A DNA stretch of 64,000 nt. Origin: Labilithrix sp. GTDB taxonomy: Bacteria > Myxococcota_A > Polyangia > Polyangiales > Polyangiaceae. The DNA is taken from NCBI GenBank assembly GCA_019637155.1, contig JAHBWE010000017.1, positions 147,627 to 211,626 of the forward strand, in the 5' to 3' direction. The number at the start of each line of letters is the position of its first letter. Position 1 is the first letter of the stretch. A program made the translations under genes and the position numbers. Shown one piece after another: positions 1 to 64,000 of the stretch. Below the pieces are notes generated by a model. It did no database searches. It was not told where the DNA came from and saw nothing but the letters and a program-made list of their open reading frames with translations.

Positions 1-266
1 TCGCGGCGGGGATCATCATCTTCATCGTCGGAGGGAACGCCTCGACGAGCGCGTAGCCGCCGAGCTCCGGCGTCTCGAGCGGGAAGTCGCGCTTCACGAC
101 CGGCGCCGGCGCGACGTCGTCACCGCCGTCGGCGCGGGCGGGATCCCCGTCCGGCCCGGACGCGCGAGCGCCGCTGTCGCCGTCACCGTCACCGTCGCCG
201 CACGCGACGATCGCAGCGAAGAAGAAGAGGAGAAGCGTAGCGACGAGACGTGAGCGAAGAGACAAG
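1..266 (-). CDS. Putative lipoprotein, 3' end outside the window (partial)
   Basis: Minus-strand frame with high GC3. A TTG start at 266 gives MSLRSRLVATLLLFFFAAIVAC, which reads as a signal peptide plus lipobox (IVAC), followed by a DGDGDGDS acidic linker. This frame is not in the ORF table because the gene runs off the window edge. Confidence 0.4.
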
Positions 267-423
267 GAGGACTTCTCGATCTCGTGGAACCACGCGGTCC
301 CACGTGTGGCAGCTTTGCGACGCGACCCCACCGAGAATCCCGGTCGAGGCCTGCAATCCGAGCCACCGTGCAACGCTCGAGCCGCCGCCCTCGACGGCAC
401 CCTCTTCGCATTCACTCCCCGTC

Positions 424-942
424 ATGGGAGAGAGCAGCAAGGCACACCTGAAGGAGCTCCTCGAGTCTTTCGACGACGCGATGTTGATCACGCGGCACGG
501 CGAGGAGATGCACGCGCGACCGATGGCGGTCGCCGACGTGGAGGGAGCGAACACGCTCTGGTTCGTGACCTCGACCGGCGCGCCGAAGTCGGACGAGATC
601 CGCCTCGACTCGCGCGTGTCCGTCACGTTCCAGTCGTCGACCCGCTTCGTGGCGCTCAGCGGCCGCGGCGTGCTCGTCCACGACAAAGCGAAGATCGATC
701 AGCTCTGGAAGCCGTCCTGGAAGGCATGGTTCCCGAACGGGAAGGACGACCCGTCCATCGCGCTCATCCAGGTGACCGTGACCGACGCCGAGCTCTGGGA
801 CAACGCCGGCTTGAAGGGGATCCGCTACGCCTTCGAGGTCGCGAAGGCCGCGCTCACCGGGACGACGCCGGACGTCGACGCCGCGCAGCACGCCCGCGTG
901 AAGCCCACCAACGGGGACGCGCCGGTCTCGTCGCGGCACTGA
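424..942 (+). CDS. General stress protein 26 / pyridoxamine 5'-phosphate oxidase-like FMN-binding protein
   Basis: MGESSKAHLKELLESFDDAMLITRHGEEMHARPMAV...NTLWFVTSTGAPKSDEIRLDSRVSVTF is a typical GSP26/PNPOx-like N-terminus. I trimmed the 250..942 ORF to the internal ATG at 424. Confidence 0.7.
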   Translation: MGESSKAHLKELLESFDDAMLITRHGEEMHARPMAVADVEGANTLWFVTSTGAPKSDEIRLDSRVSVTFQSSTRFVALSGRGVLVHDKAKIDQLWKPSWKAWFPNGKDDPSIALIQVTVTDAELWDNAGLKGIRYAFEVAKAALTGTTPDVDAAQHARVKPTNGDAPVSSRH

Positions 943-1066
943 AGGCGGCCGCGACCAGAGCACACGGGGCACCATTGCCCCACACGATCGTTCCACGTAC
1001 CTTCCCCTCTTCGCTCGGGAACCTTCCGCCCACGGAGGGTCCTGAGGAGACGGAGAACTTGGATCG

Positions 1067-4000
1067 ATGCGCCTTCATTCCGCCTGCGTCGTCGCCGCTC
1101 TCGTTCTGTTCTCCGTCTTCGCCCCCGCCTGCAAGCGAGGGCCCGCGCCGTCGCTCGTCGCGAAGGGAGACACCTTCGCCGAGATGCGCGCCGTCAAAGG
1201 CGAGATCAGCGTCACCCCGCCCGGCGAGAGCAAGCGCGCCCCCTACCCGCGCGAGCGCCTGGCCGACGGCGCCGAGCTCTCCCTCGCGAGCGGCGCGCTC
1301 GCGTGGATCCGCCGCGACGCGGGATCGGTGTGGCTCGTCGCCGGGCCGGCCCAGCTCACGCTGAAAGAAGACGTCTTCAAGATGACGTCCGGGCGCGCGT
1401 TCATCGACGGCGAGGACGCGCCGCCGGTGCGCATCGACTCGCCGCGCGGCATGGTCGAGCTCGAGAACGCGCGCGCGAGCTTCGAGGTCCTCCCCGACGG
1501 GAGCGAGGACGTCTACGTGCTGCGCGGCGCCGCGCGCGCGAAGAACACGGAGCGCGGCAGCGCCGGCGAGCGCCTCACGCTCAAGGCCGACGGCTCCATC
1601 ACGCGGAGCCCCGCCGTCGCGTGGGACGACTGGACCGGCGGCCTCGCCACCGCCGACCCCGCTGCGCAGCCCGCGCCGTTCGGGCTCGGCACGGTGGGGG
1701 CGCGCCCGCCCGGCGACAAGGGCAAGCCGCGCTTCTCGCTCGTCATCGAGCGGCTCGACGTGCGCGTCACCGTCGACCACGACTTCGCGACGACCGAGGT
1801 CGATCAGACCTTCGTGAACCCGAGCTCCGACACCGTCGAGGGCATCTTCTCGTTCCGCACCCCGCCCGGCGCGGTGCTGAGCAAGTTCGGCGTCGATCGC
1901 GACGGCGACGTCGTGTGGGGCAAGGTCAAGGAGAGCGCCGCCGCGCAGCAGCAATACGAGAGCAACGTCTACCAGGGGTCGACCGAGGACCCTGCGCTGC
2001 TCGCGTGGAGCGGGCCCGGCACGTACAACGCGCGCCTCTACCCGATCCAGCCCGGCGCCAAGCGCCGCGTCGTCACGCGCTACGCGGAGTGGCTCTCGCG
2101 CCAGGGACCGAAGTCGGATCGCCGCCTCTACGTGTACCCGATGGCGGCCGAGGGCGCGCGCGGCTCGCTCCCGCGGATCGAGGAGCTGCGCGTCACGTTC
2201 GACCTCGCGAAGTCGGGCGCCTCCCGCGTGAAGGCGGGCATGAACGGGCGGACCGAAGGCAAGAGCGTCGTCATCCAGGCCTTCGACTTCGTCCCGCGCG
2301 CCGACCTCGCGGTCGAGCTCTTCGACGGCGGCGAGAGCGATCCCGTCGCGTACCGCGCGCCGCACACGCTCACCGCCGAAGACATCCCGATGAACGCCGA
2401 CTCCAAGTTCGCGGCGAAGGTGTCGAGCGAGGAGCCCGACTACCTCCTCGTCCCGCTCCGCAGCAGCGCCGCCGACGCGGTCGGGCCTTCCGCCAAAGGT
2501 GTCGATCTCGCCATCGTCGTGGATACCTCCGCCGCGACCGAGCCCGGCGCCCTCGCGATCGCGCGCTCGCTCACGTCCGCGCTGCTCGCCCACCTCGGGC
2601 CCGACGATCGCGCCGCGCTCTGGGCCGGCGACGCGACGCTCCGGCCGATCGGCGAAGGCAGCGGCGAGCTCGCCGCGGTCGACGCGAACAAGCGCCGCGA
2701 CTGGCTCGCCGGGCTCGCCGGCGTCGAGCGCGGCGGCGCGACCGACATCGGCGCGCTCCTCACCGAGGCGGCCGGAAAGCTCGACACGAAGCGCCGCGGC
2801 GCCGTGCTCTACATCGGCGACGGCCTGCCCTCCGTCGGCGAGGTCACGCCGAAGGCGATCAAGGACCGGCTCGTCCGCCTCCCGCCGACGACGCGCATCT
2901 TCGCGGCGGGAATCGGCACGCGCGCGAACGTGGCGCTCCTCGACTCGATCGCGCGCGGCGCGCCGGTCGAGACGGTCGGCGACGCCTACGCCGCCGCTCG
3001 CTCCGCGCTCCGCTTGCTCGAGGCCGCGCAGCGCGGCGGCTGGGTCGGGGCGACGGTCGATCTCGGCCCCGGGATCGAGCGCGTGCTCCCGCGCGAGCTG
3101 CCGCCCGTCGCGGCGGACGAGAGCGTGCTCGTCGTCGGCCGCATCGCCGGCCGCGTGCCCGACAAGGTCACGCTGAAGAGCGGCGACGAGAGCGCGTCGA
3201 AGTCGCTCAGCGTCGTCACGATCGAGGACACCGGCGACCTCCGCCGCCGCTGGGGCCAGGGCCGCATGCAGGAGCTCCTCGGCGAAGGCGCCGGCCGCGC
3301 GCAGCTCGTCGACATCGGGCGCCGCTTCGGGCTCGTGTCGCCGTACACGTCGCTCTACGTCCCGACGAAACGTGAGGTCGAGCGCGGCGACTCCGCCGAG
3401 CGCGAGCACGTCGCGCAGTCGCGCGCGGAGGCGATCGAGCGGCGTCGCTTCTGGCGGCCTTGGTCCCGCTCCTGGCGCTACGACGAGGCGCCGGAAGCGG
3501 TGGCCGCCTCCGCCGCCGACAACAAGGAGGGCGGCACCGGCACGCGCGCGAAGGGCGAAGAGGGCTCGATGGGCAACCCCCAGAAGAGCCGCTACGCGTC
3601 GGCGACGCAGCCCGCCGAGGACATGGCGCCCGCCGCGTCGGCCGCGGCGCCCGCCGGGATGATCGGCCTCCTCAACGCAGGCGCCGGCGGCGATCCGAAC
3701 CAAGCCCCGGCCGCGCCGCCGCCCGTCGCGACGGCGGCGCCCGCCACCGTCGACCGCGACGAACGCGCGCGCCCCGCGGCCCCGAAGGCGGCGCGGGCGC
3801 CCGCCGGCGCCGGCGATCCTCTCGGCGCGCGCGGCAACCAGTGGGCCGATCAGATCGGCGACTCCTTCGGCGCGGGGGGGCTCGGCCTCTCCGGCAGCGG
3901 CGAAGGCGGCGCGGGACGCGGCGAAGGGATCGGCCTCGGCAACATCGGCACGATCGGACACGGCGCCGGGACCGGCACGGGCCAGGGCTTCGGCGCGGGG

Positions 4001-5857
4001 CACGGCAAGCTCGGCGGCGCGCACGCGACGAAGGCGCCGGCCATTCGGCAGGGTCAGATGACGATGAAGGGCAGCCTCCCCGCCGAGGTGATCCAGCGCA
4101 TCGTGCGCCAGAACTTCGGACGCTTCCGCCTCTGCTACGAGGCCGGCCTCCAGAAGAACCCGAACCTCTCCGGCACCGTCACGACGAAGTTCACGATCGA
4201 TCGCTCCGGCGCGGTGTCGAACACGGCCGACGCCGGCTCGGACATGCCGGACAAGACCGTGGTCCAGTGCGTCGTGAAGTCGTTCTCGACGCTCTCCTTC
4301 CCCCAGCCCGACGACGGCACCGTCATCGTCTCGTACCCGCTCCAGATGACGGCCGGCGACGACGCCGCGCCGAAGCCGCAGGCCGCGAACACGACGACGA
4401 CCGTGACCGTCACCACCACCACCGGTCCGATCGGCGTCATCGGTCACACCGCGCGCCCGTGCGGCCCCGGCGCGGAGCTGCCGCTCTCGGAGCGCCGCGT
4501 CCTCTGGGGCGAGCGCCTCGCGAACGCGAGCACGTCGGCGGAGGCCGCGCTCGCGGTCTACAAGAAGGCGCTCGACGACTGCGAGGCGCCGACGTGGCGC
4601 GAGCGCACGACGCTGCTCCTCCAGATGGTGGAGCAGCTCAAGACCGTGACCGCGCGCGTCGCGCTCTGGAAGTCGCTCGTCCTCACGCCCGCGGCCGACG
4701 TGGTGTACCGCGCGATCGTCGTGCGCGTGCAGTCCGTCGCCGAGCTCCACGAGCTCCACACCGCGCTCGGCCTCGCGACGGTGGACCCCGACATGCTGAA
4801 CGGCATGCTCGCGAAGGTGAAGACGCCGGCGGAGAAGGTCGGCGTCCTCCGCGCCGCGGCGCAGAAGTGGCCCGACGATCTCGAGCTCGGGCTCCGCGTG
4901 CTCGACGCCTACGAAGACGCGGGCGACGACGCCGGATCGCGCGCCTGGGCGCGCCGCCTCCGCCGCCGCGCCGACGCGACCGCGCACGTGTGGACCAGCG
5001 TCGGCGAGCACTACCTGCGCCTCGCCGCGCGCGAGCAGGGCGCCGACGCCGAGCGCGATCGGATCGAGGGCCGCCGCACGTTCGGCGAGATCGTCGAGTT
5101 CGCGCCCGAGGACCCGGCCGCGCGGCGCCGCCTCGGCGATCTCCTCCGCGCGCACGGCTGGTACGACGAGGCGCTCCGCCAGTACATGACGCTGCAGACG
5201 CTCACGCCGGACGATCCCGCGGTGCCGCTCCTCATCGCCTCGGCGGCGCAAGGCCTCGGCCGCGTCGAGGAGGCCGTCGGCTGGGCGGAGAAGGCCGCCC
5301 AGACCGGCTCGCCCGACGGCACGAGCCCGCTCTCCCGCGCCGCGCGCGCGACCGCGCTCGCGTTCATCGCTTGGGCGCGCGAGGACGCGCTGAAGAACGG
5401 GAAGAAGGAGGACGCGGAGAAGCTCCTCGCGCGCGGCAAGCGCCTCCTCGCCGCCGGCGGCAAGGCCGGCAACGACGGCGACACCGTGCGCGTCCTCGTC
5501 TCGTGGTCGCACCCCGAGCTGCACCCGACGTTGTGGACGAACGCGCTCGGCGCGCCGATGCCCTCGCCCGACAACTTCCTGCCGTTCGGGATCTCGGAGG
5601 CGAAGCTCTCCGGCTCGCCGGCGAAGGTCGAGGTGCGGCTCGAGCCCGAAGACGCGGCCCGCGCGGCGCGCCTCGGCGCGAAGGCGATCGTCACCGTCAT
5701 CAAGGGCGCCGGCACGCCGGGCGAGACGATCGTGAAGCAGGAGCTCTCGTTCGGCACCGTCGCCGCGCCGTCGACGACGCTCGCGCTCAGCTACGACGGA
5801 TCGCTCACCGTCACGGCGCAGGTCGCGAAGCCCGAGAAGCCGGAGGCGAAGAAGTGA
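1067..5857 (+). CDS. Giant multidomain lipoprotein: FecR-like, VIT, vWA, AgmX/PglI C-terminal (TonB-C-like) domain, then TPR repeats
   Basis: The 1596-aa ORF has high GC3 and an RBS (GGAGAA) 8 nt upstream. The signal peptide carries a lipobox (FAPAC). VIT-like block: RFSLVIERLDVRVTVDHDFATTEVDQTFVNP. vWA: VDLAIVVDTSAATE...LYIGDG. TonB-C-like/AgmX-PglI motif: LPAEVIQRIVRQNFGRFRLCYEAGL...VVQCVVKSF. A TPR-like helical tail follows. Confidence 0.85.
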   Translation: MRLHSACVVAALVLFSVFAPACKRGPAPSLVAKGDTFAEMRAVKGEISVTPPGESKRAPYPRERLADGAELSLASGALAWIRRDAGSVWLVAGPAQLTLKEDVFKMTSGRAFIDGEDAPPVRIDSPRGMVELENARASFEVLPDGSEDVYVLRGAARAKNTERGSAGERLTLKADGSITRSPAVAWDDWTGGLATADPAAQPAPFGLGTVGARPPGDKGKPRFSLVIERLDVRVTVDHDFATTEVDQTFVNPSSDTVEGIFSFRTPPGAVLSKFGVDRDGDVVWGKVKESAAAQQQYESNVYQGSTEDPALLAWSGPGTYNARLYPIQPGAKRRVVTRYAEWLSRQGPKSDRRLYVYPMAAEGARGSLPRIEELRVTFDLAKSGASRVKAGMNGRTEGKSVVIQAFDFVPRADLAVELFDGGESDPVAYRAPHTLTAEDIPMNADSKFAAKVSSEEPDYLLVPLRSSAADAVGPSAKGVDLAIVVDTSAATEPGALAIARSLTSALLAHLGPDDRAALWAGDATLRPIGEGSGELAAVDANKRRDWLAGLAGVERGGATDIGALLTEAAGKLDTKRRGAVLYIGDGLPSVGEVTPKAIKDRLVRLPPTTRIFAAGIGTRANVALLDSIARGAPVETVGDAYAAARSALRLLEAAQRGGWVGATVDLGPGIERVLPRELPPVAADESVLVVGRIAGRVPDKVTLKSGDESASKSLSVVTIEDTGDLRRRWGQGRMQELLGEGAGRAQLVDIGRRFGLVSPYTSLYVPTKREVERGDSAEREHVAQSRAEAIERRRFWRPWSRSWRYDEAPEAVAASAADNKEGGTGTRAKGEEGSMGNPQKSRYASATQPAEDMAPAASAAAPAGMIGLLNAGAGGDPNQAPAAPPPVATAAPATVDRDERARPAAPKAARAPAGAGDPLGARGNQWADQIGDSFGAGGLGLSGSGEGGAGRGEGIGLGNIGTIGHGAGTGTGQGFGAGHGKLGGAHATKAPAIRQGQMTMKGSLPAEVIQRIVRQNFGRFRLCYEAGLQKNPNLSGTVTTKFTIDRSGAVSNTADAGSDMPDKTVVQCVVKSFSTLSFPQPDDGTVIVSYPLQMTAGDDAAPKPQAANTTTTVTVTTTTGPIGVIGHTARPCGPGAELPLSERRVLWGERLANASTSAEAALAVYKKALDDCEAPTWRERTTLLLQMVEQLKTVTARVALWKSLVLTPAADVVYRAIVVRVQSVAELHELHTALGLATVDPDMLNGMLAKVKTPAEKVGVLRAAAQKWPDDLELGLRVLDAYEDAGDDAGSRAWARRLRRRADATAHVWTSVGEHYLRLAAREQGADAERDRIEGRRTFGEIVEFAPEDPAARRRLGDLLRAHGWYDEALRQYMTLQTLTPDDPAVPLLIASAAQGLGRVEEAVGWAEKAAQTGSPDGTSPLSRAARATALAFIAWAREDALKNGKKEDAEKLLARGKRLLAAGGKAGNDGDTVRVLVSWSHPELHPTLWTNALGAPMPSPDNFLPFGISEAKLSGSPAKVEVRLEPEDAARAARLGAKAIVTVIKGAGTPGETIVKQELSFGTVAAPSTTLALSYDGSLTVTAQVAKPEKPEAKK

Positions 5858-8800
5858 AGCTCCGCGACCTGAAAGCAAAGCTCCGCGCGCTCCCGCAGAC
5901 GCTGCGGAGCATGACGCGCGAAGACCTGAAGCGGCACGCGCTCTCCCTCGTCCGCCCCCGCACCGCGGTCCTGCTCCTCGCGCTCCTCGCGATCACCGCC
6001 GGCGCGATCGGGCTCCGCTCGCGCGGCGGCGCCACCGCCACGATCGGCGGGCTCGAGACCACGGTCGGCGATCTCCGCTCGCTCCACGCCGACGTGAGCG
6101 TGCAAGGCAAGGCCGCCCTCGGCGACACGCGCCTCCGCGACGGCGACGACGTGAAGACCGGACCCGAGGGCCGCGCGCGGATGCGGCTCGACGACGGCAC
6201 CGTCGTCATCGTCGCGGGCGACACCGAGCTCACGCTGAAGGGCCAGAAGCTCCTCCTCGCGAAGGGTCGCCTCTTCGTCCAGGCCGGCACCTCCTCGCGG
6301 ACCGAGGTCGCGATCAAGGACGCGAGCGCGACCGTGGTGTCGAGCGCGGCGGCGTTCGACGCCGGCGACGGCAAGGGCAAGGCGAGCGTGTATTGTGCAC
6401 GTGGCGAGGTCATCGTCGCGACCGGCGGGAAGTCCACCCACGCCGCGAGCGGCGAGACCGCGACGATCGAAGGCGCGAACGTGAAGGTCGCGCCCGAGAC
6501 CGCGTTCGACGACTGGACGGGTGGGCTCGCGGTGCCGTGGTCGGGCGAGAAGGCGCCCGCGAGCGCGATCGCCGAGCTCTGGGCCGGGAGCGGCGAGACC
6601 GATCCGGGCGCGCCGCTCGTCGTGCGCTCGCAGAAGGTCAACGTCACGGTCGAGGGAGAGCTCGCGGTGACGCGGATGCGGACGAGCTACTTCAACGGCT
6701 CCGACCGCGAGCTCCGCGCCGACGTGCGGCTCGCGCTCCCCGAGGGCGCGGTCGTCTCCCGCGTCGCGCGCTGCGACGAAGGGCGCATCGAGTTCCTGGC
6801 GTCGATGGAGATCGCGAAGGACGCGGGCACGATCGCGAACGGCTCGAGCCGCCTCGAGTGGGCGGGCGGCGGCTGGCTCCGCGGCGCCCTCATGGGGATC
6901 GAGGCGGGGAAGTCCGTCGACCTCCTGATCGACTACGTCGAGTGGCTGCCGCAGAAGAACGGGCGCGCGACGTACCGCTTCCCGATGGCGAGCGAGATCG
7001 AGGCGCCGATGGTCGGCGGGCTCGAGGTCAAGGTGTCGTCGCTCGCGCCCGCGAAGTGGCTCTCCGCGAGCACCGGCGCGGCGATCGTGAACGGCGCGAT
7101 CGAGCTCCGGCGCGCCGACATCCGTCCCACCGGCGACCTCGTCGTCGAGCTCTTGCCCGCCGTCGTGAAGGCGGACGCCGCGCGCGCGTACGTCGAGCGT
7201 CCGAACGACGGCAAGGAAGACCCGTACGTCGTCGTCCGCACCGAGGTGCCCGACGTCGGCGAGAGCGGCGTCGCGCTCGCGCTCGTGGTCGACACGTCGA
7301 GCAGCGTCGGCCCCGCCCTCCTCGAGACGGAGCGCGCCGCGGTCGACGCGATCCTCGAGTCGATGGGGCCGAAGGACTCCGTCGTCGTCGTCGCGGCCGA
7401 TCAGAACGCGGTCATGGTCGGGCCCGACAAGCTCTCGCCGGTGACGACCGAGCTCCGCGCGCAGATCCGCAAGGACATGACGCAGCTCCGCTCCGGCGGC
7501 GCGTCGAACCTCGGCGTCGCGCTCGAGCGCGCGGCCGATCTCCTCGACGCCGCGGACGCGAAGACTGCGCCAGCGTCCCCTGGGAAGAACCCGGGCATGG
7601 TCGTGTACCTCGGCGACGGCCGGCCGACCGTCGGCGAGAGCACGGGGCGCGACCTCCGCCGCCGCCTCGGCCTCCGCGCGAACGGCGCGCCGCGGCTCGG
7701 CGCGCTCGCGATCGGTCAGGGCGCCGATCGCTGGTTGCTCGCGGAGCTCGTGTCGGGCGCGGGCCCCGTCTTCGACGTGCTCGATCGCCCCGACGCCGCG
7801 CGCGCGGCCTCGGCCCTCGTCGCGGAGGCGCTCGCGCCGACGATCCGCGACGTGTCGCTCGTGCTCGGCGCTACGATCGATCGCGTGTACCCGCGCGACG
7901 CGCGCGCGGTGCCGGCCGGCACCACCCTCACCGTCGCCGGCCGCCTCCGCGGCGCGCTCCCCGACAAGATCTCGATCCGCTACCGCCAGGGCACCGAGGT
8001 CGTCGAGAAGATCATCCCGCTCGAGGAGGTGAAGCTCCCGCAGGACGCGGACGTCGCGAAGCGATGGACCGCGCTCCGGATCGAGGAGACGATCTCGCGC
8101 GACGACGGCATCGAGCCCGCGATCGCGCTCGCGGCGAAGTCTCGGCTCCTCACGCCGTGGACGGTCTGGTCCTGGTACGGCGCGAGCGCGTCGACGCCGT
8201 TCGCCGACCGCATCCTCGGCCTCTCGCCGAGGACCGACGCGGCGTACGCCGGCCGCGTGCAGCCCGCGCCGCAGCCGCCGTCGCTGCTCCTCGAGCCTCC
8301 GGCGGTGTTCGACGGCGAGGCGACGATCGAGCAGGCGGCCGAGATCGCGGCGCGCCACAACCTCGAGAACAACATGTCGGCGATGGTCGCGTGCCGCGAC
8401 GCGCGCGCCTCGATCAAGCCGAGCGTGACCGGCGACCTCAAGATCGACGTGAGCGTGAACGCCGACGGCAAGGCGACGAAGGTGACGGTGACGTCGTCGC
8501 GTCCGGGCGAGGACGATCCGATCCTCGATCGCTGCATCAAGGTCGTCGTCGGCTCGATGCCGTTCTTCGACGCCGGCGTCGCGTTCAACTTCAGCCACGT
8601 CATCTCGCTCCCGCCCGCGCCGTCGTCGCGGCGCACCGAGTGCAGCGTCGCGTCGACGTTGCCGCTCGCCGTCCGCCGCGGCATCTGGCGCGCGCGCAAG
8701 GCGCGCGGACAGCTCGACTACGGCACCGCCGCGCACAGCTGCGAGCTCCCGACCTGGAGCGATCGCCGCACGCTGCTCGGGATCATGGCCCTTGGGATGA

Positions 8801-9924
8801 ACGCGCAGACGGGGACCGCGCTCGCGAAGAGCCTCTCGGCGCAGGGCGAGACCGACGCGGCCGCGTTCGTGAAGCAGGAGCTCCTCCTTCACACGTCGCT
8901 CACCGCGCTCGGCTACGAGGAGCTGCGCCGCCTCCTCATCGACGACGAGCCGAAGGTCGATCGCGCGCTCGACAAGGCGTTCCGCGCGGCGAAGAACGAC
9001 GAGGCGCGCGAGAAGGTGCTGCGCCGCTTCCTCCGCCTCGCGCCGCACTCGCCGCTCGGCCGCCGCCTCCTCCTCGGGATGCTCGAGAACAAGAACGATC
9101 GCGGCGGCCTCCTCGACGCGATCGAGCAGATCCGGAGCGACGTCTTCGCCGACGCCGGCCTCCTCGCCGAGTGCGCGTCCGCGCTCCGCCGCATCGGCGA
9201 GGACGCCGAGGGCCGCCGCGCGTTCGGCGACCTCATCGAGCGCGCGCCGCGCGATCCCTGGACGCTGGGCTACGTCGGCGATCGCCTCCGCGCGGAGGGC
9301 CTCTACGAAGACGCGGCCCTCGCGTACCTCCGCCTCGACGCGGCGATGCCGGACGATCCCGCGGTGACGCTGCGCCTCGCGCTCGCGCACGCGGGCGCGG
9401 GCCGCCTCGACGTCGCGACGCGCCTCCTCGATCGCGTCGCGCAGACGGGCGGCCGCGGCGACGACGGGCGTCTCGGCGAGCTCGCCTCGGTCGTCGCGGC
9501 CTCGCTCCTCGCGAACGCGCGCGAGGACAAACCGTCGCCCGAGACCGACGCGCTCCTCGTGCGCCGCCTCGCGCAGACGCCGCTGCCCGACGTCGCGAGC
9601 ATCATCCTCGTGCGGACCCCGCTCACCGACGACAAGGTCGAGGTGTCGATCGCGCGCAACGTGAAGGACAAGGACGAGCTGCCGGCGGACCTCGACGCCT
9701 CGGCGATGGGGCTCTCCGCGCTCCGCATCGAGCGCGGCGGCGGCACCGCGCGCATCCGCATCAAGCGCACCGGCGCGGTGAGCGCGCGCACGACGAAGGG
9801 CCTCGTCACCGCGCTCGTGCTCGGGAGCGATCGCGCGAAGGCGAAGCTCGTGACACGCGAGGTCGACATCGGCGGGACCGACAAGGGGACGGAGCTCCGC
9901 TGGACCGGGGAGGCGTTCGAATGA
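5854..9924 (+). CDS. Paralogous giant membrane-anchored protein: TM anchor, FecR-like, VIT, vWA (MIDAS DTSSS), TonB-C-like domain, then TPR
   Basis: The in-frame GTG at 5854 overlaps the upstream TGA (GTGA), with GGAGG 7 nt upstream. N-terminal TM helix: AVLLLALLAITAGAIGL. vWA: LALVVDTSSSVGP...VVYLGDGRPTVGE. TonB-C-like: GDLKIDVSVNADGKATKVTVTS...LDRCIKVVVGSMPF. TPR-like C-terminus. The domain order matches gene 1067..5857. The track ORF 3460..9924 is an upstream read-through of the same frame. Confidence 0.8.
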   Translation: MKLRDLKAKLRALPQTLRSMTREDLKRHALSLVRPRTAVLLLALLAITAGAIGLRSRGGATATIGGLETTVGDLRSLHADVSVQGKAALGDTRLRDGDDVKTGPEGRARMRLDDGTVVIVAGDTELTLKGQKLLLAKGRLFVQAGTSSRTEVAIKDASATVVSSAAAFDAGDGKGKASVYCARGEVIVATGGKSTHAASGETATIEGANVKVAPETAFDDWTGGLAVPWSGEKAPASAIAELWAGSGETDPGAPLVVRSQKVNVTVEGELAVTRMRTSYFNGSDRELRADVRLALPEGAVVSRVARCDEGRIEFLASMEIAKDAGTIANGSSRLEWAGGGWLRGALMGIEAGKSVDLLIDYVEWLPQKNGRATYRFPMASEIEAPMVGGLEVKVSSLAPAKWLSASTGAAIVNGAIELRRADIRPTGDLVVELLPAVVKADAARAYVERPNDGKEDPYVVVRTEVPDVGESGVALALVVDTSSSVGPALLETERAAVDAILESMGPKDSVVVVAADQNAVMVGPDKLSPVTTELRAQIRKDMTQLRSGGASNLGVALERAADLLDAADAKTAPASPGKNPGMVVYLGDGRPTVGESTGRDLRRRLGLRANGAPRLGALAIGQGADRWLLAELVSGAGPVFDVLDRPDAARAASALVAEALAPTIRDVSLVLGATIDRVYPRDARAVPAGTTLTVAGRLRGALPDKISIRYRQGTEVVEKIIPLEEVKLPQDADVAKRWTALRIEETISRDDGIEPAIALAAKSRLLTPWTVWSWYGASASTPFADRILGLSPRTDAAYAGRVQPAPQPPSLLLEPPAVFDGEATIEQAAEIAARHNLENNMSAMVACRDARASIKPSVTGDLKIDVSVNADGKATKVTVTSSRPGEDDPILDRCIKVVVGSMPFFDAGVAFNFSHVISLPPAPSSRRTECSVASTLPLAVRRGIWRARKARGQLDYGTAAHSCELPTWSDRRTLLGIMALGMNAQTGTALAKSLSAQGETDAAAFVKQELLLHTSLTALGYEELRRLLIDDEPKVDRALDKAFRAAKNDEAREKVLRRFLRLAPHSPLGRRLLLGMLENKNDRGGLLDAIEQIRSDVFADAGLLAECASALRRIGEDAEGRRAFGDLIERAPRDPWTLGYVGDRLRAEGLYEDAALAYLRLDAAMPDDPAVTLRLALAHAGAGRLDVATRLLDRVAQTGGRGDDGRLGELASVVAASLLANAREDKPSPETDALLVRRLAQTPLPDVASIILVRTPLTDDKVEVSIARNVKDKDELPADLDASAMGLSALRIERGGGTARIRIKRTGAVSARTTKGLVTALVLGSDRAKAKLVTREVDIGGTDKGTELRWTGEAFE

Positions 9925-10916
9925 GGAAGTCGAGGAGGCCTGGGCGCATGTCACATACGCCGGCGCCGCCGGACGTGGCCTCGGAGCCGGTGGTGGCGCC
10001 GGAGCCGGAGCCGCAGCCGCCGCCGGATTACGAAGCCGCCGCGCCGCCGCCCGAGGAGCCCGAGGCGCCGCCGCCGGAGGAGCCGGAGCCGCAGCCGTCG
10101 TACGAAGAGGAGTACGAGCAGCAGGAGCCGCCGTACGAAGGCGAGGCGTACGCCGAGGATCAGGCGCCGTACGAGGAGCCGCCGCCGGAGTACGAGACGG
10201 CGCCGATGGCGGGCCCGCCCGACGTGCTCCCGCCGCATCCGTACGATGTCGGCCCCATGACCGGACCTCCGCACCTGCTCGAGCAGATGTACGCGACGGG
10301 CCCGATGGGGGGACCGCCGCATGCGCCGATGCAGGCGCCGCCGCCGATGCAGCCGGACGGCGGGCCGTACCGCGTACCGCCGTACGATCCGACGTTCCTG
10401 CCGGCGCGCGGCGTCCCGATCCCGCGGCCGATCCTCGGCTCGGCGATCGCGGTCTACGGCGTGCTCCTCTGGTCGTTCGTTCTCGCGGGGCAGTTCGCGA
10501 CGTCGTGGTTCGGCGCGGCGCCGATGGACGAGGGGCTCGCGGTGTTCATCGTCTTCGCGTCGACGCTCATCGCGTGGGTCGTCGCGGTGCGGAGGAGCAA
10601 GAGCGCGCTGCCGCCGCCGACGCGCGCGAAGCTCGTCGGCCGCTCGCTCGGCATCGTCGCCCTCGCCTTCACGGCCTTCTTCGTCACGCTCATCGGCGCC
10701 ACGATCGCGGGCCAGATCGGCGCCCGCGATCACGACTTCGTCATCGCCTTCGGCCTCGTCACGATCGCGGTGACGGCGTCCGCGCTCGGCCCCCGCCTCG
10801 CGCACCCGCTCCGCCCCGCCCTCTCCCACGGCGCCCGCTTCGGCGTCGTCGTGATGTGGCTCGTCGGCGCCATCGCGACCTTCGTAGCGGGCGCGCAGCT
10901 CGCGACGAACGGGTAG
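9921..10916 (+). CDS. Pro/Glu/Tyr-rich membrane protein (acidic low-complexity N-terminus plus four TM helices)
   Basis: The ATG at 9921 overlaps the upstream stop (ATGA), with GGGGAGG upstream. The N-terminal ~150 aa are PEPEPQPPPDYEAAAPPPEEPE...PPYEGEAYAEDQAPYEEPPPEYE, rich in PPxY/PY motifs. The C-terminal half has four hydrophobic helices. It is co-directional and coupled with the two giant genes. Confidence 0.65.
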   Translation: MRKSRRPGRMSHTPAPPDVASEPVVAPEPEPQPPPDYEAAAPPPEEPEAPPPEEPEPQPSYEEEYEQQEPPYEGEAYAEDQAPYEEPPPEYETAPMAGPPDVLPPHPYDVGPMTGPPHLLEQMYATGPMGGPPHAPMQAPPPMQPDGGPYRVPPYDPTFLPARGVPIPRPILGSAIAVYGVLLWSFVLAGQFATSWFGAAPMDEGLAVFIVFASTLIAWVVAVRRSKSALPPPTRAKLVGRSLGIVALAFTAFFVTLIGATIAGQIGARDHDFVIAFGLVTIAVTASALGPRLAHPLRPALSHGARFGVVVMWLVGAIATFVAGAQLATNG

Positions 10917-11171
10917 AGGCCCGGTCGCGAGTAAGAGGTGCCCATGGGTGGAGACGCGGTGATCGGCCTCGCGGAGCCGGGCGGAGGATGGCGAGGGGTG
11001 TACGTTCGGTCCCCGTACGAGCCCGATGGGCTCGGGAGGAGACTGCTCGATCTGGTCGCCGAGGTGGGCGGGGAGTCGAGCGCCGCGTGGGAGAGGATCG
11101 CGAGCGCGCCGGACGGCTGGCGTGATGCGTTTCGCGATGCGTACGAGGCTGGCCGCGCGTCCGCGGGCGCA

Positions 11172-11762
11172 TCAGGTGAGGCGCATGACGCCGTCTACAT
11201 GGGTCATCCCCTCGTAGATCGAGTCGACCTCCAGTCGAGCGTCGACCGAACGCAACACCAAGGTCTCGCCGCGGGCGGCGTAGGTGGTCGTCCACGTCCC
11301 ATCGGGATTGCGGACATGACTCTCGATGAGGGGGTCCTGGTGCGAGACGAGGACGTACTCCTTGAGGCTCGTCAGCGACCGATAGTGATCGAACTTCTTC
11401 CCACGATCGTAAGCCTCCGTGCTCTCCGACAAGACCTCGACGAGGAGGATCGGGTTGGTGACCGACTCGGGGTCTTCGGCGTCGGTCTCGAGCTTGCCGC
11501 ACACCACGAACCCGTCCGGATAGGTTCCTTTCCCCGACGGGGTGCGCACGCGGATGTCTGGCCCCTCGACCACGCAGTCGCGTCCACTGGAGAGAGAACC
11601 CTTGATGGCGTCGCGAACGCGGGTGCCGAGCCTTCCATGCGCGATCGACCCACCCGACATGGCGAAGATCTCGCCGTCGAAGAACTCGTGCTTCGTCTCG
11701 CTCGTCCCTTCGCGCCTCGCGTACTCGGCGTAACTCAACTCGAGTTTCGGAGCCGACTGCAT
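11172..11762 (-). CDS. Uma2 family endonuclease (DUF820)
   Basis: MQSAPKLELSYAEYARREGTSETKHEFFDGEIFAMSGGSIAHGRLG...NPILLVEVLSESTEAYDRGKKFDHYRSLTSLKEYVLV is a characteristic Uma2 signature. I trimmed the start to the ATG at 11762. Confidence 0.85.
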   Translation of the reverse strand: MQSAPKLELSYAEYARREGTSETKHEFFDGEIFAMSGGSIAHGRLGTRVRDAIKGSLSSGRDCVVEGPDIRVRTPSGKGTYPDGFVVCGKLETDAEDPESVTNPILLVEVLSESTEAYDRGKKFDHYRSLTSLKEYVLVSHQDPLIESHVRNPDGTWTTTYAARGETLVLRSVDARLEVDSIYEGMTHVDGVMRLT

Positions 11763-11866
11763 GGCGGGGAGCCTAGCACATGGCCCTGGTGCGGAAGCTC
11801 CCTGCCGCCGTCGCAGCGCGCGCGTACGCGAAGCTCCAGCACCCTCGCGGCGCCCTCTTCGCCGCA

Positions 11867-12745
11867 TCAGCCTCGGACGTTGACCTCGGCCTGGGTCGTC
11901 CAGGCGTTCGCGCCGTCGAGCCGCGCGTCGAGCGCGCGGACGTCGACGCCGTTCTTCGGATCGCGCGCGAACACGTACGCGTCGAACCCCTCACGGAAGG
12001 CGGCGTCGTCCGCGTAGGACGCGCGGATCTTGGGGTGCGCGGCGAGGAAGGCCTCCTTCGAGACACCCGCGTCGGCGAAGTCACGTCCGGCGATCATCCC
12101 GATGTCGGCGCGGTGCTGGAGCGCCGCGAGCCCCTTCGGATCGCTCATCAGCCGCTCGGTCATGCGAAACGCCTCGGTGTTCGGTCCGCGCGAGACGCCG
12201 GGGAGCTCCTTGAACCGCGCGTCCTTGAACCCGGGCGGCAGGTTCAGCGCGCCGAGGAGACCGACGTGGACGTTCTCCCGCGTCACGGCCTCCGCCTGCT
12301 CGGCCCCCTGCGCGTGCGCGGCGTGGAGCTCGTAGAAGCCGAGCCCGAGGGCCACGAAGGGCGACGCCACGTCGAGCGCGAGCGGGAGGTGAGCCCCCGC
12401 GATCCCGGCGCCGTCCGCGACGACCTCCACCAGGCCGCCGAAGCCGTCCACCCCGACGTGCGCGTGGTGCTCCGCGGAGAGCTCGCGCTGCGTCTTGTCG
12501 CGTCCGTGCACGTCGACGCGGACGCCGAGGTCGCGGCGAAGCACCTGGTTCGTCCCCTCGGTACGATCGAGGTCGGCCGCCTCCGCGTCGGTGAAGTGCC
12601 TTGGTCCGAGCGTCTCCTCGCTGCGGATCGTCGTCTTCTTGTCGATGCCTCGAGGGGCGGGCTTGTGGAGCTCGCCGGGCGGGAGCGTCTCTTCGCTGCT
12701 GATCTCGAGGTACTTGCGGCCACGAACCTGGGTGACGTCGGACAT
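11867..12745 (-). CDS. Hypothetical protein
   Basis: 292-aa ORF with high GC3 and non-repetitive composition (contains EHHAHVGVDGFGG). I recognise no confident family. Confidence 0.5.
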   Translation of the reverse strand: MSDVTQVRGRKYLEISSEETLPPGELHKPAPRGIDKKTTIRSEETLGPRHFTDAEAADLDRTEGTNQVLRRDLGVRVDVHGRDKTQRELSAEHHAHVGVDGFGGLVEVVADGAGIAGAHLPLALDVASPFVALGLGFYELHAAHAQGAEQAEAVTRENVHVGLLGALNLPPGFKDARFKELPGVSRGPNTEAFRMTERLMSDPKGLAALQHRADIGMIAGRDFADAGVSKEAFLAAHPKIRASYADDAAFREGFDAYVFARDPKNGVDVRALDARLDGANAWTTQAEVNVRG

Positions 12746-12948
12746 GCGGCGCGGGTCGGCGCTCCGCGCGCGCGGTTGCGAGAAAAACGCGGCTCGGTCG
12801 CGGGGGTTGGGTCCTGGGCTCGGGGACGGGGCCGGGTTGTAGGAGAAAGGCCCCGACGTCGAGTGAATCCTCCGCGCGGGGGTCCGTCCAACCCTTCACG
12901 TCGTTGGACTCTTGCGCTGGAGCGCCTGAGACGCGACCCTCTCTACCC

Positions 12949-14511
12949 ATGCGCCTTCTTCGCGTCGGTTGTCTTGGTCTTCTCGTCCTCTCGGGCTGCG
13001 TGATCCGCACCGGCACCGGCTCGCAGCAGCCGCAACAGCCGCCGCAGGTGCAGCAGCCGATCCCGCCGCCGACGGCGTACCAGCAGCCCTCGTACGCGTA
13101 CTACAACGGCCAGCCGGCGCCGCCGCCGACGGCGGTCCCGTACATGCCGCCGGCGCTGAGCATCCCGGACGTCGTGAACCTGAACGCGATGCGCTCGGCC
13201 GCGGCGCAGCCTCGGCGCTGCGACCTCCCGGTCGAGGTCTCGCCGAACAACTTCATCCACCTCGACTGCTTCCCCTACCGGCGCGTCGCGATCTCGAGCG
13301 TGCACATGACGCCGGCGAAGCTCCTCTCGATCCGGAGCGGCAGCTTCAAGTGGAACCCGCTCTCTGCGCTCGGCGTCCAGATCCCCGGCGTGCCGAACGC
13401 GCCGACCAACGCGCCGACGCCGATCCGCAACGAGGCGCTGCCGGACATGGTCGACCACCGGCTCAACGGCACCGAGGGCCCGATCAAGGACCAGGGCAGC
13501 GTCGGCGCGTGCACCGCGTTCGCGCTCTCGTCGACCTTCGACAACTCGCTCCGCCGCGGCGCGCAGAACATCACGACGTCGCCGCATCACATGTGGTCCA
13601 AGTACGCCGTCCCCACGATGGAGGACGCCGCCGCCGCCGCGTTCAACGTCCCGATCACCACGCACGAGATCCTGCCGTACAGCGGCAAGGAGGCGTGCCA
13701 GATGGTGAAGGACTCCACCGACGAGTGCCAGATCGCCTACAACGTGCGGCCCAACTCGGTCTCGTCGAACCCCGACCTCGTCGCGAAGCTCCAGCGCGCG
13801 GACCAGTCCGGCGGCCACCGCATCACGAACTTCGAAGAGCTTCAGGTCAAGCCGCCGAACATCGAGGAGATCGTCGCCGTCCTCGCGAGCGGCGCCGACC
13901 TCTGGATCGCGATGCACATCGACTCGGGCGCGTTCTCGAACCGCCGCATGCAAAACTTCGTGGTCCCCGACTGGGCGATCCCGGACGGCGGCCACGCGAT
14001 GACGATGTCCGGCTACCGCAAGGTGAACGGCCAGTACCAGTTCCTCCTCCACAACAGCTGGGGCGTGAGCTGGGGCGACAAGGGCTACGCCTGGGTCAGC
14101 CAGCCGATGGTGCAGCGATGGTTGCATCTTGCATACAAGATCAAGACCGACGCGGATCCGGGCGGCAACACGCCGGTCCTCCCGAAGACGGACGAAGACT
14201 GCAAGGCCGACCAGGTCATCGACACGGTGACGAAGACCTGCGCGACCGTCTGCAGCGACGGCTCGCACCCCGCGAACGGCCAGTGCCAGGGCGGCGCGCA
14301 GCCCGCGCCCGGCGGACTCATCCCCGGATTCCCCGGTATCCCCGGCCTCACGATCCCCGGCTGGCCGCAGCCGCAGCCGCAGCCGGCCCCGAACCAGCCG
14401 AATCAGCCCAACCAACCGAACCAGCCCAACCAGCCGAACCAGCAGCCGGCCTGGCCGTGGCCGATGCCGTCGAACTTCCCGCCGTTCTTCCAGCCCCAGC
14501 CGACGAAGTAG
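12949..14511 (+). CDS. Papain-like (C1 family) cysteine peptidase lipoprotein with a Q/P/N-rich repeat tail
   Basis: Lipobox: MRLLRVGCLGLLVLSGC. Catalytic Cys block: DQGSVGACTAFALSST. His/Asn block: HAMTMSGY...LLHNSWGVSWGDKGYAWV. The C-terminus has six PNQ repeats and PQPQPQ. I trimmed the start to the ATG at 12949. Confidence 0.8.
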   Translation: MRLLRVGCLGLLVLSGCVIRTGTGSQQPQQPPQVQQPIPPPTAYQQPSYAYYNGQPAPPPTAVPYMPPALSIPDVVNLNAMRSAAAQPRRCDLPVEVSPNNFIHLDCFPYRRVAISSVHMTPAKLLSIRSGSFKWNPLSALGVQIPGVPNAPTNAPTPIRNEALPDMVDHRLNGTEGPIKDQGSVGACTAFALSSTFDNSLRRGAQNITTSPHHMWSKYAVPTMEDAAAAAFNVPITTHEILPYSGKEACQMVKDSTDECQIAYNVRPNSVSSNPDLVAKLQRADQSGGHRITNFEELQVKPPNIEEIVAVLASGADLWIAMHIDSGAFSNRRMQNFVVPDWAIPDGGHAMTMSGYRKVNGQYQFLLHNSWGVSWGDKGYAWVSQPMVQRWLHLAYKIKTDADPGGNTPVLPKTDEDCKADQVIDTVTKTCATVCSDGSHPANGQCQGGAQPAPGGLIPGFPGIPGLTIPGWPQPQPQPAPNQPNQPNQPNQPNQPNQQPAWPWPMPSNFPPFFQPQPTK

Positions 14512-14556
14512 CGACGACGACGGCAACCGGAGCGCGCGCTGCATCATCGAAGCAGC

Positions 14557-15585
14557 GTGCGCTCCGCCATTTCCCTCTCCGCGCTCGACCTCGTACCGCT
14601 CTGCACCGGCGGCACGAGCGCGCAGGCGCTCGCGAGCTCGGTGGAGCTCGCGCGAAGCCTCGACCGGAGCGGGTACACGCGGCTCTGGTACGCCGAGCAC
14701 CACAACATGCCGGGCATCGCGACGACGACGCCCGAGATCCTCATCGCCCACGTCGCGCCGCAGACCGAGCGCATCCGCCTCGGCGCGGGCGGCGTGATGC
14801 TGCCGAACCACTCACCGCTGAAGGTCGCCGAGGCGTACAAGCTCCTCGCCGCGCTGCATCCGGGCCGCATCGACCTCGGGCTCGGGCGCGCGCCCGGCAC
14901 GGACGGTCTCACCGCGATCGCGCTCCGTCGCTCGCGCGCCGCGCTCGGCGCCGACGACTTCGTCGAGCAGCTGGACGAGCTCACCGCCTGGGACGCGGGC
15001 GACTTCCCCGCCGACCACCCGTTCCGCGCGGTGCGCGCGATGCCGGACGACGTCGCGCTACCGCCGATCTACCTCCTCGGATCGAGCGACTACAGCGCGA
15101 AGCTCGCGGCCGAGCTCGGGCTGCCGTTCGCGTTCGCGGCGCACTTCAGCCCGGACGCGCCCGACGCCGCGATGAGCCTCTATCGCGATCGCTTCCGGCC
15201 GAGCACGACGCTCGCGAAGCCGCACGCGATCCTCGCGCTCGCGGTGTTCTGCGGAGACACGGAGGACACCGCGAAGCGGATGGCGTCGTCGATGCAGCTC
15301 ACCTTCGCGCAGCTCCGCACCGGCAAGCCGGGGCGCATGCCGAGCCCGGACGAGGTCGAGGCCCACGCGTGGACGCCGGCCGAGCGGAGCGTCGTCGACT
15401 TCGTGAACCGCCTCCAGATCGTCGGCACACCCGAGCAGTGCCGCGCGCGCATCCTCGAGGTCGCGGAGCGAACGCGCGCGGACGAGGTCATGATCGCGAC
15501 CCACGCCTACGACCCCGCGGCGCGCATCCGCTCCTACGAGCTCCTCGCCGGCGCCTTCGGGCTCCGCGAAGGGACCCAGCCATAA
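14557..15585 (+). CDS. LLM-class flavin-dependent oxidoreductase (luciferase-like monooxygenase, MsnO8-type)
   Basis: GTG start. SALDLVPL...YTRLWYAEHHNMPGIA...LGLGRAPGTD is a typical LLM/YhbW signature. Confidence 0.85.
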   Translation: MRSAISLSALDLVPLCTGGTSAQALASSVELARSLDRSGYTRLWYAEHHNMPGIATTTPEILIAHVAPQTERIRLGAGGVMLPNHSPLKVAEAYKLLAALHPGRIDLGLGRAPGTDGLTAIALRRSRAALGADDFVEQLDELTAWDAGDFPADHPFRAVRAMPDDVALPPIYLLGSSDYSAKLAAELGLPFAFAAHFSPDAPDAAMSLYRDRFRPSTTLAKPHAILALAVFCGDTEDTAKRMASSMQLTFAQLRTGKPGRMPSPDEVEAHAWTPAERSVVDFVNRLQIVGTPEQCRARILEVAERTRADEVMIATHAYDPAARIRSYELLAGAFGLREGTQP

Positions 15586-15669
15586 TGCAATGCGTCGGCC
15601 AACGACGCGGCTATCACGGCTGAAATACCGCCTTGACATGATGCGTCACGACCATAGTCTTACTGCGTC

Positions 15670-16179
15670 ATGGAGAAGCTCCCTCCACTTCGGACGCGCC
15701 TGCGGCCGATTGTGCCAGCGGACGTCGCGGAGCTGAAGCGTGGGCTCATCCGGCTGTCACCGGAGACGCGGATCAAGCGGTTCCACGCGCCGGTGAGCCA
15801 GCTCACCGACGCGCAGTGGGACTACCTCACGAACGTCGACGGCGTCGATCACGTCGCGTACGCCGCGTGCCTGGAGGAGGCGTTCGAGGACGCGCCGCCC
15901 GGCGCGATCGTCGGCGTCGGCCGCTTCATCCGCGATCCGAAGGATCCGCGCATCGCGGAGGTCGCGTTCGTCGTGCACGACAACGTGCAGCGCCGCGGGA
16001 TCGGGCGCGCGCTCCGCGACGCGATCCGTGACGCCGCGATCGATCGCGGCGTCGAGTTCTTCCGCGCGCACGTGCTGCCCTCGAACCTCGGGATGCGGAG
16101 GCTGCTCGAGACCCCCTCGCTCATCCGCCTCGGCGAACGCGAAGGCGCGATCGACTTCCGAATCTCACGCGCCGCGTGA
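15670..16179 (+). CDS. GNAT family N-acetyltransferase
   Basis: VQRRGIGRALRDAIRDAA is the acetyl-CoA-binding Q/RxxGxG/A motif. A TTGACA-like -35 lies upstream. Confidence 0.8.
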   Translation: MEKLPPLRTRLRPIVPADVAELKRGLIRLSPETRIKRFHAPVSQLTDAQWDYLTNVDGVDHVAYAACLEEAFEDAPPGAIVGVGRFIRDPKDPRIAEVAFVVHDNVQRRGIGRALRDAIRDAAIDRGVEFFRAHVLPSNLGMRRLLETPSLIRLGEREGAIDFRISRAA

Positions 16180-16989
16180 AGGCACCGCCGCTGCTCCGAC
16201 GAGCCCGAGCTCCTCGTCCGTCGCGGCGGGGCCGTACTTGTCGCGCGGCGGCATCGGTCGCCGCGACCAGTGCGGCTCGAACGCGAACGACGAGACCTTG
16301 CGCCCCGGGGCGAGCCCGCCGTTTCCGACGTTGAGCGCGTAGTCGTAGTACAGCTTGATGATCTCCTCGCGCTCGACCTGCTGCGCGGCGGGGTGCTCGA
16401 GGCACGCGTCGACCCAGCGCCGAACGCGCGCGAACCTCGGCTCGTCCGGGAGCGCGAAGCCTTCGTAGTACTCGACGAACCAGAAGCGCATGAACATCGG
16501 CGTGAACACCGCCTCCGCCCAGCCGAAGTCGTCGCGGAGGAACGTGCGGTCCGGGGCGTGGCGGACGAGGAACGCGTCGAGGAGCGCGTACTGCGCGAGC
16601 AGCTTGTCGCGCAGCGCGTCGCGCTTCGAGCGGTCCTGGTTCATCACGAACCCGTAGCCCGCGCTCACGAACGGTCCCTCGAGCGCGGTCAGCATGTTCT
16701 CGACGCCGCGCTCGTACGGATCGCGCGCGGCGACGCGCGGCTCCGGGAAGCGGTCTTCGAGGTACTGCATGAGGACGAGGCTCTCGCGCAGGACGCCGCC
16801 CGTCTCCGTCTCGAGGATCGGGAGCGACGTGCTGCCCGGCGTCTTCGCGAGAAGCGCGGGGTCCCGCGGCTTCGTGATGTCGACGACCTCGAAGCGGACC
16901 TGATCGCGCAGCCCCTTCAGCGTGAGCAGCACCTCGAGCCGCTGGCAGAAGGGACACACCGGGATGTGGTAGACGCGGAGCTCGCTCAT
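16165..16989 (-). CDS. Glutathione S-transferase family protein
   Basis: N-terminal thioredoxin fold with CPFC (MSELRVYHIPVCPFCQRLEVLL), then a GST C-terminal helical domain. Confidence 0.8.
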   Translation of the reverse strand: MSELRVYHIPVCPFCQRLEVLLTLKGLRDQVRFEVVDITKPRDPALLAKTPGSTSLPILETETGGVLRESLVLMQYLEDRFPEPRVAARDPYERGVENMLTALEGPFVSAGYGFVMNQDRSKRDALRDKLLAQYALLDAFLVRHAPDRTFLRDDFGWAEAVFTPMFMRFWFVEYYEGFALPDEPRFARVRRWVDACLEHPAAQQVEREEIIKLYYDYALNVGNGGLAPGRKVSSFAFEPHWSRRPMPPRDKYGPAATDEELGLVGAAAVPSRGA

Positions 16990-16998
16990 CGCTCGAGC

Positions 16999-17790
16999 CT
17001 ACCCCGGCCAGCGCGCGAGGACGACGCGTCGATCGACGACGACGGCGCCGTGCGTCCGCTCGTACACCGTGAGCGACGCACCTTCGCGCACGACGACCGT
17101 CGACGTCCGCGTGCCGTAGCCCATCTCCGGCATGCGGATGAACGCGGGCGAGAGCGAGCGCTCCATCTCGACGCCGACGCCGGTCGACGGCAGCGACGGA
17201 TCGGGCGCCGCGACGTCGTCCGCGAGCGCGGCGAAGAGCGCGATCGCGAGCTCGTCCGCCGCCCCCGCGCCGCGCAGCGCGGGCGCGATCCGCTCCGTCA
17301 GCGCGGTCACCTTGGGCCACGGCGTGTCGATCGACGCGTTGGAGAGGCCGTGGAGGCCGGGCCCTACCGTCGTCCGCGCCACGCCGTGGTTCGAGAGGTG
17401 CACGACCTCGGCGCCGCCGCGATCGAACGCGAGCACGTTGACCCCCGCGAAGCCGGCGCCGGTGACGTGGCGCTCGAGCGCGTCGAAGGTCGTGTCTGCG
17501 CGCAGCCAGCGCTCCACGATCTCGCCGCGCGACGGCGCGGCGGGGGCGACGACCTCGCTCGGATCGCGCACGTTCGTCACGAGCGCGATCCGCCCCGCCG
17601 CCGAGACGCCGAGCCACGTGCCGCCGCCTTGGAGGTCGCGGCCGCCGAGGATCGGCGCGTTCCCCTCCCCGACCTCGGGCGTCCACCAGTCGAGCGGCGC
17701 GGTGGGGCGCGCGTAGAATTCGTCGCGGTTCGCGGCGATGACGAGCGGGAAGCGCTCCGAGACGCCGAGCGCGAGGCCGACGAGGCACAT
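16999..17790 (-). CDS. NRDE family protein (TANGO2/DUF833-like)
   Basis: [30 protein letters not shown] is the canonical MC...NRDE N-terminus. Confidence 0.85.
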
Positions 17791-17791
17791 G

Positions 17792-18427
17792 TCAGGCGCG
17801 GCCGGCGAGCGCCTGCTTGGCGCGCGTCGTGATCGGGTGGTGGACGCCGAGCCCGAGATCGTAGGCGGCGATCGCTTGCCCGATCGCCATCTTCCAGCTC
17901 TCCCAGTCCTCGGTGTCGGCGTAGACGTCCGCGATCTTCATCCAGACGTCGCCGCTCGCGCGCGGCGGCGCCTTCATCACGAGGACGGCCATGCCGGCGC
18001 GGTAGAACGACTCGGCGGCCTCGAGATCGCCCATCGCGTGCGAGAGCAAGCCGAGCGCGACCGCGAGGCGGCCGGCGTCCTCGCCCTTCTTGTCGGCCGC
18101 CTTCGCCTCTTCGAGCGACTGCGCGAGGAGCGCGTGGAGCTCGGGCGCGGGCTCGCCGAACATCACGGTCGTGCCGTCGCTCGCGGAGGCCCACGCCCAG
18201 ATCGCGTCCTCGAGATCGACCGCCGTGTCCTCGCCGGTCCCGGGCGCGGCGCCGTGCGCGGTGAGGACGAGGGCCGGGTCTTCGCCGGCGACGACGCGGC
18301 TCGGGAAACCGCTCGTCACCGCGGCGTCGCTCGCGAGCACGGACACGTCCAGCACGCGGACGGCGGCGCCTTCGAGCGTTCCCTTCGCGAGGTAGACGAG
18401 CAGCTGGTCGCGCGGCGCTTGATCCAT
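17792..18427 (-). CDS. Hypothetical protein (helical, TPR-like C-terminus)
   Basis: I trimmed the start to the ATG at 18427. The stop abuts the NRDE start (CATGTCA), suggesting a minus-strand operon of this gene, NRDE and the GST. Confidence 0.5.
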
Positions 18428-18472
18428 GGGATTTCCGGCGAAGGTTACTCCCTTTTCTGCTATCCGCGGGGC

Positions 18473-19171
18473 ATGGGCGCACAGTGGAAGCAGAAGGGCC
18501 GCGAGGCCAGCGCGGCCGCGAAGGGCCGCGTCATGGGGAAGCTCGCGAAGGAGATCATGATCGCCGCGCGCGGCGGCCCCGATCCGACGATGAACCCGCG
18601 CCTGCGCATGGCGGTCGAGGCGGCGAAGAAAGCCTCGATGACGAAGGACACGCTCGAGCGCGCGATCAAGAAGGGCGCCGGTCTCCTCGACGAGCCGGTC
18701 AACTACGAGACCGTCGTGTACGAGGGCTTCGCTCCGCACCAGGTGCCGGTCATCGTCGAGTGCCTCACCGACAACCGGAACCGCACCGGCGCGAACGTCC
18801 GCGTCCTCTTCCGCAAGGGCCAGCTCGGCGCGGCGGGCTCGGTGTCGTGGGACTTCGCGCGCATCGGCGCGATCGAGGCGACGCCGCCGCCCGGCGGCGC
18901 CGACGCGGACGAGGCCGCGATCGAGGCGGGCGCGCAGGACCTCGAGCCGGCCGACGACGGCGCGACGCGCTTCTTCACCGAGACGGCGGACCTCGACGCG
19001 GTGAGCAAGGCGCTCACCGACCGCAAGTGGAACGTCACCTCCGCGAACCTCATCTGGAAGCCGAAGAACCCGGTCACGCTCGACGACGCGAAGCGCGCCG
19101 AGGTCGAGTCGTTCCTCGAGTCGATCGACGAAGACGACGACGTCCAGAACATCTACGTCGGCCTCGCCTGA
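18473..19171 (+). CDS. YebC/PmpR family DNA-binding transcriptional regulator
   Basis: [45 protein letters not shown] is the hallmark YebC N-terminus. I trimmed the start from the 17738 ORF. Confidence 0.9.
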
Positions 19172-19180
19172 CGACGAGGC

Positions 19181-20470
19181 TCAACGGCCGGGGCCAAGGA
19201 GGAACGCGAGCGCCTTCGGGAGGCGGGTGCTCCACGAATCGCCGTGGTGCCTTCCGCTCGGATCGACCACCGTCATCAGCGTCGTGCCCTTCGCGTACCC
19301 CATCGTGAGGAGCGCCGCCTCGAGCCGCGCTTGCTTCTCGGCGGACGGCATGAGCTCCGCGAACTTGGCGTCGGGCGCGTCGGCGCGCTCGTCCTCGCCG
19401 GTGTCGGTGTAGATGCGGGCCGCCGTCTTCGGTCCGAGCTCGAGGCCGCGCGCGCGCGTGACGACGACCTCCTTGTCCCAGTAGGTGGCGATGGAGAGAC
19501 CGGCGACGGCCCCGAACGTGTCACCTTCGAAGAGCCCCGCCCAGACGCTGATGAGACCACCGAGCGACGAGCCGAGCATGAACGTGTGCTCGCGATCGGC
19601 CAGCGTGCGAAGCCTCTCGTTCACGACCGGCCTGAGCTCGTCGACGATCATGCGGAGGTACTGCGGCCCCTGCCCGGTCCCCGTCGTCTCGGCGAAGGCG
19701 TCGTCGGGCGTGGGAGAGTACTCCTTCACCCGATCGGGGATCGGATCGCGCGGGTCGAGCACGATGTTGAGATCGATGCCGATGACGATCGCCTCTGGAA
19801 TTCGACCGGCGGCGATCTCCGCGTTCATCGTCGTCTCGGTCTTGAAGCTGCCGAAGGACGCCTTCGCGAGCGAGTCCTCGAGCGGCGCCATGTTCCGCTC
19901 GAAGATGATCTGACCGTCGTGCATGTAGATGACCGGGTAGCGCTTCGCCGTGTTCTCTCGATAGCTGGGCGGCGTGTACATGCGAACGCCGTGGGTGTTC
20001 TTCAGGACGCGCGACGCGAAGGCATCGGCGAAGCCGGCGAGCGTCCCCGTCTCGTGGTCGAACCACGGGTAGACCTCGACCGACTGCCCCGGCTCCACGA
20101 CGTAGGGCGGCCCCTTGGCCGGGCTCCCGTCGCGCGTCGGCCGGAACGCGACCGGCTCGCGAACGTCTTCGAGCGTCAGCTCCCAGACGTCGTCCTCCAC
20201 CGCGGTCAGCGCTCCGAGATCGCCGCCACCGTCCGCCGCGAGCGCGATCGTCGCTCCGCCCGCGGGGTAATGGATGCGGATGCGCCCCGAGCTCGCGGGG
20301 AGCGGCTCCTCGGCGGGGGCTCGCGGCGCGTCGCCGGACGCGGCCCTCCCATCCTTCTCCGGTGACGAGCGATCGAGACGCGTGCGCTCACCGTCGGACA
20401 CGACCCCGCAGCCCGCGAGGACCGCACAGAGCGTCAAGGAGCCGAGAAACCTGCACGAAGAGCTCGTCAT
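19181..20470 (-). CDS. Alpha/beta-hydrolase, putative esterase family lipoprotein
   Basis: Lipobox: LTLCAVLAGCG. Esterase-D/enterochelin-esterase-like core: YPVIYMHDGQ...TFMLGSSLGGLISV (GxSxG). Confidence 0.8.
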   Translation of the reverse strand: MTSSSCRFLGSLTLCAVLAGCGVVSDGERTRLDRSSPEKDGRAASGDAPRAPAEEPLPASSGRIRIHYPAGGATIALAADGGGDLGALTAVEDDVWELTLEDVREPVAFRPTRDGSPAKGPPYVVEPGQSVEVYPWFDHETGTLAGFADAFASRVLKNTHGVRMYTPPSYRENTAKRYPVIYMHDGQIIFERNMAPLEDSLAKASFGSFKTETTMNAEIAAGRIPEAIVIGIDLNIVLDPRDPIPDRVKEYSPTPDDAFAETTGTGQGPQYLRMIVDELRPVVNERLRTLADREHTFMLGSSLGGLISVWAGLFEGDTFGAVAGLSIATYWDKEVVVTRARGLELGPKTAARIYTDTGEDERADAPDAKFAELMPSAEKQARLEAALLTMGYAKGTTLMTVVDPSGRHHGDSWSTRLPKALAFLLGPGR

Positions 20471-20575
20471 GCCTCTCGTATGGGCAACGCCCGTGCCGTG
20501 CACGCTGGAGCGGTCCGCTCGAAGCGCGAGCGGCTTCGACGCTCGCGTCTGACAACGAATCCGTACACCGATCCG

Positions 20576-21943
20576 TCAGAGGCATTCGGGCTTCACGACC
20601 CGGATGCCGGTGGCGTCTTCGATGTAGGGCGGGTCGCAGCTTCGCTTCGCGGGCTTGAGCCGTGTCGCCGGAGCCCGCGCCGACGCCGGCGCCGGCGCCG
20701 ACGGAGCCGGCGCGGAGGACGACGCGCGCTCCGGGAGGGACACGGCCGGCGACGCCGCCGGCGCGACGGCGGCGACCGACGAGCTCGGCGCCGCGATCGG
20801 CGTCGAGCGCGGCATGAGTCGCGCACCGGCGACGGCGAGCCCGACGAGGAGCGCGACGACGACCGCGAGACGAAGAGGCCACTTCGCACGAGGAGGCGAC
20901 GCGACCGGGCTCGGCGCCGCGAGCTCGACCGGCGGGTCTCGAAGCGGCTTCGGCGTCTCGCGCGTCACCGCGGTCGCGGTCGCGGTCGCGAGGCGCTCGG
21001 CGCGCTCGGCGAGCTGACCCGCCGCGACCTCCTCGACCCACTCCGCGACCTCGCTCGCGAGCGCGACCGGCCCGTGCGTCTCCAGCGCGTTGGCCATCTC
21101 GCGCGCGGTCTGGAAACGTGCGGCCGGATCGCGCGCGAGGCCGCGCAGCACGAGCGCGTCGAGCCCTTCGTCGATCTCCGGAACGCGGCTGCGCGGCCCG
21201 AGGACGGGCGCCTCCAACACCTTCGCCATCATCGCGCCGCTGTTGCTCGCCGCGAAGAGACGCTCGCCCGTGAGGCACTCCCAGAGGACCACCGACGCCG
21301 CGTAGACGTCGGTCTGCGGCCCCACCTCCCCGTCGAGCAACTGCTCGGGCGCCATGTACGCGAGCTTTCCCTTGATCTGATCGCCGGTGGTGGCGTGGAG
21401 CCGGTTCGCCGCCTTCGCGATCCCGAAGTCGAGGATGCGGGCGAGGCCGTCGCTGCCGACGAGGATGTTCTGAGGCGAGACGTCCCGATGGACGATCTGG
21501 AGCGGAGCGCCGTCCTCGTTCGTCGCCGTGTGCGCGGCGTGAAGACCGTAGAGGACGTCGCTGGCGAGCCGGAGCGCGATCTTCGGCGGAACACGCGCCC
21601 CGCGCGGCAGGTACGTGCGCAAGAGGCTCGCGAGCGAAGCGCCGGCGACGTACTCCATGACGAGGAGCAGCTCGCCGTCCTCCGCGACCGCGTCGAGCGT
21701 CGCGATCACGTTCGGGTGATGGATCTGCGCGGCGAGCCGGGCCTCGTCGACGAACATCTCGACGAAGCTCGCCTCGCGCGAATACTGCGGATGAAGACGC
21801 TTGATCGCGACGACGCGCGCGAAACCGGCGTCGCCGACGATTCGCCCGAAGTGGACGGCGCCCATCCCGCCGGAGGCGAGCTCACCGAAGATCTCGTAGC
21901 GCCCGATGCGTCGCTCCGGCGCGCCCTGTCGTTGCGCGCGCAT
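20576..21943 (-). CDS. Serine/threonine protein kinase with C-terminal TM and extracytoplasmic tail
   Basis: Hanks motifs: GELASGGMGAVHFG, VAIK, HRDVSPQNILV, DFGIAK, APE. A TM helix (LAVVVALLVGLAVAG) follows. I trimmed the start to the ATG at 21943. Confidence 0.85.
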   Translation of the reverse strand: MRAQRQGAPERRIGRYEIFGELASGGMGAVHFGRIVGDAGFARVVAIKRLHPQYSREASFVEMFVDEARLAAQIHHPNVIATLDAVAEDGELLLVMEYVAGASLASLLRTYLPRGARVPPKIALRLASDVLYGLHAAHTATNEDGAPLQIVHRDVSPQNILVGSDGLARILDFGIAKAANRLHATTGDQIKGKLAYMAPEQLLDGEVGPQTDVYAASVVLWECLTGERLFAASNSGAMMAKVLEAPVLGPRSRVPEIDEGLDALVLRGLARDPAARFQTAREMANALETHGPVALASEVAEWVEEVAAGQLAERAERLATATATAVTRETPKPLRDPPVELAAPSPVASPPRAKWPLRLAVVVALLVGLAVAGARLMPRSTPIAAPSSSVAAVAPAASPAVSLPERASSSAPAPSAPAPASARAPATRLKPAKRSCDPPYIEDATGIRVVKPECL

Positions 21944-21972
21944 CGCGGCGGCGGGGGTTCGAATCAGCTCGC

Positions 21973-22794
21973 TCAAGGCAACCTCGCCTGGACGGCGAGG
22001 CCACCGGGCAGCGGCACGAGGACCGCTTGCGCGCGCGCGGCGGAGAAGGACGGCCAGAGGAAGGCGGCGAGTGCCATGGAGACGACGCCGGCGCCGGCGA
22101 GGACGCCGGACGTCCACCAGAGCGTCTTGATCGTCGTGACGTCCGAAGCGGCGCACGACGGCGCGCAGGTGTCGCGCAGGTCCGCGCGCTGCAGATGCCC
22201 CATCGTCGTGAGCACGCCCGCGGTCGCGAGGAGCCCGATCCCCGCCGCGCCGAGCGCGAGCGAAGGCGTCCGACTGGGCCGCTCCACCGGCGGCCGCGCC
22301 GGCGGCGGCGCGGGCAGATCGATCAACGCGGCGACGAGACGATCATGCTCCGCCGGCTTCAGCGTCAGCCGCACCTCCTCCGAGGTGGAGTCGCCTCGCT
22401 CGAAACGAAAGACGTGATCGCCCGGCTCGAGCGTCATCGCCTCGGCGGGGACGACCGCCGCGATCTTCGTTCCATCCATCACGACGCTCGCGTCGATGAC
22501 GGGACGACCTCGTCGATCGCGCAAGCTGAAACGCACCGTCGGCATGAGCGCGTCGATCTCGTGGAGCCAGGCCTTGCAGTCCTTCGTCAGCGCGGCCGGG
22601 CACGTCTCGAGACAGGTCTCGAGGTCGGCGCGCGCGGCGACGATGTCGCCGTCGCGCTTCGTCCGCTGCGCACCTTCATACGAGGCCTTGCATCGCGCCT
22701 TGTTGCTCTCCGCGCTCGCGATCCCGGAGAACGACGCGATCCCGGAGAACGAGACCAGGACGAGCAACGCCGTGCACGATCGGTTGCGGCTCAC
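21973..22794 (-). CDS. Secreted/membrane protein with PEGA-like domain
   Basis: The GTG start overlaps the TGA of the upstream sigma54 activator (GAGTGAGC). Signal peptide: CTALLVLVSFSGIASFSGIASA, containing an 18-bp tandem duplication. PEGA-like block: VVMDGTKIAAVVPAEAMTLEPGDHVFRFERGDSTSEEVRL. Two C-terminal TM helices. Confidence 0.55.
   Translation of the reverse strand: MSRNRSCTALLVLVSFSGIASFSGIASAESNKARCKASYEGAQRTKRDGDIVAARADLETCLETCPAALTKDCKAWLHEIDALMPTVRFSLRDRRGRPVIDASVVMDGTKIAAVVPAEAMTLEPGDHVFRFERGDSTSEEVRLTLKPAEHDRLVAALIDLPAPPPARPPVERPSRTPSLALGAAGIGLLATAGVLTTMGHLQRADLRDTCAPSCAASDVTTIKTLWWTSGVLAGAGVVSMALAAFLWPSFSAARAQAVLVPLPGGLAVQARLP
22718..22753. repeat. 18-bp tandem duplication (17/18 identical) inside the signal-peptide coding region
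   Basis: gcgatcccggagaacgac / gcgatcccggagaacgag, encoding SFSGIA-SFSGIA on the minus strand. Confidence 0.8.
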
Positions 22795-24119
22795 TCCTCG
22801 TCGTCCCGGCGCATGCCGTAGCGATGGAGCAGGCGATAGAAGAACTGCCGCGTCACCCCCGATGCGTTCGCTGCCACCGCCACCCTCCCGCCGTTCTCTT
22901 GGAGCCTCTTTCGAAGGTACGCGCAGTCGAAGCTCTCGAGGACACGATCGCGAGCATCGAGATACGGGAGCTCGAAGAGCTCGGGGTGCGGACGCGAGGT
23001 CTCCGCGGCGCCGACCGTGTCGAACGCCTCCGCGCCGAGCTCTGGAAACGTCACGAGCCGTAGCAAGACGTTGTTCAGCTCCCTCACGTTGCCGGGGAAA
23101 TCGTACGAGCGAAGCATGCGCATCGCGTTCGGAGGCAAGTCCGCGATCGTCCGCGGCGGGGAGAGGCGCGCGAGGAACAACTCGATGAGGAGCTCGAGGT
23201 CTTCCCCGCGATCGCGCAGCGGCGGCACGGAGACCTCGACCACCGCGAGGCGGTAGAACAGGTCTTCGCGGAAGGTCCCGCTTCGCATCCCGGCGCGGAG
23301 ATCGCGGTGGGTCGCGGCGATGACGCGCGCGTCGAACGGCACGTAGGCGTTGGCGCCGACGCGCCGAAATTGCTTCGACTCGAGGACGCGCAAGAGCCGC
23401 GGTTGCAAGTCGAGCGGCAGCTCTCCGATCTCGTCGAGGAAGAGCGTGCCGCCCCGCGCCGACTCGAGGACGCCGGCGCGATCCGTCGCGCCGGTGAAGG
23501 CTCCACGAACGGATCCGAAGAGCTCCGACTCGACGAGGCTCGGAGCGACCGCGCCGCAATCGAAGATGACGAACGGACCGTCTTTGCGCGGGCTGTTCGC
23601 GTGGATCCCCGCGGCGAGGAGCTCCTTGCCCGTGCCCGACTCGCCCCGAAGGAAGATGGTCTCCTTCAGCGCCGCGGCCCGCGCGAGCTTGGCGAAGAGG
23701 GCGCGCATGACGGTCGATCCTCCGACGACGTCGCCGAATCGGGCGTTGACGGAGAGCTCGACGAGCGTGGGGCTCCCGGTCGCACGCACCACGAGCTGCA
23801 CGCCGCCCGCGCTGACGAACACGTCGGGAGCGAACAGCACCTCACGCACCCGGACGTCTCCGACGAACGTCCCGTTCTTGCTCCCCAGATCGCGCAACAC
23901 GAGCCCGTCCTCCGACACCTGCATCGAGCAGTGACGCCGCGAGACGCGACGGTCGTCGAGGATCAAGTCGCACTCGGGGCCGCTGCCGATCGTCACCGGC
24001 TCGAGACCGAGCGGAATGGACTGGTCGGAGGAAGCGCCCACCACCTCGAGCCGCAGCGACGGGAGGAGGGCCGCGTCGGGACGCATCACGGTGACGGTCG
24101 GAATGTCTCTCGTGGACAC
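22791..24119 (-). CDS. Sigma54-dependent transcriptional activator with N-terminal FHA domain (NtrC-family AAA+ plus Fis HTH)
   Basis: FHA: VTIGSGPECDLILDDRRVSRRHCSMQV...GSKNGTFV. AAA+ motifs: LRGESGTGKELLA, GAFTGA, GTLFLDEIGELPL, and ESELFG (the GAFTGA region). C-terminal HTH. The longest frame starts with GTG; an ATG at 24086 is an alternative. Confidence 0.9.
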   Translation of the reverse strand: MSTRDIPTVTVMRPDAALLPSLRLEVVGASSDQSIPLGLEPVTIGSGPECDLILDDRRVSRRHCSMQVSEDGLVLRDLGSKNGTFVGDVRVREVLFAPDVFVSAGGVQLVVRATGSPTLVELSVNARFGDVVGGSTVMRALFAKLARAAALKETIFLRGESGTGKELLAAGIHANSPRKDGPFVIFDCGAVAPSLVESELFGSVRGAFTGATDRAGVLESARGGTLFLDEIGELPLDLQPRLLRVLESKQFRRVGANAYVPFDARVIAATHRDLRAGMRSGTFREDLFYRLAVVEVSVPPLRDRGEDLELLIELFLARLSPPRTIADLPPNAMRMLRSYDFPGNVRELNNVLLRLVTFPELGAEAFDTVGAAETSRPHPELFELPYLDARDRVLESFDCAYLRKRLQENGGRVAVAANASGVTRQFFYRLLHRYGMRRDDEE

Positions 24120-24184
24120 GACGAAGCGCTGCCTCTACGCGGTGGGTGTCATGACGAGCCACGTGATGTGGCCGGCGCGGACCA

Positions 24185-24829
24185 TCACATTGTAGAAGGC
24201 AATCTGCCGCCCATCCTCGCGAACGTCTTCGTCTGCGTCGCGCTCGGCGTGCCCACCGCGTCCAGGTAGTAGGCCACGGTCTCGGGCGCCTTCGGCTCGG
24301 CCTGAACCGTCACTCCCGCCAGGGGCGCCTCATCGCAGTCCAACGTCGCAACGAACACGTGACCATGGTCCGGACTGACGATGTCTCCGACCAGCGCCGC
24401 GAGCTCCGATTTCGTCGGCAGCGAGAACGTTCGGATCTCGTTCTTGGGCGCGCTCTTGTCGGGAACGGGGAGGGCGTAAATGATGCCGGGGACGAGGTCC
24501 GGCTGGGTCGGGGGCGCTTCGATCTCGAGGAATCCGCGAAAGCCGCTCGTCAGCGAGATGTCGAGGCGCCCCGTCTCGTCCGTGCGCGCCGGGACGTCGA
24601 CGGGTGAGGTGCAGGCGGCGTCGAACACGTCGCACGCCTTGATCGGCACTCCGACGAGCGGCGGATTCGGCGGAACGAGCCGGCGAAGGTGCACCCTGTA
24701 CGGGACCACGACCGGCTCGATCGGCGTCTCTCGTCCGAGGCACGCCCAGGGCCCGCGCTCGCCGCCCGTGAGCCCGCTCAGATCGCACGAGCTCCCGAGG
24801 ATGGAGACGAGAGCGACGAGGATCTTCAT
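24185..24829 (-). CDS. Hypothetical lipoprotein
   Basis: MKILVALVSILGSSC lipobox, with a GGGGGC RBS-like stretch upstream. I trimmed the start to the ATG at 24829. Confidence 0.5.
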   Translation of the reverse strand: MKILVALVSILGSSCDLSGLTGGERGPWACLGRETPIEPVVVPYRVHLRRLVPPNPPLVGVPIKACDVFDAACTSPVDVPARTDETGRLDISLTSGFRGFLEIEAPPTQPDLVPGIIYALPVPDKSAPKNEIRTFSLPTKSELAALVGDIVSPDHGHVFVATLDCDEAPLAGVTVQAEPKAPETVAYYLDAVGTPSATQTKTFARMGGRLPSTM

Positions 24830-24898
24830 GCCCCCGGAGCCGTTGCGCCGAAACCACATCGGTGAGCACAACGTACCATCTCGCCGCGCGGCCCAGCG

Positions 24899-26095
24899 CT
24901 AGCGCGTGCGGCGAACGAGGGACCATCCGAACGGGAGCAAGAGCGCGTTGACGGCGGCGGCGACGAGGTAAGGGGTCGCGAGCGAGCCGGCGAAGAGCGC
25001 GCTGCCGGCGAGCGGTCCGAGCGCGCCGCCGATGTCCGACGCGACCTGCAGCGCGCCGATGCCGAGGCCGCGGCGCTCGGGGGGAACGATGCGCCCGAGG
25101 AGCGCGAGCAGCGACGGGCCCATCCCCGCGACCCCGACGCCGAGGATCCCCATCCCGAGCGCGACGGTCGGGACGCGCACCGCGAAGGCGAGCACGACGA
25201 GGCCCGGGATCGTGAAGAGGAGCCCCGCGAGCGCGACCTCGGCGTGGACGTCCTTCTTGTCGCCGAGGCGGCCGAGCCACGGCATCGCCGCCGCCTCGGT
25301 CACGACGAGCCAGCCCATGAGCACGCTCGACGTCGCGCGCTCGGGAAGACCGAACGCGGAGAGCCGCTCGACGTGGACGAGGAGCGCGACGGTGGTGAGC
25401 ACCACGCCCGACCCCGCGAACGCGCTCGCGAACCCGAGCGCGCCGAGCGCGGCGAGGCGGGCGTTCGCCATCTCCCGCAGCGCGCGGACGACCGGCGTGC
25501 GCGGCGCCGCCTGCACGCGGAGATCGGGGACGAGCGCGAACGTCGTGATCGCGGAGAGCGCCACGCCCGCGGCGCCGGCGGCGAAGGTCACGACCTCGTT
25601 CGAGAGATCGGCGAGGAAGCCCGCGCTCACGAGGCCGATCGGGACGCCGAGCTGGATCGCGGCGCGCACGGCGCCGGCGACGCGGCCCGCGTGCGTGGGG
25701 CCGCCGCCGTGGAGCGCGAGCGCCTGCGCGGCGATGAACACGCCGGCGCCGCCCATTCCGTGGAGGACCCGGCCCACGAGGAAGAACGTGCCGGGGTACG
25801 CCGTCGTCACGCCGAAGACGAAGGCGATCATCCCCGCGGCCTGGAGGAGGAGGCCCGCGATCATCGCGCGGCGGCCGCCGAAGCGATCGATGAGCGAGCC
25901 GACGCTCGGGCTCACGAGCACGCGGACGATGCGGTTCGCCGCGAGCACGAGGCCGATGAACGCGACCGGCAAGCCGACCCGCATCCCGACGCTCGGGAGG
26001 ATCGGGAACGCCATCCCCGCCGACACGCCCGCGAGCATCACCGGCGGCGCGAGGGCGACGATCATGCGGCCCGGGGTCGTCGCGTGCTCGTCCAT
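24899..26095 (-). CDS. MFS transporter
   Basis: Twelve predicted TM segments. Motif A-like: GSLIDRFGGRR. Confidence 0.8.
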   Translation of the reverse strand: MDEHATTPGRMIVALAPPVMLAGVSAGMAFPILPSVGMRVGLPVAFIGLVLAANRIVRVLVSPSVGSLIDRFGGRRAMIAGLLLQAAGMIAFVFGVTTAYPGTFFLVGRVLHGMGGAGVFIAAQALALHGGGPTHAGRVAGAVRAAIQLGVPIGLVSAGFLADLSNEVVTFAAGAAGVALSAITTFALVPDLRVQAAPRTPVVRALREMANARLAALGALGFASAFAGSGVVLTTVALLVHVERLSAFGLPERATSSVLMGWLVVTEAAAMPWLGRLGDKKDVHAEVALAGLLFTIPGLVVLAFAVRVPTVALGMGILGVGVAGMGPSLLALLGRIVPPERRGLGIGALQVASDIGGALGPLAGSALFAGSLATPYLVAAAVNALLLPFGWSLVRRTR

Positions 26096-26113
26096 CGGGA
26101 TCGGGAATCGGAG

Positions 26114-28336
26114 TCAGAAGAGCGAGGTCTGCGTGCCCGCGATGCGCGCGAACGACGTGTCGAGGAAGGGGAGGATCACGTCGCACACCGGCGCGAGCTG
26201 CTTCTCGAGGTAGTGACCGTAGTCGATCGGCGCGGCGCGGGCGGCGGCGGGCTCGAGGCCGCGCGTCGTCATCACGAGCACGAGCTCCTCCGCGACGTCG
26301 TTCTCCTTCTTTCGCTTGTGATAGACGAGCTCGGCGTCGAGCTTGCCCGCCTCGAGGTCACGCGCGGTCTCGAGGAGCCACGCGTCGAACGGCTCGTCCT
26401 CGAAGACGCGGCGCAGGAGCTCGAGCTGCACGCGGCGCGCGAGCGGGGTCCAGTCGCGCCGCACCGCCTCGAGCCCGCGCACGACGACGGAGCGCGCGCC
26501 GTCCGGCGCCTTCCGCACCGCGCCCGCGTAGCGCTTCTTCGATCCGCGATCGGAGTTGCGGAGGGTCGGCATCAAGAACCGCTCGTAGCGCGACTCGAAC
26601 CGGAGCTCGAGGAAGCTCTCGAGGCGATGCTCCGCGCGGACCTCGGTCGCGAGCCGCGCGGTGAGCTCCGCCGCGAGCGCGGGCCCCGCCGCGGGATCGC
26701 CGCCCGCGACGAAGAGCGAGTCGGTGTCACCGTAGATGACGGTGAGCCCGCGCTCCTCGAAGAAGCGCCCCGCGCGCGAGAGGATCGCGTGCCCGCGCCG
26801 CGTGATCGAGGTGGGGAGCCGCGGATCGAAGAAGCGGCAGCCCGGCGTGCCGAGGACGCCGTAGAACGAGTTCATCAGGATCTTGATCGCGCGCGAGAGG
26901 GCGGCGTTCTCCGAGGCGATCGCGGCGCTGCGCGCGTCGTGCAAGCTCGCGATGAGCGCGGGCAGGATCGCGCCCTCGCGCGCGAACGTCGCGCCCTCCT
27001 CGCCCGCGACCGGATCCGCGCCCGGTTGGGCGAGGCCGAGCGGATCGATCTGGAAGGTGCGGATGATGCTCGGATAGAGGCTGCGGAAGTCGAAGGAGAG
27101 GACGTCGTGGTAGAGCCCCGGCGCCGAGTCGAGGACGTGGCCGCCGGGGCTCGGCAGGATCTCGACGTCGGCGTCGACGTCGCGCGCGACGAAGCCGCGG
27201 CGATGGACGCGCGGGAGGTAGAGGTGATCGAACGCGGCGACGGAGCCGCCCTGCCGGTCCATCGGCAGCCCGGTCAGGCGCGCGCGCTCCACCGCGAACC
27301 CGACGAGGTCGGCGGCGCGGAAGACGTCGAGGACGAGACGGCAGTCCTCGAGGTTGTAGTCGACGAGCGCGTCCGGCTCCTCGGCGTGGAGGCGCCGGAT
27401 CTCGGCGACGGGGTCGACCGCGGCCGCGATCTTCTTGCCGCGGCCGAGGAGCTCCTGGCTCACGACCTCGAGCGTGTACCGATCGAACGAGTACGTCGCC
27501 GACTTCAACGTCGCGATCCCGTCGAGGACGACGCGCCCCGGGACGCGCCCGATCGACGCGCGGCCGGTCGTGCTCGCGATCACGCGCGCGCGCTCGCCGC
27601 CGCGTCCGATCGCGAAGGGGACGCCGAGCTCCTGCGCGCGTCGATCGAGGAGCGCGAGGTCGAACTCGAGCACGTTCCAGCCGCACACGACGTCGGGATC
27701 GATCCGCGCGATCTCGGCGAAGAGGCGGACGAGGAGCGCGCGCTCGTCGGGCACCACGATCGCGGCGGCGTGCGTGACCGGACGCGCGGGGCTCCGCACG
27801 AAGACGCGCTCTTCGGCGCCGGTCGCGATCGCGGCGGAGAGGAGCGGGCCGCCGAAGCCGTCGGTCTCGACGTCGAGCGCGAGGAGCGAGAGCGCGGGGC
27901 GGAGCTCCGCCGCGGTGACGCGCGCGCCGCGATCGAAGTAGAGGACGCCGCTCCGCTCGCGGCAGGGGCCTTCGATCGCGAGGCCGCCGGTCACGAAGCG
28001 CTCCATCACCCAGCGATCGGACGGCTTCACGTCGGACTCGAGCGTCTCGAACCCGGCCTCGCGGATCCGGTCGCGCTCGTCCCACATCGCGCGGCGCGAG
28101 CGGAAGTACAGCGCGTCGATCGGGCGCCCGTCGAAGGTCGTGAGGTCGCGCGCGACGCGGCGCCCCGCGCGCGTGACGGCGTCGCGCGGCACGAACATCA
28201 CCGCCTCCTGCCGCGGCACGCGGAGGCGGACGGGCCCGTCGGCGCTCTTCGCCCAGAGGACGAGGTCGATGCCGTCGTCCGCGTCGCGCCACTCCCGTGA
28301 GAGCAGGAACGCTTCGACTCGGCGCACCTCGGGCAT
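26114..28336 (-). CDS. polB: DNA polymerase II (family B, PolB)
   Basis: N-terminus matches E. coli Pol II (FLLSREWRD). Exo I: LDVETDGF. Pol motifs: SLYPSII, KILMNSFYG, YGDTDS. I trimmed the start to the ATG at 28336; the alternative ATG is at 28357. Confidence 0.9.
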   Translation of the reverse strand: MPEVRRVEAFLLSREWRDADDGIDLVLWAKSADGPVRLRVPRQEAVMFVPRDAVTRAGRRVARDLTTFDGRPIDALYFRSRRAMWDERDRIREAGFETLESDVKPSDRWVMERFVTGGLAIEGPCRERSGVLYFDRGARVTAAELRPALSLLALDVETDGFGGPLLSAAIATGAEERVFVRSPARPVTHAAAIVVPDERALLVRLFAEIARIDPDVVCGWNVLEFDLALLDRRAQELGVPFAIGRGGERARVIASTTGRASIGRVPGRVVLDGIATLKSATYSFDRYTLEVVSQELLGRGKKIAAAVDPVAEIRRLHAEEPDALVDYNLEDCRLVLDVFRAADLVGFAVERARLTGLPMDRQGGSVAAFDHLYLPRVHRRGFVARDVDADVEILPSPGGHVLDSAPGLYHDVLSFDFRSLYPSIIRTFQIDPLGLAQPGADPVAGEEGATFAREGAILPALIASLHDARSAAIASENAALSRAIKILMNSFYGVLGTPGCRFFDPRLPTSITRRGHAILSRAGRFFEERGLTVIYGDTDSLFVAGGDPAAGPALAAELTARLATEVRAEHRLESFLELRFESRYERFLMPTLRNSDRGSKKRYAGAVRKAPDGARSVVVRGLEAVRRDWTPLARRVQLELLRRVFEDEPFDAWLLETARDLEAGKLDAELVYHKRKKENDVAEELVLVMTTRGLEPAAARAAPIDYGHYLEKQLAPVCDVILPFLDTSFARIAGTQTSLF

Positions 28337-28342
28337 CGCGCG

Positions 28343-28687
28343 ATGAAGCTGTATCATGGCGCGGTCATGGAGCTCGACGCGCTGCGCGTCCTCGTCGTCG
28401 ATTGCCAGACGAGCGGCGCCACGCCGGCGCACGGCGACCTCCTCGAGCTCGGCTGGGCGGTGACGGACGCGCGCGCCTCGCTGCTCCCCGCCCGCGCCGC
28501 GAGCGCCGACCCCACCGCGAGAGGCGACCCCACCGCGCCGCGCCCGCCCTCGCGCCGCGCGCGCATCGCGGCGTTCGACGCGAGCCGGTACGATCGGCTC
28601 CGCGTCCTCGCGACCGAGCTCCGCCGCGTCGCGAAGGAAGGCGGCGCGGCCGAGGTCCGCGTCGGCCGTCACGTCGTGCCGTTGTAG
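28343..28687 (+). CDS. Small ORF with a degenerate DEDD-exonuclease-like N-terminus (uncertain, possible remnant)
   Basis: Very high GC3 that is not explained by any antisense gene. LRVLVVDCQTSGATPAHGDLLELGWAV resembles the DnaQ Exo I motif, with D-x-Q in place of D-x-E, followed by low-complexity sequence. It overlaps the polB start divergently. Confidence 0.3.
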   Translation: MKLYHGAVMELDALRVLVVDCQTSGATPAHGDLLELGWAVTDARASLLPARAASADPTARGDPTAPRPPSRRARIAAFDASRYDRLRVLATELRRVAKEGGAAEVRVGRHVVPL

Positions 28688-29175
28688 GCCTTCTCCAGCT
28701 CCGCGATGTCGAGCTTCTTCATCTTCAGCATCGCCTCCATCGCGCGCTCCGTCTTCTCGGAGACGCCCTCGCTCCACATGTCGTCCATCATGCGGGGGAC
28801 GATCTGCCACGAGAGCCCGAACTTGTCCTTGAGCCAGCCGCACTGCTGCGCCTTCGGGTCGCCGCCGGCGCCGAGCTTCTCCCAGAAGCGATCGATCTCC
28901 GCCTGCGAGTCGCACATCACCTGGAGCGACACCGCCTCGTTGAACTTGAAGTGCGGGCCGCCGTTGAGCGCGGTCAGCGGCTGGCCCTCGAGCTCGAAGA
29001 CGACCGTCATCACGCTGCCTTCCGCGCGGCCGTGGACGTCCTGCCCCGCCTTGCCGTAGCGGGTCACCTGGACGATGCGCGAGCCCTTCTCGAAGACGCC
29101 GACGTAGAACTTCGCCGCCTCCTCCGCCTGAGTGTCGAACCACAAGCACGGGACGATTTTTTGGAGCGTTGCCAT
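28669..29175 (-). CDS. VOC/glyoxalase-fold protein (PhnB / 3-demethylubiquinone-9 3-methyltransferase-like domain)
   Basis: MATLQKIVPCLWFDTQAEEAAKFYVGVF...GWLKDKFGLSWQIVP is a typical PhnB-like signature. Confidence 0.8.
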   Translation of the reverse strand: MATLQKIVPCLWFDTQAEEAAKFYVGVFEKGSRIVQVTRYGKAGQDVHGRAEGSVMTVVFELEGQPLTALNGGPHFKFNEAVSLQVMCDSQAEIDRFWEKLGAGGDPKAQQCGWLKDKFGLSWQIVPRMMDDMWSEGVSEKTERAMEAMLKMKKLDIAELEKAYNGTT

Positions 29176-29217
29176 GCGCGGGATGATGCATCACCCGCGC
29201 CCGTCGCGCGAACGAGC

Positions 29218-29928
29218 TCAGTCGAGCCCCTTCTTTCCGACCGACCAGTACGCCTTCGTCTTGCCCGCGCGGAGCGAGCCGCTCGCCTTCAAGCGCGCGC
29301 GGAGGAGCTGGATCGCCTGCGCCTTGCCCGTGAGCGCGAGCGACGCGCGCGTGTCCTTCGCGAGCTCCTCGGCGATGCGCGCCGCGACGTCGGGGAGGTG
29401 CGCGTCCGCCGCGCCGCGCGCGACGACGGTCGCGCCGCCGAGGCCGATCGCGTCGAGCGCGCTCTTCGCCGCCGCCTCGTCGTCGACCTCGAACACGCAC
29501 GTCGCGCGCCGCGCGTCGTGGAGCGCGCGGCCGGCCGCGAACGACGTCTCGTCACCGAAGAGGACGACCGGCTCGCTCAGCTCCGGGAAGCGGATCGAGC
29601 TCCGCGGCCCGAAGAAGCTCACTTCGTCGCCGGCGCGGAGCCCCGCCGCCCACGCCGCCCCCGGCGTCGTCGTCGAGTGGACGTAGAGGAGGAAGCTCGT
29701 CTCGCCGCGCTCCTTGTCCCAGCGGAGCGGGGTGTACGTGCGCATCCCGCGGCCCGGCAGGTACACCTGGACCTTGTCGCCCGGCGTCCACGCCACGCCG
29801 CGGAGCGCGTCGCCGGCGAGCTCGGCGATGCGCAGGCGCGGGCCCACGTCGCGCACGGACGCGACGCGGGCTTCGGTGAAGATGAAGCGGCCCACCACCG
29901 CCCCGAAGATCGACTTCGCGGATGCCAC
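29218..29928 (-). CDS. Siderophore-interacting protein (FAD-binding_9/SIP family)
   Basis: RIAELAG...WTPGDKVQVYLPGRGMRTYTPLRWD...FLLYVHSTTTPGAAWAAGLRAGDEVSFFGP. I chose the in-frame GTG at 29928, just after the stop of the Cys-rich ORF, as the start. Confidence 0.7.
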   Translation of the reverse strand: MASAKSIFGAVVGRFIFTEARVASVRDVGPRLRIAELAGDALRGVAWTPGDKVQVYLPGRGMRTYTPLRWDKERGETSFLLYVHSTTTPGAAWAAGLRAGDEVSFFGPRSSIRFPELSEPVVLFGDETSFAAGRALHDARRATCVFEVDDEAAAKSALDAIGLGGATVVARGAADAHLPDVAARIAEELAKDTRASLALTGKAQAIQLLRARLKASGSLRAGKTKAYWSVGKKGLD

Positions 29929-29948
29929 GAGGGCTTCGATGCCGGAGC

Positions 29949-30098
29949 TCAGCCCTCCGTCGCGCACCCACAATCCGCGCACGTGCACGGATCGCACTCG
30001 CAGGTCTCCCCGCAGCGGCACGCCTCGCCGCAGCCGCAGTCCGCCACGTCACAACAGCCCTTCTTCTCGTCCTGGTTCATCGCGTCTCTCTGGCTCAT
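29949..30098 (-). CDS. Metallothionein-like Cys-rich small protein (49 aa, 12 Cys)
   Basis: MSQRDAMNQDEKKGCCDVADCGCGEACRCGETCECDPCTCADCGCATEG. AAGGAG lies 10 nt upstream of the ATG at 30098. Local GC is lower than the surroundings. The gene sits between SanA and SIP on the same strand. Confidence 0.6.
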   Translation of the reverse strand: MSQRDAMNQDEKKGCCDVADCGCGEACRCGETCECDPCTCADCGCATEG

Positions 30099-30173
30099 CG
30101 AGCGCCAGCTCCTTCGAACCTGCAGACGCACGGACCGCAGCGCGATTACAGCGCGCGGTCGATTTCTTCCGGC

Positions 30174-30839
30174 TCAGCCCGCGGTGACGCGACCGTCCCC
30201 GCCGAGGTCGATCGGCGCGCCGCCGTGGCGCGGCACGCGGCGCCTCGTGACGTCGACGAACGCCTTCGTCCGCGAGACGACCTCACGCGCGTGGAGCCAC
30301 GCGATGCCGCGGTAGAGATGGCGATCGGAGGCCGCTCCTTCCGCCTCCATCCCGAGCGCGCGACTGCACCAGACCGCACGCGAGAGGTGGAACTGCTGCG
30401 TGACGACGATGAGCTTGCGCGCCCCGAACACGTGCTTCGCGCGCCAGACCGAGCTGTACGTGTCGAGGCCGGCGTGGTCCATGAAGATGTCGGCCGGCGG
30501 GACGCCCTTCGCCTCGAGGTAGCGCCGCATCGCGTTCGGCTCGTCGTACACCGCGGTCCGGTGATCGCCGCTGACCAGGATCTTCCGCACGCGACCCGCG
30601 CGATAGAGCGCGAGCGACTCGTCCAACCGATCGCGCAGCACGTCCGACGGTCTCCCGTCCCGCACCGCCGCGCCGAGCACGAGCGCGATCTCTACGTCAG
30701 GGGTTTCGCCCCAGACACGGCCCGCCCGCTTCTGGGGCCCCTCGGTCCTGCCGCCGGTGAGGACGATGAGGTTCGTGGCGAGGACGGCGGCCGCTACGAG
30801 GAGGATGGCGGTATAGAGACGGCGGGAGCGCACGACCAT
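30174..30839 (-). CDS. SanA/YdcF (DUF218) family protein
   Basis: N-terminal TM helix, then DVEIALVLGAAVRDGRPSDVLRDRLDESLALYRAGRVRKILVSGDHR, a typical DUF218 signature. Confidence 0.8.
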   Translation of the reverse strand: MVVRSRRLYTAILLVAAAVLATNLIVLTGGRTEGPQKRAGRVWGETPDVEIALVLGAAVRDGRPSDVLRDRLDESLALYRAGRVRKILVSGDHRTAVYDEPNAMRRYLEAKGVPPADIFMDHAGLDTYSSVWRAKHVFGARKLIVVTQQFHLSRAVWCSRALGMEAEGAASDRHLYRGIAWLHAREVVSRTKAFVDVTRRRVPRHGGAPIDLGGDGRVTAG

Positions 30840-30921
30840 AGTCTACGTCTACGACCGGCACGGCGGGGTGATTCCCGGCGAAGGACGCACACGGATTTCA
30901 CGAAATGATACATTCTCCAGA

Positions 30922-31803
30922 ATGAAGAGGCGCACGCGAGCGTCGGTCGTCTGCGAGGCGGAGGGGCACCTCCTCCTCGTGCGGCTCCGCGACCCGACCA
31001 CCGGCGTCGAGAGCTGGTTCCCGCCCGGCGGCGGCGTGGAGGAGGACGAGCGCCCGGCCGAGACCGCGCGCCGCGAGACGCTCGAGGAGACGGGCGTCGC
31101 GGTGCACGTGCAGTCGCACCTCGTGCTCGTCGATCGCTATCCGTTCCGCTGGGACGGCGTCGACTACGACTGCGTCACGCACTACTTCGCGGCCGAGCTC
31201 GAGGGCGCGTTCGATCCCGACCTCGCGCCGGTGAGGGACGCGCCGTATCACCGCGGCGCGAAGTGGCTCCCGAGCGCGGAGGGCCTCGCCGAGCTCGCGG
31301 TGAACCCGCGCATCGGCGCCGCGGTGAGCCGCGTCCTCGGCCGCGCGCGCCGCACGCGGTGGCGGGCGCAAGGCGCGCTCGAGGGCCCCGCGGGGATGCT
31401 CCTCACGCTCCACGATCACTTCCGCGTCGCGACCGAGCGCCTCCGCTTCATGTTCGAGCGCGAGCCCGACGTGCCGCTCGGCTGGGTCGGCCGCGCGTTC
31501 GCGCCGATCGCGGAGATGCTGCACCATCACCATCACGCGGAGGAGCAGATGCTCTTCCCCTTCGTCGAGCGCCGCACCGGGAGCGCGCCGGAGAAGCTCG
31601 TCCTCGATCACGGCGAGCTGACCGCCGCGATCGACGCGGTGAACGACGCGCTCCGCCCCGAGACCGCGCGCGAAGACGCCGCCGCCGCGCTCGCGCGCTT
31701 CGAGGACGTGCTCGTCGATCACCTCGATCGCGAGGAGGGCCTCGTCGTCCCGGTCCTGCTCGAGCTCGCGCCGGCGGAGGCGTGGGCGCTCATTCACGCG
31801 TAG
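30922..31803 (+). CDS. NUDIX hydrolase fused to a C-terminal hemerythrin-like HHE cation-binding domain
   Basis: Nudix box: GGGVEEDERPAETARRETLEETGV. C-terminal hemerythrin motifs: H..HF, EMLHHHHHAEEQMLFP, LDHGEL, HLDREE. A low-GC divergent promoter region lies upstream. I trimmed the start to the ATG at 30922. Confidence 0.8.
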   Translation: MKRRTRASVVCEAEGHLLLVRLRDPTTGVESWFPPGGGVEEDERPAETARRETLEETGVAVHVQSHLVLVDRYPFRWDGVDYDCVTHYFAAELEGAFDPDLAPVRDAPYHRGAKWLPSAEGLAELAVNPRIGAAVSRVLGRARRTRWRAQGALEGPAGMLLTLHDHFRVATERLRFMFEREPDVPLGWVGRAFAPIAEMLHHHHHAEEQMLFPFVERRTGSAPEKLVLDHGELTAAIDAVNDALRPETAREDAAAALARFEDVLVDHLDREEGLVVPVLLELAPAEAWALIHA

Positions 31804-31848
31804 CGCGACGTCCACGCCGGTGGCACTCCGCGTGCACCGCCCGCGATC

Positions 31849-32445
31849 ATGAACGACGTCCTTCGCCGAGCGTTGACCGGCGCCGCCGCGGGGATCCTCG
31901 CGACCGGCGTGATGACCCTCGAATTTGCGGTCGCGAAGGCGACCGGCCTCCTCGGCGAGCCGCCGCCGAAGAAGCTCACGCGTCGCATTCTGACCCTCGT
32001 GGGGCATCGTCCTCGCGGCGCCGAGCTGCAGCTCGCCACCGCGGCCGCGCACGTCGGGTACGGCGCTGCGGCCGGCGCGCTGTTCGGGTTGCTCCCGCGC
32101 CCCGCGCGGAGCGTGGGCGGCGGCGTGCTCTACGGTCTCGCGATCTGGGCGGTGAGCTACGCCGGTTGGATCCCGAAGCTCCACCTCATGCGCCCGCCGT
32201 CACGCGACCGCTTCGGACGGCCGACCTCGATGGCCCTCGCGCACGTCGTCTACGGCGCGTCGCTCGCCACGGCGCTCCAGAAGCTTCGTGCCTCGAAGCT
32301 TCAAGGGAACGCGACCGAGCCGTTCGCGCGGAACGTGTCCGTGCCTTCCTCCGCCGACAAGGCCGTCACCGTCGCGCCGACGCCGACGGTGCCCGCGGTG
32401 AACGGCAGCCCATCGCCGTCCATCAGCCGGTCGGGTGAGCGGTGA
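31849..32445 (+). CDS. Hypothetical membrane protein (Gly/Ala-rich TM helices)
   Basis: High GC3; hydrophobic helices such as AAAGILATGVMTLEF and YGLAIWAVSYAGW. Confidence 0.55.
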   Translation: MNDVLRRALTGAAAGILATGVMTLEFAVAKATGLLGEPPPKKLTRRILTLVGHRPRGAELQLATAAAHVGYGAAAGALFGLLPRPARSVGGGVLYGLAIWAVSYAGWIPKLHLMRPPSRDRFGRPTSMALAHVVYGASLATALQKLRASKLQGNATEPFARNVSVPSSADKAVTVAPTPTVPAVNGSPSPSISRSGER

Positions 32446-32482
32446 AACGTTTCGGATCAATGCGCCCTATGCTGCGCGACCT

Positions 32483-32986
32483 TCAGCGCTCTTCGGTCTC
32501 CACCGTGACGGTCACCGTCTCGCGGTTGCAGAATGCAGGTATTTCGATCGCGTCGCTCTCGGTGTGGATCTCCCAGCGCGCGTCGTCGGTGCGGTAGGCC
32601 TCGCCGACCGCGACGCGATCGCGGAAGAGGAGGCACGCGGTCGTCTGCGCGACCTCCGAGACCGTGACGCCGTTTCGCTGCGCGATCTCGGTGTAGAGCG
32701 CGCGGCGCTGGATGTTGATGTGCGAGACGCGGGCGGAGAGATCGCGCGGCGCCTTCTTCGCGCCCTTCGCGTCGCCGGTGACGATGCCGAGGTAGCCCGT
32801 CGCCTCCTCGCCCGCGAGGCGATCGCGGCGCGCTTGATCGACGACCGCGTCGCGGCGCGTGCTCGACGCCGGCGCCGTCTGCGCGCTCTCGGTCTCGCCC
32901 ATCTCCTCTTCTTCCATCGCCTCGGCGGCGCAGCCGACCGTGAGGACCATCGGGAGGACAAACAAGAGGAGGGAGCGAGCGGTCAT
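32483..32986 (-). CDS. YdbL (DUF1318) family lipoprotein
   Basis: Lipobox: PMVLTVGC. GYLG...VSHINIQRRALYTEIAQRNGVTVSEVAQ matches the DUF1318 core. Confidence 0.75.
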   Translation of the reverse strand: MTARSLLLFVLPMVLTVGCAAEAMEEEEMGETESAQTAPASSTRRDAVVDQARRDRLAGEEATGYLGIVTGDAKGAKKAPRDLSARVSHINIQRRALYTEIAQRNGVTVSEVAQTTACLLFRDRVAVGEAYRTDDARWEIHTESDAIEIPAFCNRETVTVTVETEER

Positions 32987-33086
32987 GACTTACACTGGAG
33001 CACATGGTGGGCCAGCGACGGCGAGGCTGTAATTTCCTGAAATCACTGTACTCAGTGGCCGCATCTACGCGAAATCCCTGGAGCGG

Positions 33087-34055
33087 ATGATCCATCCTTC
33101 GACTATGCCGGAGCCCATGGGAACGGTCCTCGTCACCGGCTCGGCCGGGCACCTCGGTGAGGCGCTCGTCCGCAGCCTACGCGCCGCGGGGCGGGAGGTG
33201 CGCGGGCTCGATCGGCTCGCGTCGGCGTTCACGGACGTCGTCGGATCGATCGACGACGAGGCCCTCGTCGCGTCGGCGATGGACGGCGTCGACGCCGTTC
33301 TACACGCGGCGACGTTGCACAAGCCGCACGTCGCGACGCGCTCGGCGCGCGACTTCATCGCCGTCAACGTGAGCGGGACGCAGACGCTGCTCGAGGCCGC
33401 CGTCCGCGCCGGCGTGCGCGCGTTCGTGTACACGAGCACGACGAGCACCTTCGGCGACGCGCTCGTTCCCGCCGCGGGCGAGCCGGCGGCGTGGATCACG
33501 GAGGAGACGCGGCTCGTCCCGAAGAACATCTACGGCGTCACGAAGGCGGCGGCGGAGGACCTCTGCGCGCTCGCGCATCGCAACCAGAAGCTCGCCTGCC
33601 TCGTCTTGCGGACGTCGCGCTTCTTCCCCGAGGACGACGACGACGCGGCCGCCGCCGCCGCGTACGCGGGTGAGAACTTGAAGACGAACGAGCTCCTCCA
33701 TCGCCGCGCCGACGTCGAGGACATCGTCGACGCGCACCTCCGCGCGCTCGAGCGGGCGCCGCGGATCGGCTTCGCGCGCTACATCGTCAGCGCGACGACG
33801 CCCTTCCGCCGCGAGGACTGCGCGCTGCTCCGCCGCGACGCTCCCGCCGCGCTCGACGCTCGCGTCCCCGAGTGGCGCGCGGTCTACGCCGCGCGGAAAT
33901 GGACGATGAACCCGACCTTGGACCGCATCTACGACAACGCGAAGGCGCGGGCAGAGCTCGGCTGGGAGCCACGCTGGGACTTCACGCGCGCCCTCCGCGA
34001 GACGTTCCCGAGCGACCTCGCCCGCGCGATCGGCAGCAAAGGCTACGACCGATGA
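33087..34055 (+). CDS. NAD-dependent epimerase/dehydratase family (extended SDR)
   Basis: VLVTGSAGHLG is the Rossmann motif and YGVTKAAAE the YxxxK motif. The alternative start is the ATG at 33117. Confidence 0.85.
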   Translation: MIHPSTMPEPMGTVLVTGSAGHLGEALVRSLRAAGREVRGLDRLASAFTDVVGSIDDEALVASAMDGVDAVLHAATLHKPHVATRSARDFIAVNVSGTQTLLEAAVRAGVRAFVYTSTTSTFGDALVPAAGEPAAWITEETRLVPKNIYGVTKAAAEDLCALAHRNQKLACLVLRTSRFFPEDDDDAAAAAAYAGENLKTNELLHRRADVEDIVDAHLRALERAPRIGFARYIVSATTPFRREDCALLRRDAPAALDARVPEWRAVYAARKWTMNPTLDRIYDNAKARAELGWEPRWDFTRALRETFPSDLARAIGSKGYDR

Positions 34056-34462
34056 CGGAGCAGAAGCTCGGACCCGACTTCACGCCCTTCCAGGCGATCG
34101 GCCCCGAGGCCGCCGCCGCGCTCGCGAAGCGCTTCTACGATCACATGGACGCGCACGAGCCCGCGCTCGTCGCGGTGCACCGTCGCGACGAGAGCGGCGC
34201 GCGCGTCGCCCCGATCGTCCGCGAGCGCTTCACGCTCTTCCTCCTCGAGTGGCTCGGCGGACCGCGCGACTACTCGACCGCGCACGGCCACCCGCGGCTC
34301 CGCATGCGGCACGGGCACGTCCCGATCGGCGTGGAGCTCCGCGACGCGTGGCTCCGCTGCATGAACGCGGCGCTCGACGATCCGAGCATCCCGCCCGACG
34401 TCCGCGGCTTCCTCGAGCGCCGCTTCGCCGAGGTCGCAGACTTCCTGCGAAACACGGGCTGA
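34052..34462 (+). CDS. Group 2 truncated haemoglobin (trHbO-like)
   Basis: The ATG overlaps the epimerase stop (ATGA). FYDHMDAHEP...LFLLEWLGGPRDY...HGHPRLRMRHGHVPIG...WLRCMNAAL is a 2/2 globin signature. Confidence 0.8.
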   Translation: MTEQKLGPDFTPFQAIGPEAAAALAKRFYDHMDAHEPALVAVHRRDESGARVAPIVRERFTLFLLEWLGGPRDYSTAHGHPRLRMRHGHVPIGVELRDAWLRCMNAALDDPSIPPDVRGFLERRFAEVADFLRNTG

Positions 34463-34481
34463 TTCGCGGCCATCTCCCGCT

Positions 34482-34522
34482 CGCCCTTGACAGGCGCGCC
34501 ATCACGTAACATTTAAAGTTAC
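34482..34522 (+). promoter_or_regulatory. Putative promoter plus palindromic operator upstream of the Rrf2 gene
   Basis: TTGACA -35-like hexamer, followed by the near-palindrome GTAACATTTAAAGTTAC (GTAAC-N7-GTTAC) ending 2 nt before the Rrf2 ATG. Local AT content is raised. Confidence 0.35.
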
Positions 34523-34960
34523 ATGAAGCGAGACAGCCGGCTCTCCGTCGCGCTGCACATCCTCATCCACCTCGGGGACGCGGAGAGCCCGATCACGTCG
34601 GAGGTGTTCGCGCGGCAGGCGGAGAGCAACGCCGTCGTGATGCGGCGCACGATGGCGGGGCTTCGCCGCGCCGGCATCGTGCGCTCGGAGAAGGGGCACG
34701 GCGGAGGCTGGACGCTCGCGCGACCGCTCGACGAGATCACGCTCGGCGACGTCTACGCCGCGCTCGGCACCCCGACCGTGTTCGCGCTCGGCGTCCGCGA
34801 CGAGAGCCCCGGCTGCCTCGTCGAGCGGGCGGTGAACGACGCCGTCGGCGCCGCGCTCGCCGACGCGGAGGCGCTCCTCATGAAACGACTCCACACCCTC
34901 ACCCTCGCGAAGCTCGCCCGCAGCGTCCGCGGGACCGGCACGAAGAGAAAGCACAGGTGA
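34523..34960 (+). CDS. Rrf2 family transcriptional regulator
   Basis: MKRDSRLSVALHILIHLG...SEVFARQAESNAVVMRRTMAGLRRAGIVRSEKGHGGGWTLARP is a classic Rrf2 wHTH N-terminus. Confidence 0.85.
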   Translation: MKRDSRLSVALHILIHLGDAESPITSEVFARQAESNAVVMRRTMAGLRRAGIVRSEKGHGGGWTLARPLDEITLGDVYAALGTPTVFALGVRDESPGCLVERAVNDAVGAALADAEALLMKRLHTLTLAKLARSVRGTGTKRKHR

Positions 34961-34964
34961 TTCG

Positions 34965-35846
34965 ATGTTCGACGTACTGATCGTGGGGGGAAGCTACGCA
35001 GGCATGTCGGCGGCGCTCCAGCTCGGGCGCGCGCGGCGGAAGGTGCTCGTCGTCGACGCGGGCGTGCGCCGCAACCGCTTCGCCGCCCACGCGCACGGGC
35101 TCCTCGGACGCGACGGCGTCGAGCCCGCCGTCCTCGCGGCGCAGGGTCGCCGCGACGTCGAGGCGTACCCGACCGTGACGTGGCTCGAGGGCGAGGCTGC
35201 GTCCGCGCGCAAGACGAGCGACGGCTTCGCGCTCCGCCTCGCCTCCGGCGAAGAGCATCATGGTCGTCTCGTCGTGCTCGCGCTCGGCGTCACCGACGAG
35301 CTGCCCGACCTCCCCGGCCTCCGCGAGCGCTGGGGCAAGAGCGTCTTTCACTGTCCGTATTGCCACGGCTACGAGCTCGGGATGGGGAAGCTCGGCTGCC
35401 TCGCGACGTCGCCGATGTCGATCCACCAGGCGGCGATGCTGCCCGACTGGGGCGAGACCACGTACTTCACGAACGGCGCGCACGAGCCAGCGCCGGAGGA
35501 GCTCGCGCTGCTCGAGCGACGCGGCGTGCACGTCGAGCGCGAGCCGGTCGCGAAGGTGGGCGGCGCGATCGACGTGACGCTCGCGAGCGGCCGCACGCTC
35601 TCGTTCGCCGGCCTCTTCGCCGCGTCGCAGACGCGCCCTTCGTCTCCGCTCGCGGAGGAGCTCGGCTGCGAGCTCGAGCAAGGTCCGATGGGTCCGTTCA
35701 TCAAGACGGACGCGATGAAGGAGACCACCGTGCCCGGCGTCTTCGCCTGCGGCGACGCCGCGATCGCGGCCGGCGCGGTGCCCTTCGCGATCGGCGACGG
35801 CTTCCGCGCCGGGACCGCGGCCCATCGCTCCTTGATGTTCGGCTGA
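34965..35846 (+). CDS. FAD/NAD(P)-dependent oxidoreductase (thioredoxin-reductase-like, CPYC redox motif)
   Basis: FDVLIVGGSYAGMSAALQL is the FAD-binding GxGxxG motif; HCPYCHGYE is the redox disulfide; GDAA lies at the C-terminus. Confidence 0.8.
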   Translation: MFDVLIVGGSYAGMSAALQLGRARRKVLVVDAGVRRNRFAAHAHGLLGRDGVEPAVLAAQGRRDVEAYPTVTWLEGEAASARKTSDGFALRLASGEEHHGRLVVLALGVTDELPDLPGLRERWGKSVFHCPYCHGYELGMGKLGCLATSPMSIHQAAMLPDWGETTYFTNGAHEPAPEELALLERRGVHVEREPVAKVGGAIDVTLASGRTLSFAGLFAASQTRPSSPLAEELGCELEQGPMGPFIKTDAMKETTVPGVFACGDAAIAAGAVPFAIGDGFRAGTAAHRSLMFG

Positions 35847-35893
35847 CGTTCGCGCGCACCGGCCCCGGCGTTCGTGGTTCCATGACGTGAGGC

Positions 35894-37321
35894 GTGACCG
35901 GCCTCCTCCTCCGCGATTTCACCTGCGCGGTCTGCGGTGCGCCGCGGCAGACGACGGAGCGCGCGGTCGTCGTGCTCTGCCGTCATTGCGGCGCGGTCCT
36001 CGCGTTCGCCGGCGACGGCTGGACGGAGACCGCGCTCGCCGAGCGTCACGCCGCCGGTCTCCGGCAGATCGTGAAGCCGACCGCCGCAGAGGCGCGCCTC
36101 ACTGCGCTGATGCTCGAGATGCCGGCGGCGACCGGCGATCGCGAACGCTGGCGCCTCGCGTGCGAGGAGCAGATCCTCCTCATGGCGATCGTGTACCCGG
36201 AGCACGGCGTACCGATCCCGACCGATCCAGAGGCCCGCGCGCGACACGTACGCGAGGCGGTCGCGATGAGCGAGATCGCGACCTTCGATCCGGAGGTCGG
36301 TCGCCGGCTCGGCGCCTACAGCGCCGCCGCGGTGACGCTCACGCAGGGGGATCCCGTCGCCGCGGCGCGCGCGATGCTCGCCGCCGCGCGCGGCTACTAC
36401 GACGCGCTCCTCGCGCATCCCGGCGCTCCGCCCGGCGCGCTCCGCGAGGGCGCGGCGCACCACGCGCGCGAGATGGTGCGCGCGGCGATCGGCGGCTACG
36501 CGTCCCTCCTCGGCGTCCGCGCGGTGGAGCGCATTCGCGTCGAGGTCCTCGCCGACGCCGCCGTCGACGTCGACGTCGACGTCGCGGCGTGTCCGAAGTG
36601 CGGGGGGCCGCTCGATCCGCCGAGCGAGGGCCTCGCGCGCTGTCGCCACTGCGGCGCGGTCACGAGCGTCTCGCGCGACGACGCGTGGACCACCGCGCAG
36701 CTGGCGCTCTGGGGCATCGCGCGCGCCGAGCTCGTTCGGCGCGACGACCTCGACGGGCCGGCGCCGGTCCTCGCCGCGATGGGCGGCTTCCTCTGGACGA
36801 GCGCGCGTACGGTGCCCCCCGCGAGCGCCGCAGAGCTCCTCCGCCGCGCGATCCCGTGGGTCACGCACGCACAGCTCATGAACGGCTTCGATCTCCTCTC
36901 TCACGCCGTGAACGACGAGCAGCGCGCGCTCCTCGACGCGCTCCGCATCGAGCTCGCGGACTGGACGCCCGATCCGGCGGCCCGACCTCTGCCGCACGTG
37001 CCTGTCACCGACTTCGCGCCTCCGACGCCGGCGGACGAGGCCGCCTGGATCGAGTCGGCGCTCGCGCTCTATCGCCGTCGCGGCGGTCCGCTCCTCGAGC
37101 TGCTCGGCCAGTGCCTCTCCGCGATGCAGGTCGCCGCCGTCCACGAGACCGCGGTCGGGCTCTCCCCGCGCGCGGCGATGGAGCTCTTCGAGCGCGCCCG
37201 CCCCGGCTACGACAAGGCCGCGATGCGCGCGGAGCTCGAGAAGCTCATCCCCGGCTACGACCTCCCGCGCGTCCGCGCGTTCACGACCGCGCTCGCGGAC
37301 TTGCTCTCGCGCGAGCGCTGA
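35894..37321 (+). CDS. Hypothetical protein with two zinc-ribbon-like CxxC-x(n)-CxxC motifs
   Basis: GTG start. CAVCGAP...CRHCGAV and CPKCGGPL...CRHCGAV, with an Ala/Leu-rich helical remainder. Confidence 0.55.
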   Translation: MTGLLLRDFTCAVCGAPRQTTERAVVVLCRHCGAVLAFAGDGWTETALAERHAAGLRQIVKPTAAEARLTALMLEMPAATGDRERWRLACEEQILLMAIVYPEHGVPIPTDPEARARHVREAVAMSEIATFDPEVGRRLGAYSAAAVTLTQGDPVAAARAMLAAARGYYDALLAHPGAPPGALREGAAHHAREMVRAAIGGYASLLGVRAVERIRVEVLADAAVDVDVDVAACPKCGGPLDPPSEGLARCRHCGAVTSVSRDDAWTTAQLALWGIARAELVRRDDLDGPAPVLAAMGGFLWTSARTVPPASAAELLRRAIPWVTHAQLMNGFDLLSHAVNDEQRALLDALRIELADWTPDPAARPLPHVPVTDFAPPTPADEAAWIESALALYRRRGGPLLELLGQCLSAMQVAAVHETAVGLSPRAAMELFERARPGYDKAAMRAELEKLIPGYDLPRVRAFTTALADLLSRER

Positions 37322-37327
37322 CGCCTA

Positions 37328-38056
37328 ATGCGACCGATGCTGCGCCGGACCTTCCTCTTCGCGTGTCTCGCCCTCGGCGTCTCCTGCAAGAGCACGCCGC
37401 CTTCGAACGAGCGCGATCCCGAAGACGTGAAGCTCGACGCGCAGCGGAAGCCGGACGAGCTCGTCGCGTTCGCCGGCATCAAGCCGGGGATGAAGGTCGC
37501 GGACCTCGCCGCGGGCGGCGGCTACACGACGGAGGTGCTCGCCCGCGCGGTGGGGCCGACCGGCGTGGTGTACGGCATGAACAGCCCGATGATCATCGAG
37601 AAGTACGTGTCGAAGGCGTGGCCGGCGCGGCTCGCGCGGCCGGTGAACAAGAACGTCGTGAAGGTCACGCGCGAGCTCGACGATCCGCTGCCGCCGGAGG
37701 CGAAGGACCTCGACGCGATCGTGATGGTGCTCTTCTACCACGACCTTTACTGGGTCGGGACCGACCGCGCGAAGATGAACGCGAAGCTCCTCGAGGCGCT
37801 CAAGCCCGGCGGCAAGCTCGTCATCGTCGATCACAGCGGCCGCCCGGGCACCGGCTCGAAGGAGGTGGACACGCTCCATCGCATCGAGGAGTCGGTGGTC
37901 CGCGACGACGTGACGAAGGCCGGCTTCAAGCTCGCCGGCGAAGCGGCTTTCCTCCGCAACCCGAACGACGCACGCGACTGGAACGCGGCGCCCGGCGCGG
38001 CGGGCGACAAACGCGGCACGAGCGATCGCTTCGTCCTCGCGTTCACGAAGCCTTGA
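37328..38056 (+). CDS. Class I SAM-dependent methyltransferase lipoprotein
   Basis: Lipobox: LFACLALGVSC. VADLAAGGGYTTEVLA is SAM motif I. Confidence 0.8.
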   Translation: MRPMLRRTFLFACLALGVSCKSTPPSNERDPEDVKLDAQRKPDELVAFAGIKPGMKVADLAAGGGYTTEVLARAVGPTGVVYGMNSPMIIEKYVSKAWPARLARPVNKNVVKVTRELDDPLPPEAKDLDAIVMVLFYHDLYWVGTDRAKMNAKLLEALKPGGKLVIVDHSGRPGTGSKEVDTLHRIEESVVRDDVTKAGFKLAGEAAFLRNPNDARDWNAAPGAAGDKRGTSDRFVLAFTKP

Positions 38057-38125
38057 GCCGCTCCGGCGACGCGATCGACAAGCCGGATCACTTTTCTTCG
38101 GCGCGCGTGGTAGCGTGCCGCCTGC

Positions 38126-39016
38126 ATGCCCGGAGAAGAGGCTCGCGCCCGCGAAATCGTCACGCGTTTGAGCGCTGGAACAGCGACCTCGGACGAGGTC
38201 TTCGCCGCGTTCGAGGAGCTCGACCGACTCCCGGCGGAGGTCGTCCGTCAGGCCCTCGAGCCGTGGACCGGCCCCGCGCCGGACGTCGAGCGCCTCGACG
38301 ACACGATGCGGCGCCTCCATCGTCTCCCGCCGCGCACGCCCGCGCTCGAGACGCTCGCCTCCGTCCGCGACGCCGACGTCCTCGATCTCGGGCCCGTCGC
38401 GGAGGCGCAGCTCCGCATCGCGGGGAAGACGTGGGACGGGCAAGACCTCGAGCCGGAGGAGCGCCTCGACGGCGAGCGCGACGACTCGTTCGCCGGCACG
38501 CTGGAGCGCCGCGTCCTCGGCGAGGGCGGCCGTCCGCTCTTCGACGTCATGCTCTTCGGCGAAGGCTCCGGCGTCATCTTCGCCGCCGATCGCACCGACG
38601 TCGCCGGCGTCCTGGTCGACCACCGCGTCGAGATGCGCGACCGCGCCGCGCGCACCGCGCTGGAGCAAGCGCTCACACGCGCCCCGTCGATCCCGGCGCC
38701 CGTCTCGGTCTCCGAGGCGATCACGCTCCGCCGCCCGACCACCCAGCTCGAGCTCGAGCTAACGCCAACCCCCGAGCCCGAGCCCGAGCCTGAGCCTGAG
38801 CCTACGGCGAAGCCTAAGAAGAAGGCCGCAGCCGCACCGAAGAAGAAGGCGACGACCGCCAAGAAGAAGACCGCCGCAGCCGCCGCACCGAAGAAGAAGA
38901 CGAAGGCCGCCGCGGAGGCGGAAGCGGAGGCTGCGCCCCCCGCGAAGAAGAAGGCGGCGGCGAAGAAGACGACCGCCAAGAAGAAGACGAGCGCGAAGAA
39001 GAAGGCCGCGGACTGA
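38126..39016 (+). CDS. Hypothetical protein with C-terminal histone-H1-like Lys/Ala-rich tail
   Basis: The N-terminal ~200 aa are of unknown function, then PEPEPEPEPEP, then AKPKKKAAAAPKKKATTAKKKTAAAAAPKKKTKAAA...AKKKTSAKKKAAD. Confidence 0.65.
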   Translation: MPGEEARAREIVTRLSAGTATSDEVFAAFEELDRLPAEVVRQALEPWTGPAPDVERLDDTMRRLHRLPPRTPALETLASVRDADVLDLGPVAEAQLRIAGKTWDGQDLEPEERLDGERDDSFAGTLERRVLGEGGRPLFDVMLFGEGSGVIFAADRTDVAGVLVDHRVEMRDRAARTALEQALTRAPSIPAPVSVSEAITLRRPTTQLELELTPTPEPEPEPEPEPTAKPKKKAAAAPKKKATTAKKKTAAAAAPKKKTKAAAEAEAEAAPPAKKKAAAKKTTAKKKTSAKKKAAD

Positions 39017-39090
39017 TCCTCGCGGCGCCGGAGGGCCGCGGGCTTTGCGCCCTCGTGGCGTCGCGGAGCTGCGGCCCTGTGCACCTTCAA

Positions 39091-39203
39091 CTGCGAGCCC
39101 GAACCCAAACCTGCGCGCGGCCCTCGTACCTCCCACCGCGAGCCCAACCCCAAACCTGCGCGCGTCCCTCGTGCCTTCCACCGCGGGCCGAAACCTTGCG
39201 CGG
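39091..39203. repeat. Roughly 46-bp imperfect tandem direct repeat (about 2.5 copies) in an intergenic region
   Basis: ctgcgagcccgaacccaaacctgcgcgcggccctcgtacctcccac / cgcgagcccaaccccaaacctgcgcgcgtccctcgtgccttccac / cgcgggccgaaaccttgcgcgg. Confidence 0.6.
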
Positions 39204-39258
39204 TCGGCGTGCGTCCGCGCCGCGCCGCGTCGCCGGGCGCTATGCTGCATGGGTGGAC

Positions 39259-39576
39259 ATGCTCGTGTGGGTCGCGGTTGTCGCTGGGGTGCTCGGCGCG
39301 CTCTACGTTGCCGCGACGCGGGCGATCACGGTGTGTGAGCTCGCGATCGAGGACGGGGCGGTGCGCGTCGTTCGCGGCGGGGTCGCTCCGCCGATCCTCG
39401 CCGATCTCCGCGACGTCGCGCGCACGCCGAAGATCGCGCGGCTCCGCGTGCGCATCGTCCGCTCGTCTGGGCGCGCCGAGGTGCAGCTGCGCGGTGACGT
39501 GCCGGCGCCGCAGGCGCAGCGCATCCGCAACGTCGTCGGGAGCGTCCCGCTCGCGCGCCTCGCCAACTCGCGCTAG
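39259..39576 (+). CDS. DUF3634 family small membrane protein
   Basis: MLVWVAVVAGVLGALYVAATRAITVCELAIEDGAVRVVRGGV...RIRNVVGSVPLARL matches the DUF3634 pattern. Confidence 0.6.
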   Translation: MLVWVAVVAGVLGALYVAATRAITVCELAIEDGAVRVVRGGVAPPILADLRDVARTPKIARLRVRIVRSSGRAEVQLRGDVPAPQAQRIRNVVGSVPLARLANSR

Positions 39577-40826
39577 CGGAGCGCGAGGCCGGTTGCGACG
39601 GAGATGAGCTCGCCGCCGGCGCGGATGCGAGAGACGCCGAAGCGGTCCTCGAAGATGCGGCGCACCGCGGGGACGAAGGAGCTGCCGCCGGTGAGGAACA
39701 CCTGGTCGACGTCCTTGCGGTCCACCCCCGCGCGATCGAGGAGGCGATCGACGCACGACGCCATCGTCGCCATGTCCTCCGCGATCCACTCCTCGAACTG
39801 CGCCCGCGTGACGGCGACGTCGATCGCCACCGGATCGTCCGCGAACGTGAAGCGTGCCTCCGTCGCGCTCGACAGCGCGACCTTCGTCCGCTCGACCGCG
39901 CGATAGAGGTGATACCCGAGGTCGTTCTCGATCACGTGGAGGAGCGCGCGGATCGGCGCGCGGTCGCGCGTCTGGCTCGCGATACCCTCCAGCAAATCGA
40001 TGTTCTTCTTGCTCTTCAAAAAAGAGAAATGGTGCCAGCGGAGCAATCGCGAATAGATCCACACCGGCACCGGTAGGTCCTTTTCGCCCATCAATGCCCG
40101 ATACGTAATGCCCATTCCGAGCTCGGGCGCCACGAGCTTCTTCATCAAATGAGCGTCGAGCGCGTCACCGGCGATCCCGACGCCGTCGTTCCCGAGGATG
40201 CGCCCCGCGCCGAGGTGGCGCTGCCCCGGACCGACGCGCACGAGCGAGAAGTCGCTCGTGCCGCCGCCGAAGTCGGCGATGAGCACGAGCTCGTCGTGGT
40301 CGAGCTGCGTCTCGTAGTAATGCGCCGCCGCGACCGGCTCGTATTCGAGCTCGACGTCGTCCCACCCCGCCGCCGCGAGCGCCGCGCGCAGCCGCTCGAC
40401 CGCGAGCGCTTCGTCCTCGCTCCCCTTCTCGCTCGCGAAGTGGACCGGCCGCCCCACCACCGCGCGCGTGCCGAGCGGCCCGAGGTCCGACTCCGCCGCC
40501 GCCCGCAGCTCGCGGAGGAGCGTCGCGAGCAGATCGACCAGCGACGTCGTGCGCCCGAAGATGCTCGTCGCCTGGAAGGTGCGGTCCGCGAGGTACGACT
40601 TCATCGACTGGATGAGCCGGCCGTCGCCCTCCGCCGCGAGGTAGCCGTCGATCGCGCGCGGCCCACCGACCGGCCGCTGGCCCGACCGGAAATAGAGGAT
40701 CGAGCGGAACGTCTCCGTCGCGCCGGCCGAGGACGTGTAGCGCGCGAGCCGGACGGGCGCCTTCGCCTCGTCGTCGATGACCGCGACGGCGCTGTTGGTG
40801 GTTCCGATGTCGAGCCCGACGCGCAT
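39573..40826 (-). CDS. Hsp70 family protein (YegD-like actin-fold ATPase)
   Basis: MRVGLDIGTTNSAVAV is the phosphate-1 motif; ADFGGGTSDFSLV is phosphate-2. The stop overlaps the DUF3634 stop in a convergent CTAG. Confidence 0.85.
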   Translation of the reverse strand: MRVGLDIGTTNSAVAVIDDEAKAPVRLARYTSSAGATETFRSILYFRSGQRPVGGPRAIDGYLAAEGDGRLIQSMKSYLADRTFQATSIFGRTTSLVDLLATLLRELRAAAESDLGPLGTRAVVGRPVHFASEKGSEDEALAVERLRAALAAAGWDDVELEYEPVAAAHYYETQLDHDELVLIADFGGGTSDFSLVRVGPGQRHLGAGRILGNDGVGIAGDALDAHLMKKLVAPELGMGITYRALMGEKDLPVPVWIYSRLLRWHHFSFLKSKKNIDLLEGIASQTRDRAPIRALLHVIENDLGYHLYRAVERTKVALSSATEARFTFADDPVAIDVAVTRAQFEEWIAEDMATMASCVDRLLDRAGVDRKDVDQVFLTGGSSFVPAVRRIFEDRFGVSRIRAGGELISVATGLALR

Positions 40827-40838
40827 CGCCGCGCGAGC

Positions 40839-41741
40839 TTATCGCATCAAGCGGAGGAGGAGCAGGATCGGCGCCGCGCACGCCGCCGCGGCGAGGGCGG
40901 GCGCCATGCCGAAGCGCAGCGCCGACACGACGTCGAGCACGATCAGCGCGAGCGCGGCGTGGCCGAAGAGCGCACGGCCGCCGATCGAGCCCCGCCGCAG
41001 CGACGGCGCGCTCGCCGCCATGACGAGGCCGGCCGCGAGGACGCCGTACGCGACGGCGCGCGCGCCGCCGGCGAGCGGGACGCCCTCGAGCGTGCGGCCG
41101 CGCCACAGCTCGAACATGACCGTGCCCGCGGTCGCGAGGCCGTTCACGAGGCCCAGCGCGACGACCCACCGCCGCTGCGGCGGCGCGCTCGGGAGCGCGT
41201 CGGCGCGGCGCGCCTCGCCCTCGTCGTGGAGCCGGCGCCGCTCGGAGCTCAGGCCGCCGCGCGGGATCCCCAGCCGCGCGCGGAGATCGCCGAGCGGGAT
41301 GTCGAGCACCGGATCGACGCTCGGGACCGATCGATAGAGGGCGCGCGCGCCGGCGCGGCGGGCGTGCAGGAACGCGCGCAGCGTGCGCACCGGCGCGAGG
41401 GCGAAGCCGACGAGCACGGCGACGACGTTGAGCGCGTAGACGACCGGCGTCCGGCACCCGCCGACGAGCTCGAAGGCGCCGATCTCCGCCTCGCCGACGA
41501 GGTCGGTGCCGTAGCCGGTCGCGACGTGATGCAGGTCGTGGAGCGGGATCGCCCACTTGCGATCGGACGAATTCGTGAAGGTGTACTTGCGGCCGAACGC
41601 TTCGACGTCGAAGGTGTCCGCGGTGTAGCCGCCGACGTCGAAGCCGTTCTCCTCGAGGTAGGCGTCACGCGCGGCGCGGACGGAGAGCGAGGACGGGAGC
41701 GGGCGGCGGTTCTCGGAATGGGAGTAGACGGCGGGGATCAT
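40839..41741 (-). CDS. Coq4 family protein (HDxxH-x11-E zinc motif) with C-terminal TM extension
   Basis: IPLHDLHHVATGYGTDLVGEAEI is the Coq4 HDxxH...E signature. Four hydrophobic helices at the C-terminus. Confidence 0.6.
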   Translation of the reverse strand: MIPAVYSHSENRRPLPSSLSVRAARDAYLEENGFDVGGYTADTFDVEAFGRKYTFTNSSDRKWAIPLHDLHHVATGYGTDLVGEAEIGAFELVGGCRTPVVYALNVVAVLVGFALAPVRTLRAFLHARRAGARALYRSVPSVDPVLDIPLGDLRARLGIPRGGLSSERRRLHDEGEARRADALPSAPPQRRWVVALGLVNGLATAGTVMFELWRGRTLEGVPLAGGARAVAYGVLAAGLVMAASAPSLRRGSIGGRALFGHAALALIVLDVVSALRFGMAPALAAAACAAPILLLLRLMR

Positions 41742-41780
41742 CGACCGTACGTCCGCAGACGCGGGGCGGGACCCGACACG

Positions 41781-43223
41781 TCATTCGCTCATTTTCTTCG
41801 CGACGATCGGCGTCTGCCAGAAGACGACCGGTATCGCCGCGGAAAGACAGAGCAATGCACCGAAGCCTGGCGCCGCCCAAGCCGGGTAGATCGTCGCCGC
41901 GCCGATGTAGACGACGCAGAAGAGCGGGACGAGCCCCATCCACCGCTCGGTCGTGATCGCTGCGTACGTGAGGAGGATCGCCATCGAGATCGCGTCGCCG
42001 AGGAGGATCTCCTGCCCCGAAGACCCGAGGCGGAGCGCGAAGAGGCGGTGCACGATGAAGCCGATGACCGGGAGGACGAAGAGGAGCGCGATGCGACGGT
42101 TGTAGGCGCTCTCGATCAGCATCCGGCGGAACACGACGCCGACGACGACCATCGCGCCGAACGCGAAGAGCGCGAGGCCGAGGAGCCCCTCCGTCGTCGC
42201 GGAGACCGGCGAGCCCGCCGTCGCGATCCCGGCGATCGTGAGGATCGCGGCCGCGAGGCGTCGCTTGTTCCGCGAGACCGCCGCGTCGGGATCGGCGCCG
42301 ACGACGGCGAGGAGCTCCTCCATCGACGCGAACCTCGCGCTCGGCTCCCGCGCCAGCGCGCGCGCGATCGCGGCGCCGATCTCGGAGGGGACCTCCGACG
42401 CCGGGATCGGCTCGCGCCTCCCCGCGACGACGGCGTCGCGCAGCGCGAGCACGTCTTCGCCCGCGAACGGAGCGCGGTGATAGAGCGCGCGGTGGAGCGC
42501 GACCGCGAACGCGAACTGATCGCTGCGCGCGTCCACCGGCTCGCCGAGGAACTGCTCCGGCGCCATGTAGGCGGGCGTGCCGATCACACCGGCGCCGAAG
42601 TCGACGACGCGCGGCCGAGCGTCCGCGCCGAGGAGCACGTTCTCCGGCTTGAAATCGCGATGGACCACGCCCGCGGCGTGCGCGGCGGCGAGCCCGCGCC
42701 CCGCCGCGGCGAAGACGGAGAGCACCTCCCGCCACGATCGCGGCGGCTCGCGCGCGAGCCACGTCGCGAGCGTCCCGCCCTCGACGAGCTCCATCACGAT
42801 GAAGTCCTCGCCGCCCGCGTGACCGACCTCGTGGATCGCGACCACGTTCGGGTGCACGACCTTCGCGAGCGCGCGCGCCTCCTCGAGCAGCGCCGCGCCG
42901 GCGCCGACGACCTTCACCGCGACGCGGCGATCGAGGCGCGCGTCCTTCGCCTCGTAGACGATCCCCATCCCGCCCGCGCCGATCCGGCGCACGACCTCGA
43001 ACGCGCCGATGCTCCGCGGCTCGAGCTCCGACGCGAGCGTGTCCTCCACGATGCGCTCGGGCGCGACCTGCCCCGCGCGGCGATCGGCCTCGAGCAGCTC
43101 GACGACCTCGCGCCGGAGCGACGCGTCGCCCGCGCACTCGCGATCGAGGAACGGCTCGACCTCGGCGGCGGGGAGGACGACCGCGTCGTCGAACAGCTCC
43201 TCGATCCGCGCCGTGCGCGTCAT
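41781..43223 (-). CDS. Serine/threonine protein kinase with C-terminal polytopic membrane domain
   Basis: Hanks motifs: RRIGAGGMGIVYEA, VAVK, HRDFKPENVLL, DFG, APE. Five to six C-terminal TM helices. The ATG overlaps the ECF sigma stop (ATGA). Confidence 0.85.
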   Translation of the reverse strand: MTRTARIEELFDDAVVLPAAEVEPFLDRECAGDASLRREVVELLEADRRAGQVAPERIVEDTLASELEPRSIGAFEVVRRIGAGGMGIVYEAKDARLDRRVAVKVVGAGAALLEEARALAKVVHPNVVAIHEVGHAGGEDFIVMELVEGGTLATWLAREPPRSWREVLSVFAAAGRGLAAAHAAGVVHRDFKPENVLLGADARPRVVDFGAGVIGTPAYMAPEQFLGEPVDARSDQFAFAVALHRALYHRAPFAGEDVLALRDAVVAGRREPIPASEVPSEIGAAIARALAREPSARFASMEELLAVVGADPDAAVSRNKRRLAAAILTIAGIATAGSPVSATTEGLLGLALFAFGAMVVVGVVFRRMLIESAYNRRIALLFVLPVIGFIVHRLFALRLGSSGQEILLGDAISMAILLTYAAITTERWMGLVPLFCVVYIGAATIYPAWAAPGFGALLCLSAAIPVVFWQTPIVAKKMSE

Positions 43224-43777
43224 GATCCGAGCTCTCGCGCGAGCCAGGCGCGCGCGAAGCGCCACTCTCGCTCGATCGTTCGCGTGCTCACGCCGTGGAG
43301 CTCCGCGATCTCCTCCTCCGTGAGGCCCGCGAACGTGCGGAGCATCGCGACCTCGTGCCGGCGCGGGTGCTCCACCGCGAGCCGCGCCATCACGGCCGAG
43401 AGCGCGAGCACGTCGTCGACCCTGTCCGATCCCGGCGCCGCGATCGAGATCGCCGCGACGTCCTCGTGCTTCGCGCCGCCGCCGCGCTTCTGCGCCGCGC
43501 GGCGGCGCGCGCGGTCGACGACGATGTCATGCATCGCGCGCGCGGCGGCGCCGAAGAAGTGCGCGCGCCCGTTCCAGCCCGGATCGCCGTTCGCGACGAG
43601 CCCGAGGTAGGCCTCGTGGACGAGCGCGGTGGGCTGGAGCGTGGCCCCCGGCGCCGCACGCGCGAGGCGCACGGCCGCGAGGCGCCGGAGCTCGGAGTAC
43701 ACGAGCGGCAGGAGCTGCTCGGCCGCGATGCCCGTCATCGGATCGCCGGCCAGGATACTCCGTATGCTGTCCGGCAT
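43220..43777 (-). CDS. ECF-type sigma-70 family RNA polymerase sigma factor
   Basis: Region 2: ALVHEAYLGLV. Region 4 HTH: LTEEEIAELHGVSTRTIEREWRFARAWL. Directly coupled to the downstream STK, an ECF-STK pairing. The alternative start is the ATG at 43738. Confidence 0.8.
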   Translation of the reverse strand: MPDSIRSILAGDPMTGIAAEQLLPLVYSELRRLAAVRLARAAPGATLQPTALVHEAYLGLVANGDPGWNGRAHFFGAAARAMHDIVVDRARRRAAQKRGGGAKHEDVAAISIAAPGSDRVDDVLALSAVMARLAVEHPRRHEVAMLRTFAGLTEEEIAELHGVSTRTIEREWRFARAWLARELGS

Positions 43778-44459
43778 GAATCAAGGTCCGACGTGGCTCT
43801 ACCTCCACGGCTTCGCGTCGAGCCCGGCGTCGAACAAAGCGCGCGCGTTCGTGAAGTGGGGCGAGGAGCACGGCCTCGCGGTGCGCGCGCTCGATCTCCG
43901 GGTCCCGTCGCTCGAGCACCTCCGCTTCTCGAGCATCCTCCTCCGCGTGCGCGCGGAGATCGGAGCGGAGGACCGCGTCGTGCTCATCGGCTCGAGCCTC
44001 GGCGGGCTCACCGCGTGCCGCGTCGCCGAGGTCGAACCGCGCGTCTGCGCGCTCTTCCTGATGGCCCCCGCGTTCCGGCTCGCGGAGCGATGGCGCGCGC
44101 GGCTCGGCGAAGACGCGTGGCGGCGGTGGAAGGAGCAGGACGCGCTCGAGGTGCCCGACCACGCTACCGGCAAGACGACCTTCGTCGACCACGGCTTCGT
44201 CGCCGAGCTCGAGGCGCTCGACGTGGGCTTCCCCGACGTCCGCGTGCCTACGTGCATCGTGCATGGAACGAAGGACGATGTCGTCGACGTGGAGCTCTCC
44301 CGCGCGTGGGCGCGCGACCGGCGACACGTGCGCCTCGTCGAGGTCGACGACGGCCACGAGCTCGCGCGCTCGGTGCCGCGCATCCTCGCGGAGGCAACGG
44401 CGTTCTTCGCGCCGTTCGGCGTTCAGGCGGCGTCGGAGAACCGCTCGATCACGCGGTGA
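43776..44459 (+). CDS. YqiA/YcfP-like alpha/beta hydrolase (esterase)
   Basis: MNQGPTWLYLHGFASSPASNKA...LIGSSLGG (GxSxG)...CIVHGTKDDVV. I trimmed the start to the ATG at 43776. Confidence 0.75.
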   Translation: MNQGPTWLYLHGFASSPASNKARAFVKWGEEHGLAVRALDLRVPSLEHLRFSSILLRVRAEIGAEDRVVLIGSSLGGLTACRVAEVEPRVCALFLMAPAFRLAERWRARLGEDAWRRWKEQDALEVPDHATGKTTFVDHGFVAELEALDVGFPDVRVPTCIVHGTKDDVVDVELSRAWARDRRHVRLVEVDDGHELARSVPRILAEATAFFAPFGVQAASENRSITR

Positions 44460-45016
44460 ACGAGGCCGTACGCGCGGGCCTCGCTCGCGTTCATCCAGAA
44501 GTTGCGATCGGTGTCGCGTACGATCTTGTCGTACGGCTGCCCCGTCGCGGCGGAGAAGATGCGGTTCAGCCGCTCCCGCATCTGGACGATCTGCGCCGCC
44601 TCGATCTCGATGTCGGACGCGTTCCCGCCCATCCCGCCGAGCGGCTGATGGAGCATGAAGCGCGTGTTCGGGAGCGCGAACCGGTTCTCCTTCTTCGCCG
44701 CGCAGTAGATCAGCGCGCCCGCGCTCGCGACCCAGCCGGTCCCGATCATGACGACGTCGGGCGCCACCGCGCGCACGAGGTCGAAGATCGTGTCCCCCGC
44801 CTCGACGTGCCCGCCCTGCGAGTGGACGAGCATCCGGATCGGCTCGTCGCTCGCGGCCGCGAGGGCGACGAGCTGAGCCGAGACCGAACGGGCGAGCTTG
44901 GTGTCGACCTCGCCGTAGACGAGCACGGTGCGCGACGAGAAGAGCGCCTCCGCTGCTCGTCCGAGGAACGCGTCCGCCTCCTTGACGACTTCCTGCTGGG
45001 GCATGGCGGAGAGCAT
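44423..45016 (-). CDS. ClpP-family serine protease (Clp protease proteolytic subunit-like)
   Basis: VHSQGGHVEAGDTIFD...GWVASAGALIY...FMLHQPLGGMGGNASDIEIEA...RDTDRNFWMNASEARAYGLV. The start coordinate is approximate (±1 codon); the alternative ATG is about 12 nt downstream. Confidence 0.7.
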   Translation of the reverse strand: MLSAMPQQEVVKEADAFLGRAAEALFSSRTVLVYGEVDTKLARSVSAQLVALAAASDEPIRMLVHSQGGHVEAGDTIFDLVRAVAPDVVMIGTGWVASAGALIYCAAKKENRFALPNTRFMLHQPLGGMGGNASDIEIEAAQIVQMRERLNRIFSAATGQPYDKIVRDTDRNFWMNASEARAYGLVHRVIERFSDAA

Positions 45017-45106
45017 CGTCCGCTTCCCGGCGCGGGCCCATGTCCGATCGTCTCGATCTTCGGGCCAGGCGTGGACCGCGGCCGTGGTTCGAGCCATCCT
45101 GGACCC

Positions 45107-45484
45107 ATGGACCTCCCGCTCGTACCGCCGGCCTCGCTCCCGCACGTCGCGCGCGCGCTCGACGCGATGCGCGCCGATCCCGCCCGCCGCTGGACCGTCG
45201 CGGAGCTCGCGCGCCGCGCGGGCCTCTCGCGCGCGGCGTTCGCCCGGCGCTTCAAGGAGGCGACCGGCATCTCGCCGCTGCGCTGGCTCGCCGAGCATCG
45301 CCTCACGCTCGCGGCGGAGCGGCTCCGCACGTCGGGCCTCACGCTCGCGCGCGTCGCGGCCCTCGTCGGCTACGCCTGCGAGTTCGCGTTCGCGAAGGCG
45401 TTCAAGCGCGCGTACGGCCTGCCGCCCGGCGTCTACCGCCGCCGCGCCCGCACCGCGGCCCCGGCCTTCCGCGCCGCCGCCTGA
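45107..45484 (+). CDS. AraC-type HTH domain protein (DNA-binding domain only)
   Basis: WTVAELARRAGLSRAAFARRFKEATGISPLRWLAEHRLTLAAERLRTSGLTLARVAALVGYACEFAFAKAFKRAYGLPP covers the two AraC HTH repeats. There is no N-terminal ligand domain. Confidence 0.6.
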   Translation: MDLPLVPPASLPHVARALDAMRADPARRWTVAELARRAGLSRAAFARRFKEATGISPLRWLAEHRLTLAAERLRTSGLTLARVAALVGYACEFAFAKAFKRAYGLPPGVYRRRARTAAPAFRAAA

Positions 45485-45490
45485 CGAGGC

Positions 45491-46051
45491 TCACGGAAGC
45501 CACGTTTTTCCTGTCTCGCAGCTGACGTGCTTCATCGCGAGCCGGCCGGCGGCGAGCTCCATCACGCCGAAGACGATCGGGAGGTGGAACCGGCGCGGGC
45601 CGATCGAGCCCGGGTTGAAGACGCCGAGGTCCTTGTCCCGCCCGATGAACGGGACGTGCGAGTGGCCGCAGACGACGAGCTGCGCGTGCTCGCTCTTCGC
45701 GAGGCGCGCGGCGTCGGCGCGGAGCTTCGGGCCGTTCACCGCGATGTGGAGGAGGAGCAGCGTGAAGAGCTTCGCGTCGCCGTCGACGAAGTCGAGCGTG
45801 ACCGCGTCCGGCAGCGCGTGGGCGTCGATGTTGCCACGCACCGCGACGGTGGGCGCGATCTTCGCGAAGTCGTCGACGACGGAGAGCGCGCCGATGTCGC
45901 CGGCGTGGAGGATGAGGTCCGGCTCCTCCGCCGCGACGAGCTCGGCCGCGCGCGGGTGCGGCTCGCTGTGCGTGTCGGCGATCACGGCGACCTTCACCGC
46001 GCCGTTCGACACGGGCACCGTCTGCCGCCGGCGGTCCTTCAACGCGTACAC
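45491..46051 (-). CDS. Metallophosphoesterase (YfcE/MJ0936-like phosphodiesterase)
   Basis: VKVAVIADTHS...LILHAGDIG...VRGNID...VVCGHSH. GTG start at 46051; the alternative GTG is at 45994. Confidence 0.8.
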   Translation of the reverse strand: MYALKDRRRQTVPVSNGAVKVAVIADTHSEPHPRAAELVAAEEPDLILHAGDIGALSVVDDFAKIAPTVAVRGNIDAHALPDAVTLDFVDGDAKLFTLLLLHIAVNGPKLRADAARLAKSEHAQLVVCGHSHVPFIGRDKDLGVFNPGSIGPRRFHLPIVFGVMELAAGRLAMKHVSCETGKTWLP

Positions 46052-46069
46052 GACGCCGAGGATACGCCG

Positions 46070-46576
46070 TCACCGCGCGATCGGCTTCGTCATGGTGATC
46101 GCGGGCTGGTTCGACACGTACGCCGCCTCGACCGGCAGGATCGGGCGGTACCCGGCGCGCGCGAAGAGCGCCCGCGCCTCGTGGTTCGTCTCCGCGGTCA
46201 GGAGCGACATCGACACGGCGCGCCGCTCCCGCGCGTGCTCCTCCGCCGCGTCGAGCAACGCCCGCCCGACGCCGCGCCGCCGGAGATCGTCGCGCACCGC
46301 GATCGCGTCGACGTACCCGACGCTCGGATCCTCCCACGGCCCAAACGCGCGCCCCAGCGCCGTGACCCGCACGACGACGAACCCGAGCCGCCGCATCGTC
46401 CGCTCGTCCTCCGCCATCAGCACGCCGGCGTCGGCGCGAAGCATCCGCAGCGCGTGCGCCGCGGGGTTGCGCGCGTACGGCGCGAAGGCCTCCTCGCTCA
46501 GCGCCACGATGAAGCCGCGATCTGCGGCGCGAGCCTCCCGGACGATCGTGCGCAGCGGCGACAGGCGCGTCGACAT
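46070..46576 (-). CDS. GNAT family N-acetyltransferase
   Basis: VRDDLRRRGVGRALLDAAEEHA is the acetyl-CoA motif. I trimmed the start to the ATG at 46576. Confidence 0.75.
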   Translation of the reverse strand: MSTRLSPLRTIVREARAADRGFIVALSEEAFAPYARNPAAHALRMLRADAGVLMAEDERTMRRLGFVVVRVTALGRAFGPWEDPSVGYVDAIAVRDDLRRRGVGRALLDAAEEHARERRAVSMSLLTAETNHEARALFARAGYRPILPVEAAYVSNQPAITMTKPIAR

Positions 46577-46626
46577 GACCCAAGCAAAGCGCAGCTCGAG
46601 CGCGGGCGCGAGGTCTGCCGTGCGTG

Positions 46627-46980
46627 CTACGCGATGCCGAGGCCGCCGTCGACGCCGAGGACCTGGCCCGTCATCCACGTCGAGCGCGGATCGCCGAGCG
46701 CGACGAGCCAATGCGCGACCTCGTCGCTCGAGGCCATTCGGGGGATCGGGAGGCGCGCGATGCCGGGCGTCTCCGTCGGACCGGGCGCGACCGCGTTCAC
46801 GCGGATCCCGTGCGGCGCGAGCTCGAGCGCCCACGACCGCGTCAGCGCGAGGACCGCCGCCTTCGTCGCGGCGTAGACGGACTGGTCGCGCATCGCCTTG
46901 TACGCCGACGTGCTGGACACGTTGAGGATCGAGCCCCTGCTCTCCTGCCGGCGTGGGAGACCGAGCCGGTCGTGGTCCAC
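46627..46980 (-). pseudogene. 5'-truncated SDR-family oxidoreductase fragment (C-terminal half only)
   Basis: SILNVSSTSAYKAMRDQSVYAATKAAVLALTRSWALELAPHGIRVNAVAPGPTET carries the catalytic S...YxxxK and PG motifs, but no Rossmann TGxxxGxG half. The open frame upstream has no SDR features. Confidence 0.5.
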
Positions 46981-47041
46981 GCGCTCTACCGCGCCGCGCC
47001 GCGTACCTCGAGATGGAGCGGGGCTCCCGCGCCTGAACGAC

Positions 47042-47074
47042 GAAGCCCCCGCTGCGCGGGGCAGCGAGGGCTTC
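47042..47074 (-). terminator. GC-rich hairpin downstream of fusA (putative intrinsic terminator)
   Basis: On the minus strand: GAAGCCCTCGCTGC-CCCGC-GCAGCGGGGGCTTC, a stem of about 13 bp, followed by GTCGTTC (a weak U-tract), 25 nt after the fusA stop. Confidence 0.4.
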
Positions 47075-47098
47075 GGGGCGCGCGCGCCGTGGGCGCGG

Positions 47099-49228
47099 TT
47101 ACTTCTTCGCTTCGGCGGCGAGCTTGGCCTTGTAGGCCTTGATCATCTCGTCCTGCTCCTGGCGCGGGACGACGGAGTACTTCGCGAACTCCATCGTGAA
47201 CGTGCCCTTGCCCTGCGTGGCAGAGCGGAGGTCGGTCGAGTAGCCGAACATCGTCGTGAGCGGGACCTCGGCGACGACGTTGACGGTGTCGCCCGCGATC
47301 GTCTCGAGGATGACGCCGCGGCGCTGGTTGACCTGACCGACGACGGCGCCCTGGAACTCGGTCGGCGCGTCGATCTCGACCTTCATGATCGGCTCGAGGA
47401 TGGTCGCGCCGGCCTTGTCGTAGGCCTCGCGGAAGCCCATCATCGCGGCGGTCTTGAAGGCCATTTCGGAGGAGTCGACGGCGTGGCTCGCGCCGTCGTT
47501 CACGCAGCAGCGGATGCCGACGACGGGGAAGCCGATGAGGCCGCCCTTCTTGATCGCCTCCTTGAAGCCCTTGTCGCACGAGGGGATGTACTCGCGCGGG
47601 ATCGCGCCGCCGACGACGTCGTCGACGAACTCGTAGGTCTCGACCGCGTCCTGCGGGAGCGGCTCGATGTAGCCCATGACCTTCGCGTACTGACCCGAGC
47701 CGCCGGTCTGCTTCTTGTGCGTGTAGTTCATGTCCGCCTTGCGCGAGATCGACTCGCGGTAGGCGACCTGCGGCTTGCCGGCGATGACCTCGCAGTTGTA
47801 CTCGCGCTTCATGCGCTCGATGTAGATGTCGAGGTGGAGCTCGCCCATGCCCGAGATGATGGTCTGCTGGGACTCTTCATCTTGATGCACGCGGAAGGTG
47901 GGGTCCTCCTTCGTGAAGCGGTTCAGCGCCTTCGAGAAGTTCGTCTCCGCGCCGCGGTCCTTCGGCGCCACCGCGAGCGAGATGACGGCGGCCGGGACGT
48001 GCATCGAGGTCAGGGTGTAGTTGACCTTGCCGTCGGTGAACGTCTCGCCCGAGCTCGCCTCGACGCCGTAGAAGGCGACGATGTCGCCGGCCTCGGCGAC
48101 CTGGATCTCCTCGCGATCGTCCGAGTGCATGCGGAACATGCGCGGGACGCGGACCTTGCGGTTCTCGTTCGAGGTGTTGAAGATCGTGTCGCCGCTCGCG
48201 ACCTTGCCCGAGTAGACGCGGAAGTACGTGAGCTGGCCGTACTTGTCCTGCTGGAGCTTGAACGCGAGGCCGACGAACGGGCCGTTCGGATCGTTCTCGA
48301 GCGCGACCTTCTCCTCGTTCTTGTCCTGGTCGTGCGCCTCGTTTTTGACCTCGGTCGGGCTCGGGAGGTAGTGGAAGACGCCGTCGAGGAGGAGCTGCAC
48401 GCCCTTGTTCTTGAAGGCGGAGCCGCACATGACCGGCGTCATCTTGAGCGCGAGGGTCGCGCGGCGGATCGCGGCGCGGATGTCCTCCACCGAGATCGGC
48501 TCCTCGGCGAGGAACTTCTCGGCGAGCGTGTCGTCGACGTCGGCGACCTTCTCGATGACGTGCTGGCGGCGCGCGTCGGCGGCGTCCTTGTACTCGGCCG
48601 GGATGTCGACCTCCTTGATGATCTCGCCGTCGTTGCCCTCGAAGAAGAAGGCCTTCATCAGGATCGGGTCGATGATGCCCTTGAACTCGTGCTCGGCGCC
48701 CATCGGGAGCTGGATCATCACCGCGTGATGACCGAGCTTCTCGCGCAGCATGTCGGCGACCTTCTCGTAGTTGGCGCCGGGGTTGTCCATCTTGTTGACG
48801 AAGGCGATGCGCGGCACGTGGTACCGCTTCATCTGCTTGTCGACGGTGATCGACTGGCTCTGGACGCCCTTGCCCGAGTCGAGGACGAGGATCGCGCCGT
48901 CGAGGACGCGGAGCGCGCGCTCGACCTCGATCGTGAAGTCGACGTGGCCTGGCGTGTCGATGATGTTGATGTTGATCGGCTCGAGCTGCTTCTGCGAGCC
49001 GGTCCAGACGCAGTACGTGGCGGCGGACTGGATCGTGATGCCCTTCTCACGCTCGAGGTCCATCGAGTCCATCTTGGCGCCGACGCCGTCCTTGCCGCGG
49101 ACCTCGTGAATCTTGTGGATGCGGCCCGTGTAGAAGAGCACGCGCTCGGTCAGCGTCGTCTTGCCGGAGTCGATATGCGCCGAGATGCCGATGTTGCGGA
49201 TTCGTTCGAGGGGGATCTTAGCGGCCAC
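47099..49228 (-). CDS. fusA: Elongation factor G (standalone paralogue)
   Basis: GTG start. G1-G5 GTPase motifs: [18 protein letters not shown]. Domains II-V with the full EF-G signature. There are no rpsL/rpsG/tuf neighbours. Confidence 0.95.
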
Positions 49229-49294
49229 GGAAATTCTCTCTGGTTTCGGTAGGAAGGCGTCCGGGGACCCGGAAGCGGGCGTCCTGTACCACCG

Positions 49295-49972
49295 CTAGGG
49301 CGCGGGCGGAGCGAAAATCACCGGGTAGACCACCACCACGACGCCGCCCTCCGGCTGCGGAAAGCTGAGGTTGGCGAAGCCGCGCAGCACGCACGACTGG
49401 ACCGCCTTGTCGGGGAGGTCGGTCACCGGATCGATCGTCGGGTTCGTCACCGCTCCGCTCCCGTCGATCGTGAGCTTCACCGCGATGCGCCCGGCGAGGT
49501 TGGGGTTCGAGCGGAGCCCGTTCTCGTAGCAGAGACGGAAGCGCCCGAAGTTCTGGCGCACGATGCGCTGGATGACCTCCGGCGGAAGCCGGCCCGTGAC
49601 CGTGACCGCGCCGTGGCGAAGCGTGGGCGCCTTCGTGTTCGATGGAACGGGGCCGCCCGAGCCGGTGCCGGGGATGCCGGGGTCGAGCGACGACGACGAC
49701 GATGAAGGCGCGGCTCCGCTCGACGAGTCGACGAAACCTCCCGGCGACGGCGGCGTGCAGAGCGGATCGCCGTGCGGGCACGGCAGCGCGCGCGGCTCGG
49801 CCGTCGGCTCGGGTGCGGGTGCGGGCGGCGGCGTTGACGGTGATGGTGCGGGCGATGGTGCGGGCGCGGGGGCGGGGGCGTTCGACGGCGGGACCACGAC
49901 GGCGGGCGGCGGCGGATCGCTCGCGCACGCGGCGAGGGCGGAGAGGAAGAAGGAGAGGCGCGGCGACGGCAT
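49295..49972 (-). CDS. Lipoprotein with AgmX/PglI C-terminal (TonB-C-like) domain
   Basis: Lipobox: LSFFLSALAAC. Pro/Ala/Ser-rich linker. LPPEVIQRIVRQNFGRFRLCYENGLRSNPNLAGRIAVKLTIDGSGAVTNP...VQSCVLRGF is about 70% identical to the domain in gene 1067..5857. I trimmed the start to the ATG at 49972. Confidence 0.75.
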   Translation of the reverse strand: MPSPRLSFFLSALAACASDPPPPAVVVPPSNAPAPAPAPSPAPSPSTPPPAPAPEPTAEPRALPCPHGDPLCTPPSPGGFVDSSSGAAPSSSSSSLDPGIPGTGSGGPVPSNTKAPTLRHGAVTVTGRLPPEVIQRIVRQNFGRFRLCYENGLRSNPNLAGRIAVKLTIDGSGAVTNPTIDPVTDLPDKAVQSCVLRGFANLSFPQPEGGVVVVVYPVIFAPPAP

Positions 49973-50138
49973 CGAGCGAGGGTAGAAACATCGAGATTTC
50001 CGGGCGATACCAAATCGTGTGGACAATGTCGCAGGGTGTGCGAAACCCCATGACGCCATGCGTCTTCTCCGCGTCCTTCCTCTACTTCTTCCGACCGCGC
50101 TCGCGGGCGCGAACCATCGCTTCTCCTTCTGAGGCCGC

Positions 50139-52205
50139 ATGCGCGTCGCGCTCGTCTACCCGCCGACCTGCGATCCGACCGCGCCGTACCTCGCGGTGCC
50201 GATGCTCACGGGGTTCCTCCGCGCCCACGGCGTGGAGGTGCTGCCGATCGACGCGAACATCGAGGCGTTCGATCGGCTCCTCGGCCCGGAGTCGCTCGGC
50301 GCGCTCCGCGATCGCCTCGAAGCGCGGCTCCGCGAGCTCGACGCCCGCCGCTCGCTCACGCACGTCGAGCAGCTCGAGTACGCCGCGCTCGTGCGCGCTC
50401 GCGGCGAAGCCCACGCCGTGCCCGACGGCATCGCGCGCGCGAAGGACACGCTCCGCGACGAAGCCCGCTTCCACGATCCCGACGCGTACGCCGCCGCGGT
50501 CGCGACGATCGACGCCGCGCTCCGCGTCGTCTCCGCCGTTCACCATCCGCTCCACCTCGACTTCACCGCGTACCGGACGCCGTTCGGGCTCACGACGATG
50601 GACGAGATCGCCCGCGCCGCGACGCCGGACGCCGATCCGTTCGACGACTACGTCACGAACGTCCTCGTTCCGCGCCTCGCGGCCGCGGAGGTGGGGCTCG
50701 TCGGGCTCTCGGTGTGCTTCCCGGGGCAGCTCCAGCCCGCCTACGCGTTCGCGCTCAAGATCAAGCGCGCGCTCCCCCACGTCCACGTCACGTGCGGCGG
50801 CCCCGGCGTCACGCAGATGCTCATCCGCCTCGAAGGCCGCCGCCTCGCGGGCGCGCTCGGCCCGTTCGACACGGCGTGCGTGTACGAAGGCGAGCACACG
50901 CTCCTCGCCCTCGTCCGCGCGCTGGAGCAGGACAAGCCGCTCCGCGAGTGCACGAACGTCGTCGTCCGCGATCGCCTGATGGGCGCGCGCTGGCTCGCCG
51001 GGCACGGCATGGAAGACCTGAAGGCGCTGCCGCCGCCGGACTTCGACGGCCTCCCGCTCGATCGCTACCTCTCGCCGCGCCTCGTCCTCCCCTACGACCC
51101 CACGCGCGGCTGCTATTGGGGCAAATGCACCTTTTGCCATTACGGCCTCGCCGAGATCGGGACTGCCGCTTATCGCGAGCGCGACGTCGCCGCGATTACC
51201 GATCATCTCCGCGCCCTCGCGACGAAACACGGCACGCGCCATTTCTATTTTTCGCAGGACTCCGTCGCGCCGAAGACGCTGATCAAGCTCGCGCAGGCGA
51301 TCGTCGACGCCGGCCTCGACGTCCGCTGGGCGACGGACCTGAAGCCGGAGAAGTACCTCACGCAGGAGCGCGCCGACGTCCTCCGCCGCGCCGGCGCGGT
51401 CGCGTGTGCGCTCGGCGTCGAGTCGGGCTCGCCGCGCGTGCTGAAGCTGATCGACAAGGGCGCCCCGATCGAGGTCGTCTCCGACGTGGTCGATCGCCTC
51501 GGCGCCGCCGGCATCGCGCCGGAGGCGATGTGCTTCACCGAGTTCCCGACCGAGACACACGAGGAGGCGCTCGACACGCTCGACTTCATCGACGAGCGGC
51601 GCGACCGCCTCGCGGTGTACATCGTCGGCGAGTTCGGCCTCACCCACGGCTCGCTCGTCGCGCAGGACCCGCGCCGCTTCGGCATCCGCGAGACGTGGGA
51701 GCTCGAGGGAGACCAGCTCGGCCTCGGCCTCTTCTTCGCGCCGGAGCATCCGTGGAAGACGGACGACGAGCGCGCCGACGTCGACGATCGGCTCGCCGAG
51801 CTCTCGTCCGGCTGGCTCCTCCGCGCGTATCCGTGGGCGGGAGCGGTGTCGACCGCGCACACGATCCTCTACTACGACCGCTTCGGCCCCACCGTCTTCC
51901 GCGACCTCGCCGCGCGCGGCGTGCGCGAGGAGGTCCTCGGCTCGAAGCGCCCGTTCGAGGCGAGCCTCCGCTTCGATCCGCGCGCCTGCGAGCGCGCGGA
52001 GCAACGCGACGGCGCGATCTGGGCGGAGCTCGTGAACGATCGCCGCGTCGTCGGTCGCGCGCCCTACGAGGAGCTCGCCGCGCGCGCGCCGGCGCTGCGT
52101 CCGAAGCCGCTGCGCCTCTTCTTCTCGTTCTCCGCCGACGGCGGCGCCCCGACCGTGGTCAAGGGGCGCCGCCCGTCCCACGCGGCGAACGCGACGGGGA
52201 CGTGA
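50139..52205 (+). CDS. B12-binding domain-containing radical SAM protein
   Basis: N-terminal cobalamin-binding fold: MRVALVYPPT...LTGFLRAHGVEVLPIDAN. Radical SAM cluster motif: RGCYWGKCTFCHY (Cx4Cx2C). C-terminal extension of about 150 aa. RBS GAGG 5 nt upstream. Confidence 0.85.
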   Translation: MRVALVYPPTCDPTAPYLAVPMLTGFLRAHGVEVLPIDANIEAFDRLLGPESLGALRDRLEARLRELDARRSLTHVEQLEYAALVRARGEAHAVPDGIARAKDTLRDEARFHDPDAYAAAVATIDAALRVVSAVHHPLHLDFTAYRTPFGLTTMDEIARAATPDADPFDDYVTNVLVPRLAAAEVGLVGLSVCFPGQLQPAYAFALKIKRALPHVHVTCGGPGVTQMLIRLEGRRLAGALGPFDTACVYEGEHTLLALVRALEQDKPLRECTNVVVRDRLMGARWLAGHGMEDLKALPPPDFDGLPLDRYLSPRLVLPYDPTRGCYWGKCTFCHYGLAEIGTAAYRERDVAAITDHLRALATKHGTRHFYFSQDSVAPKTLIKLAQAIVDAGLDVRWATDLKPEKYLTQERADVLRRAGAVACALGVESGSPRVLKLIDKGAPIEVVSDVVDRLGAAGIAPEAMCFTEFPTETHEEALDTLDFIDERRDRLAVYIVGEFGLTHGSLVAQDPRRFGIRETWELEGDQLGLGLFFAPEHPWKTDDERADVDDRLAELSSGWLLRAYPWAGAVSTAHTILYYDRFGPTVFRDLAARGVREEVLGSKRPFEASLRFDPRACERAEQRDGAIWAELVNDRRVVGRAPYEELAARAPALRPKPLRLFFSFSADGGAPTVVKGRRPSHAANATGT

Positions 52206-52217
52206 GCCTCAGCTCGC

Positions 52218-53123
52218 TCAGCTCGCGAGGACGAGCACGAGCACGAGGAGGAACGTGATCGCGGTGGAGCCGACGACCGCGATCAGCGTCGAGCGCCCGA
52301 TCGGCTGCGGCGGCGGCGGCTGGCGGACGGGGCGAGCGAGCGCCCAGACGAGCGCGCCGAGCGCGATGACGAGGAGGACCTTGTCGATCGGGAACGGCGG
52401 CGCGACGTGCCTCTCCGCCGCGATCCGCTCCGCCTCGACCGCCACGCCGCGCATCCAGAGATCGGTGCGAATCGCCCACTCGATCCGAAACGCGATGAAG
52501 TAGAGAACACCGGCGATCCCCAGCGTCCCCGCCAGCTGCCCCACCGTGCGCAGCCGGCTCCGCGATCCGAAATGCGCGCGGAACGCGTCGATCGCCGCCC
52601 GCGCCGACAGCACCGCCGCGACCGCATAAGCGATCAGCGCCGGGACCCACGCGAGCCAATGCACGCCGCGCGCCCCGAGCCACCGCGCGGTGCGGCCGGG
52701 ATCGTAGAGGTCGTGAAAGCCACCGTTGACGGCATATCCGAGTTGCCCGATGAGGAAGAAGAAGGCGACGAGCGCGAGGAGCAGCTTCGGCATCGGCGCG
52801 AGCCCGGGCCGGCGCCGGAGGTAGAGCCCCGCCGCGAGCCCCACCGCGCTCGTCACCGCGAGCCCGGCCCAATCGCAGAGGATGACCCGCTCGAACGTCC
52901 ATCGGTCGCAGATCACGCGGTGCACCTGCCCGTGCCCGAAGAACGTCAGCGCATACGCGTCAATCCCGCACCCGAGGACCACCGCGACGAGCGCGTGCCC
53001 GGCGAACTCGTGCAGCAGGAGCCCGACCGCGTGCATGGTAAATCCCCACGCGAAGAACAAAGCGATCGGCGCCACCCAACGCATCGACCACCCTCGCTCG
53101 CCGTTCGTCTTCTCCAACGCCAC
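52218..53123 (-). CDS. Polytopic membrane protein with HEFAGH (HExxxH) putative metal-binding motif
   Basis: Seven to eight TM helices. LLLHEFAGHALVAVVLG lies inside the first helices, reminiscent of intramembrane metalloproteases such as M50/S2P (HEFGH), but with one extra residue. Confidence 0.6.
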   Translation of the reverse strand: MALEKTNGERGWSMRWVAPIALFFAWGFTMHAVGLLLHEFAGHALVAVVLGCGIDAYALTFFGHGQVHRVICDRWTFERVILCDWAGLAVTSAVGLAAGLYLRRRPGLAPMPKLLLALVAFFFLIGQLGYAVNGGFHDLYDPGRTARWLGARGVHWLAWVPALIAYAVAAVLSARAAIDAFRAHFGSRSRLRTVGQLAGTLGIAGVLYFIAFRIEWAIRTDLWMRGVAVEAERIAAERHVAPPFPIDKVLLVIALGALVWALARPVRQPPPPQPIGRSTLIAVVGSTAITFLLVLVLVLAS

Positions 53124-53133
53124 GAGCGTACCG

Positions 53134-53736
53134 CTACATGTCGACGTACGAGGTGCGGTTCAGATCGTGAAACTGCATCCCGAAGTGATCGAGGAGCTCC
53201 TCGAACACCTTGAAGCCGTTCTTCGTGATGAACTGAAGCTCGTTCTCGTGAATCGGGACGAGCTGGAGGAACCACAGCCGCTTGTCCGCGACGTCGGCTT
53301 TGTAAAAGTCGCGCTGCCACAGATACGGATATACGACGAGCGCGTGGGGCATGCGGCTCGCGGGGGCGCCGAGCCCTGCGTGCGCGACCGCGTGCTGGTA
53401 CACGGTCCCGGGCTTCGGCAATTGGTTGCTCGTGACGACGCTGTCGGCGACGAACACCTGAATGCGCTCGAAGCTCCAGTCGTCCGTGCGGTACCCCTGA
53501 ATCAGCTCGATGCGGTCCGGGAAGTTGCTCGTCTCGAACGACTCGTGGGCGAGCCCATAAGACAGCGCGGTCCTGAACCCGGGCGACGGATACCCGTCGA
53601 CCCGCTGGATGCCGAGCTTTCGCGCCGGATCCCCCGGGAGGGGATGGTTGGCATACGTGATCGGAAAACGCCCTTTGACGGGCAGCTCGAGCTGGTCCGC
53701 CACTGCATCCATCTCTTGAGCCGTCAGTCGAGCCAT
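53134..53736 (-). CDS. Hypothetical cytoplasmic protein (possibly SUFU-like fold)
   Basis: 200-aa ORF with high GC3, 10 nt downstream of the membrane protein gene on the same strand. I have no confident family assignment. Confidence 0.5.
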   Translation of the reverse strand: MARLTAQEMDAVADQLELPVKGRFPITYANHPLPGDPARKLGIQRVDGYPSPGFRTALSYGLAHESFETSNFPDRIELIQGYRTDDWSFERIQVFVADSVVTSNQLPKPGTVYQHAVAHAGLGAPASRMPHALVVYPYLWQRDFYKADVADKRLWFLQLVPIHENELQFITKNGFKVFEELLDHFGMQFHDLNRTSYVDM

Positions 53737-53809
53737 CGATAGGTAAACCTCTGGTGCCGCATCCTAGCATTCGCCGGGCTGGCTTCCCTGGAAGACCGCC
53801 GTAGTCTCG

Positions 53810-54934
53810 GTGGCTGTGCGTGCGGTCGTGGTGGTGCTGATGATGACGGTTGGCTGTCGTGGGACGGCGCCGCCTCCACCTGCGCCTGCGAGCGAGGACG
53901 CTACGCCGGTCGCGACGGCGTCGTCGTCGCCCGAGGCTGTCGTGGTCGCTGATGCAGCGGCGGAGGAGACGCCGCTGCCTTCGCGGGCGCGGCTGCTCGC
54001 GCCGGCGCGTGGCACGGCGGTGCGGGGGTTCGTGGCGATGAGCGGCGGGGCCGGGGCGCACGTGGTGTACGCGGTGCCGGGGCCAGAAGAGGCGGCGGCG
54101 GAGCAGCCCGTCTTGGTGGCGTCGTTGACGAAGATGTGGGTCGCGGTCGCGGTGTTGCGGCTCGCCGCGCGGAAGGAGCTGTCGCTCGACGACGAGGTGC
54201 GCGCGCTGCTGCCCGCGCTCGCGAAGAAGGCCTGGGCCGACAGCACGGTGCGTGAGCTCTTGCACCACGTCTCGCGCGTTCCGGAATTCGACGATCGCGA
54301 CGGATTCTATTCCAAGTCCGACATCGACTTTACCGATCCCGCGCCCGTACTCGCCAAACACATCGGCGCCGGAACGGAGAAACGCGGGGTCTGGAAATAC
54401 CGCAATTCGGAGTTCGCGTTATTGGGCGCGATCTTGCAGGAGCGGCGGGCCAAGCCGGTCGCGAGCGTGCTGGAGGAGGAGGTATTTGCTCCCGCGACGA
54501 TGCGCCATGCCGGCGTCCTCGTGCGCGGCAAGCCGGCCGGTCTCGATCTCGGGCCGATGGGGAGGGTGCGGCCGCACAACTTCTTCACCGCCGGGAACGG
54601 GTACGCGAGCGCGAGCGACCTCCTCGCGTTCTTCGATGCGCTCGACGCCGGGACCTTGCTCGACGAGCCGTCGCGTGCGCTCTTGTTCGAGGCGGACGCG
54701 AAGAACAACCACGCCGCGGCGGGATGTTGGGCATTTCCGTTCGCCGGGGCGGAGGCAGGGCCGACGCTGCTCGTCGAACGTCCCGGCAGCTTCGGGAACG
54801 TCCGCCTCGAGACGCTCTACTTCCCTGCCCTTCATCGCGCGATCGTGCTCTGGTCGCAGGCGCCGGTCGACCTCGGGCGGCCCCGGACGAACGGGAGCAT
54901 CGCGGCGGCGCTGGCGCGGGCGGCGCTGGAGTGA
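53810..54934 (+). CDS. Serine hydrolase / beta-lactamase-family lipoprotein
   Basis: GTG start. Lipobox: VVVLMMTVGC. LVASLTKMW is the SxxK motif; YRNSEF resembles YxN. Confidence 0.8.
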   Translation: MAVRAVVVVLMMTVGCRGTAPPPPAPASEDATPVATASSSPEAVVVADAAAEETPLPSRARLLAPARGTAVRGFVAMSGGAGAHVVYAVPGPEEAAAEQPVLVASLTKMWVAVAVLRLAARKELSLDDEVRALLPALAKKAWADSTVRELLHHVSRVPEFDDRDGFYSKSDIDFTDPAPVLAKHIGAGTEKRGVWKYRNSEFALLGAILQERRAKPVASVLEEEVFAPATMRHAGVLVRGKPAGLDLGPMGRVRPHNFFTAGNGYASASDLLAFFDALDAGTLLDEPSRALLFEADAKNNHAAAGCWAFPFAGAEAGPTLLVERPGSFGNVRLETLYFPALHRAIVLWSQAPVDLGRPRTNGSIAAALARAALE

Positions 54935-54935
54935 G

Positions 54936-56567
54936 TCACTCCTGGAACGCGGTCACGATGCGCCCCACCGCGTCGCGCGAGACCGGGCGCTCGAGGATGC
55001 GCGGCCGGCGGCTCGGCGGAGCGGACGGCGGCATCGCGTCGGGTCCGACGATGAGCACGGTGCGGCTCTTCAGCGCCGGCTGGAGCCGCCAGAGGACGCG
55101 GTAGAACGGCTCGCCTTCGCCGCGCATCGAGGCGCTCACGACCAGGACGTCGACCGCGCGCGTCACCACGTGCTCGAACGCCTCCATCGTCGTCGACGCG
55201 AGCGCGATGTCGGCGTGCGGATGCGCCGCCGACGCGGAGAAGAGGATCTTCGTCGACGTGTCGTCGTCCACCACGAGCACGGCGAGGCGGCGGTACGCGA
55301 CCTTCCGCGCCTTCGACGGCGGGCCCTCCGTCGCGGCGGCAGAGACGTCGGCGACGGCCACCTGCGCCGCGGCCGGTGGATACGCGCGCACGACGACGCG
55401 TCGGACCGCGGCCTGCTCGAGCGGCAGCGCGAGGACGGGGCTCTCGCGGCCGATCTTCGCGAGCTCCTCCGCGACGAAGGCGGCGTCGAGCGCGGGGACG
55501 AGCACGACGACGCGATCGGCCGCGAGCATGTCGATACGCGCGAGCGACGCGAGGAACCCGGTCGGATGGAGCGCCGACGACGCGCTGCACACGACGAGAT
55601 GGAATCGCTCCGCGAGCACACGCTCCGCCGCGTCGTCCGCCGCCGCGACGAGGAGCTCGCCCGCGGCGCCGCCGAGCGGCTCGCGAAAGGCGCGCACCTG
55701 CTCGGCGTCGAGATCGACGAAGAGAACGCGAAGCGACTCGTCCACCGTGGCAATCGCAGCGACACGCCGCAACGGCGCCGCCGCTACTGCGGCCGCGGGC
55801 GGCGCGGGCGGGGCCGACGCCGCGGGGGGCGCGGGCGGCGCGGGCGAGGCCGATGAGGTCGTCGCGACGAGCGCGAGGACGCGCTGACGGAGGCGCCAGC
55901 GCAAGAGCGGTCGCTCGAGGATGCGCTCGGTGCCCTGGAGTCGCCATCGCGCGTCGACCAGCTGCGCGCGCGCCGCGACGACGAGCACGCGCTGCGCCGT
56001 CTCGATCGGCAGCGCGGCGAGGAGCCCGTGCTCGCCGAAGGCACGCCCCGCGTCGCAGAGGATCGCGTCGAACGGCCTCGCGCGCGCGAGCCCCACCGCG
56101 GTGAGCACGTCGGAGCAGGTCGCCGGCTCGACGTCGAACACCTCGCGCACGGCCCACAGATCGCGCTCGGTGCCGTCGACGATCAGAAGCTCGAGGGCGC
56201 GCCTGCTCGGCGTGGCCACGCGTTCGGACGACGGCGCCGCGAAGACGAACGGCGGCGCGAGGTCGAACGGCGGGGCTGGCGGAACGCGGGCGCGCGCGCT
56301 CTGGCGATCGGCGTGCGACAGGACCAGCGGCCGGAGACGACCGATCAGCCCCGGCGGCGCGTCGTCATGGAAGAGGAGAATGCGCTCGCACTCGGCGTGC
56401 GTGACGACACGCAGGAGCGCGTAGTGCGCCGACGCGAGGACGCGCGTGCTCTGTTCGACGTGAACGACGAAGTCGAGCGGGACCCGGCCCGGCTCGACCG
56501 CATAGACCCCGCGTACCCCCGCGACCGACTCGAGGACGAACGCGACGTCCATCTGGCGCGGGGTCAT
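54936..56567 (-). CDS. Multi-receiver-like domain protein (several degenerate REC folds)
   Basis: Repeated blocks of the form (I/L/V)4-D...L...A...PFD/V(V/I)L(C/V)D, for example LELLIVDGTERD...PFDAILCDAG and LAVLVVDDDTST...VDVLVVSASM. I trimmed the start to the ATG at 56567. Confidence 0.6.
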   Translation of the reverse strand: MTPRQMDVAFVLESVAGVRGVYAVEPGRVPLDFVVHVEQSTRVLASAHYALLRVVTHAECERILLFHDDAPPGLIGRLRPLVLSHADRQSARARVPPAPPFDLAPPFVFAAPSSERVATPSRRALELLIVDGTERDLWAVREVFDVEPATCSDVLTAVGLARARPFDAILCDAGRAFGEHGLLAALPIETAQRVLVVAARAQLVDARWRLQGTERILERPLLRWRLRQRVLALVATTSSASPAPPAPPAASAPPAPPAAAVAAAPLRRVAAIATVDESLRVLFVDLDAEQVRAFREPLGGAAGELLVAAADDAAERVLAERFHLVVCSASSALHPTGFLASLARIDMLAADRVVVLVPALDAAFVAEELAKIGRESPVLALPLEQAAVRRVVVRAYPPAAAQVAVADVSAAATEGPPSKARKVAYRRLAVLVVDDDTSTKILFSASAAHPHADIALASTTMEAFEHVVTRAVDVLVVSASMRGEGEPFYRVLWRLQPALKSRTVLIVGPDAMPPSAPPSRRPRILERPVSRDAVGRIVTAFQE

Positions 56568-56578
56568 CACGCGATCGT

Positions 56579-56657
56579 AGCCAATTCGTGAAGCCGCGCA
56601 CCGCGGGCGGAAGGGCCCGCCGCGCGCGCATCTCGCGATCGGAGCCAATTCGTGAAG
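56579..56657. promoter_or_regulatory. Pair of direct repeats in the divergent intergenic region (candidate operator for the SARP-like regulator)
   Basis: AGCCAATTCGTGAAG occurs twice with 64-bp periodicity (56579-56593 and 56643-56657), each followed by a similar CGCGG(N)GGAAGGG motif. Confidence 0.35.
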
Positions 56658-56686
56658 ACGTGCGCGGAAGGGAGTAGACAGGAGTC

Positions 56687-58564
56687 ATGCTCGAGGCGGT
56701 CGACGAAGCCGAGGCGGTCCGCATCCTCGCGGCCGAGTCGGGCGACGAGGGGGACCTCGCCGACGTCGCCGCGCTCCTCGGCCGCGAGCGCGCGGTGCTC
56801 ACGTGGGCCGGCGGCCTCGCGCGCACGATCGGCTGGGGCCCGCTCCGCCCCCGCCTCGTCGGATGGACGCTGCCCGACGCGCGCTTGCCGTGGCGCGACG
56901 AGGTCGACGACGCGATCGCCGCGCTCTCGCCCGAAGACGCCGCCCTCCTCTCCACCCTCGCCGCGTGCGACGCGCCCTTCGCGTGGGACGTGCTCGAGTC
57001 CGTCGCGCCCGACACGTCGATCGAGAGCATCTGCCGGCTCGAAGGCGCGCGCCTCGTCACCCGCACGACACGCGCTGGCGTCGTCACGCTCGCCGTCCCC
57101 TACTCGGTCCGCGCGTTCCATCACGTCGACGCGAGCCGTACGCCTGCCCCGGACGCAGCAGACCGATGGCTCGACGCGTGGATCCGGCGCGCGATCGAGC
57201 TCCGGCCCGCGAGCTACGGCCCTCGTTCACGCGCGACGCTGGCCGAGCTCGCCGCCGCCATCCCGCTCGCGACGCGCGCGCTCTTCGCCGACGCGCCCGA
57301 GACACGCGCCCGCGGCCTCACGCTCTGGAACGCCGCCTCCGACGCCCTCTTCTTCGCCGACGCCCTCCCCTTCGACGCCCCCGCCTTCACCCGCGCCATC
57401 GAAGTCGCCGACGCCCTCACCGCCAACACCATGACCGCCGACGACGACACGATCGCGCCACCGGGGCCCCAGAAGCGGCCGCACCAGCGGTCGCGCAGCG
57501 ACCCGCCGTCTCCGGCGGGCCGTGTCTGGGGTGGGGGTGGCGGGGGCAACGCCCCCGACGTTGACCGTGTCTGGGGTGGGGGTGGCGGGGGCAACGCCCC
57601 CGACGTTGAGAGCCTGCGCGCGCGGCTCGTCGCGGGGCGCGCGATGCTCGAGCGCGGAGAGCCCGCCGCCGCGAAGGCGCTCGTCGCGGAGGCGATGGCG
57701 CTCGCGACGTCGGACGTGCTCGGCGCCGAGGCGCTGCGCGGGGCGGGCTGGGCGGCGCTCGCGCTCACCGACTTCGACGCCGCCCGCGCGGCGTTCGAAG
57801 AGGCCCGCCGCCTCACGGCCGACGATCCGCGCGGTCAGGCCGACGCCGCGGCGGGGCTCGGGATCCACGCGCTCCTCGGCGGCGAGCCCGACGCCGCGCG
57901 CGCGCTCCTGGAAGAGGCGGTCGCGATCCACGTCGTCATGCGCGACGCGCCGCGCGAAGGAGCGGTCCGCGGGATGATGGAGCTCTTGCCCGACGCGCGC
58001 GACGACGCCGCCGACAGCGTCCGGCTCGGGGCGCAGGTCGCCGAGTTCCGCGCGAGCGGGCAGCGCTGGCGTGAGGCGCTCGCCCTCGCCCGGCTCGCGA
58101 TCGCGGCGCGCGCGCGCGGCGACGCCGAGGCCGAACGGAAGCGGCTCCTCGAAGCACGCGCCGCCGCGATGGTGTCGCGGATGCCGGCCTCCACCGTCGT
58201 GCGCGCGATCGTCGAGGCGAGCGAGGCGAGCACCGCCGCGCGGCCGATCGTGGTCGGGCACGACGGACGGAACCTCACCCTGCCGTCGGGCGAGGTGCAC
58301 GACCTCGCGCGTCACGGCCCCGTGCGCCGCGTCTTGTGGGCGCTCGCCGTCGCGCGGACGGAGCGCCCCGGCGCCGCCATCTCCACCCTCGACATGATCG
58401 AGGCGGGCTGGCCCGGCGAGAAGATGCAGCACGAGGCGGCCACGCTGCGCGTCTACACGACGATCCGCCGTCTCCGCGCGCTCGGCCTCTCCGACGCGCT
58501 CGTCACGCGCGACGAAGGCTACCTCATCGATCCCGACGTACCGCTCGCGCTCGCCACCTCCTAG
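56687..58564 (+). CDS. Regulator with TPR-like helical (BTAD-like) region and C-terminal OmpR/PhoB-type winged-helix DNA-binding domain (SARP-like, inverted order)
   Basis: C-terminus: VRRVLWALAVAR...LRVYTTIRRLRALGLSDALVTRDEGYLID, the winged-helix signature. The central region is Ala/Leu-rich and TPR-like. It contains a perfect 45-bp tandem duplication. Confidence 0.6.
   Translation: MLEAVDEAEAVRILAAESGDEGDLADVAALLGRERAVLTWAGGLARTIGWGPLRPRLVGWTLPDARLPWRDEVDDAIAALSPEDAALLSTLAACDAPFAWDVLESVAPDTSIESICRLEGARLVTRTTRAGVVTLAVPYSVRAFHHVDASRTPAPDAADRWLDAWIRRAIELRPASYGPRSRATLAELAAAIPLATRALFADAPETRARGLTLWNAASDALFFADALPFDAPAFTRAIEVADALTANTMTADDDTIAPPGPQKRPHQRSRSDPPSPAGRVWGGGGGGNAPDVDRVWGGGGGGNAPDVESLRARLVAGRAMLERGEPAAAKALVAEAMALATSDVLGAEALRGAGWAALALTDFDAARAAFEEARRLTADDPRGQADAAAGLGIHALLGGEPDAARALLEEAVAIHVVMRDAPREGAVRGMMELLPDARDDAADSVRLGAQVAEFRASGQRWREALALARLAIAARARGDAEAERKRLLEARAAAMVSRMPASTVVRAIVEASEASTAARPIVVGHDGRNLTLPSGEVHDLARHGPVRRVLWALAVARTERPGAAISTLDMIEAGWPGEKMQHEAATLRVYTTIRRLRALGLSDALVTRDEGYLIDPDVPLALATS
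57520..57609 (+). repeat. Perfect 45-bp tandem duplication with G-tracts (GGGGTGGGGGTGGCGGGGG, two copies)
   Basis: ccgtgtctggggtgggggtggcgggggcaacgcccccgacgttga repeated exactly, encoding RVWGGGGGGNAPDV(D/E) twice. Confidence 0.9.
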
Positions 58565-58575
58565 AACGTCAGCCC

Positions 58576-58608
58576 GTGTCAGTGCCGCCCGCGCTCGCGG
58601 CGTGACAC
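58576..58608 (+). terminator. GC-rich inverted repeat after the regulator gene
   Basis: GTGTCAGTGCCGC-ccgcgctc-GCGGCGTGACAC (12/13 complementary). It has no U-tract, so it could be a terminator or attenuator hairpin. Confidence 0.3.
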
Positions 58609-58617
58609 ACGATCGTC

Positions 58618-59580
58618 ATGCAGAGCGCGCTCATCGCCGGCGCCGGCGCCTCCGGGTTCCTCCACGCCCTCGCGCTCCGCTCGGCCGGCGTCCGCATCGC
58701 GGCCGTCTTCGATCCCGACCGCGCGAGCGCACGGAACCTCGTCGAGCTCGTCGGCGGTGAGCCGTGCACCTCGCTCGATCGAGCGCTCCGTCACGACGCC
58801 GCGATCGCCGCGGTGTGCAGCCCCCCGATCCACCACGTCGCGCAAGCCGCCGCGCTCGCCGACGGGCGCCGCCTCGTCTTCGTCGAGAAGCCGGTCGCGC
58901 TCTCGAACGAGGAGCTCGAGCGTCTGCGGACGCTGCCGCGCGTCGTGCCGATCGTGCAGTGGCGATCGGGGCGGAGCGCGTCGGAGCTGCGCGCCGCGAT
59001 CGAGGCCGGCGTGTTCGGCGCGCGACCGCGCATCCACTGCGAGCTCCGGCTCTGGCGCGACGCCGCCTACTTCGCGCGCCGCGACGCCGCGCGCTGGGGC
59101 TGCGGCGCGATGCTGTCGATCGGCATTCACGCGCTCGACCTCGTGCTCTGGATCGCGAACCGCCGCGTCGTCGCGTCGCGCGGGCGCGAAGGGTTCGGCC
59201 GCCCTACGATCGACGTCGCGACCGCGGGCGAGATCGCGCTCGAGCTCGAGGGCGGCGCGTCGGCGCGGGTCGCGATCACGCTCGACGAGCCGCGCGCGTG
59301 CGACGTGCGCCTCGCGGTCGAAGGCGACGGCACGACCGCCTACCTCCACGCGGCGGAGGCGGACCCGACCGGCACGCCGCTCTCGTGGCGCGGCCCGCGC
59401 GCGGTCCGCTACCCCGCCCCCGCCGGCGCGCTCGGGAGCCCGCTCCTCGTGCCGTTCATCCACGAGGCGCTCGCCGCGCCGAGGCCGCTCGCGATCGACG
59501 ACGTCGCCGCCGCGCACCGGCTCGTGTTCGCGCTCACTTCCCGGTCAGCGCCGACAGACCTTTGCCGCCGACCGGCGTGA
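58618..59580 (+). CDS. Gfo/Idh/MocA family oxidoreductase
   Basis: MQSALIAGAGASGFLHALALRSAGVRIAAVFD is the Rossmann N-terminus; EKP is the Gfo/Idh/MocA motif. Confidence 0.8.
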   Translation: MQSALIAGAGASGFLHALALRSAGVRIAAVFDPDRASARNLVELVGGEPCTSLDRALRHDAAIAAVCSPPIHHVAQAAALADGRRLVFVEKPVALSNEELERLRTLPRVVPIVQWRSGRSASELRAAIEAGVFGARPRIHCELRLWRDAAYFARRDAARWGCGAMLSIGIHALDLVLWIANRRVVASRGREGFGRPTIDVATAGEIALELEGGASARVAITLDEPRACDVRLAVEGDGTTAYLHAAEADPTGTPLSWRGPRAVRYPAPAGALGSPLLVPFIHEALAAPRPLAIDDVAAAHRLVFALTSRSAPTDLCRRPA

Positions 59581-59860
59581 AGCGTGTGCCCTCCGGCGCC
59601 GACGCGACGAGCGGCATCGTCGTCTGAATGAGCTCGCGCACGCCCGGCATCGACAGCGACGCGCCGTGCGCGCGCTCGTCGCTCCAGATCTCGGTGACGA
59701 GCACGGCGTCCGGCTCGGACGACGACGTGTTGACGACGTAGAGCAGGCACGACGGGACGGACTGCATCAGCTCGGCGGCGCGGAGCAGCTTCTGCACGAG
59801 CGCATCGCGCTGGCCTTCGACGGCGACGAACTTCCCGAACAAACCGAAGAGCATGCCCAC
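59534..59860 (-). CDS. Antibiotic biosynthesis monooxygenase (ABM) family protein
   Basis: LFGLFGKFVAVEGQRDALVQKLL...LLYVVNTSSSEPDAVLVTEIWSDERAHGAS is a ferredoxin-like ABM fold signature. Confidence 0.7.
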   Translation of the reverse strand: MGMLFGLFGKFVAVEGQRDALVQKLLRAAELMQSVPSCLLYVVNTSSSEPDAVLVTEIWSDERAHGASLSMPGVRELIQTTMPLVASAPEGTRFTPVGGKGLSALTGK

Positions 59861-59864
59861 TGCT

Positions 59865-60527
59865 TTAACACCTCGATACGGGCGGAGCGACCGTCTTCGT
59901 CAGGGCGCGGCCGAGCACCTCGGCGGACTCCGCGCCGGACACCGCGACCTTCCCGTCGAAGAGGAAGAACGGAACGCCCGAGATCCCGATCGTGCGCGCC
60001 TCCGCCTCGTCCGCGCGCACCGCCTCCGCCCAGCGGTCCTCGGCGAGGCCGGCCTCCACCGCCGACGTGTCGAGGCCGACCTCGCCGGCCAGCTTCACGA
60101 GCGCGGCGCGATCGCCGATCCGGACCCCCTCCTTGAAGTTCGCGGCGAAGAGGCGATCGACCATCGCGAGCTGCTTGCCGCTCTCCTTCGCGAAGACGAC
60201 GAGCTGGTGCGCGGCGAAGGTGTTCGAGGTCCGCGTCTTGTCGAAGCGGTACTCGATCCCGTCGGCGGCGCCGAGCTTCCTGAGCCGGTCGTGCATCGCC
60301 TCGAGCTGCGCCGGACCGATCCCGAATTTCTTCTGCAGCATCTCGTTCGTCGAGACGTCGAGGTCGGGATCGCTCTTCGGATCGAGCTCGAAGCTGCGGA
60401 AGACCACCTCCACCCGCTCGCTCCCGAAGGCCGCGACCGCCTTCTCGAGCCGCGCACGGCCGAGCCAGCACCACGGACAGATCACGTCCGACCAGACATC
60501 GATGCGCACGTCACGTTTCTCGCCCAT
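59865..60527 (-). CDS. DsbA-family thiol:disulfide oxidoreductase (FrnE/HCCA-isomerase-like)
   Basis: IDVWSDVICPWCWLG is the CPWC active site. GISGVPFFLF lies at the C-terminus. Confidence 0.85.
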   Translation of the reverse strand: MGEKRDVRIDVWSDVICPWCWLGRARLEKAVAAFGSERVEVVFRSFELDPKSDPDLDVSTNEMLQKKFGIGPAQLEAMHDRLRKLGAADGIEYRFDKTRTSNTFAAHQLVVFAKESGKQLAMVDRLFAANFKEGVRIGDRAALVKLAGEVGLDTSAVEAGLAEDRWAEAVRADEAEARTIGISGVPFFLFDGKVAVSGAESAEVLGRALTKTVAPPVSRC

Positions 60528-61350
60528 GGCTCGGTTCGATGCCGGCCGATGGGCTGCCGTTGCGCGCGGCTCGCAGGACGTCGCCCGCCCGCGACTTCGT
60601 CGATCGAGCGCGCTCGCGGAGGACCTCGCGCGGCGGGATCGACGGCGCGGCGAGGACGAGCGTGTTCTGGTCGTCGACGACGAAGTCGGCGATCTCCCAC
60701 CCGCGAAACGCCTCCGCGATACGCGCGCGCACGTCGTCCGAGCCCGCGACCAGATTGGCGATCAGCGCGCCGCTGTCCTTGAGCGCGCTCCGCAACGCGC
60801 CGAAGAGCTCGGGGCCGCGGAGCGAAGGCGGAATACCGTGCGCGTCGTAGACGTCGAGCACGACGAGGTCATAAGGGCCAAAGGTCGACTCCTTGACGAA
60901 CTTGCGCGCGTCCGTCGCGTGGACGGAAATGCGCTTCGTAATGCGGAATCCGAAATACCGATTGGCCGCCGCGATCACCCAAGGATCGTTCTCCACGACG
61001 TCGATGCTCACGTCGGGATATGCCGCCTCGAACTGCCGCGGCGCGATGCAGGCGCCGCCGCCGAGGAAGAGGACCTGCTCCGGGCGCGGCTCGAGCAGCA
61101 TCGCGACGTGGAAGCCGTCGACGTAGCCGGGTCCGGAGTCGAGCGGGTCCCCCACCGCCTGCCGCGACTGCACGAGCTCGCGCCCGTCCTTCCGCAGCAC
61201 GAGCTCGCGGTAGCGCCCGCGGCGCCGGACGATCACCGCGGTCCCGTTCCGCTCGCCGACGACGACGCTCCGCGACCGCCACGCGAGCCACAGCCGCAGG
61301 CCGCCGAGGAGGAGGAACGCGGCGCCGAGCGCGGCGGTCGTGTCGGTCAT
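60511..61350 (-). CDS. Spermidine synthase-like (polyamine aminopropyltransferase family) protein
   Basis: The ATG overlaps the MFS stop (ATGA). N-terminal TM helix, then VLFLGGGACIAPRQF...VVENDPWV...DLVVLDVYDAHGIP. In many bacteria this occurs as a fused MFS/spermidine-synthase protein. Confidence 0.75.
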   Translation of the reverse strand: MTDTTAALGAAFLLLGGLRLWLAWRSRSVVVGERNGTAVIVRRRGRYRELVLRKDGRELVQSRQAVGDPLDSGPGYVDGFHVAMLLEPRPEQVLFLGGGACIAPRQFEAAYPDVSIDVVENDPWVIAAANRYFGFRITKRISVHATDARKFVKESTFGPYDLVVLDVYDAHGIPPSLRGPELFGALRSALKDSGALIANLVAGSDDVRARIAEAFRGWEIADFVVDDQNTLVLAAPSIPPREVLRERARSTKSRAGDVLRAARNGSPSAGIEPSHGRET

Positions 61351-62543
61351 GGCTCGACCGTACGCGGCGCCTTGCGCGCGATCGACGCGACGACGGCGAC
61401 GACGACGGCGGCGGAGGTCCCGCCCAGGAACGCCGCCGACGGGCCGAGGTGGTGATAGAGCGAGCCCCAGAGGATGGGCCCGATCGTGCGCGAGAGCGCG
61501 CCGGAGGACTGCGCGAACCCGAGCACGGTCCCTTGCTGGCCGGGGCCGGCGTACTGCGAGGCGAGCGACGCGAGCTGCGGATGCGAGAGGCCGACCGCCA
61601 TCGCGAGGACGACGAGACCGCCGACGAGGACGGTGGAGGACGACGCGAGCGCGATCGCCGCGAGGCCGATCGCGGCGAGGACCCCCGCGCCGGAGAGGAC
61701 GCTCGGCGACGTCATGCGGCGCGAGATCGGGCCGACGACGCCGAACTGCATCACGAGCGTCACGAGCCCGAAGAGCCCGAACAGATCGCCGACGCGCTCC
61801 TTCGTCCATCCGAAGCGCTCGGCGACGAGGAGCGCGAGCGCCGTCTGCAGGGTCGTCATGTAGAGGAACATGAAGAAATAGAGCGTCATCACGATCGCGA
61901 TCTTCGGGTTCGATCCGAGCGCCTTGAGCGACAGGTGCGGGCGCGCGGTGACGAGGGCGCGCGTGTTCGTCTCCGGGAGGAAGACGAGGACGCCGACGAG
62001 CGCGACGAAGGCCATCGCCGCCGCGAAGAGCGGAGGCGCCGCGTCGCCGAGCGTGCTCGCGCGCCCGCCGATCCAGGGGCCGAGCATCACGCCGAGCCCG
62101 ATGCCGGCGCCGACCTTGCCCATCGCGCGCACGCGCTCCGCGCCCTCCGAGATGTCCGCGATCGCCGCCTGGCACGCGCCGATGTTCCCCGAGGTCACGC
62201 CCGCGAGGATGCGCGACGCGAAGAGGAGCCAGAGCGCGTGATGACGGATCGCGAGGGAGAAGAGGATCATCGCGACGGCGTTGGCCGCGAGCGAGATCGC
62301 GATCACGCGCCGCCGCCCGTGGCGATCGGACGTGCGGCCGAGGACGGGCATCGCCACGAGCTGCGCCGCCGCGAACGACGCGAAGAGGATCCCCACGACC
62401 TGCGGCGAGCCGCCGAGCTCGCCGATGTACGAGGGCAAGAGCGGCAGGATGATCCCGTAGCCCACAAGATCGAGGAAGACGGTGAGCGTCAAAAACGGCA
62501 GGATGCGGGCGAGCCGCGGGCGCTCCTCCGCTTCGATCGTCAT
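61347..62543 (-). CDS. MFS transporter
   Basis: Twelve predicted TM segments. GRTSDRHGRRRV is the motif A loop. I trimmed the start to the ATG at 62543. Confidence 0.8.
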   Translation of the reverse strand: MTIEAEERPRLARILPFLTLTVFLDLVGYGIILPLLPSYIGELGGSPQVVGILFASFAAAQLVAMPVLGRTSDRHGRRRVIAISLAANAVAMILFSLAIRHHALWLLFASRILAGVTSGNIGACQAAIADISEGAERVRAMGKVGAGIGLGVMLGPWIGGRASTLGDAAPPLFAAAMAFVALVGVLVFLPETNTRALVTARPHLSLKALGSNPKIAIVMTLYFFMFLYMTTLQTALALLVAERFGWTKERVGDLFGLFGLVTLVMQFGVVGPISRRMTSPSVLSGAGVLAAIGLAAIALASSSTVLVGGLVVLAMAVGLSHPQLASLASQYAGPGQQGTVLGFAQSSGALSRTIGPILWGSLYHHLGPSAAFLGGTSAAVVVAVVASIARKAPRTVEP

Positions 62544-62767
62544 GCCGCGTCGATTCTCTACTCTTTGCGTCGTCTTCGCCACCGCCTGGAGGAGCTGCCC
62601 ATGACCGTTCACGGCGTTCGTTTCGTGCTCGACGGAGGCACCACGCTCGTCGGCGCCCTCGACGCGTCTCGGTTCCTCCTCCAGCGTGGGAGCGATGGCG
62701 TCTCGCCGGCGCCGCGGCTTCGCGCGAGACGGAGCGCTACACGCTCGGCCCCGCTGCGCCGCGCCGC

Positions 62768-63175
62768 GTGGAGCGCCTGGTCGCGAGGCCGATCGCGCCC
62801 GCGCTGGCGGAGCGCGCGCGAGAGGCGAACCTCCCGATTCCGCCCGACGTGCGAGCCTTCGTCGGCGCGGTCGACGAGGACCCGACGCTGCGGCGCGCGC
62901 TCGCGCAGCTCGGGCTCCACTTCGAGGAGGACGACCTCGAGATCGAGATCGAGATCGAGATCGACGGCTTCGTCCCGCTCTGGAGCAACGGCTATGGCGA
63001 CGGCTACGGCGGCCTCACGAAGGACGGCCTCGCGTACCTGCGCGTCGACGAGCGCGGGGTCGAGCCGCTGCCTCCCATCGTCGAGCACGTCCGCGCGACG
63101 GCGACCGCGGCGGACGAGCAGGCGACCGCCGAGGTCGTCCTCGCCGCGCTCGTCACTCTGCGACCCAGAGCTTGA
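62768..63175 (+). CDS. Hypothetical protein (possibly the 3' part of a frameshifted gene that starts at the ATG at 62601)
   Basis: GTG start. It contains EIEIEIEI encoded by (GAGATC)4. Upstream, the ATG at 62601 has an excellent GGAGGAG RBS and reads MTVHGVRFVLDGGTTLVGALDASRFLLQRGSDG in another frame. The convergent tail overlaps the downstream minus-strand gene. Confidence 0.35.
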   Translation: MERLVARPIAPALAERAREANLPIPPDVRAFVGAVDEDPTLRRALAQLGLHFEEDDLEIEIEIEIDGFVPLWSNGYGDGYGGLTKDGLAYLRVDERGVEPLPPIVEHVRATATAADEQATAEVVLAALVTLRPRA

Positions 63176-64000
63176 TCGTCGTGCCGAGCGTCGTGAAGAG
63201 GACGATCGCGTCGTCGTCGACCGGGCTGACGGCGAGGGTGAGGTTCCAGACCGGGTTCGCGGGATCGAGGTCGGCGACGTCGTGGCGCGCGAGGTCCGGG
63301 CCGAAGTAGGCAAGCGTCTGCTTCTCGAGCGCGCCTTCCTTGCTCTGCTTGTTGATGAGGGCGACGCGGACGGGCTGCCCGGCGCGGTCGAAGGCCTGCG
63401 CCGCTTGGTTGGCCATCGGGTACACCGCGTGCTCCCAAGCCCCGAGGGGCGGTTGATCGACGGACTCGTCGAAGTACGCGCGATGGATCCACTCTCCATC
63501 AGACCGGCGATGAACGGCGTCGAGGCTGCCGTGACCGCCATGCGCCAGCAGCGTGACGTGCGGAGTCCCGTCCACGGCGACGCCCATCATCGACGGGTTG
63601 GGGTAGCCGGGATCGGGCACGAGCTCGCCGGGTCCGAACTGCCCGGAGCCGGGCTCGAGCTCGGTGGCGTGGCTCAGGGTCACGCCGCCGGCGCAGAAGA
63701 CGTGCGCTCGTCCGGACGCGTCGTGATCGATCTTGAGCTGCTTCCGCGTCGTCCAATCGCCGGCAGCGTCGCCCGTGCACGCGACGGCGACCTCGGATCC
63801 GAACACGCTCGCGCCGGGAGCGGTGGCGCGGTAGCGGATCTCGTCGAGCTTCGTCGCGTTCGGATCGGCGGACCAGTACGCGACCTGCAGCCGGCCGCGG
63901 CTCGCCCCGAGCGCGAGGTCGTAGGTGTGCTTCCCCTGCGCGACGATCGTCGGGCCCGCGGGCTGGGACGTTCCGTTGATCGCCTGGAGCGCCATCAAGG
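63153..64000 (-). CDS. Hypothetical protein, 5' end probably beyond the window (partial)
   Basis: High GC3 and diverse composition (AYWSADPNATKLDEIRYRATAPGASVFGSEVAVACTGD...). The frame is open to the window edge. Confidence 0.55.
   Translation of the reverse strand, partial: LMALQAINGTSQPAGPTIVAQGKHTYDLALGASRGRLQVAYWSADPNATKLDEIRYRATAPGASVFGSEVAVACTGDAAGDWTTRKQLKIDHDASGRAHVFCAGGVTLSHATELEPGSGQFGPGELVPDPGYPNPSMMGVAVDGTPHVTLLAHGGHGSLDAVHRRSDGEWIHRAYFDESVDQPPLGAWEHAVYPMANQAAQAFDRAGQPVRVALINKQSKEGALEKQTLAYFGPDLARHDVADLDPANPVWNLTLAVSPVDDDAIVLFTTLGTTIKLWVAE

Follow-up and report, generated by a model that had tools for sequence, protein, structure and literature searches.

Tandem repeats lying in frame within bacterial genes are well documented, the 24-bp spa and 81-bp coa repeats of Staphylococcus aureus among them. 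Short repeats can also become inserted in frame into genes, as is the case for the Rickettsia palindromic elements, and short templated insertions arise through template switching or microhomology-mediated events, both of the FoSTeS/MMBIR type and as quasi-palindrome templated mutation. The locus considered here lies in a 64-kb stretch of DNA (64,000 nucleotides, hereafter the window) from a metagenome-assembled genome (MAG) of Labilithrix sp., and can be set against each of these systems. With two head-to-tail copies of a unit whose length is a multiple of three, inside a coding sequence, it belongs with the in-frame intragenic repeats of the VNTR type. It shares with the spa and coa repeats this arrangement, the location in a low-complexity or disordered segment and the expectation of copy-number instability; it differs from them in having just two copies with no observed polymorphism, in being part of a cytoplasmic regulator where those belong to surface proteins, and in the lack of microhomology at its junction. 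As with the Rickettsia palindromic elements, one short sequence occurs within two unrelated genes, in frame and at tolerated positions that are specific to the lineage; here, however, the shared patch is only about 50 nt long, is present in only two copies, has no clear palindromic architecture and is at most a candidate for dispersal. The events of the FoSTeS/MMBIR type would find a parallel in the putative copying of a short patch from a neighbouring locus, 27 kb off and in opposite orientation, with local duplications to follow.

The repeat itself consists of identical 45-mers, CCGTGTCTGGGGTGGGGGTGGCGGGGGCAACGCCCCCGACGTTGA, placed head to tail at positions 57520-57564 and 57565-57609 of the forward strand. 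Tandem Repeats Finder describes it with a period of 45, 2.0 copies, 100% matches and a score of 180, which is the top score in the window, confirming as genuine the exact duplication reported in an earlier note on this DNA. None of 100 dinucleotide shuffles gave a match to the unit at up to 3 mismatches, so the repeat is not a product of chance, and no further copies occur in the window at the same tolerance. The array comprises exactly 2.0 copies: the preceding base is G while the last base of the unit is A, and the following base is G while the first base of the unit is C, which leaves neither a partial third copy nor any microhomology at the junction. Position 57520 is the last base of its codon, and the units are read cgt gtc tgg ... 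in the frame starting at 57521. Each unit amounts to fifteen codons reading RVWGGGGGGNAPDV(D/E), and the two copies together span residues 279-308 of the 625-aa product, the first encoding RVWGGGGGGNAPDVD (residues 279-293) and the second RVWGGGGGGNAPDVE (residues 294-308). The codon phase thus upholds the proposal that the duplication added a second 15-residue unit in frame.

The unit draws on codons that are rare in its host gene. GGT occurs twice per unit and once in all of the remaining gene, GTT is used in the unit and nowhere in the remainder, and the unit falls on the rare side of the arginine choice (CGT 5 times against 44 for CGC); GC3 is 0.73 in the unit against 0.94 in the gene (P=0.011). 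These features fit a young coding sequence. The duplication had been called very recent, and the identity of its copies is indeed what a young event would leave, but identity could also reflect maintenance by conversion rather than youth.

The host gene occupies positions 56687-58564 of the forward strand, and its 625-aa product is identical to the NCBI entries MBX3232199.1 and MCW5813164.1 ('hypothetical protein KIT84_19210', MAG Labilithrix sp.). An N-terminal helical and winged-helix region (residues ~1-251) is followed by a linker, by TPR-like repeats (~304-513) and by a C-terminal winged helix of the OmpR/PhoB type (~520-622). The linker, delimited by alignment and the AlphaFold2 model at residues 244-310 (57416-57616, forward strand), is 67 aa long here and about 8 aa in the homologues, a net gain of 59 aa in an alignment of 37 homologues, all 37 of which lack the insertion while sharing 53-71% identity with the window protein. 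The AlphaFold2 model has a mean pLDDT of 83.7, which falls below 50 at about residues 266-301 (266-290 and 296-301); its helices stop at residue 251 and restart at 304, with no secondary structure over 252-291, and the linker is accordingly predicted to be disordered. The alignment and the model agree with the placement of the repeat between the N-terminal and TPR regions given in the earlier note. The 90%-identity cluster of the host protein is headed by an unrelated 47-aa sequence, a database artefact of no biological meaning. A gene for a Gfo/Idh/MocA-family oxidoreductase lies downstream (58618-59580, forward strand) and also follows the regulator homologue at four related MAG loci (L001, L002, L003 and L008), so that it is likely to be an operon partner or a target of the regulator.

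The gene had been labelled SARP-like, a designation that its domain order does not bear out. In the SARP family, the OmpR-type winged-helix DNA-binding (ODB) domain is N-terminal with the BTA/BTAD domain directly after it, and the large SARP AfsR has the architecture ODB-BTA-NOD-TPR (PMC10936776). The host protein reverses this order, with its winged helix after the TPRs; the protein ends there, and no domain fills the position that BTA takes in SARPs. Pfam gave no match to Trans_reg_C, BTAD, NB-ARC or AAA at E<=1, and a motif search of the protein found no Walker A, GxxxxGK[ST] or GK[ST], hence no P-loop NOD was detected. The winged helix is visible by fold only, through Foldseek on the domain model, where it resembles ToxR, BaeR, ArlR, AdeR, AfsR, PhoB and OmpR (E 4e-3 to 1e-1, TM 0.45-0.61); Pfam, a PDB profile search and hhalign did not detect it by sequence, hhalign reaching just E 0.06 against PhoB. 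What the protein does have in common with SARP/AfsR is the fold of the winged helix (AfsR chain 8hvr_I, TM 0.61), the TPR repeats and a STAND relationship, whereas it comes from a myxobacterial lineage and SARPs are actinobacterial. The TPR assignment is supported by weak Pfam matches to TPR_16, TPR_2 and TPR_12, all under the gathering score, by helical repeats across residues 304-513 of the AlphaFold2 model, and by Foldseek matches that include LGN, designed TPR proteins and 6mfv, the top match of the whole model being 6mfv_A. The TPR and C-terminal winged-helix part also aligns with an NB-ARC/NACHT-TPR protein (P0043, BLASTP E 4e-15), a distant relative that does carry NB-ARC/NACHT. In this the host resembles the STAND NTPase-TPR proteins (NB-ARC/NACHT with TPR, MalT-like; PDB 6mfv), but it is without their NTPase domain and Walker A, and its N-terminal 250 aa appear to retain only the helical and winged-helix parts. 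The gene belongs to an uncharacterised, STAND-derived family of Polyangia and has NB-ARC-TPR-wHTH proteins as its relatives; the regulator opens with a STAND-like region that lacks a P-loop and continues through the TPR repeats to the OmpR-type winged helix at its C-terminus.

A second peculiarity of the linker is that about 52 nt of it (GPQKR..AGRVWG..PDVE) recur in the same reading frame about 27 kb away. The other copy, GGGGCCCCAGAAGCGGGCGGGCCGTGTCTGGGGCGAAACCCCTGACGTAGAG = GPQKRAGRVWGETPDVE, occupies positions 30690-30741 of the reverse strand in a ydcF/sanA-like (DUF218) gene (30174-30839, reverse strand), where it sits between an N-terminal hydrophobic segment, presumed to be a membrane helix, and the DUF218 domain. 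In the linker, the left part of the patch spans 57463-57531 (forward strand) and includes an exact 16-mer (57463-57478) and an exact 18-mer (57514-57531), with some 35 additional nt, PHQRSRSDPPSP, between them; the ydcF-like gene has both contiguous (33 nt, GGGGCCCCAGAAGCGGGCGGGCCGTGTCTGGGG). The right part, CAACGCCCCCGACGTTGA(G), is the weaker one and is found on the forward strand at 57547-57564 and again at 57592-57610, and identity is uneven along the patch, with 33/33 nt on the left and then 13/19. Compared with the ydcF-like copy, the regulator patch further contains a clean insertion of 15 G-rich nt, TGGGGGTGGCGGGGG, which shows the G cluster to be a local expansion too. Orthologues are without the patch at either site, making it lineage-specific in both genes, and codon usage is atypical in both copies.

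BLAST E-values of 4e-4 for the 18-mer and 6e-3 for the 16-mer are too optimistic, as 3% of control segments have an exact match of at least 18 nt in a window of 72% GC. The significance of the patch rests instead on the contiguous 33-nt pair, against which the best comparable match among 829 control segments of the window is 28 nt. A lenient gapped local alignment had too noisy a background (top score 74, controls up to 60) to count as evidence. The residues 'GP' and 'VE' of the closest YdcF orthologue at the patch edges hint at the ydcF-like gene as donor, a hint countered by the loss of the near-invariant ADC motif at the patch in the ydcF-like gene of the window; a third donor locus is possible.

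How could such a linker have come about? We favour, as a reasonably probable account, a recent in-frame tandem duplication of 15 codons in a disordered, lineage-specific linker of a Polyangia-type regulator, the linker having grown stepwise as a patchwork and the duplication being probably near-neutral. The patch of about 50 nt in common with the ydcF/sanA-like gene (GPQKR-AGRVWG-..PDVE) would have come first, followed by the gain of the roughly 35 nt that now stand between the two exact matches. Reiteration of a TGGGG(G) block would then have produced the G-tract cluster, GGGGTGGGGGTGGCGGGGG, which encodes six glycines (57528-57546 in copy 1 and 57573-57591 in copy 2, forward strand), and finally the 45-bp unit would have been copied once. 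Both the order of these events and their neutrality are what we infer from the present-day arrangement. Each unit contains a perfect hairpin with a 7-bp stem and a 3-nt loop, CGGGGGC-AAC-GCCCCCG (57541-57557 in copy 1 and 57586-57602 in copy 2, forward strand), whose 5' arm is the last G-run of the cluster. A search of the window with the hairpin core returned a single 3-mismatch match, taken as chance. The most likely cause of the final step would be polymerase stalling, with template switching or realignment, at this stable GC hairpin and G-run; we infer the participation of the hairpin and G-runs, and the folding energy of the region is not significantly better than that of shuffles (57490-57625, both strands; z -0.9 and -1.7). 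The earlier note had invoked replication slippage, but simple slipped-strand mispairing is not indicated, since a junction without microhomology makes classic slippage between flanking direct repeats less likely. The additional 15 residues would lengthen a flexible tether, probably at close to neutral cost. Tandem 45-mers can contract or expand, and the locus is for this reason expected to be unstable in length, with no on/off switch. Overall, we are most likely dealing with an ordinary duplication of recent date in a linker that grows fast, with the short-patch copying between two unrelated genes a minor curiosity.

A broader possibility, which we put forward as no more than speculative, is that a previously undescribed patch, about 50 nt long, is propagated in frame among unrelated genes of this Labilithrix lineage, entering their interdomain linkers either as a mini-element or by recurrent template-switch copying, and seeds G-rich, hairpin-containing repeats that expand on their own; the 45-bp duplication would then be a snapshot of the de novo growth of a disordered linker. 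In its narrower form, which we think improbable, the GPQKR-AGRVWG-PDVE patch would be a short selfish repeat that, like the Rickettsia palindromic elements, inserts itself into coding sequence, here into linkers, with the 45-bp unit as its expandable core. The presence of two copies within 64 kb, in unrelated genes and the same reading frame, both in interdomain linkers at sites that lack the patch in all sampled orthologues and both with atypical codon usage, is consistent with such an element, as are the short palindromes GGGGCCCC and GGGG-N5-CCCC or CGGGGGC-AAC-GCCCCCG. Yet these are the only two copies known, with none elsewhere in the window, at 13 related loci, in two metagenome scans (0 matches for the unit core and 0 for a gapped pattern spanning both patch versions) or among plasmids (blastn). 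A profile search of the MAG proteome was uninformative: it gave 13 candidates, none with a score, and missed even the proteins of the window. Neither terminal inverted repeats nor a target-site duplication are seen, and the uneven identity of the two copies also speaks against an element. A candidate inverted duplication in the linker (25 nt, 76% complementary; 57456-57480 and 57518-57542) was rejected for lack of significance, its score being reached in 40% of shuffles and by 38% of real pieces of the window.

The true genome might instead have a single 45-bp unit, the second being created by assembly or polishing at a site that is rich in G and can form a hairpin. Sequencing through G-runs and hairpins is difficult, the source is a MAG, and searches of genome, metagenome and protein collections brought up neither another allele nor an independent sequence. 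However, the same 625-aa product stands under the two NCBI accessions on two contigs, the longest of 2.5 Mb, even if these records may not be independent assemblies. The array lies in the middle of its contig (2.5 Mb in the source record) and not at an assembly end, and the duplicate is exactly 45 bp long, keeps the frame and is free of homopolymer errors. The older local expansions nearby, the 15-nt G block and the roughly 35 nt that the ydcF-like patch lacks, further show that such events have a real history at this site. An artefact thus seems unlikely to us.

A functional role of length variation is a comparably slim prospect. The number of units would vary between cells or strains in a contingency-like fashion and tune the coupling of the N-terminal domain to the TPR and DNA-binding parts. 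Contraction and expansion independent of RecA are an intrinsic tendency of perfect tandem 45-mers, as known from studies of tandem-repeat deletion in E. coli, and the unit is situated in a tether between domains, the length of which could matter; variability of copy number between strains is plausible on such general grounds. Against a functional role stand the presence of only two copies, the predicted disorder of the linker and its absence from the 37 homologues, which implies that it is dispensable for the function of the family. The phase variation suggested in the earlier note lacks support, because a unit of 45 bp, or 15 codons, located inside the ORF far from its start cannot shift the frame by changing in number. 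No polymorphism is observed, either: protein, genome and metagenome collections yielded no alternative alleles, the two database records being identical, and in a look-up for the same species the exact-protein contig query came back empty while relatives in the genome collection reach at most 61% identity.

The G-tracts had also been described as a strong quadruplex (G4) motif with four or more G-runs per copy. The string GGGG-T-GGGGG-T-GG-C-GGGGG is indeed present, but its runs of 4, 5, 2 and 5 G make four only if the GG is counted, three of them having at least three G, and 'strong motif' overstates the case. A regular expression for the canonical pattern (four runs of at least three G, loops of 1-7 nt) has no match in 57501-57630; the pattern matches only when loops of up to 12 nt are allowed, borrowing an upstream GGG for copy 1. 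G4Hunter, for which 1.2 in a 25-nt window is the standard threshold in surveys of bacterial genomes (PMC6539912), reaches its highest value in the window at 57522, with a 25-nt score of 2.4, although 25-nt windows at 49854-49892 also score at least 2.0, and such sites are thus not unique at 72% GC. ViennaRNA with its G-quadruplex option places one quadruplex in each unit, but just a two-layer one; the last G5 run is perfectly paired in the 7-bp hairpin, which would compete with a quadruplex, and the G cluster is simply six glycine codons from local expansion. Even with six runs of at least four G within 64 nt (57528-57591) after the duplication, we find it very improbable that a G4 on the coding (non-template) strand and in the mRNA modulates transcription or translation, with the duplication doubling the element.

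The duplication as such matters little, as in-frame duplications in disordered linkers are common and mostly amount to neutral changes of length, and the ideas of a G4 and of phase variation are not backed by the sequence. For the family, the corrected label places the gene outside the SARPs, in a group conserved beside a Gfo/Idh/MocA oxidoreductase gene and in which the linker is otherwise short and constant in length. Against this background, the locus is a clean example of the stepwise building of a linker through a shared patch, the expansion of a G-run and a 45-bp duplication. That two unrelated genes, 27 kb from each other, both carry the patch in frame points, for a myxobacterial genome, to either the ectopic copying of short patches or a small element inserted in frame.

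The perfect 45-bp duplication described in the earlier note is borne out: two identical 45-mers lie head-to-tail at 57520-57564 and 57565-57609. Tandem Repeats Finder assigns it a period of 45, 2.0 copies, 100% matches and a score of 180, the top array in the 64-kb window, and dinucleotide shuffles of the window yielded no match to the unit at three or fewer mismatches. The array comprises exactly two copies, since the bases on both flanks break off the repeat and leave neither a partial third copy nor microhomology at the junction. With 57520 falling on a third codon position and each unit spanning 15 codons, the units are read as RVWGGGGGGNAPDVD and RVWGGGGGGNAPDVE, residues 279-308 of the 625-aa product of the regulator gene (56687-58564, forward strand). 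GC content in this ORF is 0.94, 0.79 and 0.57 at third, first and second codon positions, respectively; in the frame used, GC3 is 0.73 in the unit against 0.94 both in the rest of the gene and in the non-repeated linker. Four of the 15 codons of the unit end in A or T (P=0.011). GGT occurs twice per unit and once in the entire rest of the gene, GTT is present in the unit and nowhere else in the gene, and CGT, also in the unit, is rare elsewhere. Such codon usage would fit a sequence that has been coding in its present frame only briefly.

Other tandem repeats occur in the window. A second array of 45-bp period (39071-39195; 2.8 copies, 82% matches), unrelated in sequence to the unit, lies just downstream of a gene (38126-39016) for a protein with a histone-H1-like tail rich in Lys, Ala and Pro; the coding sequence of that tail consists in turn of 24-27-bp repeats (38816-38913). 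A perfect 18 bp x 2 duplication, CGCGATCCCGGAGAACGA, is found at 22717-22752; none of the overlapping ORFs of at least 120 aa has clearly coding-like GC3 (0.62-0.68).

The regulator product is identical to MBX3232199.1 / MCW5813164.1 of NCBI ('hypothetical protein KIT84_19210', MAG Labilithrix sp.), on record from two contigs, the longest of 2.5 Mb. Pfam yields only TPR matches, all below threshold, and an NCBIfam search of the protein gave no match. The protein search lists about 39 full-length homologues of 536-612 aa from metagenomes and Polyangia MAGs, Labilithrix among them, and eight homologue loci were recovered from MAG genomes. The 90%-identity cluster of the protein is headed by an unrelated 47-aa sequence, a database artefact rather than biology, which is why the protein is missing as its own match in the homologue search. 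More distant relatives are NB-ARC/NACHT/AAA proteins with TPRs; P0043 (899 aa), for instance, aligns with residues 322-618 (E 4e-15), its C-terminal end being the same domain as that of the regulator. An AlphaFold2 model built from a 38-sequence alignment (mean pLDDT 83.7) comprises a helical N-terminal region with a beta-hairpin (~1-251), an unstructured stretch, paired helices (304-513) and a beta-sheet/three-helix/beta-hairpin domain (520-622). The STAND-TPR protein 6mfv is the top PDB match to the whole model, followed by many TPR proteins, and Apaf-1 matches across ~270 columns. Modelled alone (pLDDT 86), the C-terminal domain matches almost exclusively OmpR/PhoB-type winged-helix domains, including those of ToxR, BaeR, ArlR, AdeR, AfsR, PhoB, OmpR and CadC. 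The scores are modest (E 4e-3 to 1e-1, TM 0.45-0.61), and sequence methods did not detect this winged helix.

The earlier designation of the gene as SARP-like describes a loose resemblance rather than membership. In SARPs, by definition, a BTA domain comes after an N-terminal OmpR-type domain, and in AfsR the NOD and TPR regions are placed after both (PMC10936776), whereas the domain order is reversed in the regulator, in which BTA and NTPase domains were not detected. The protein has no Walker A motif. Its family, found in Polyangia and so far uncharacterised, has the look of an offshoot of STAND-TPR-wHTH proteins that lacks the P-loop. Directly 3' of the regulator lies a Gfo/Idh/MocA oxidoreductase gene (58618-59580, forward strand); such a gene also follows the homologue in four related MAG loci (L001, L002, L003 and L008), an arrangement suggestive of a conserved pair, be it regulator and target or partners in an operon. 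The divergent gene on the other side (54936-56552, minus strand) encodes a 538-aa product whose sole match is a weak Response_reg (E 0.004); its 9-bp repeat array (GCGGCGCGG x 6.3, 55789-55846) encodes an Ala/Pro-rich stretch and thus marks another locally expanding linker.

Both the alignment and the model place the duplication, as first described, in the linker joining the N-terminal and TPR-like regions. Between the conserved 'VADA' and 'RARLVAG', the window protein has 67 residues against about 8 in 37/37 homologues of the 38-sequence alignment; the linker as a whole (residues 244-310, bases 57416-57616, forward strand) is therefore a net gain of 59 aa specific to this lineage, to which the duplication contributes 15. 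The model has no secondary structure between residues 252 and 291, and its pLDDT is below 50 at residues 266-290 and 296-301.

Unexpectedly, a short-word BLAST comparison of the linker with the rest of the window returned a pair of exact matches (16 and 18 nt) adjoining at 30709-30741 on the minus strand. They fall within a YdcF/SanA-family gene (30174-30839, minus strand; DUF218, E 8e-27), in a 52-nt patch (30690-30741, minus strand) that reads in gene direction GGGGCCCCAGAAGCGG|GCGGGCCGTGTCTGGGG|CGAAACCCCTGACGTAGAG = GPQKRAGRVWGETPDVE. The linker holds all three pieces in unchanged order and frame, with ~35 extra nt (PHQRSRSDPPSP) parting the first from the second and a 15-nt G-rich block (TGGGGGTGGCGGGGG) before the third; the third piece matches at 13/19 nt, the left part being an exact contiguous 33 nt. 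At 72% GC, an exact 18-mer by itself is no rarity in the window (3% of control segments have such matches). We therefore used a stricter statistic, namely a pair of exact matches that adjoin in one sequence but are parted by a clean indel in the other, for which the observed 33 nt compares with a maximum of 28 nt among 829 control segments. In the YdcF/SanA-family gene the patch lies between an N-terminal hydrophobic segment, presumed to be a membrane helix, and the DUF218 domain. The 21 aligned orthologues, Labilithrix luteola and another Labilithrix MAG included, carry a shorter 'G..x..ADC' stretch, relative to which the protein encoded in the window has 9 additional aa, its near-invariant ADC lost or replaced. 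Judged from this alignment, the patch is lineage-specific here too.

The G-tracts of the unit had been described as a strong G-quadruplex motif. The duplication is G4-capable by one predictor, the 25-nt G4Hunter score reaching 2.4, the window maximum, where bacterial-genome surveys use a threshold of 1.2 (PMC6539912); 'strong' does not hold, as the G runs of each unit are 4, 5, 2 and 5 long and none of the four sites in the window matching the canonical G3+N1-7 x4 expression falls inside the units. If loops may extend to 12 nt, copy 1 alone qualifies, using an upstream GGG. ViennaRNA with the quadruplex option predicts only a two-layer quadruplex adjoining a hairpin, CGGGGGC-AAC-GCCCCCG, with a perfect 7-bp stem and a 3-nt loop; its 5' arm is the last G5 run, for which it would compete with the quadruplex. 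Comparison with the patch in the YdcF/SanA-family gene shows the G cluster to be a local 15-nt expansion encoding glycines. Nothing among the sequence features examined points to selection on a G4, and there is no positive evidence for a G4 regulatory element. The sole other site in the window with a 25-nt G4Hunter score of at least 2.0 is 49854-49892 (GGGCGCGGGGGCGGGGGCG...). One of the four canonical motifs (57363-57392, minus strand) is found in the template strand of the regulator gene, where it precedes the repeat by ~130 bp and comes directly ahead of the linker insertion.

What could be the origin of the duplication? The linker appears to have grown stepwise: the patch would have come first, extra inserts would then have enlarged it, TGGGG(G) would have been reiterated, and the 45-bp copy would have been made last. 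The earlier note proposed replication slippage; in its simple form, with flanking repeats mispairing, this finds no indication here because the junction lacks microhomology. More likely, synthesis stalled at the GC hairpin or the G runs and then switched template or realigned, which would have produced the second copy; end-joining is a less likely alternative. An assembly artefact is also less likely, given that the identical product stands in two database records, that the second copy is exact and in frame, and that real local expansions mark the history of the site. No positive evidence favours a functional variable linker, and the 15 added residues are probably near-neutral, as they lengthen a disordered tether wholly missing from the rest of the family. 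Tandem 45-bp copies free of mismatches should gain and lose units at appreciable rates, which makes strain-level length variation plausible; a 15-codon unit, by contrast with the phase variation once suggested, is unable to serve as a frame-shifting switch. The earlier observation is thus confirmed and its interpretation supported in part: the duplication is an ordinary, recent, in-frame event inside a fast-evolving disordered linker.

The most interesting alternative is that the patch is a dispersed in-frame mini-element, although this reading rests on two copies; searches of the window, 13 related loci, the metagenome collection (two scans) and plasmids brought up no others. Copying may have run in either direction between the two genes, or from a third donor locus. 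Two unrelated genes, which lie 27 kb from each other on opposite strands, each carry one copy of a ~52-nt patch in frame within an interdomain linker, and no sampled orthologue of either has a counterpart. While the interest of the finding stays modest, it is unusual for unrelated genes to have such a patch in common, and a count across the genome would be worthwhile.
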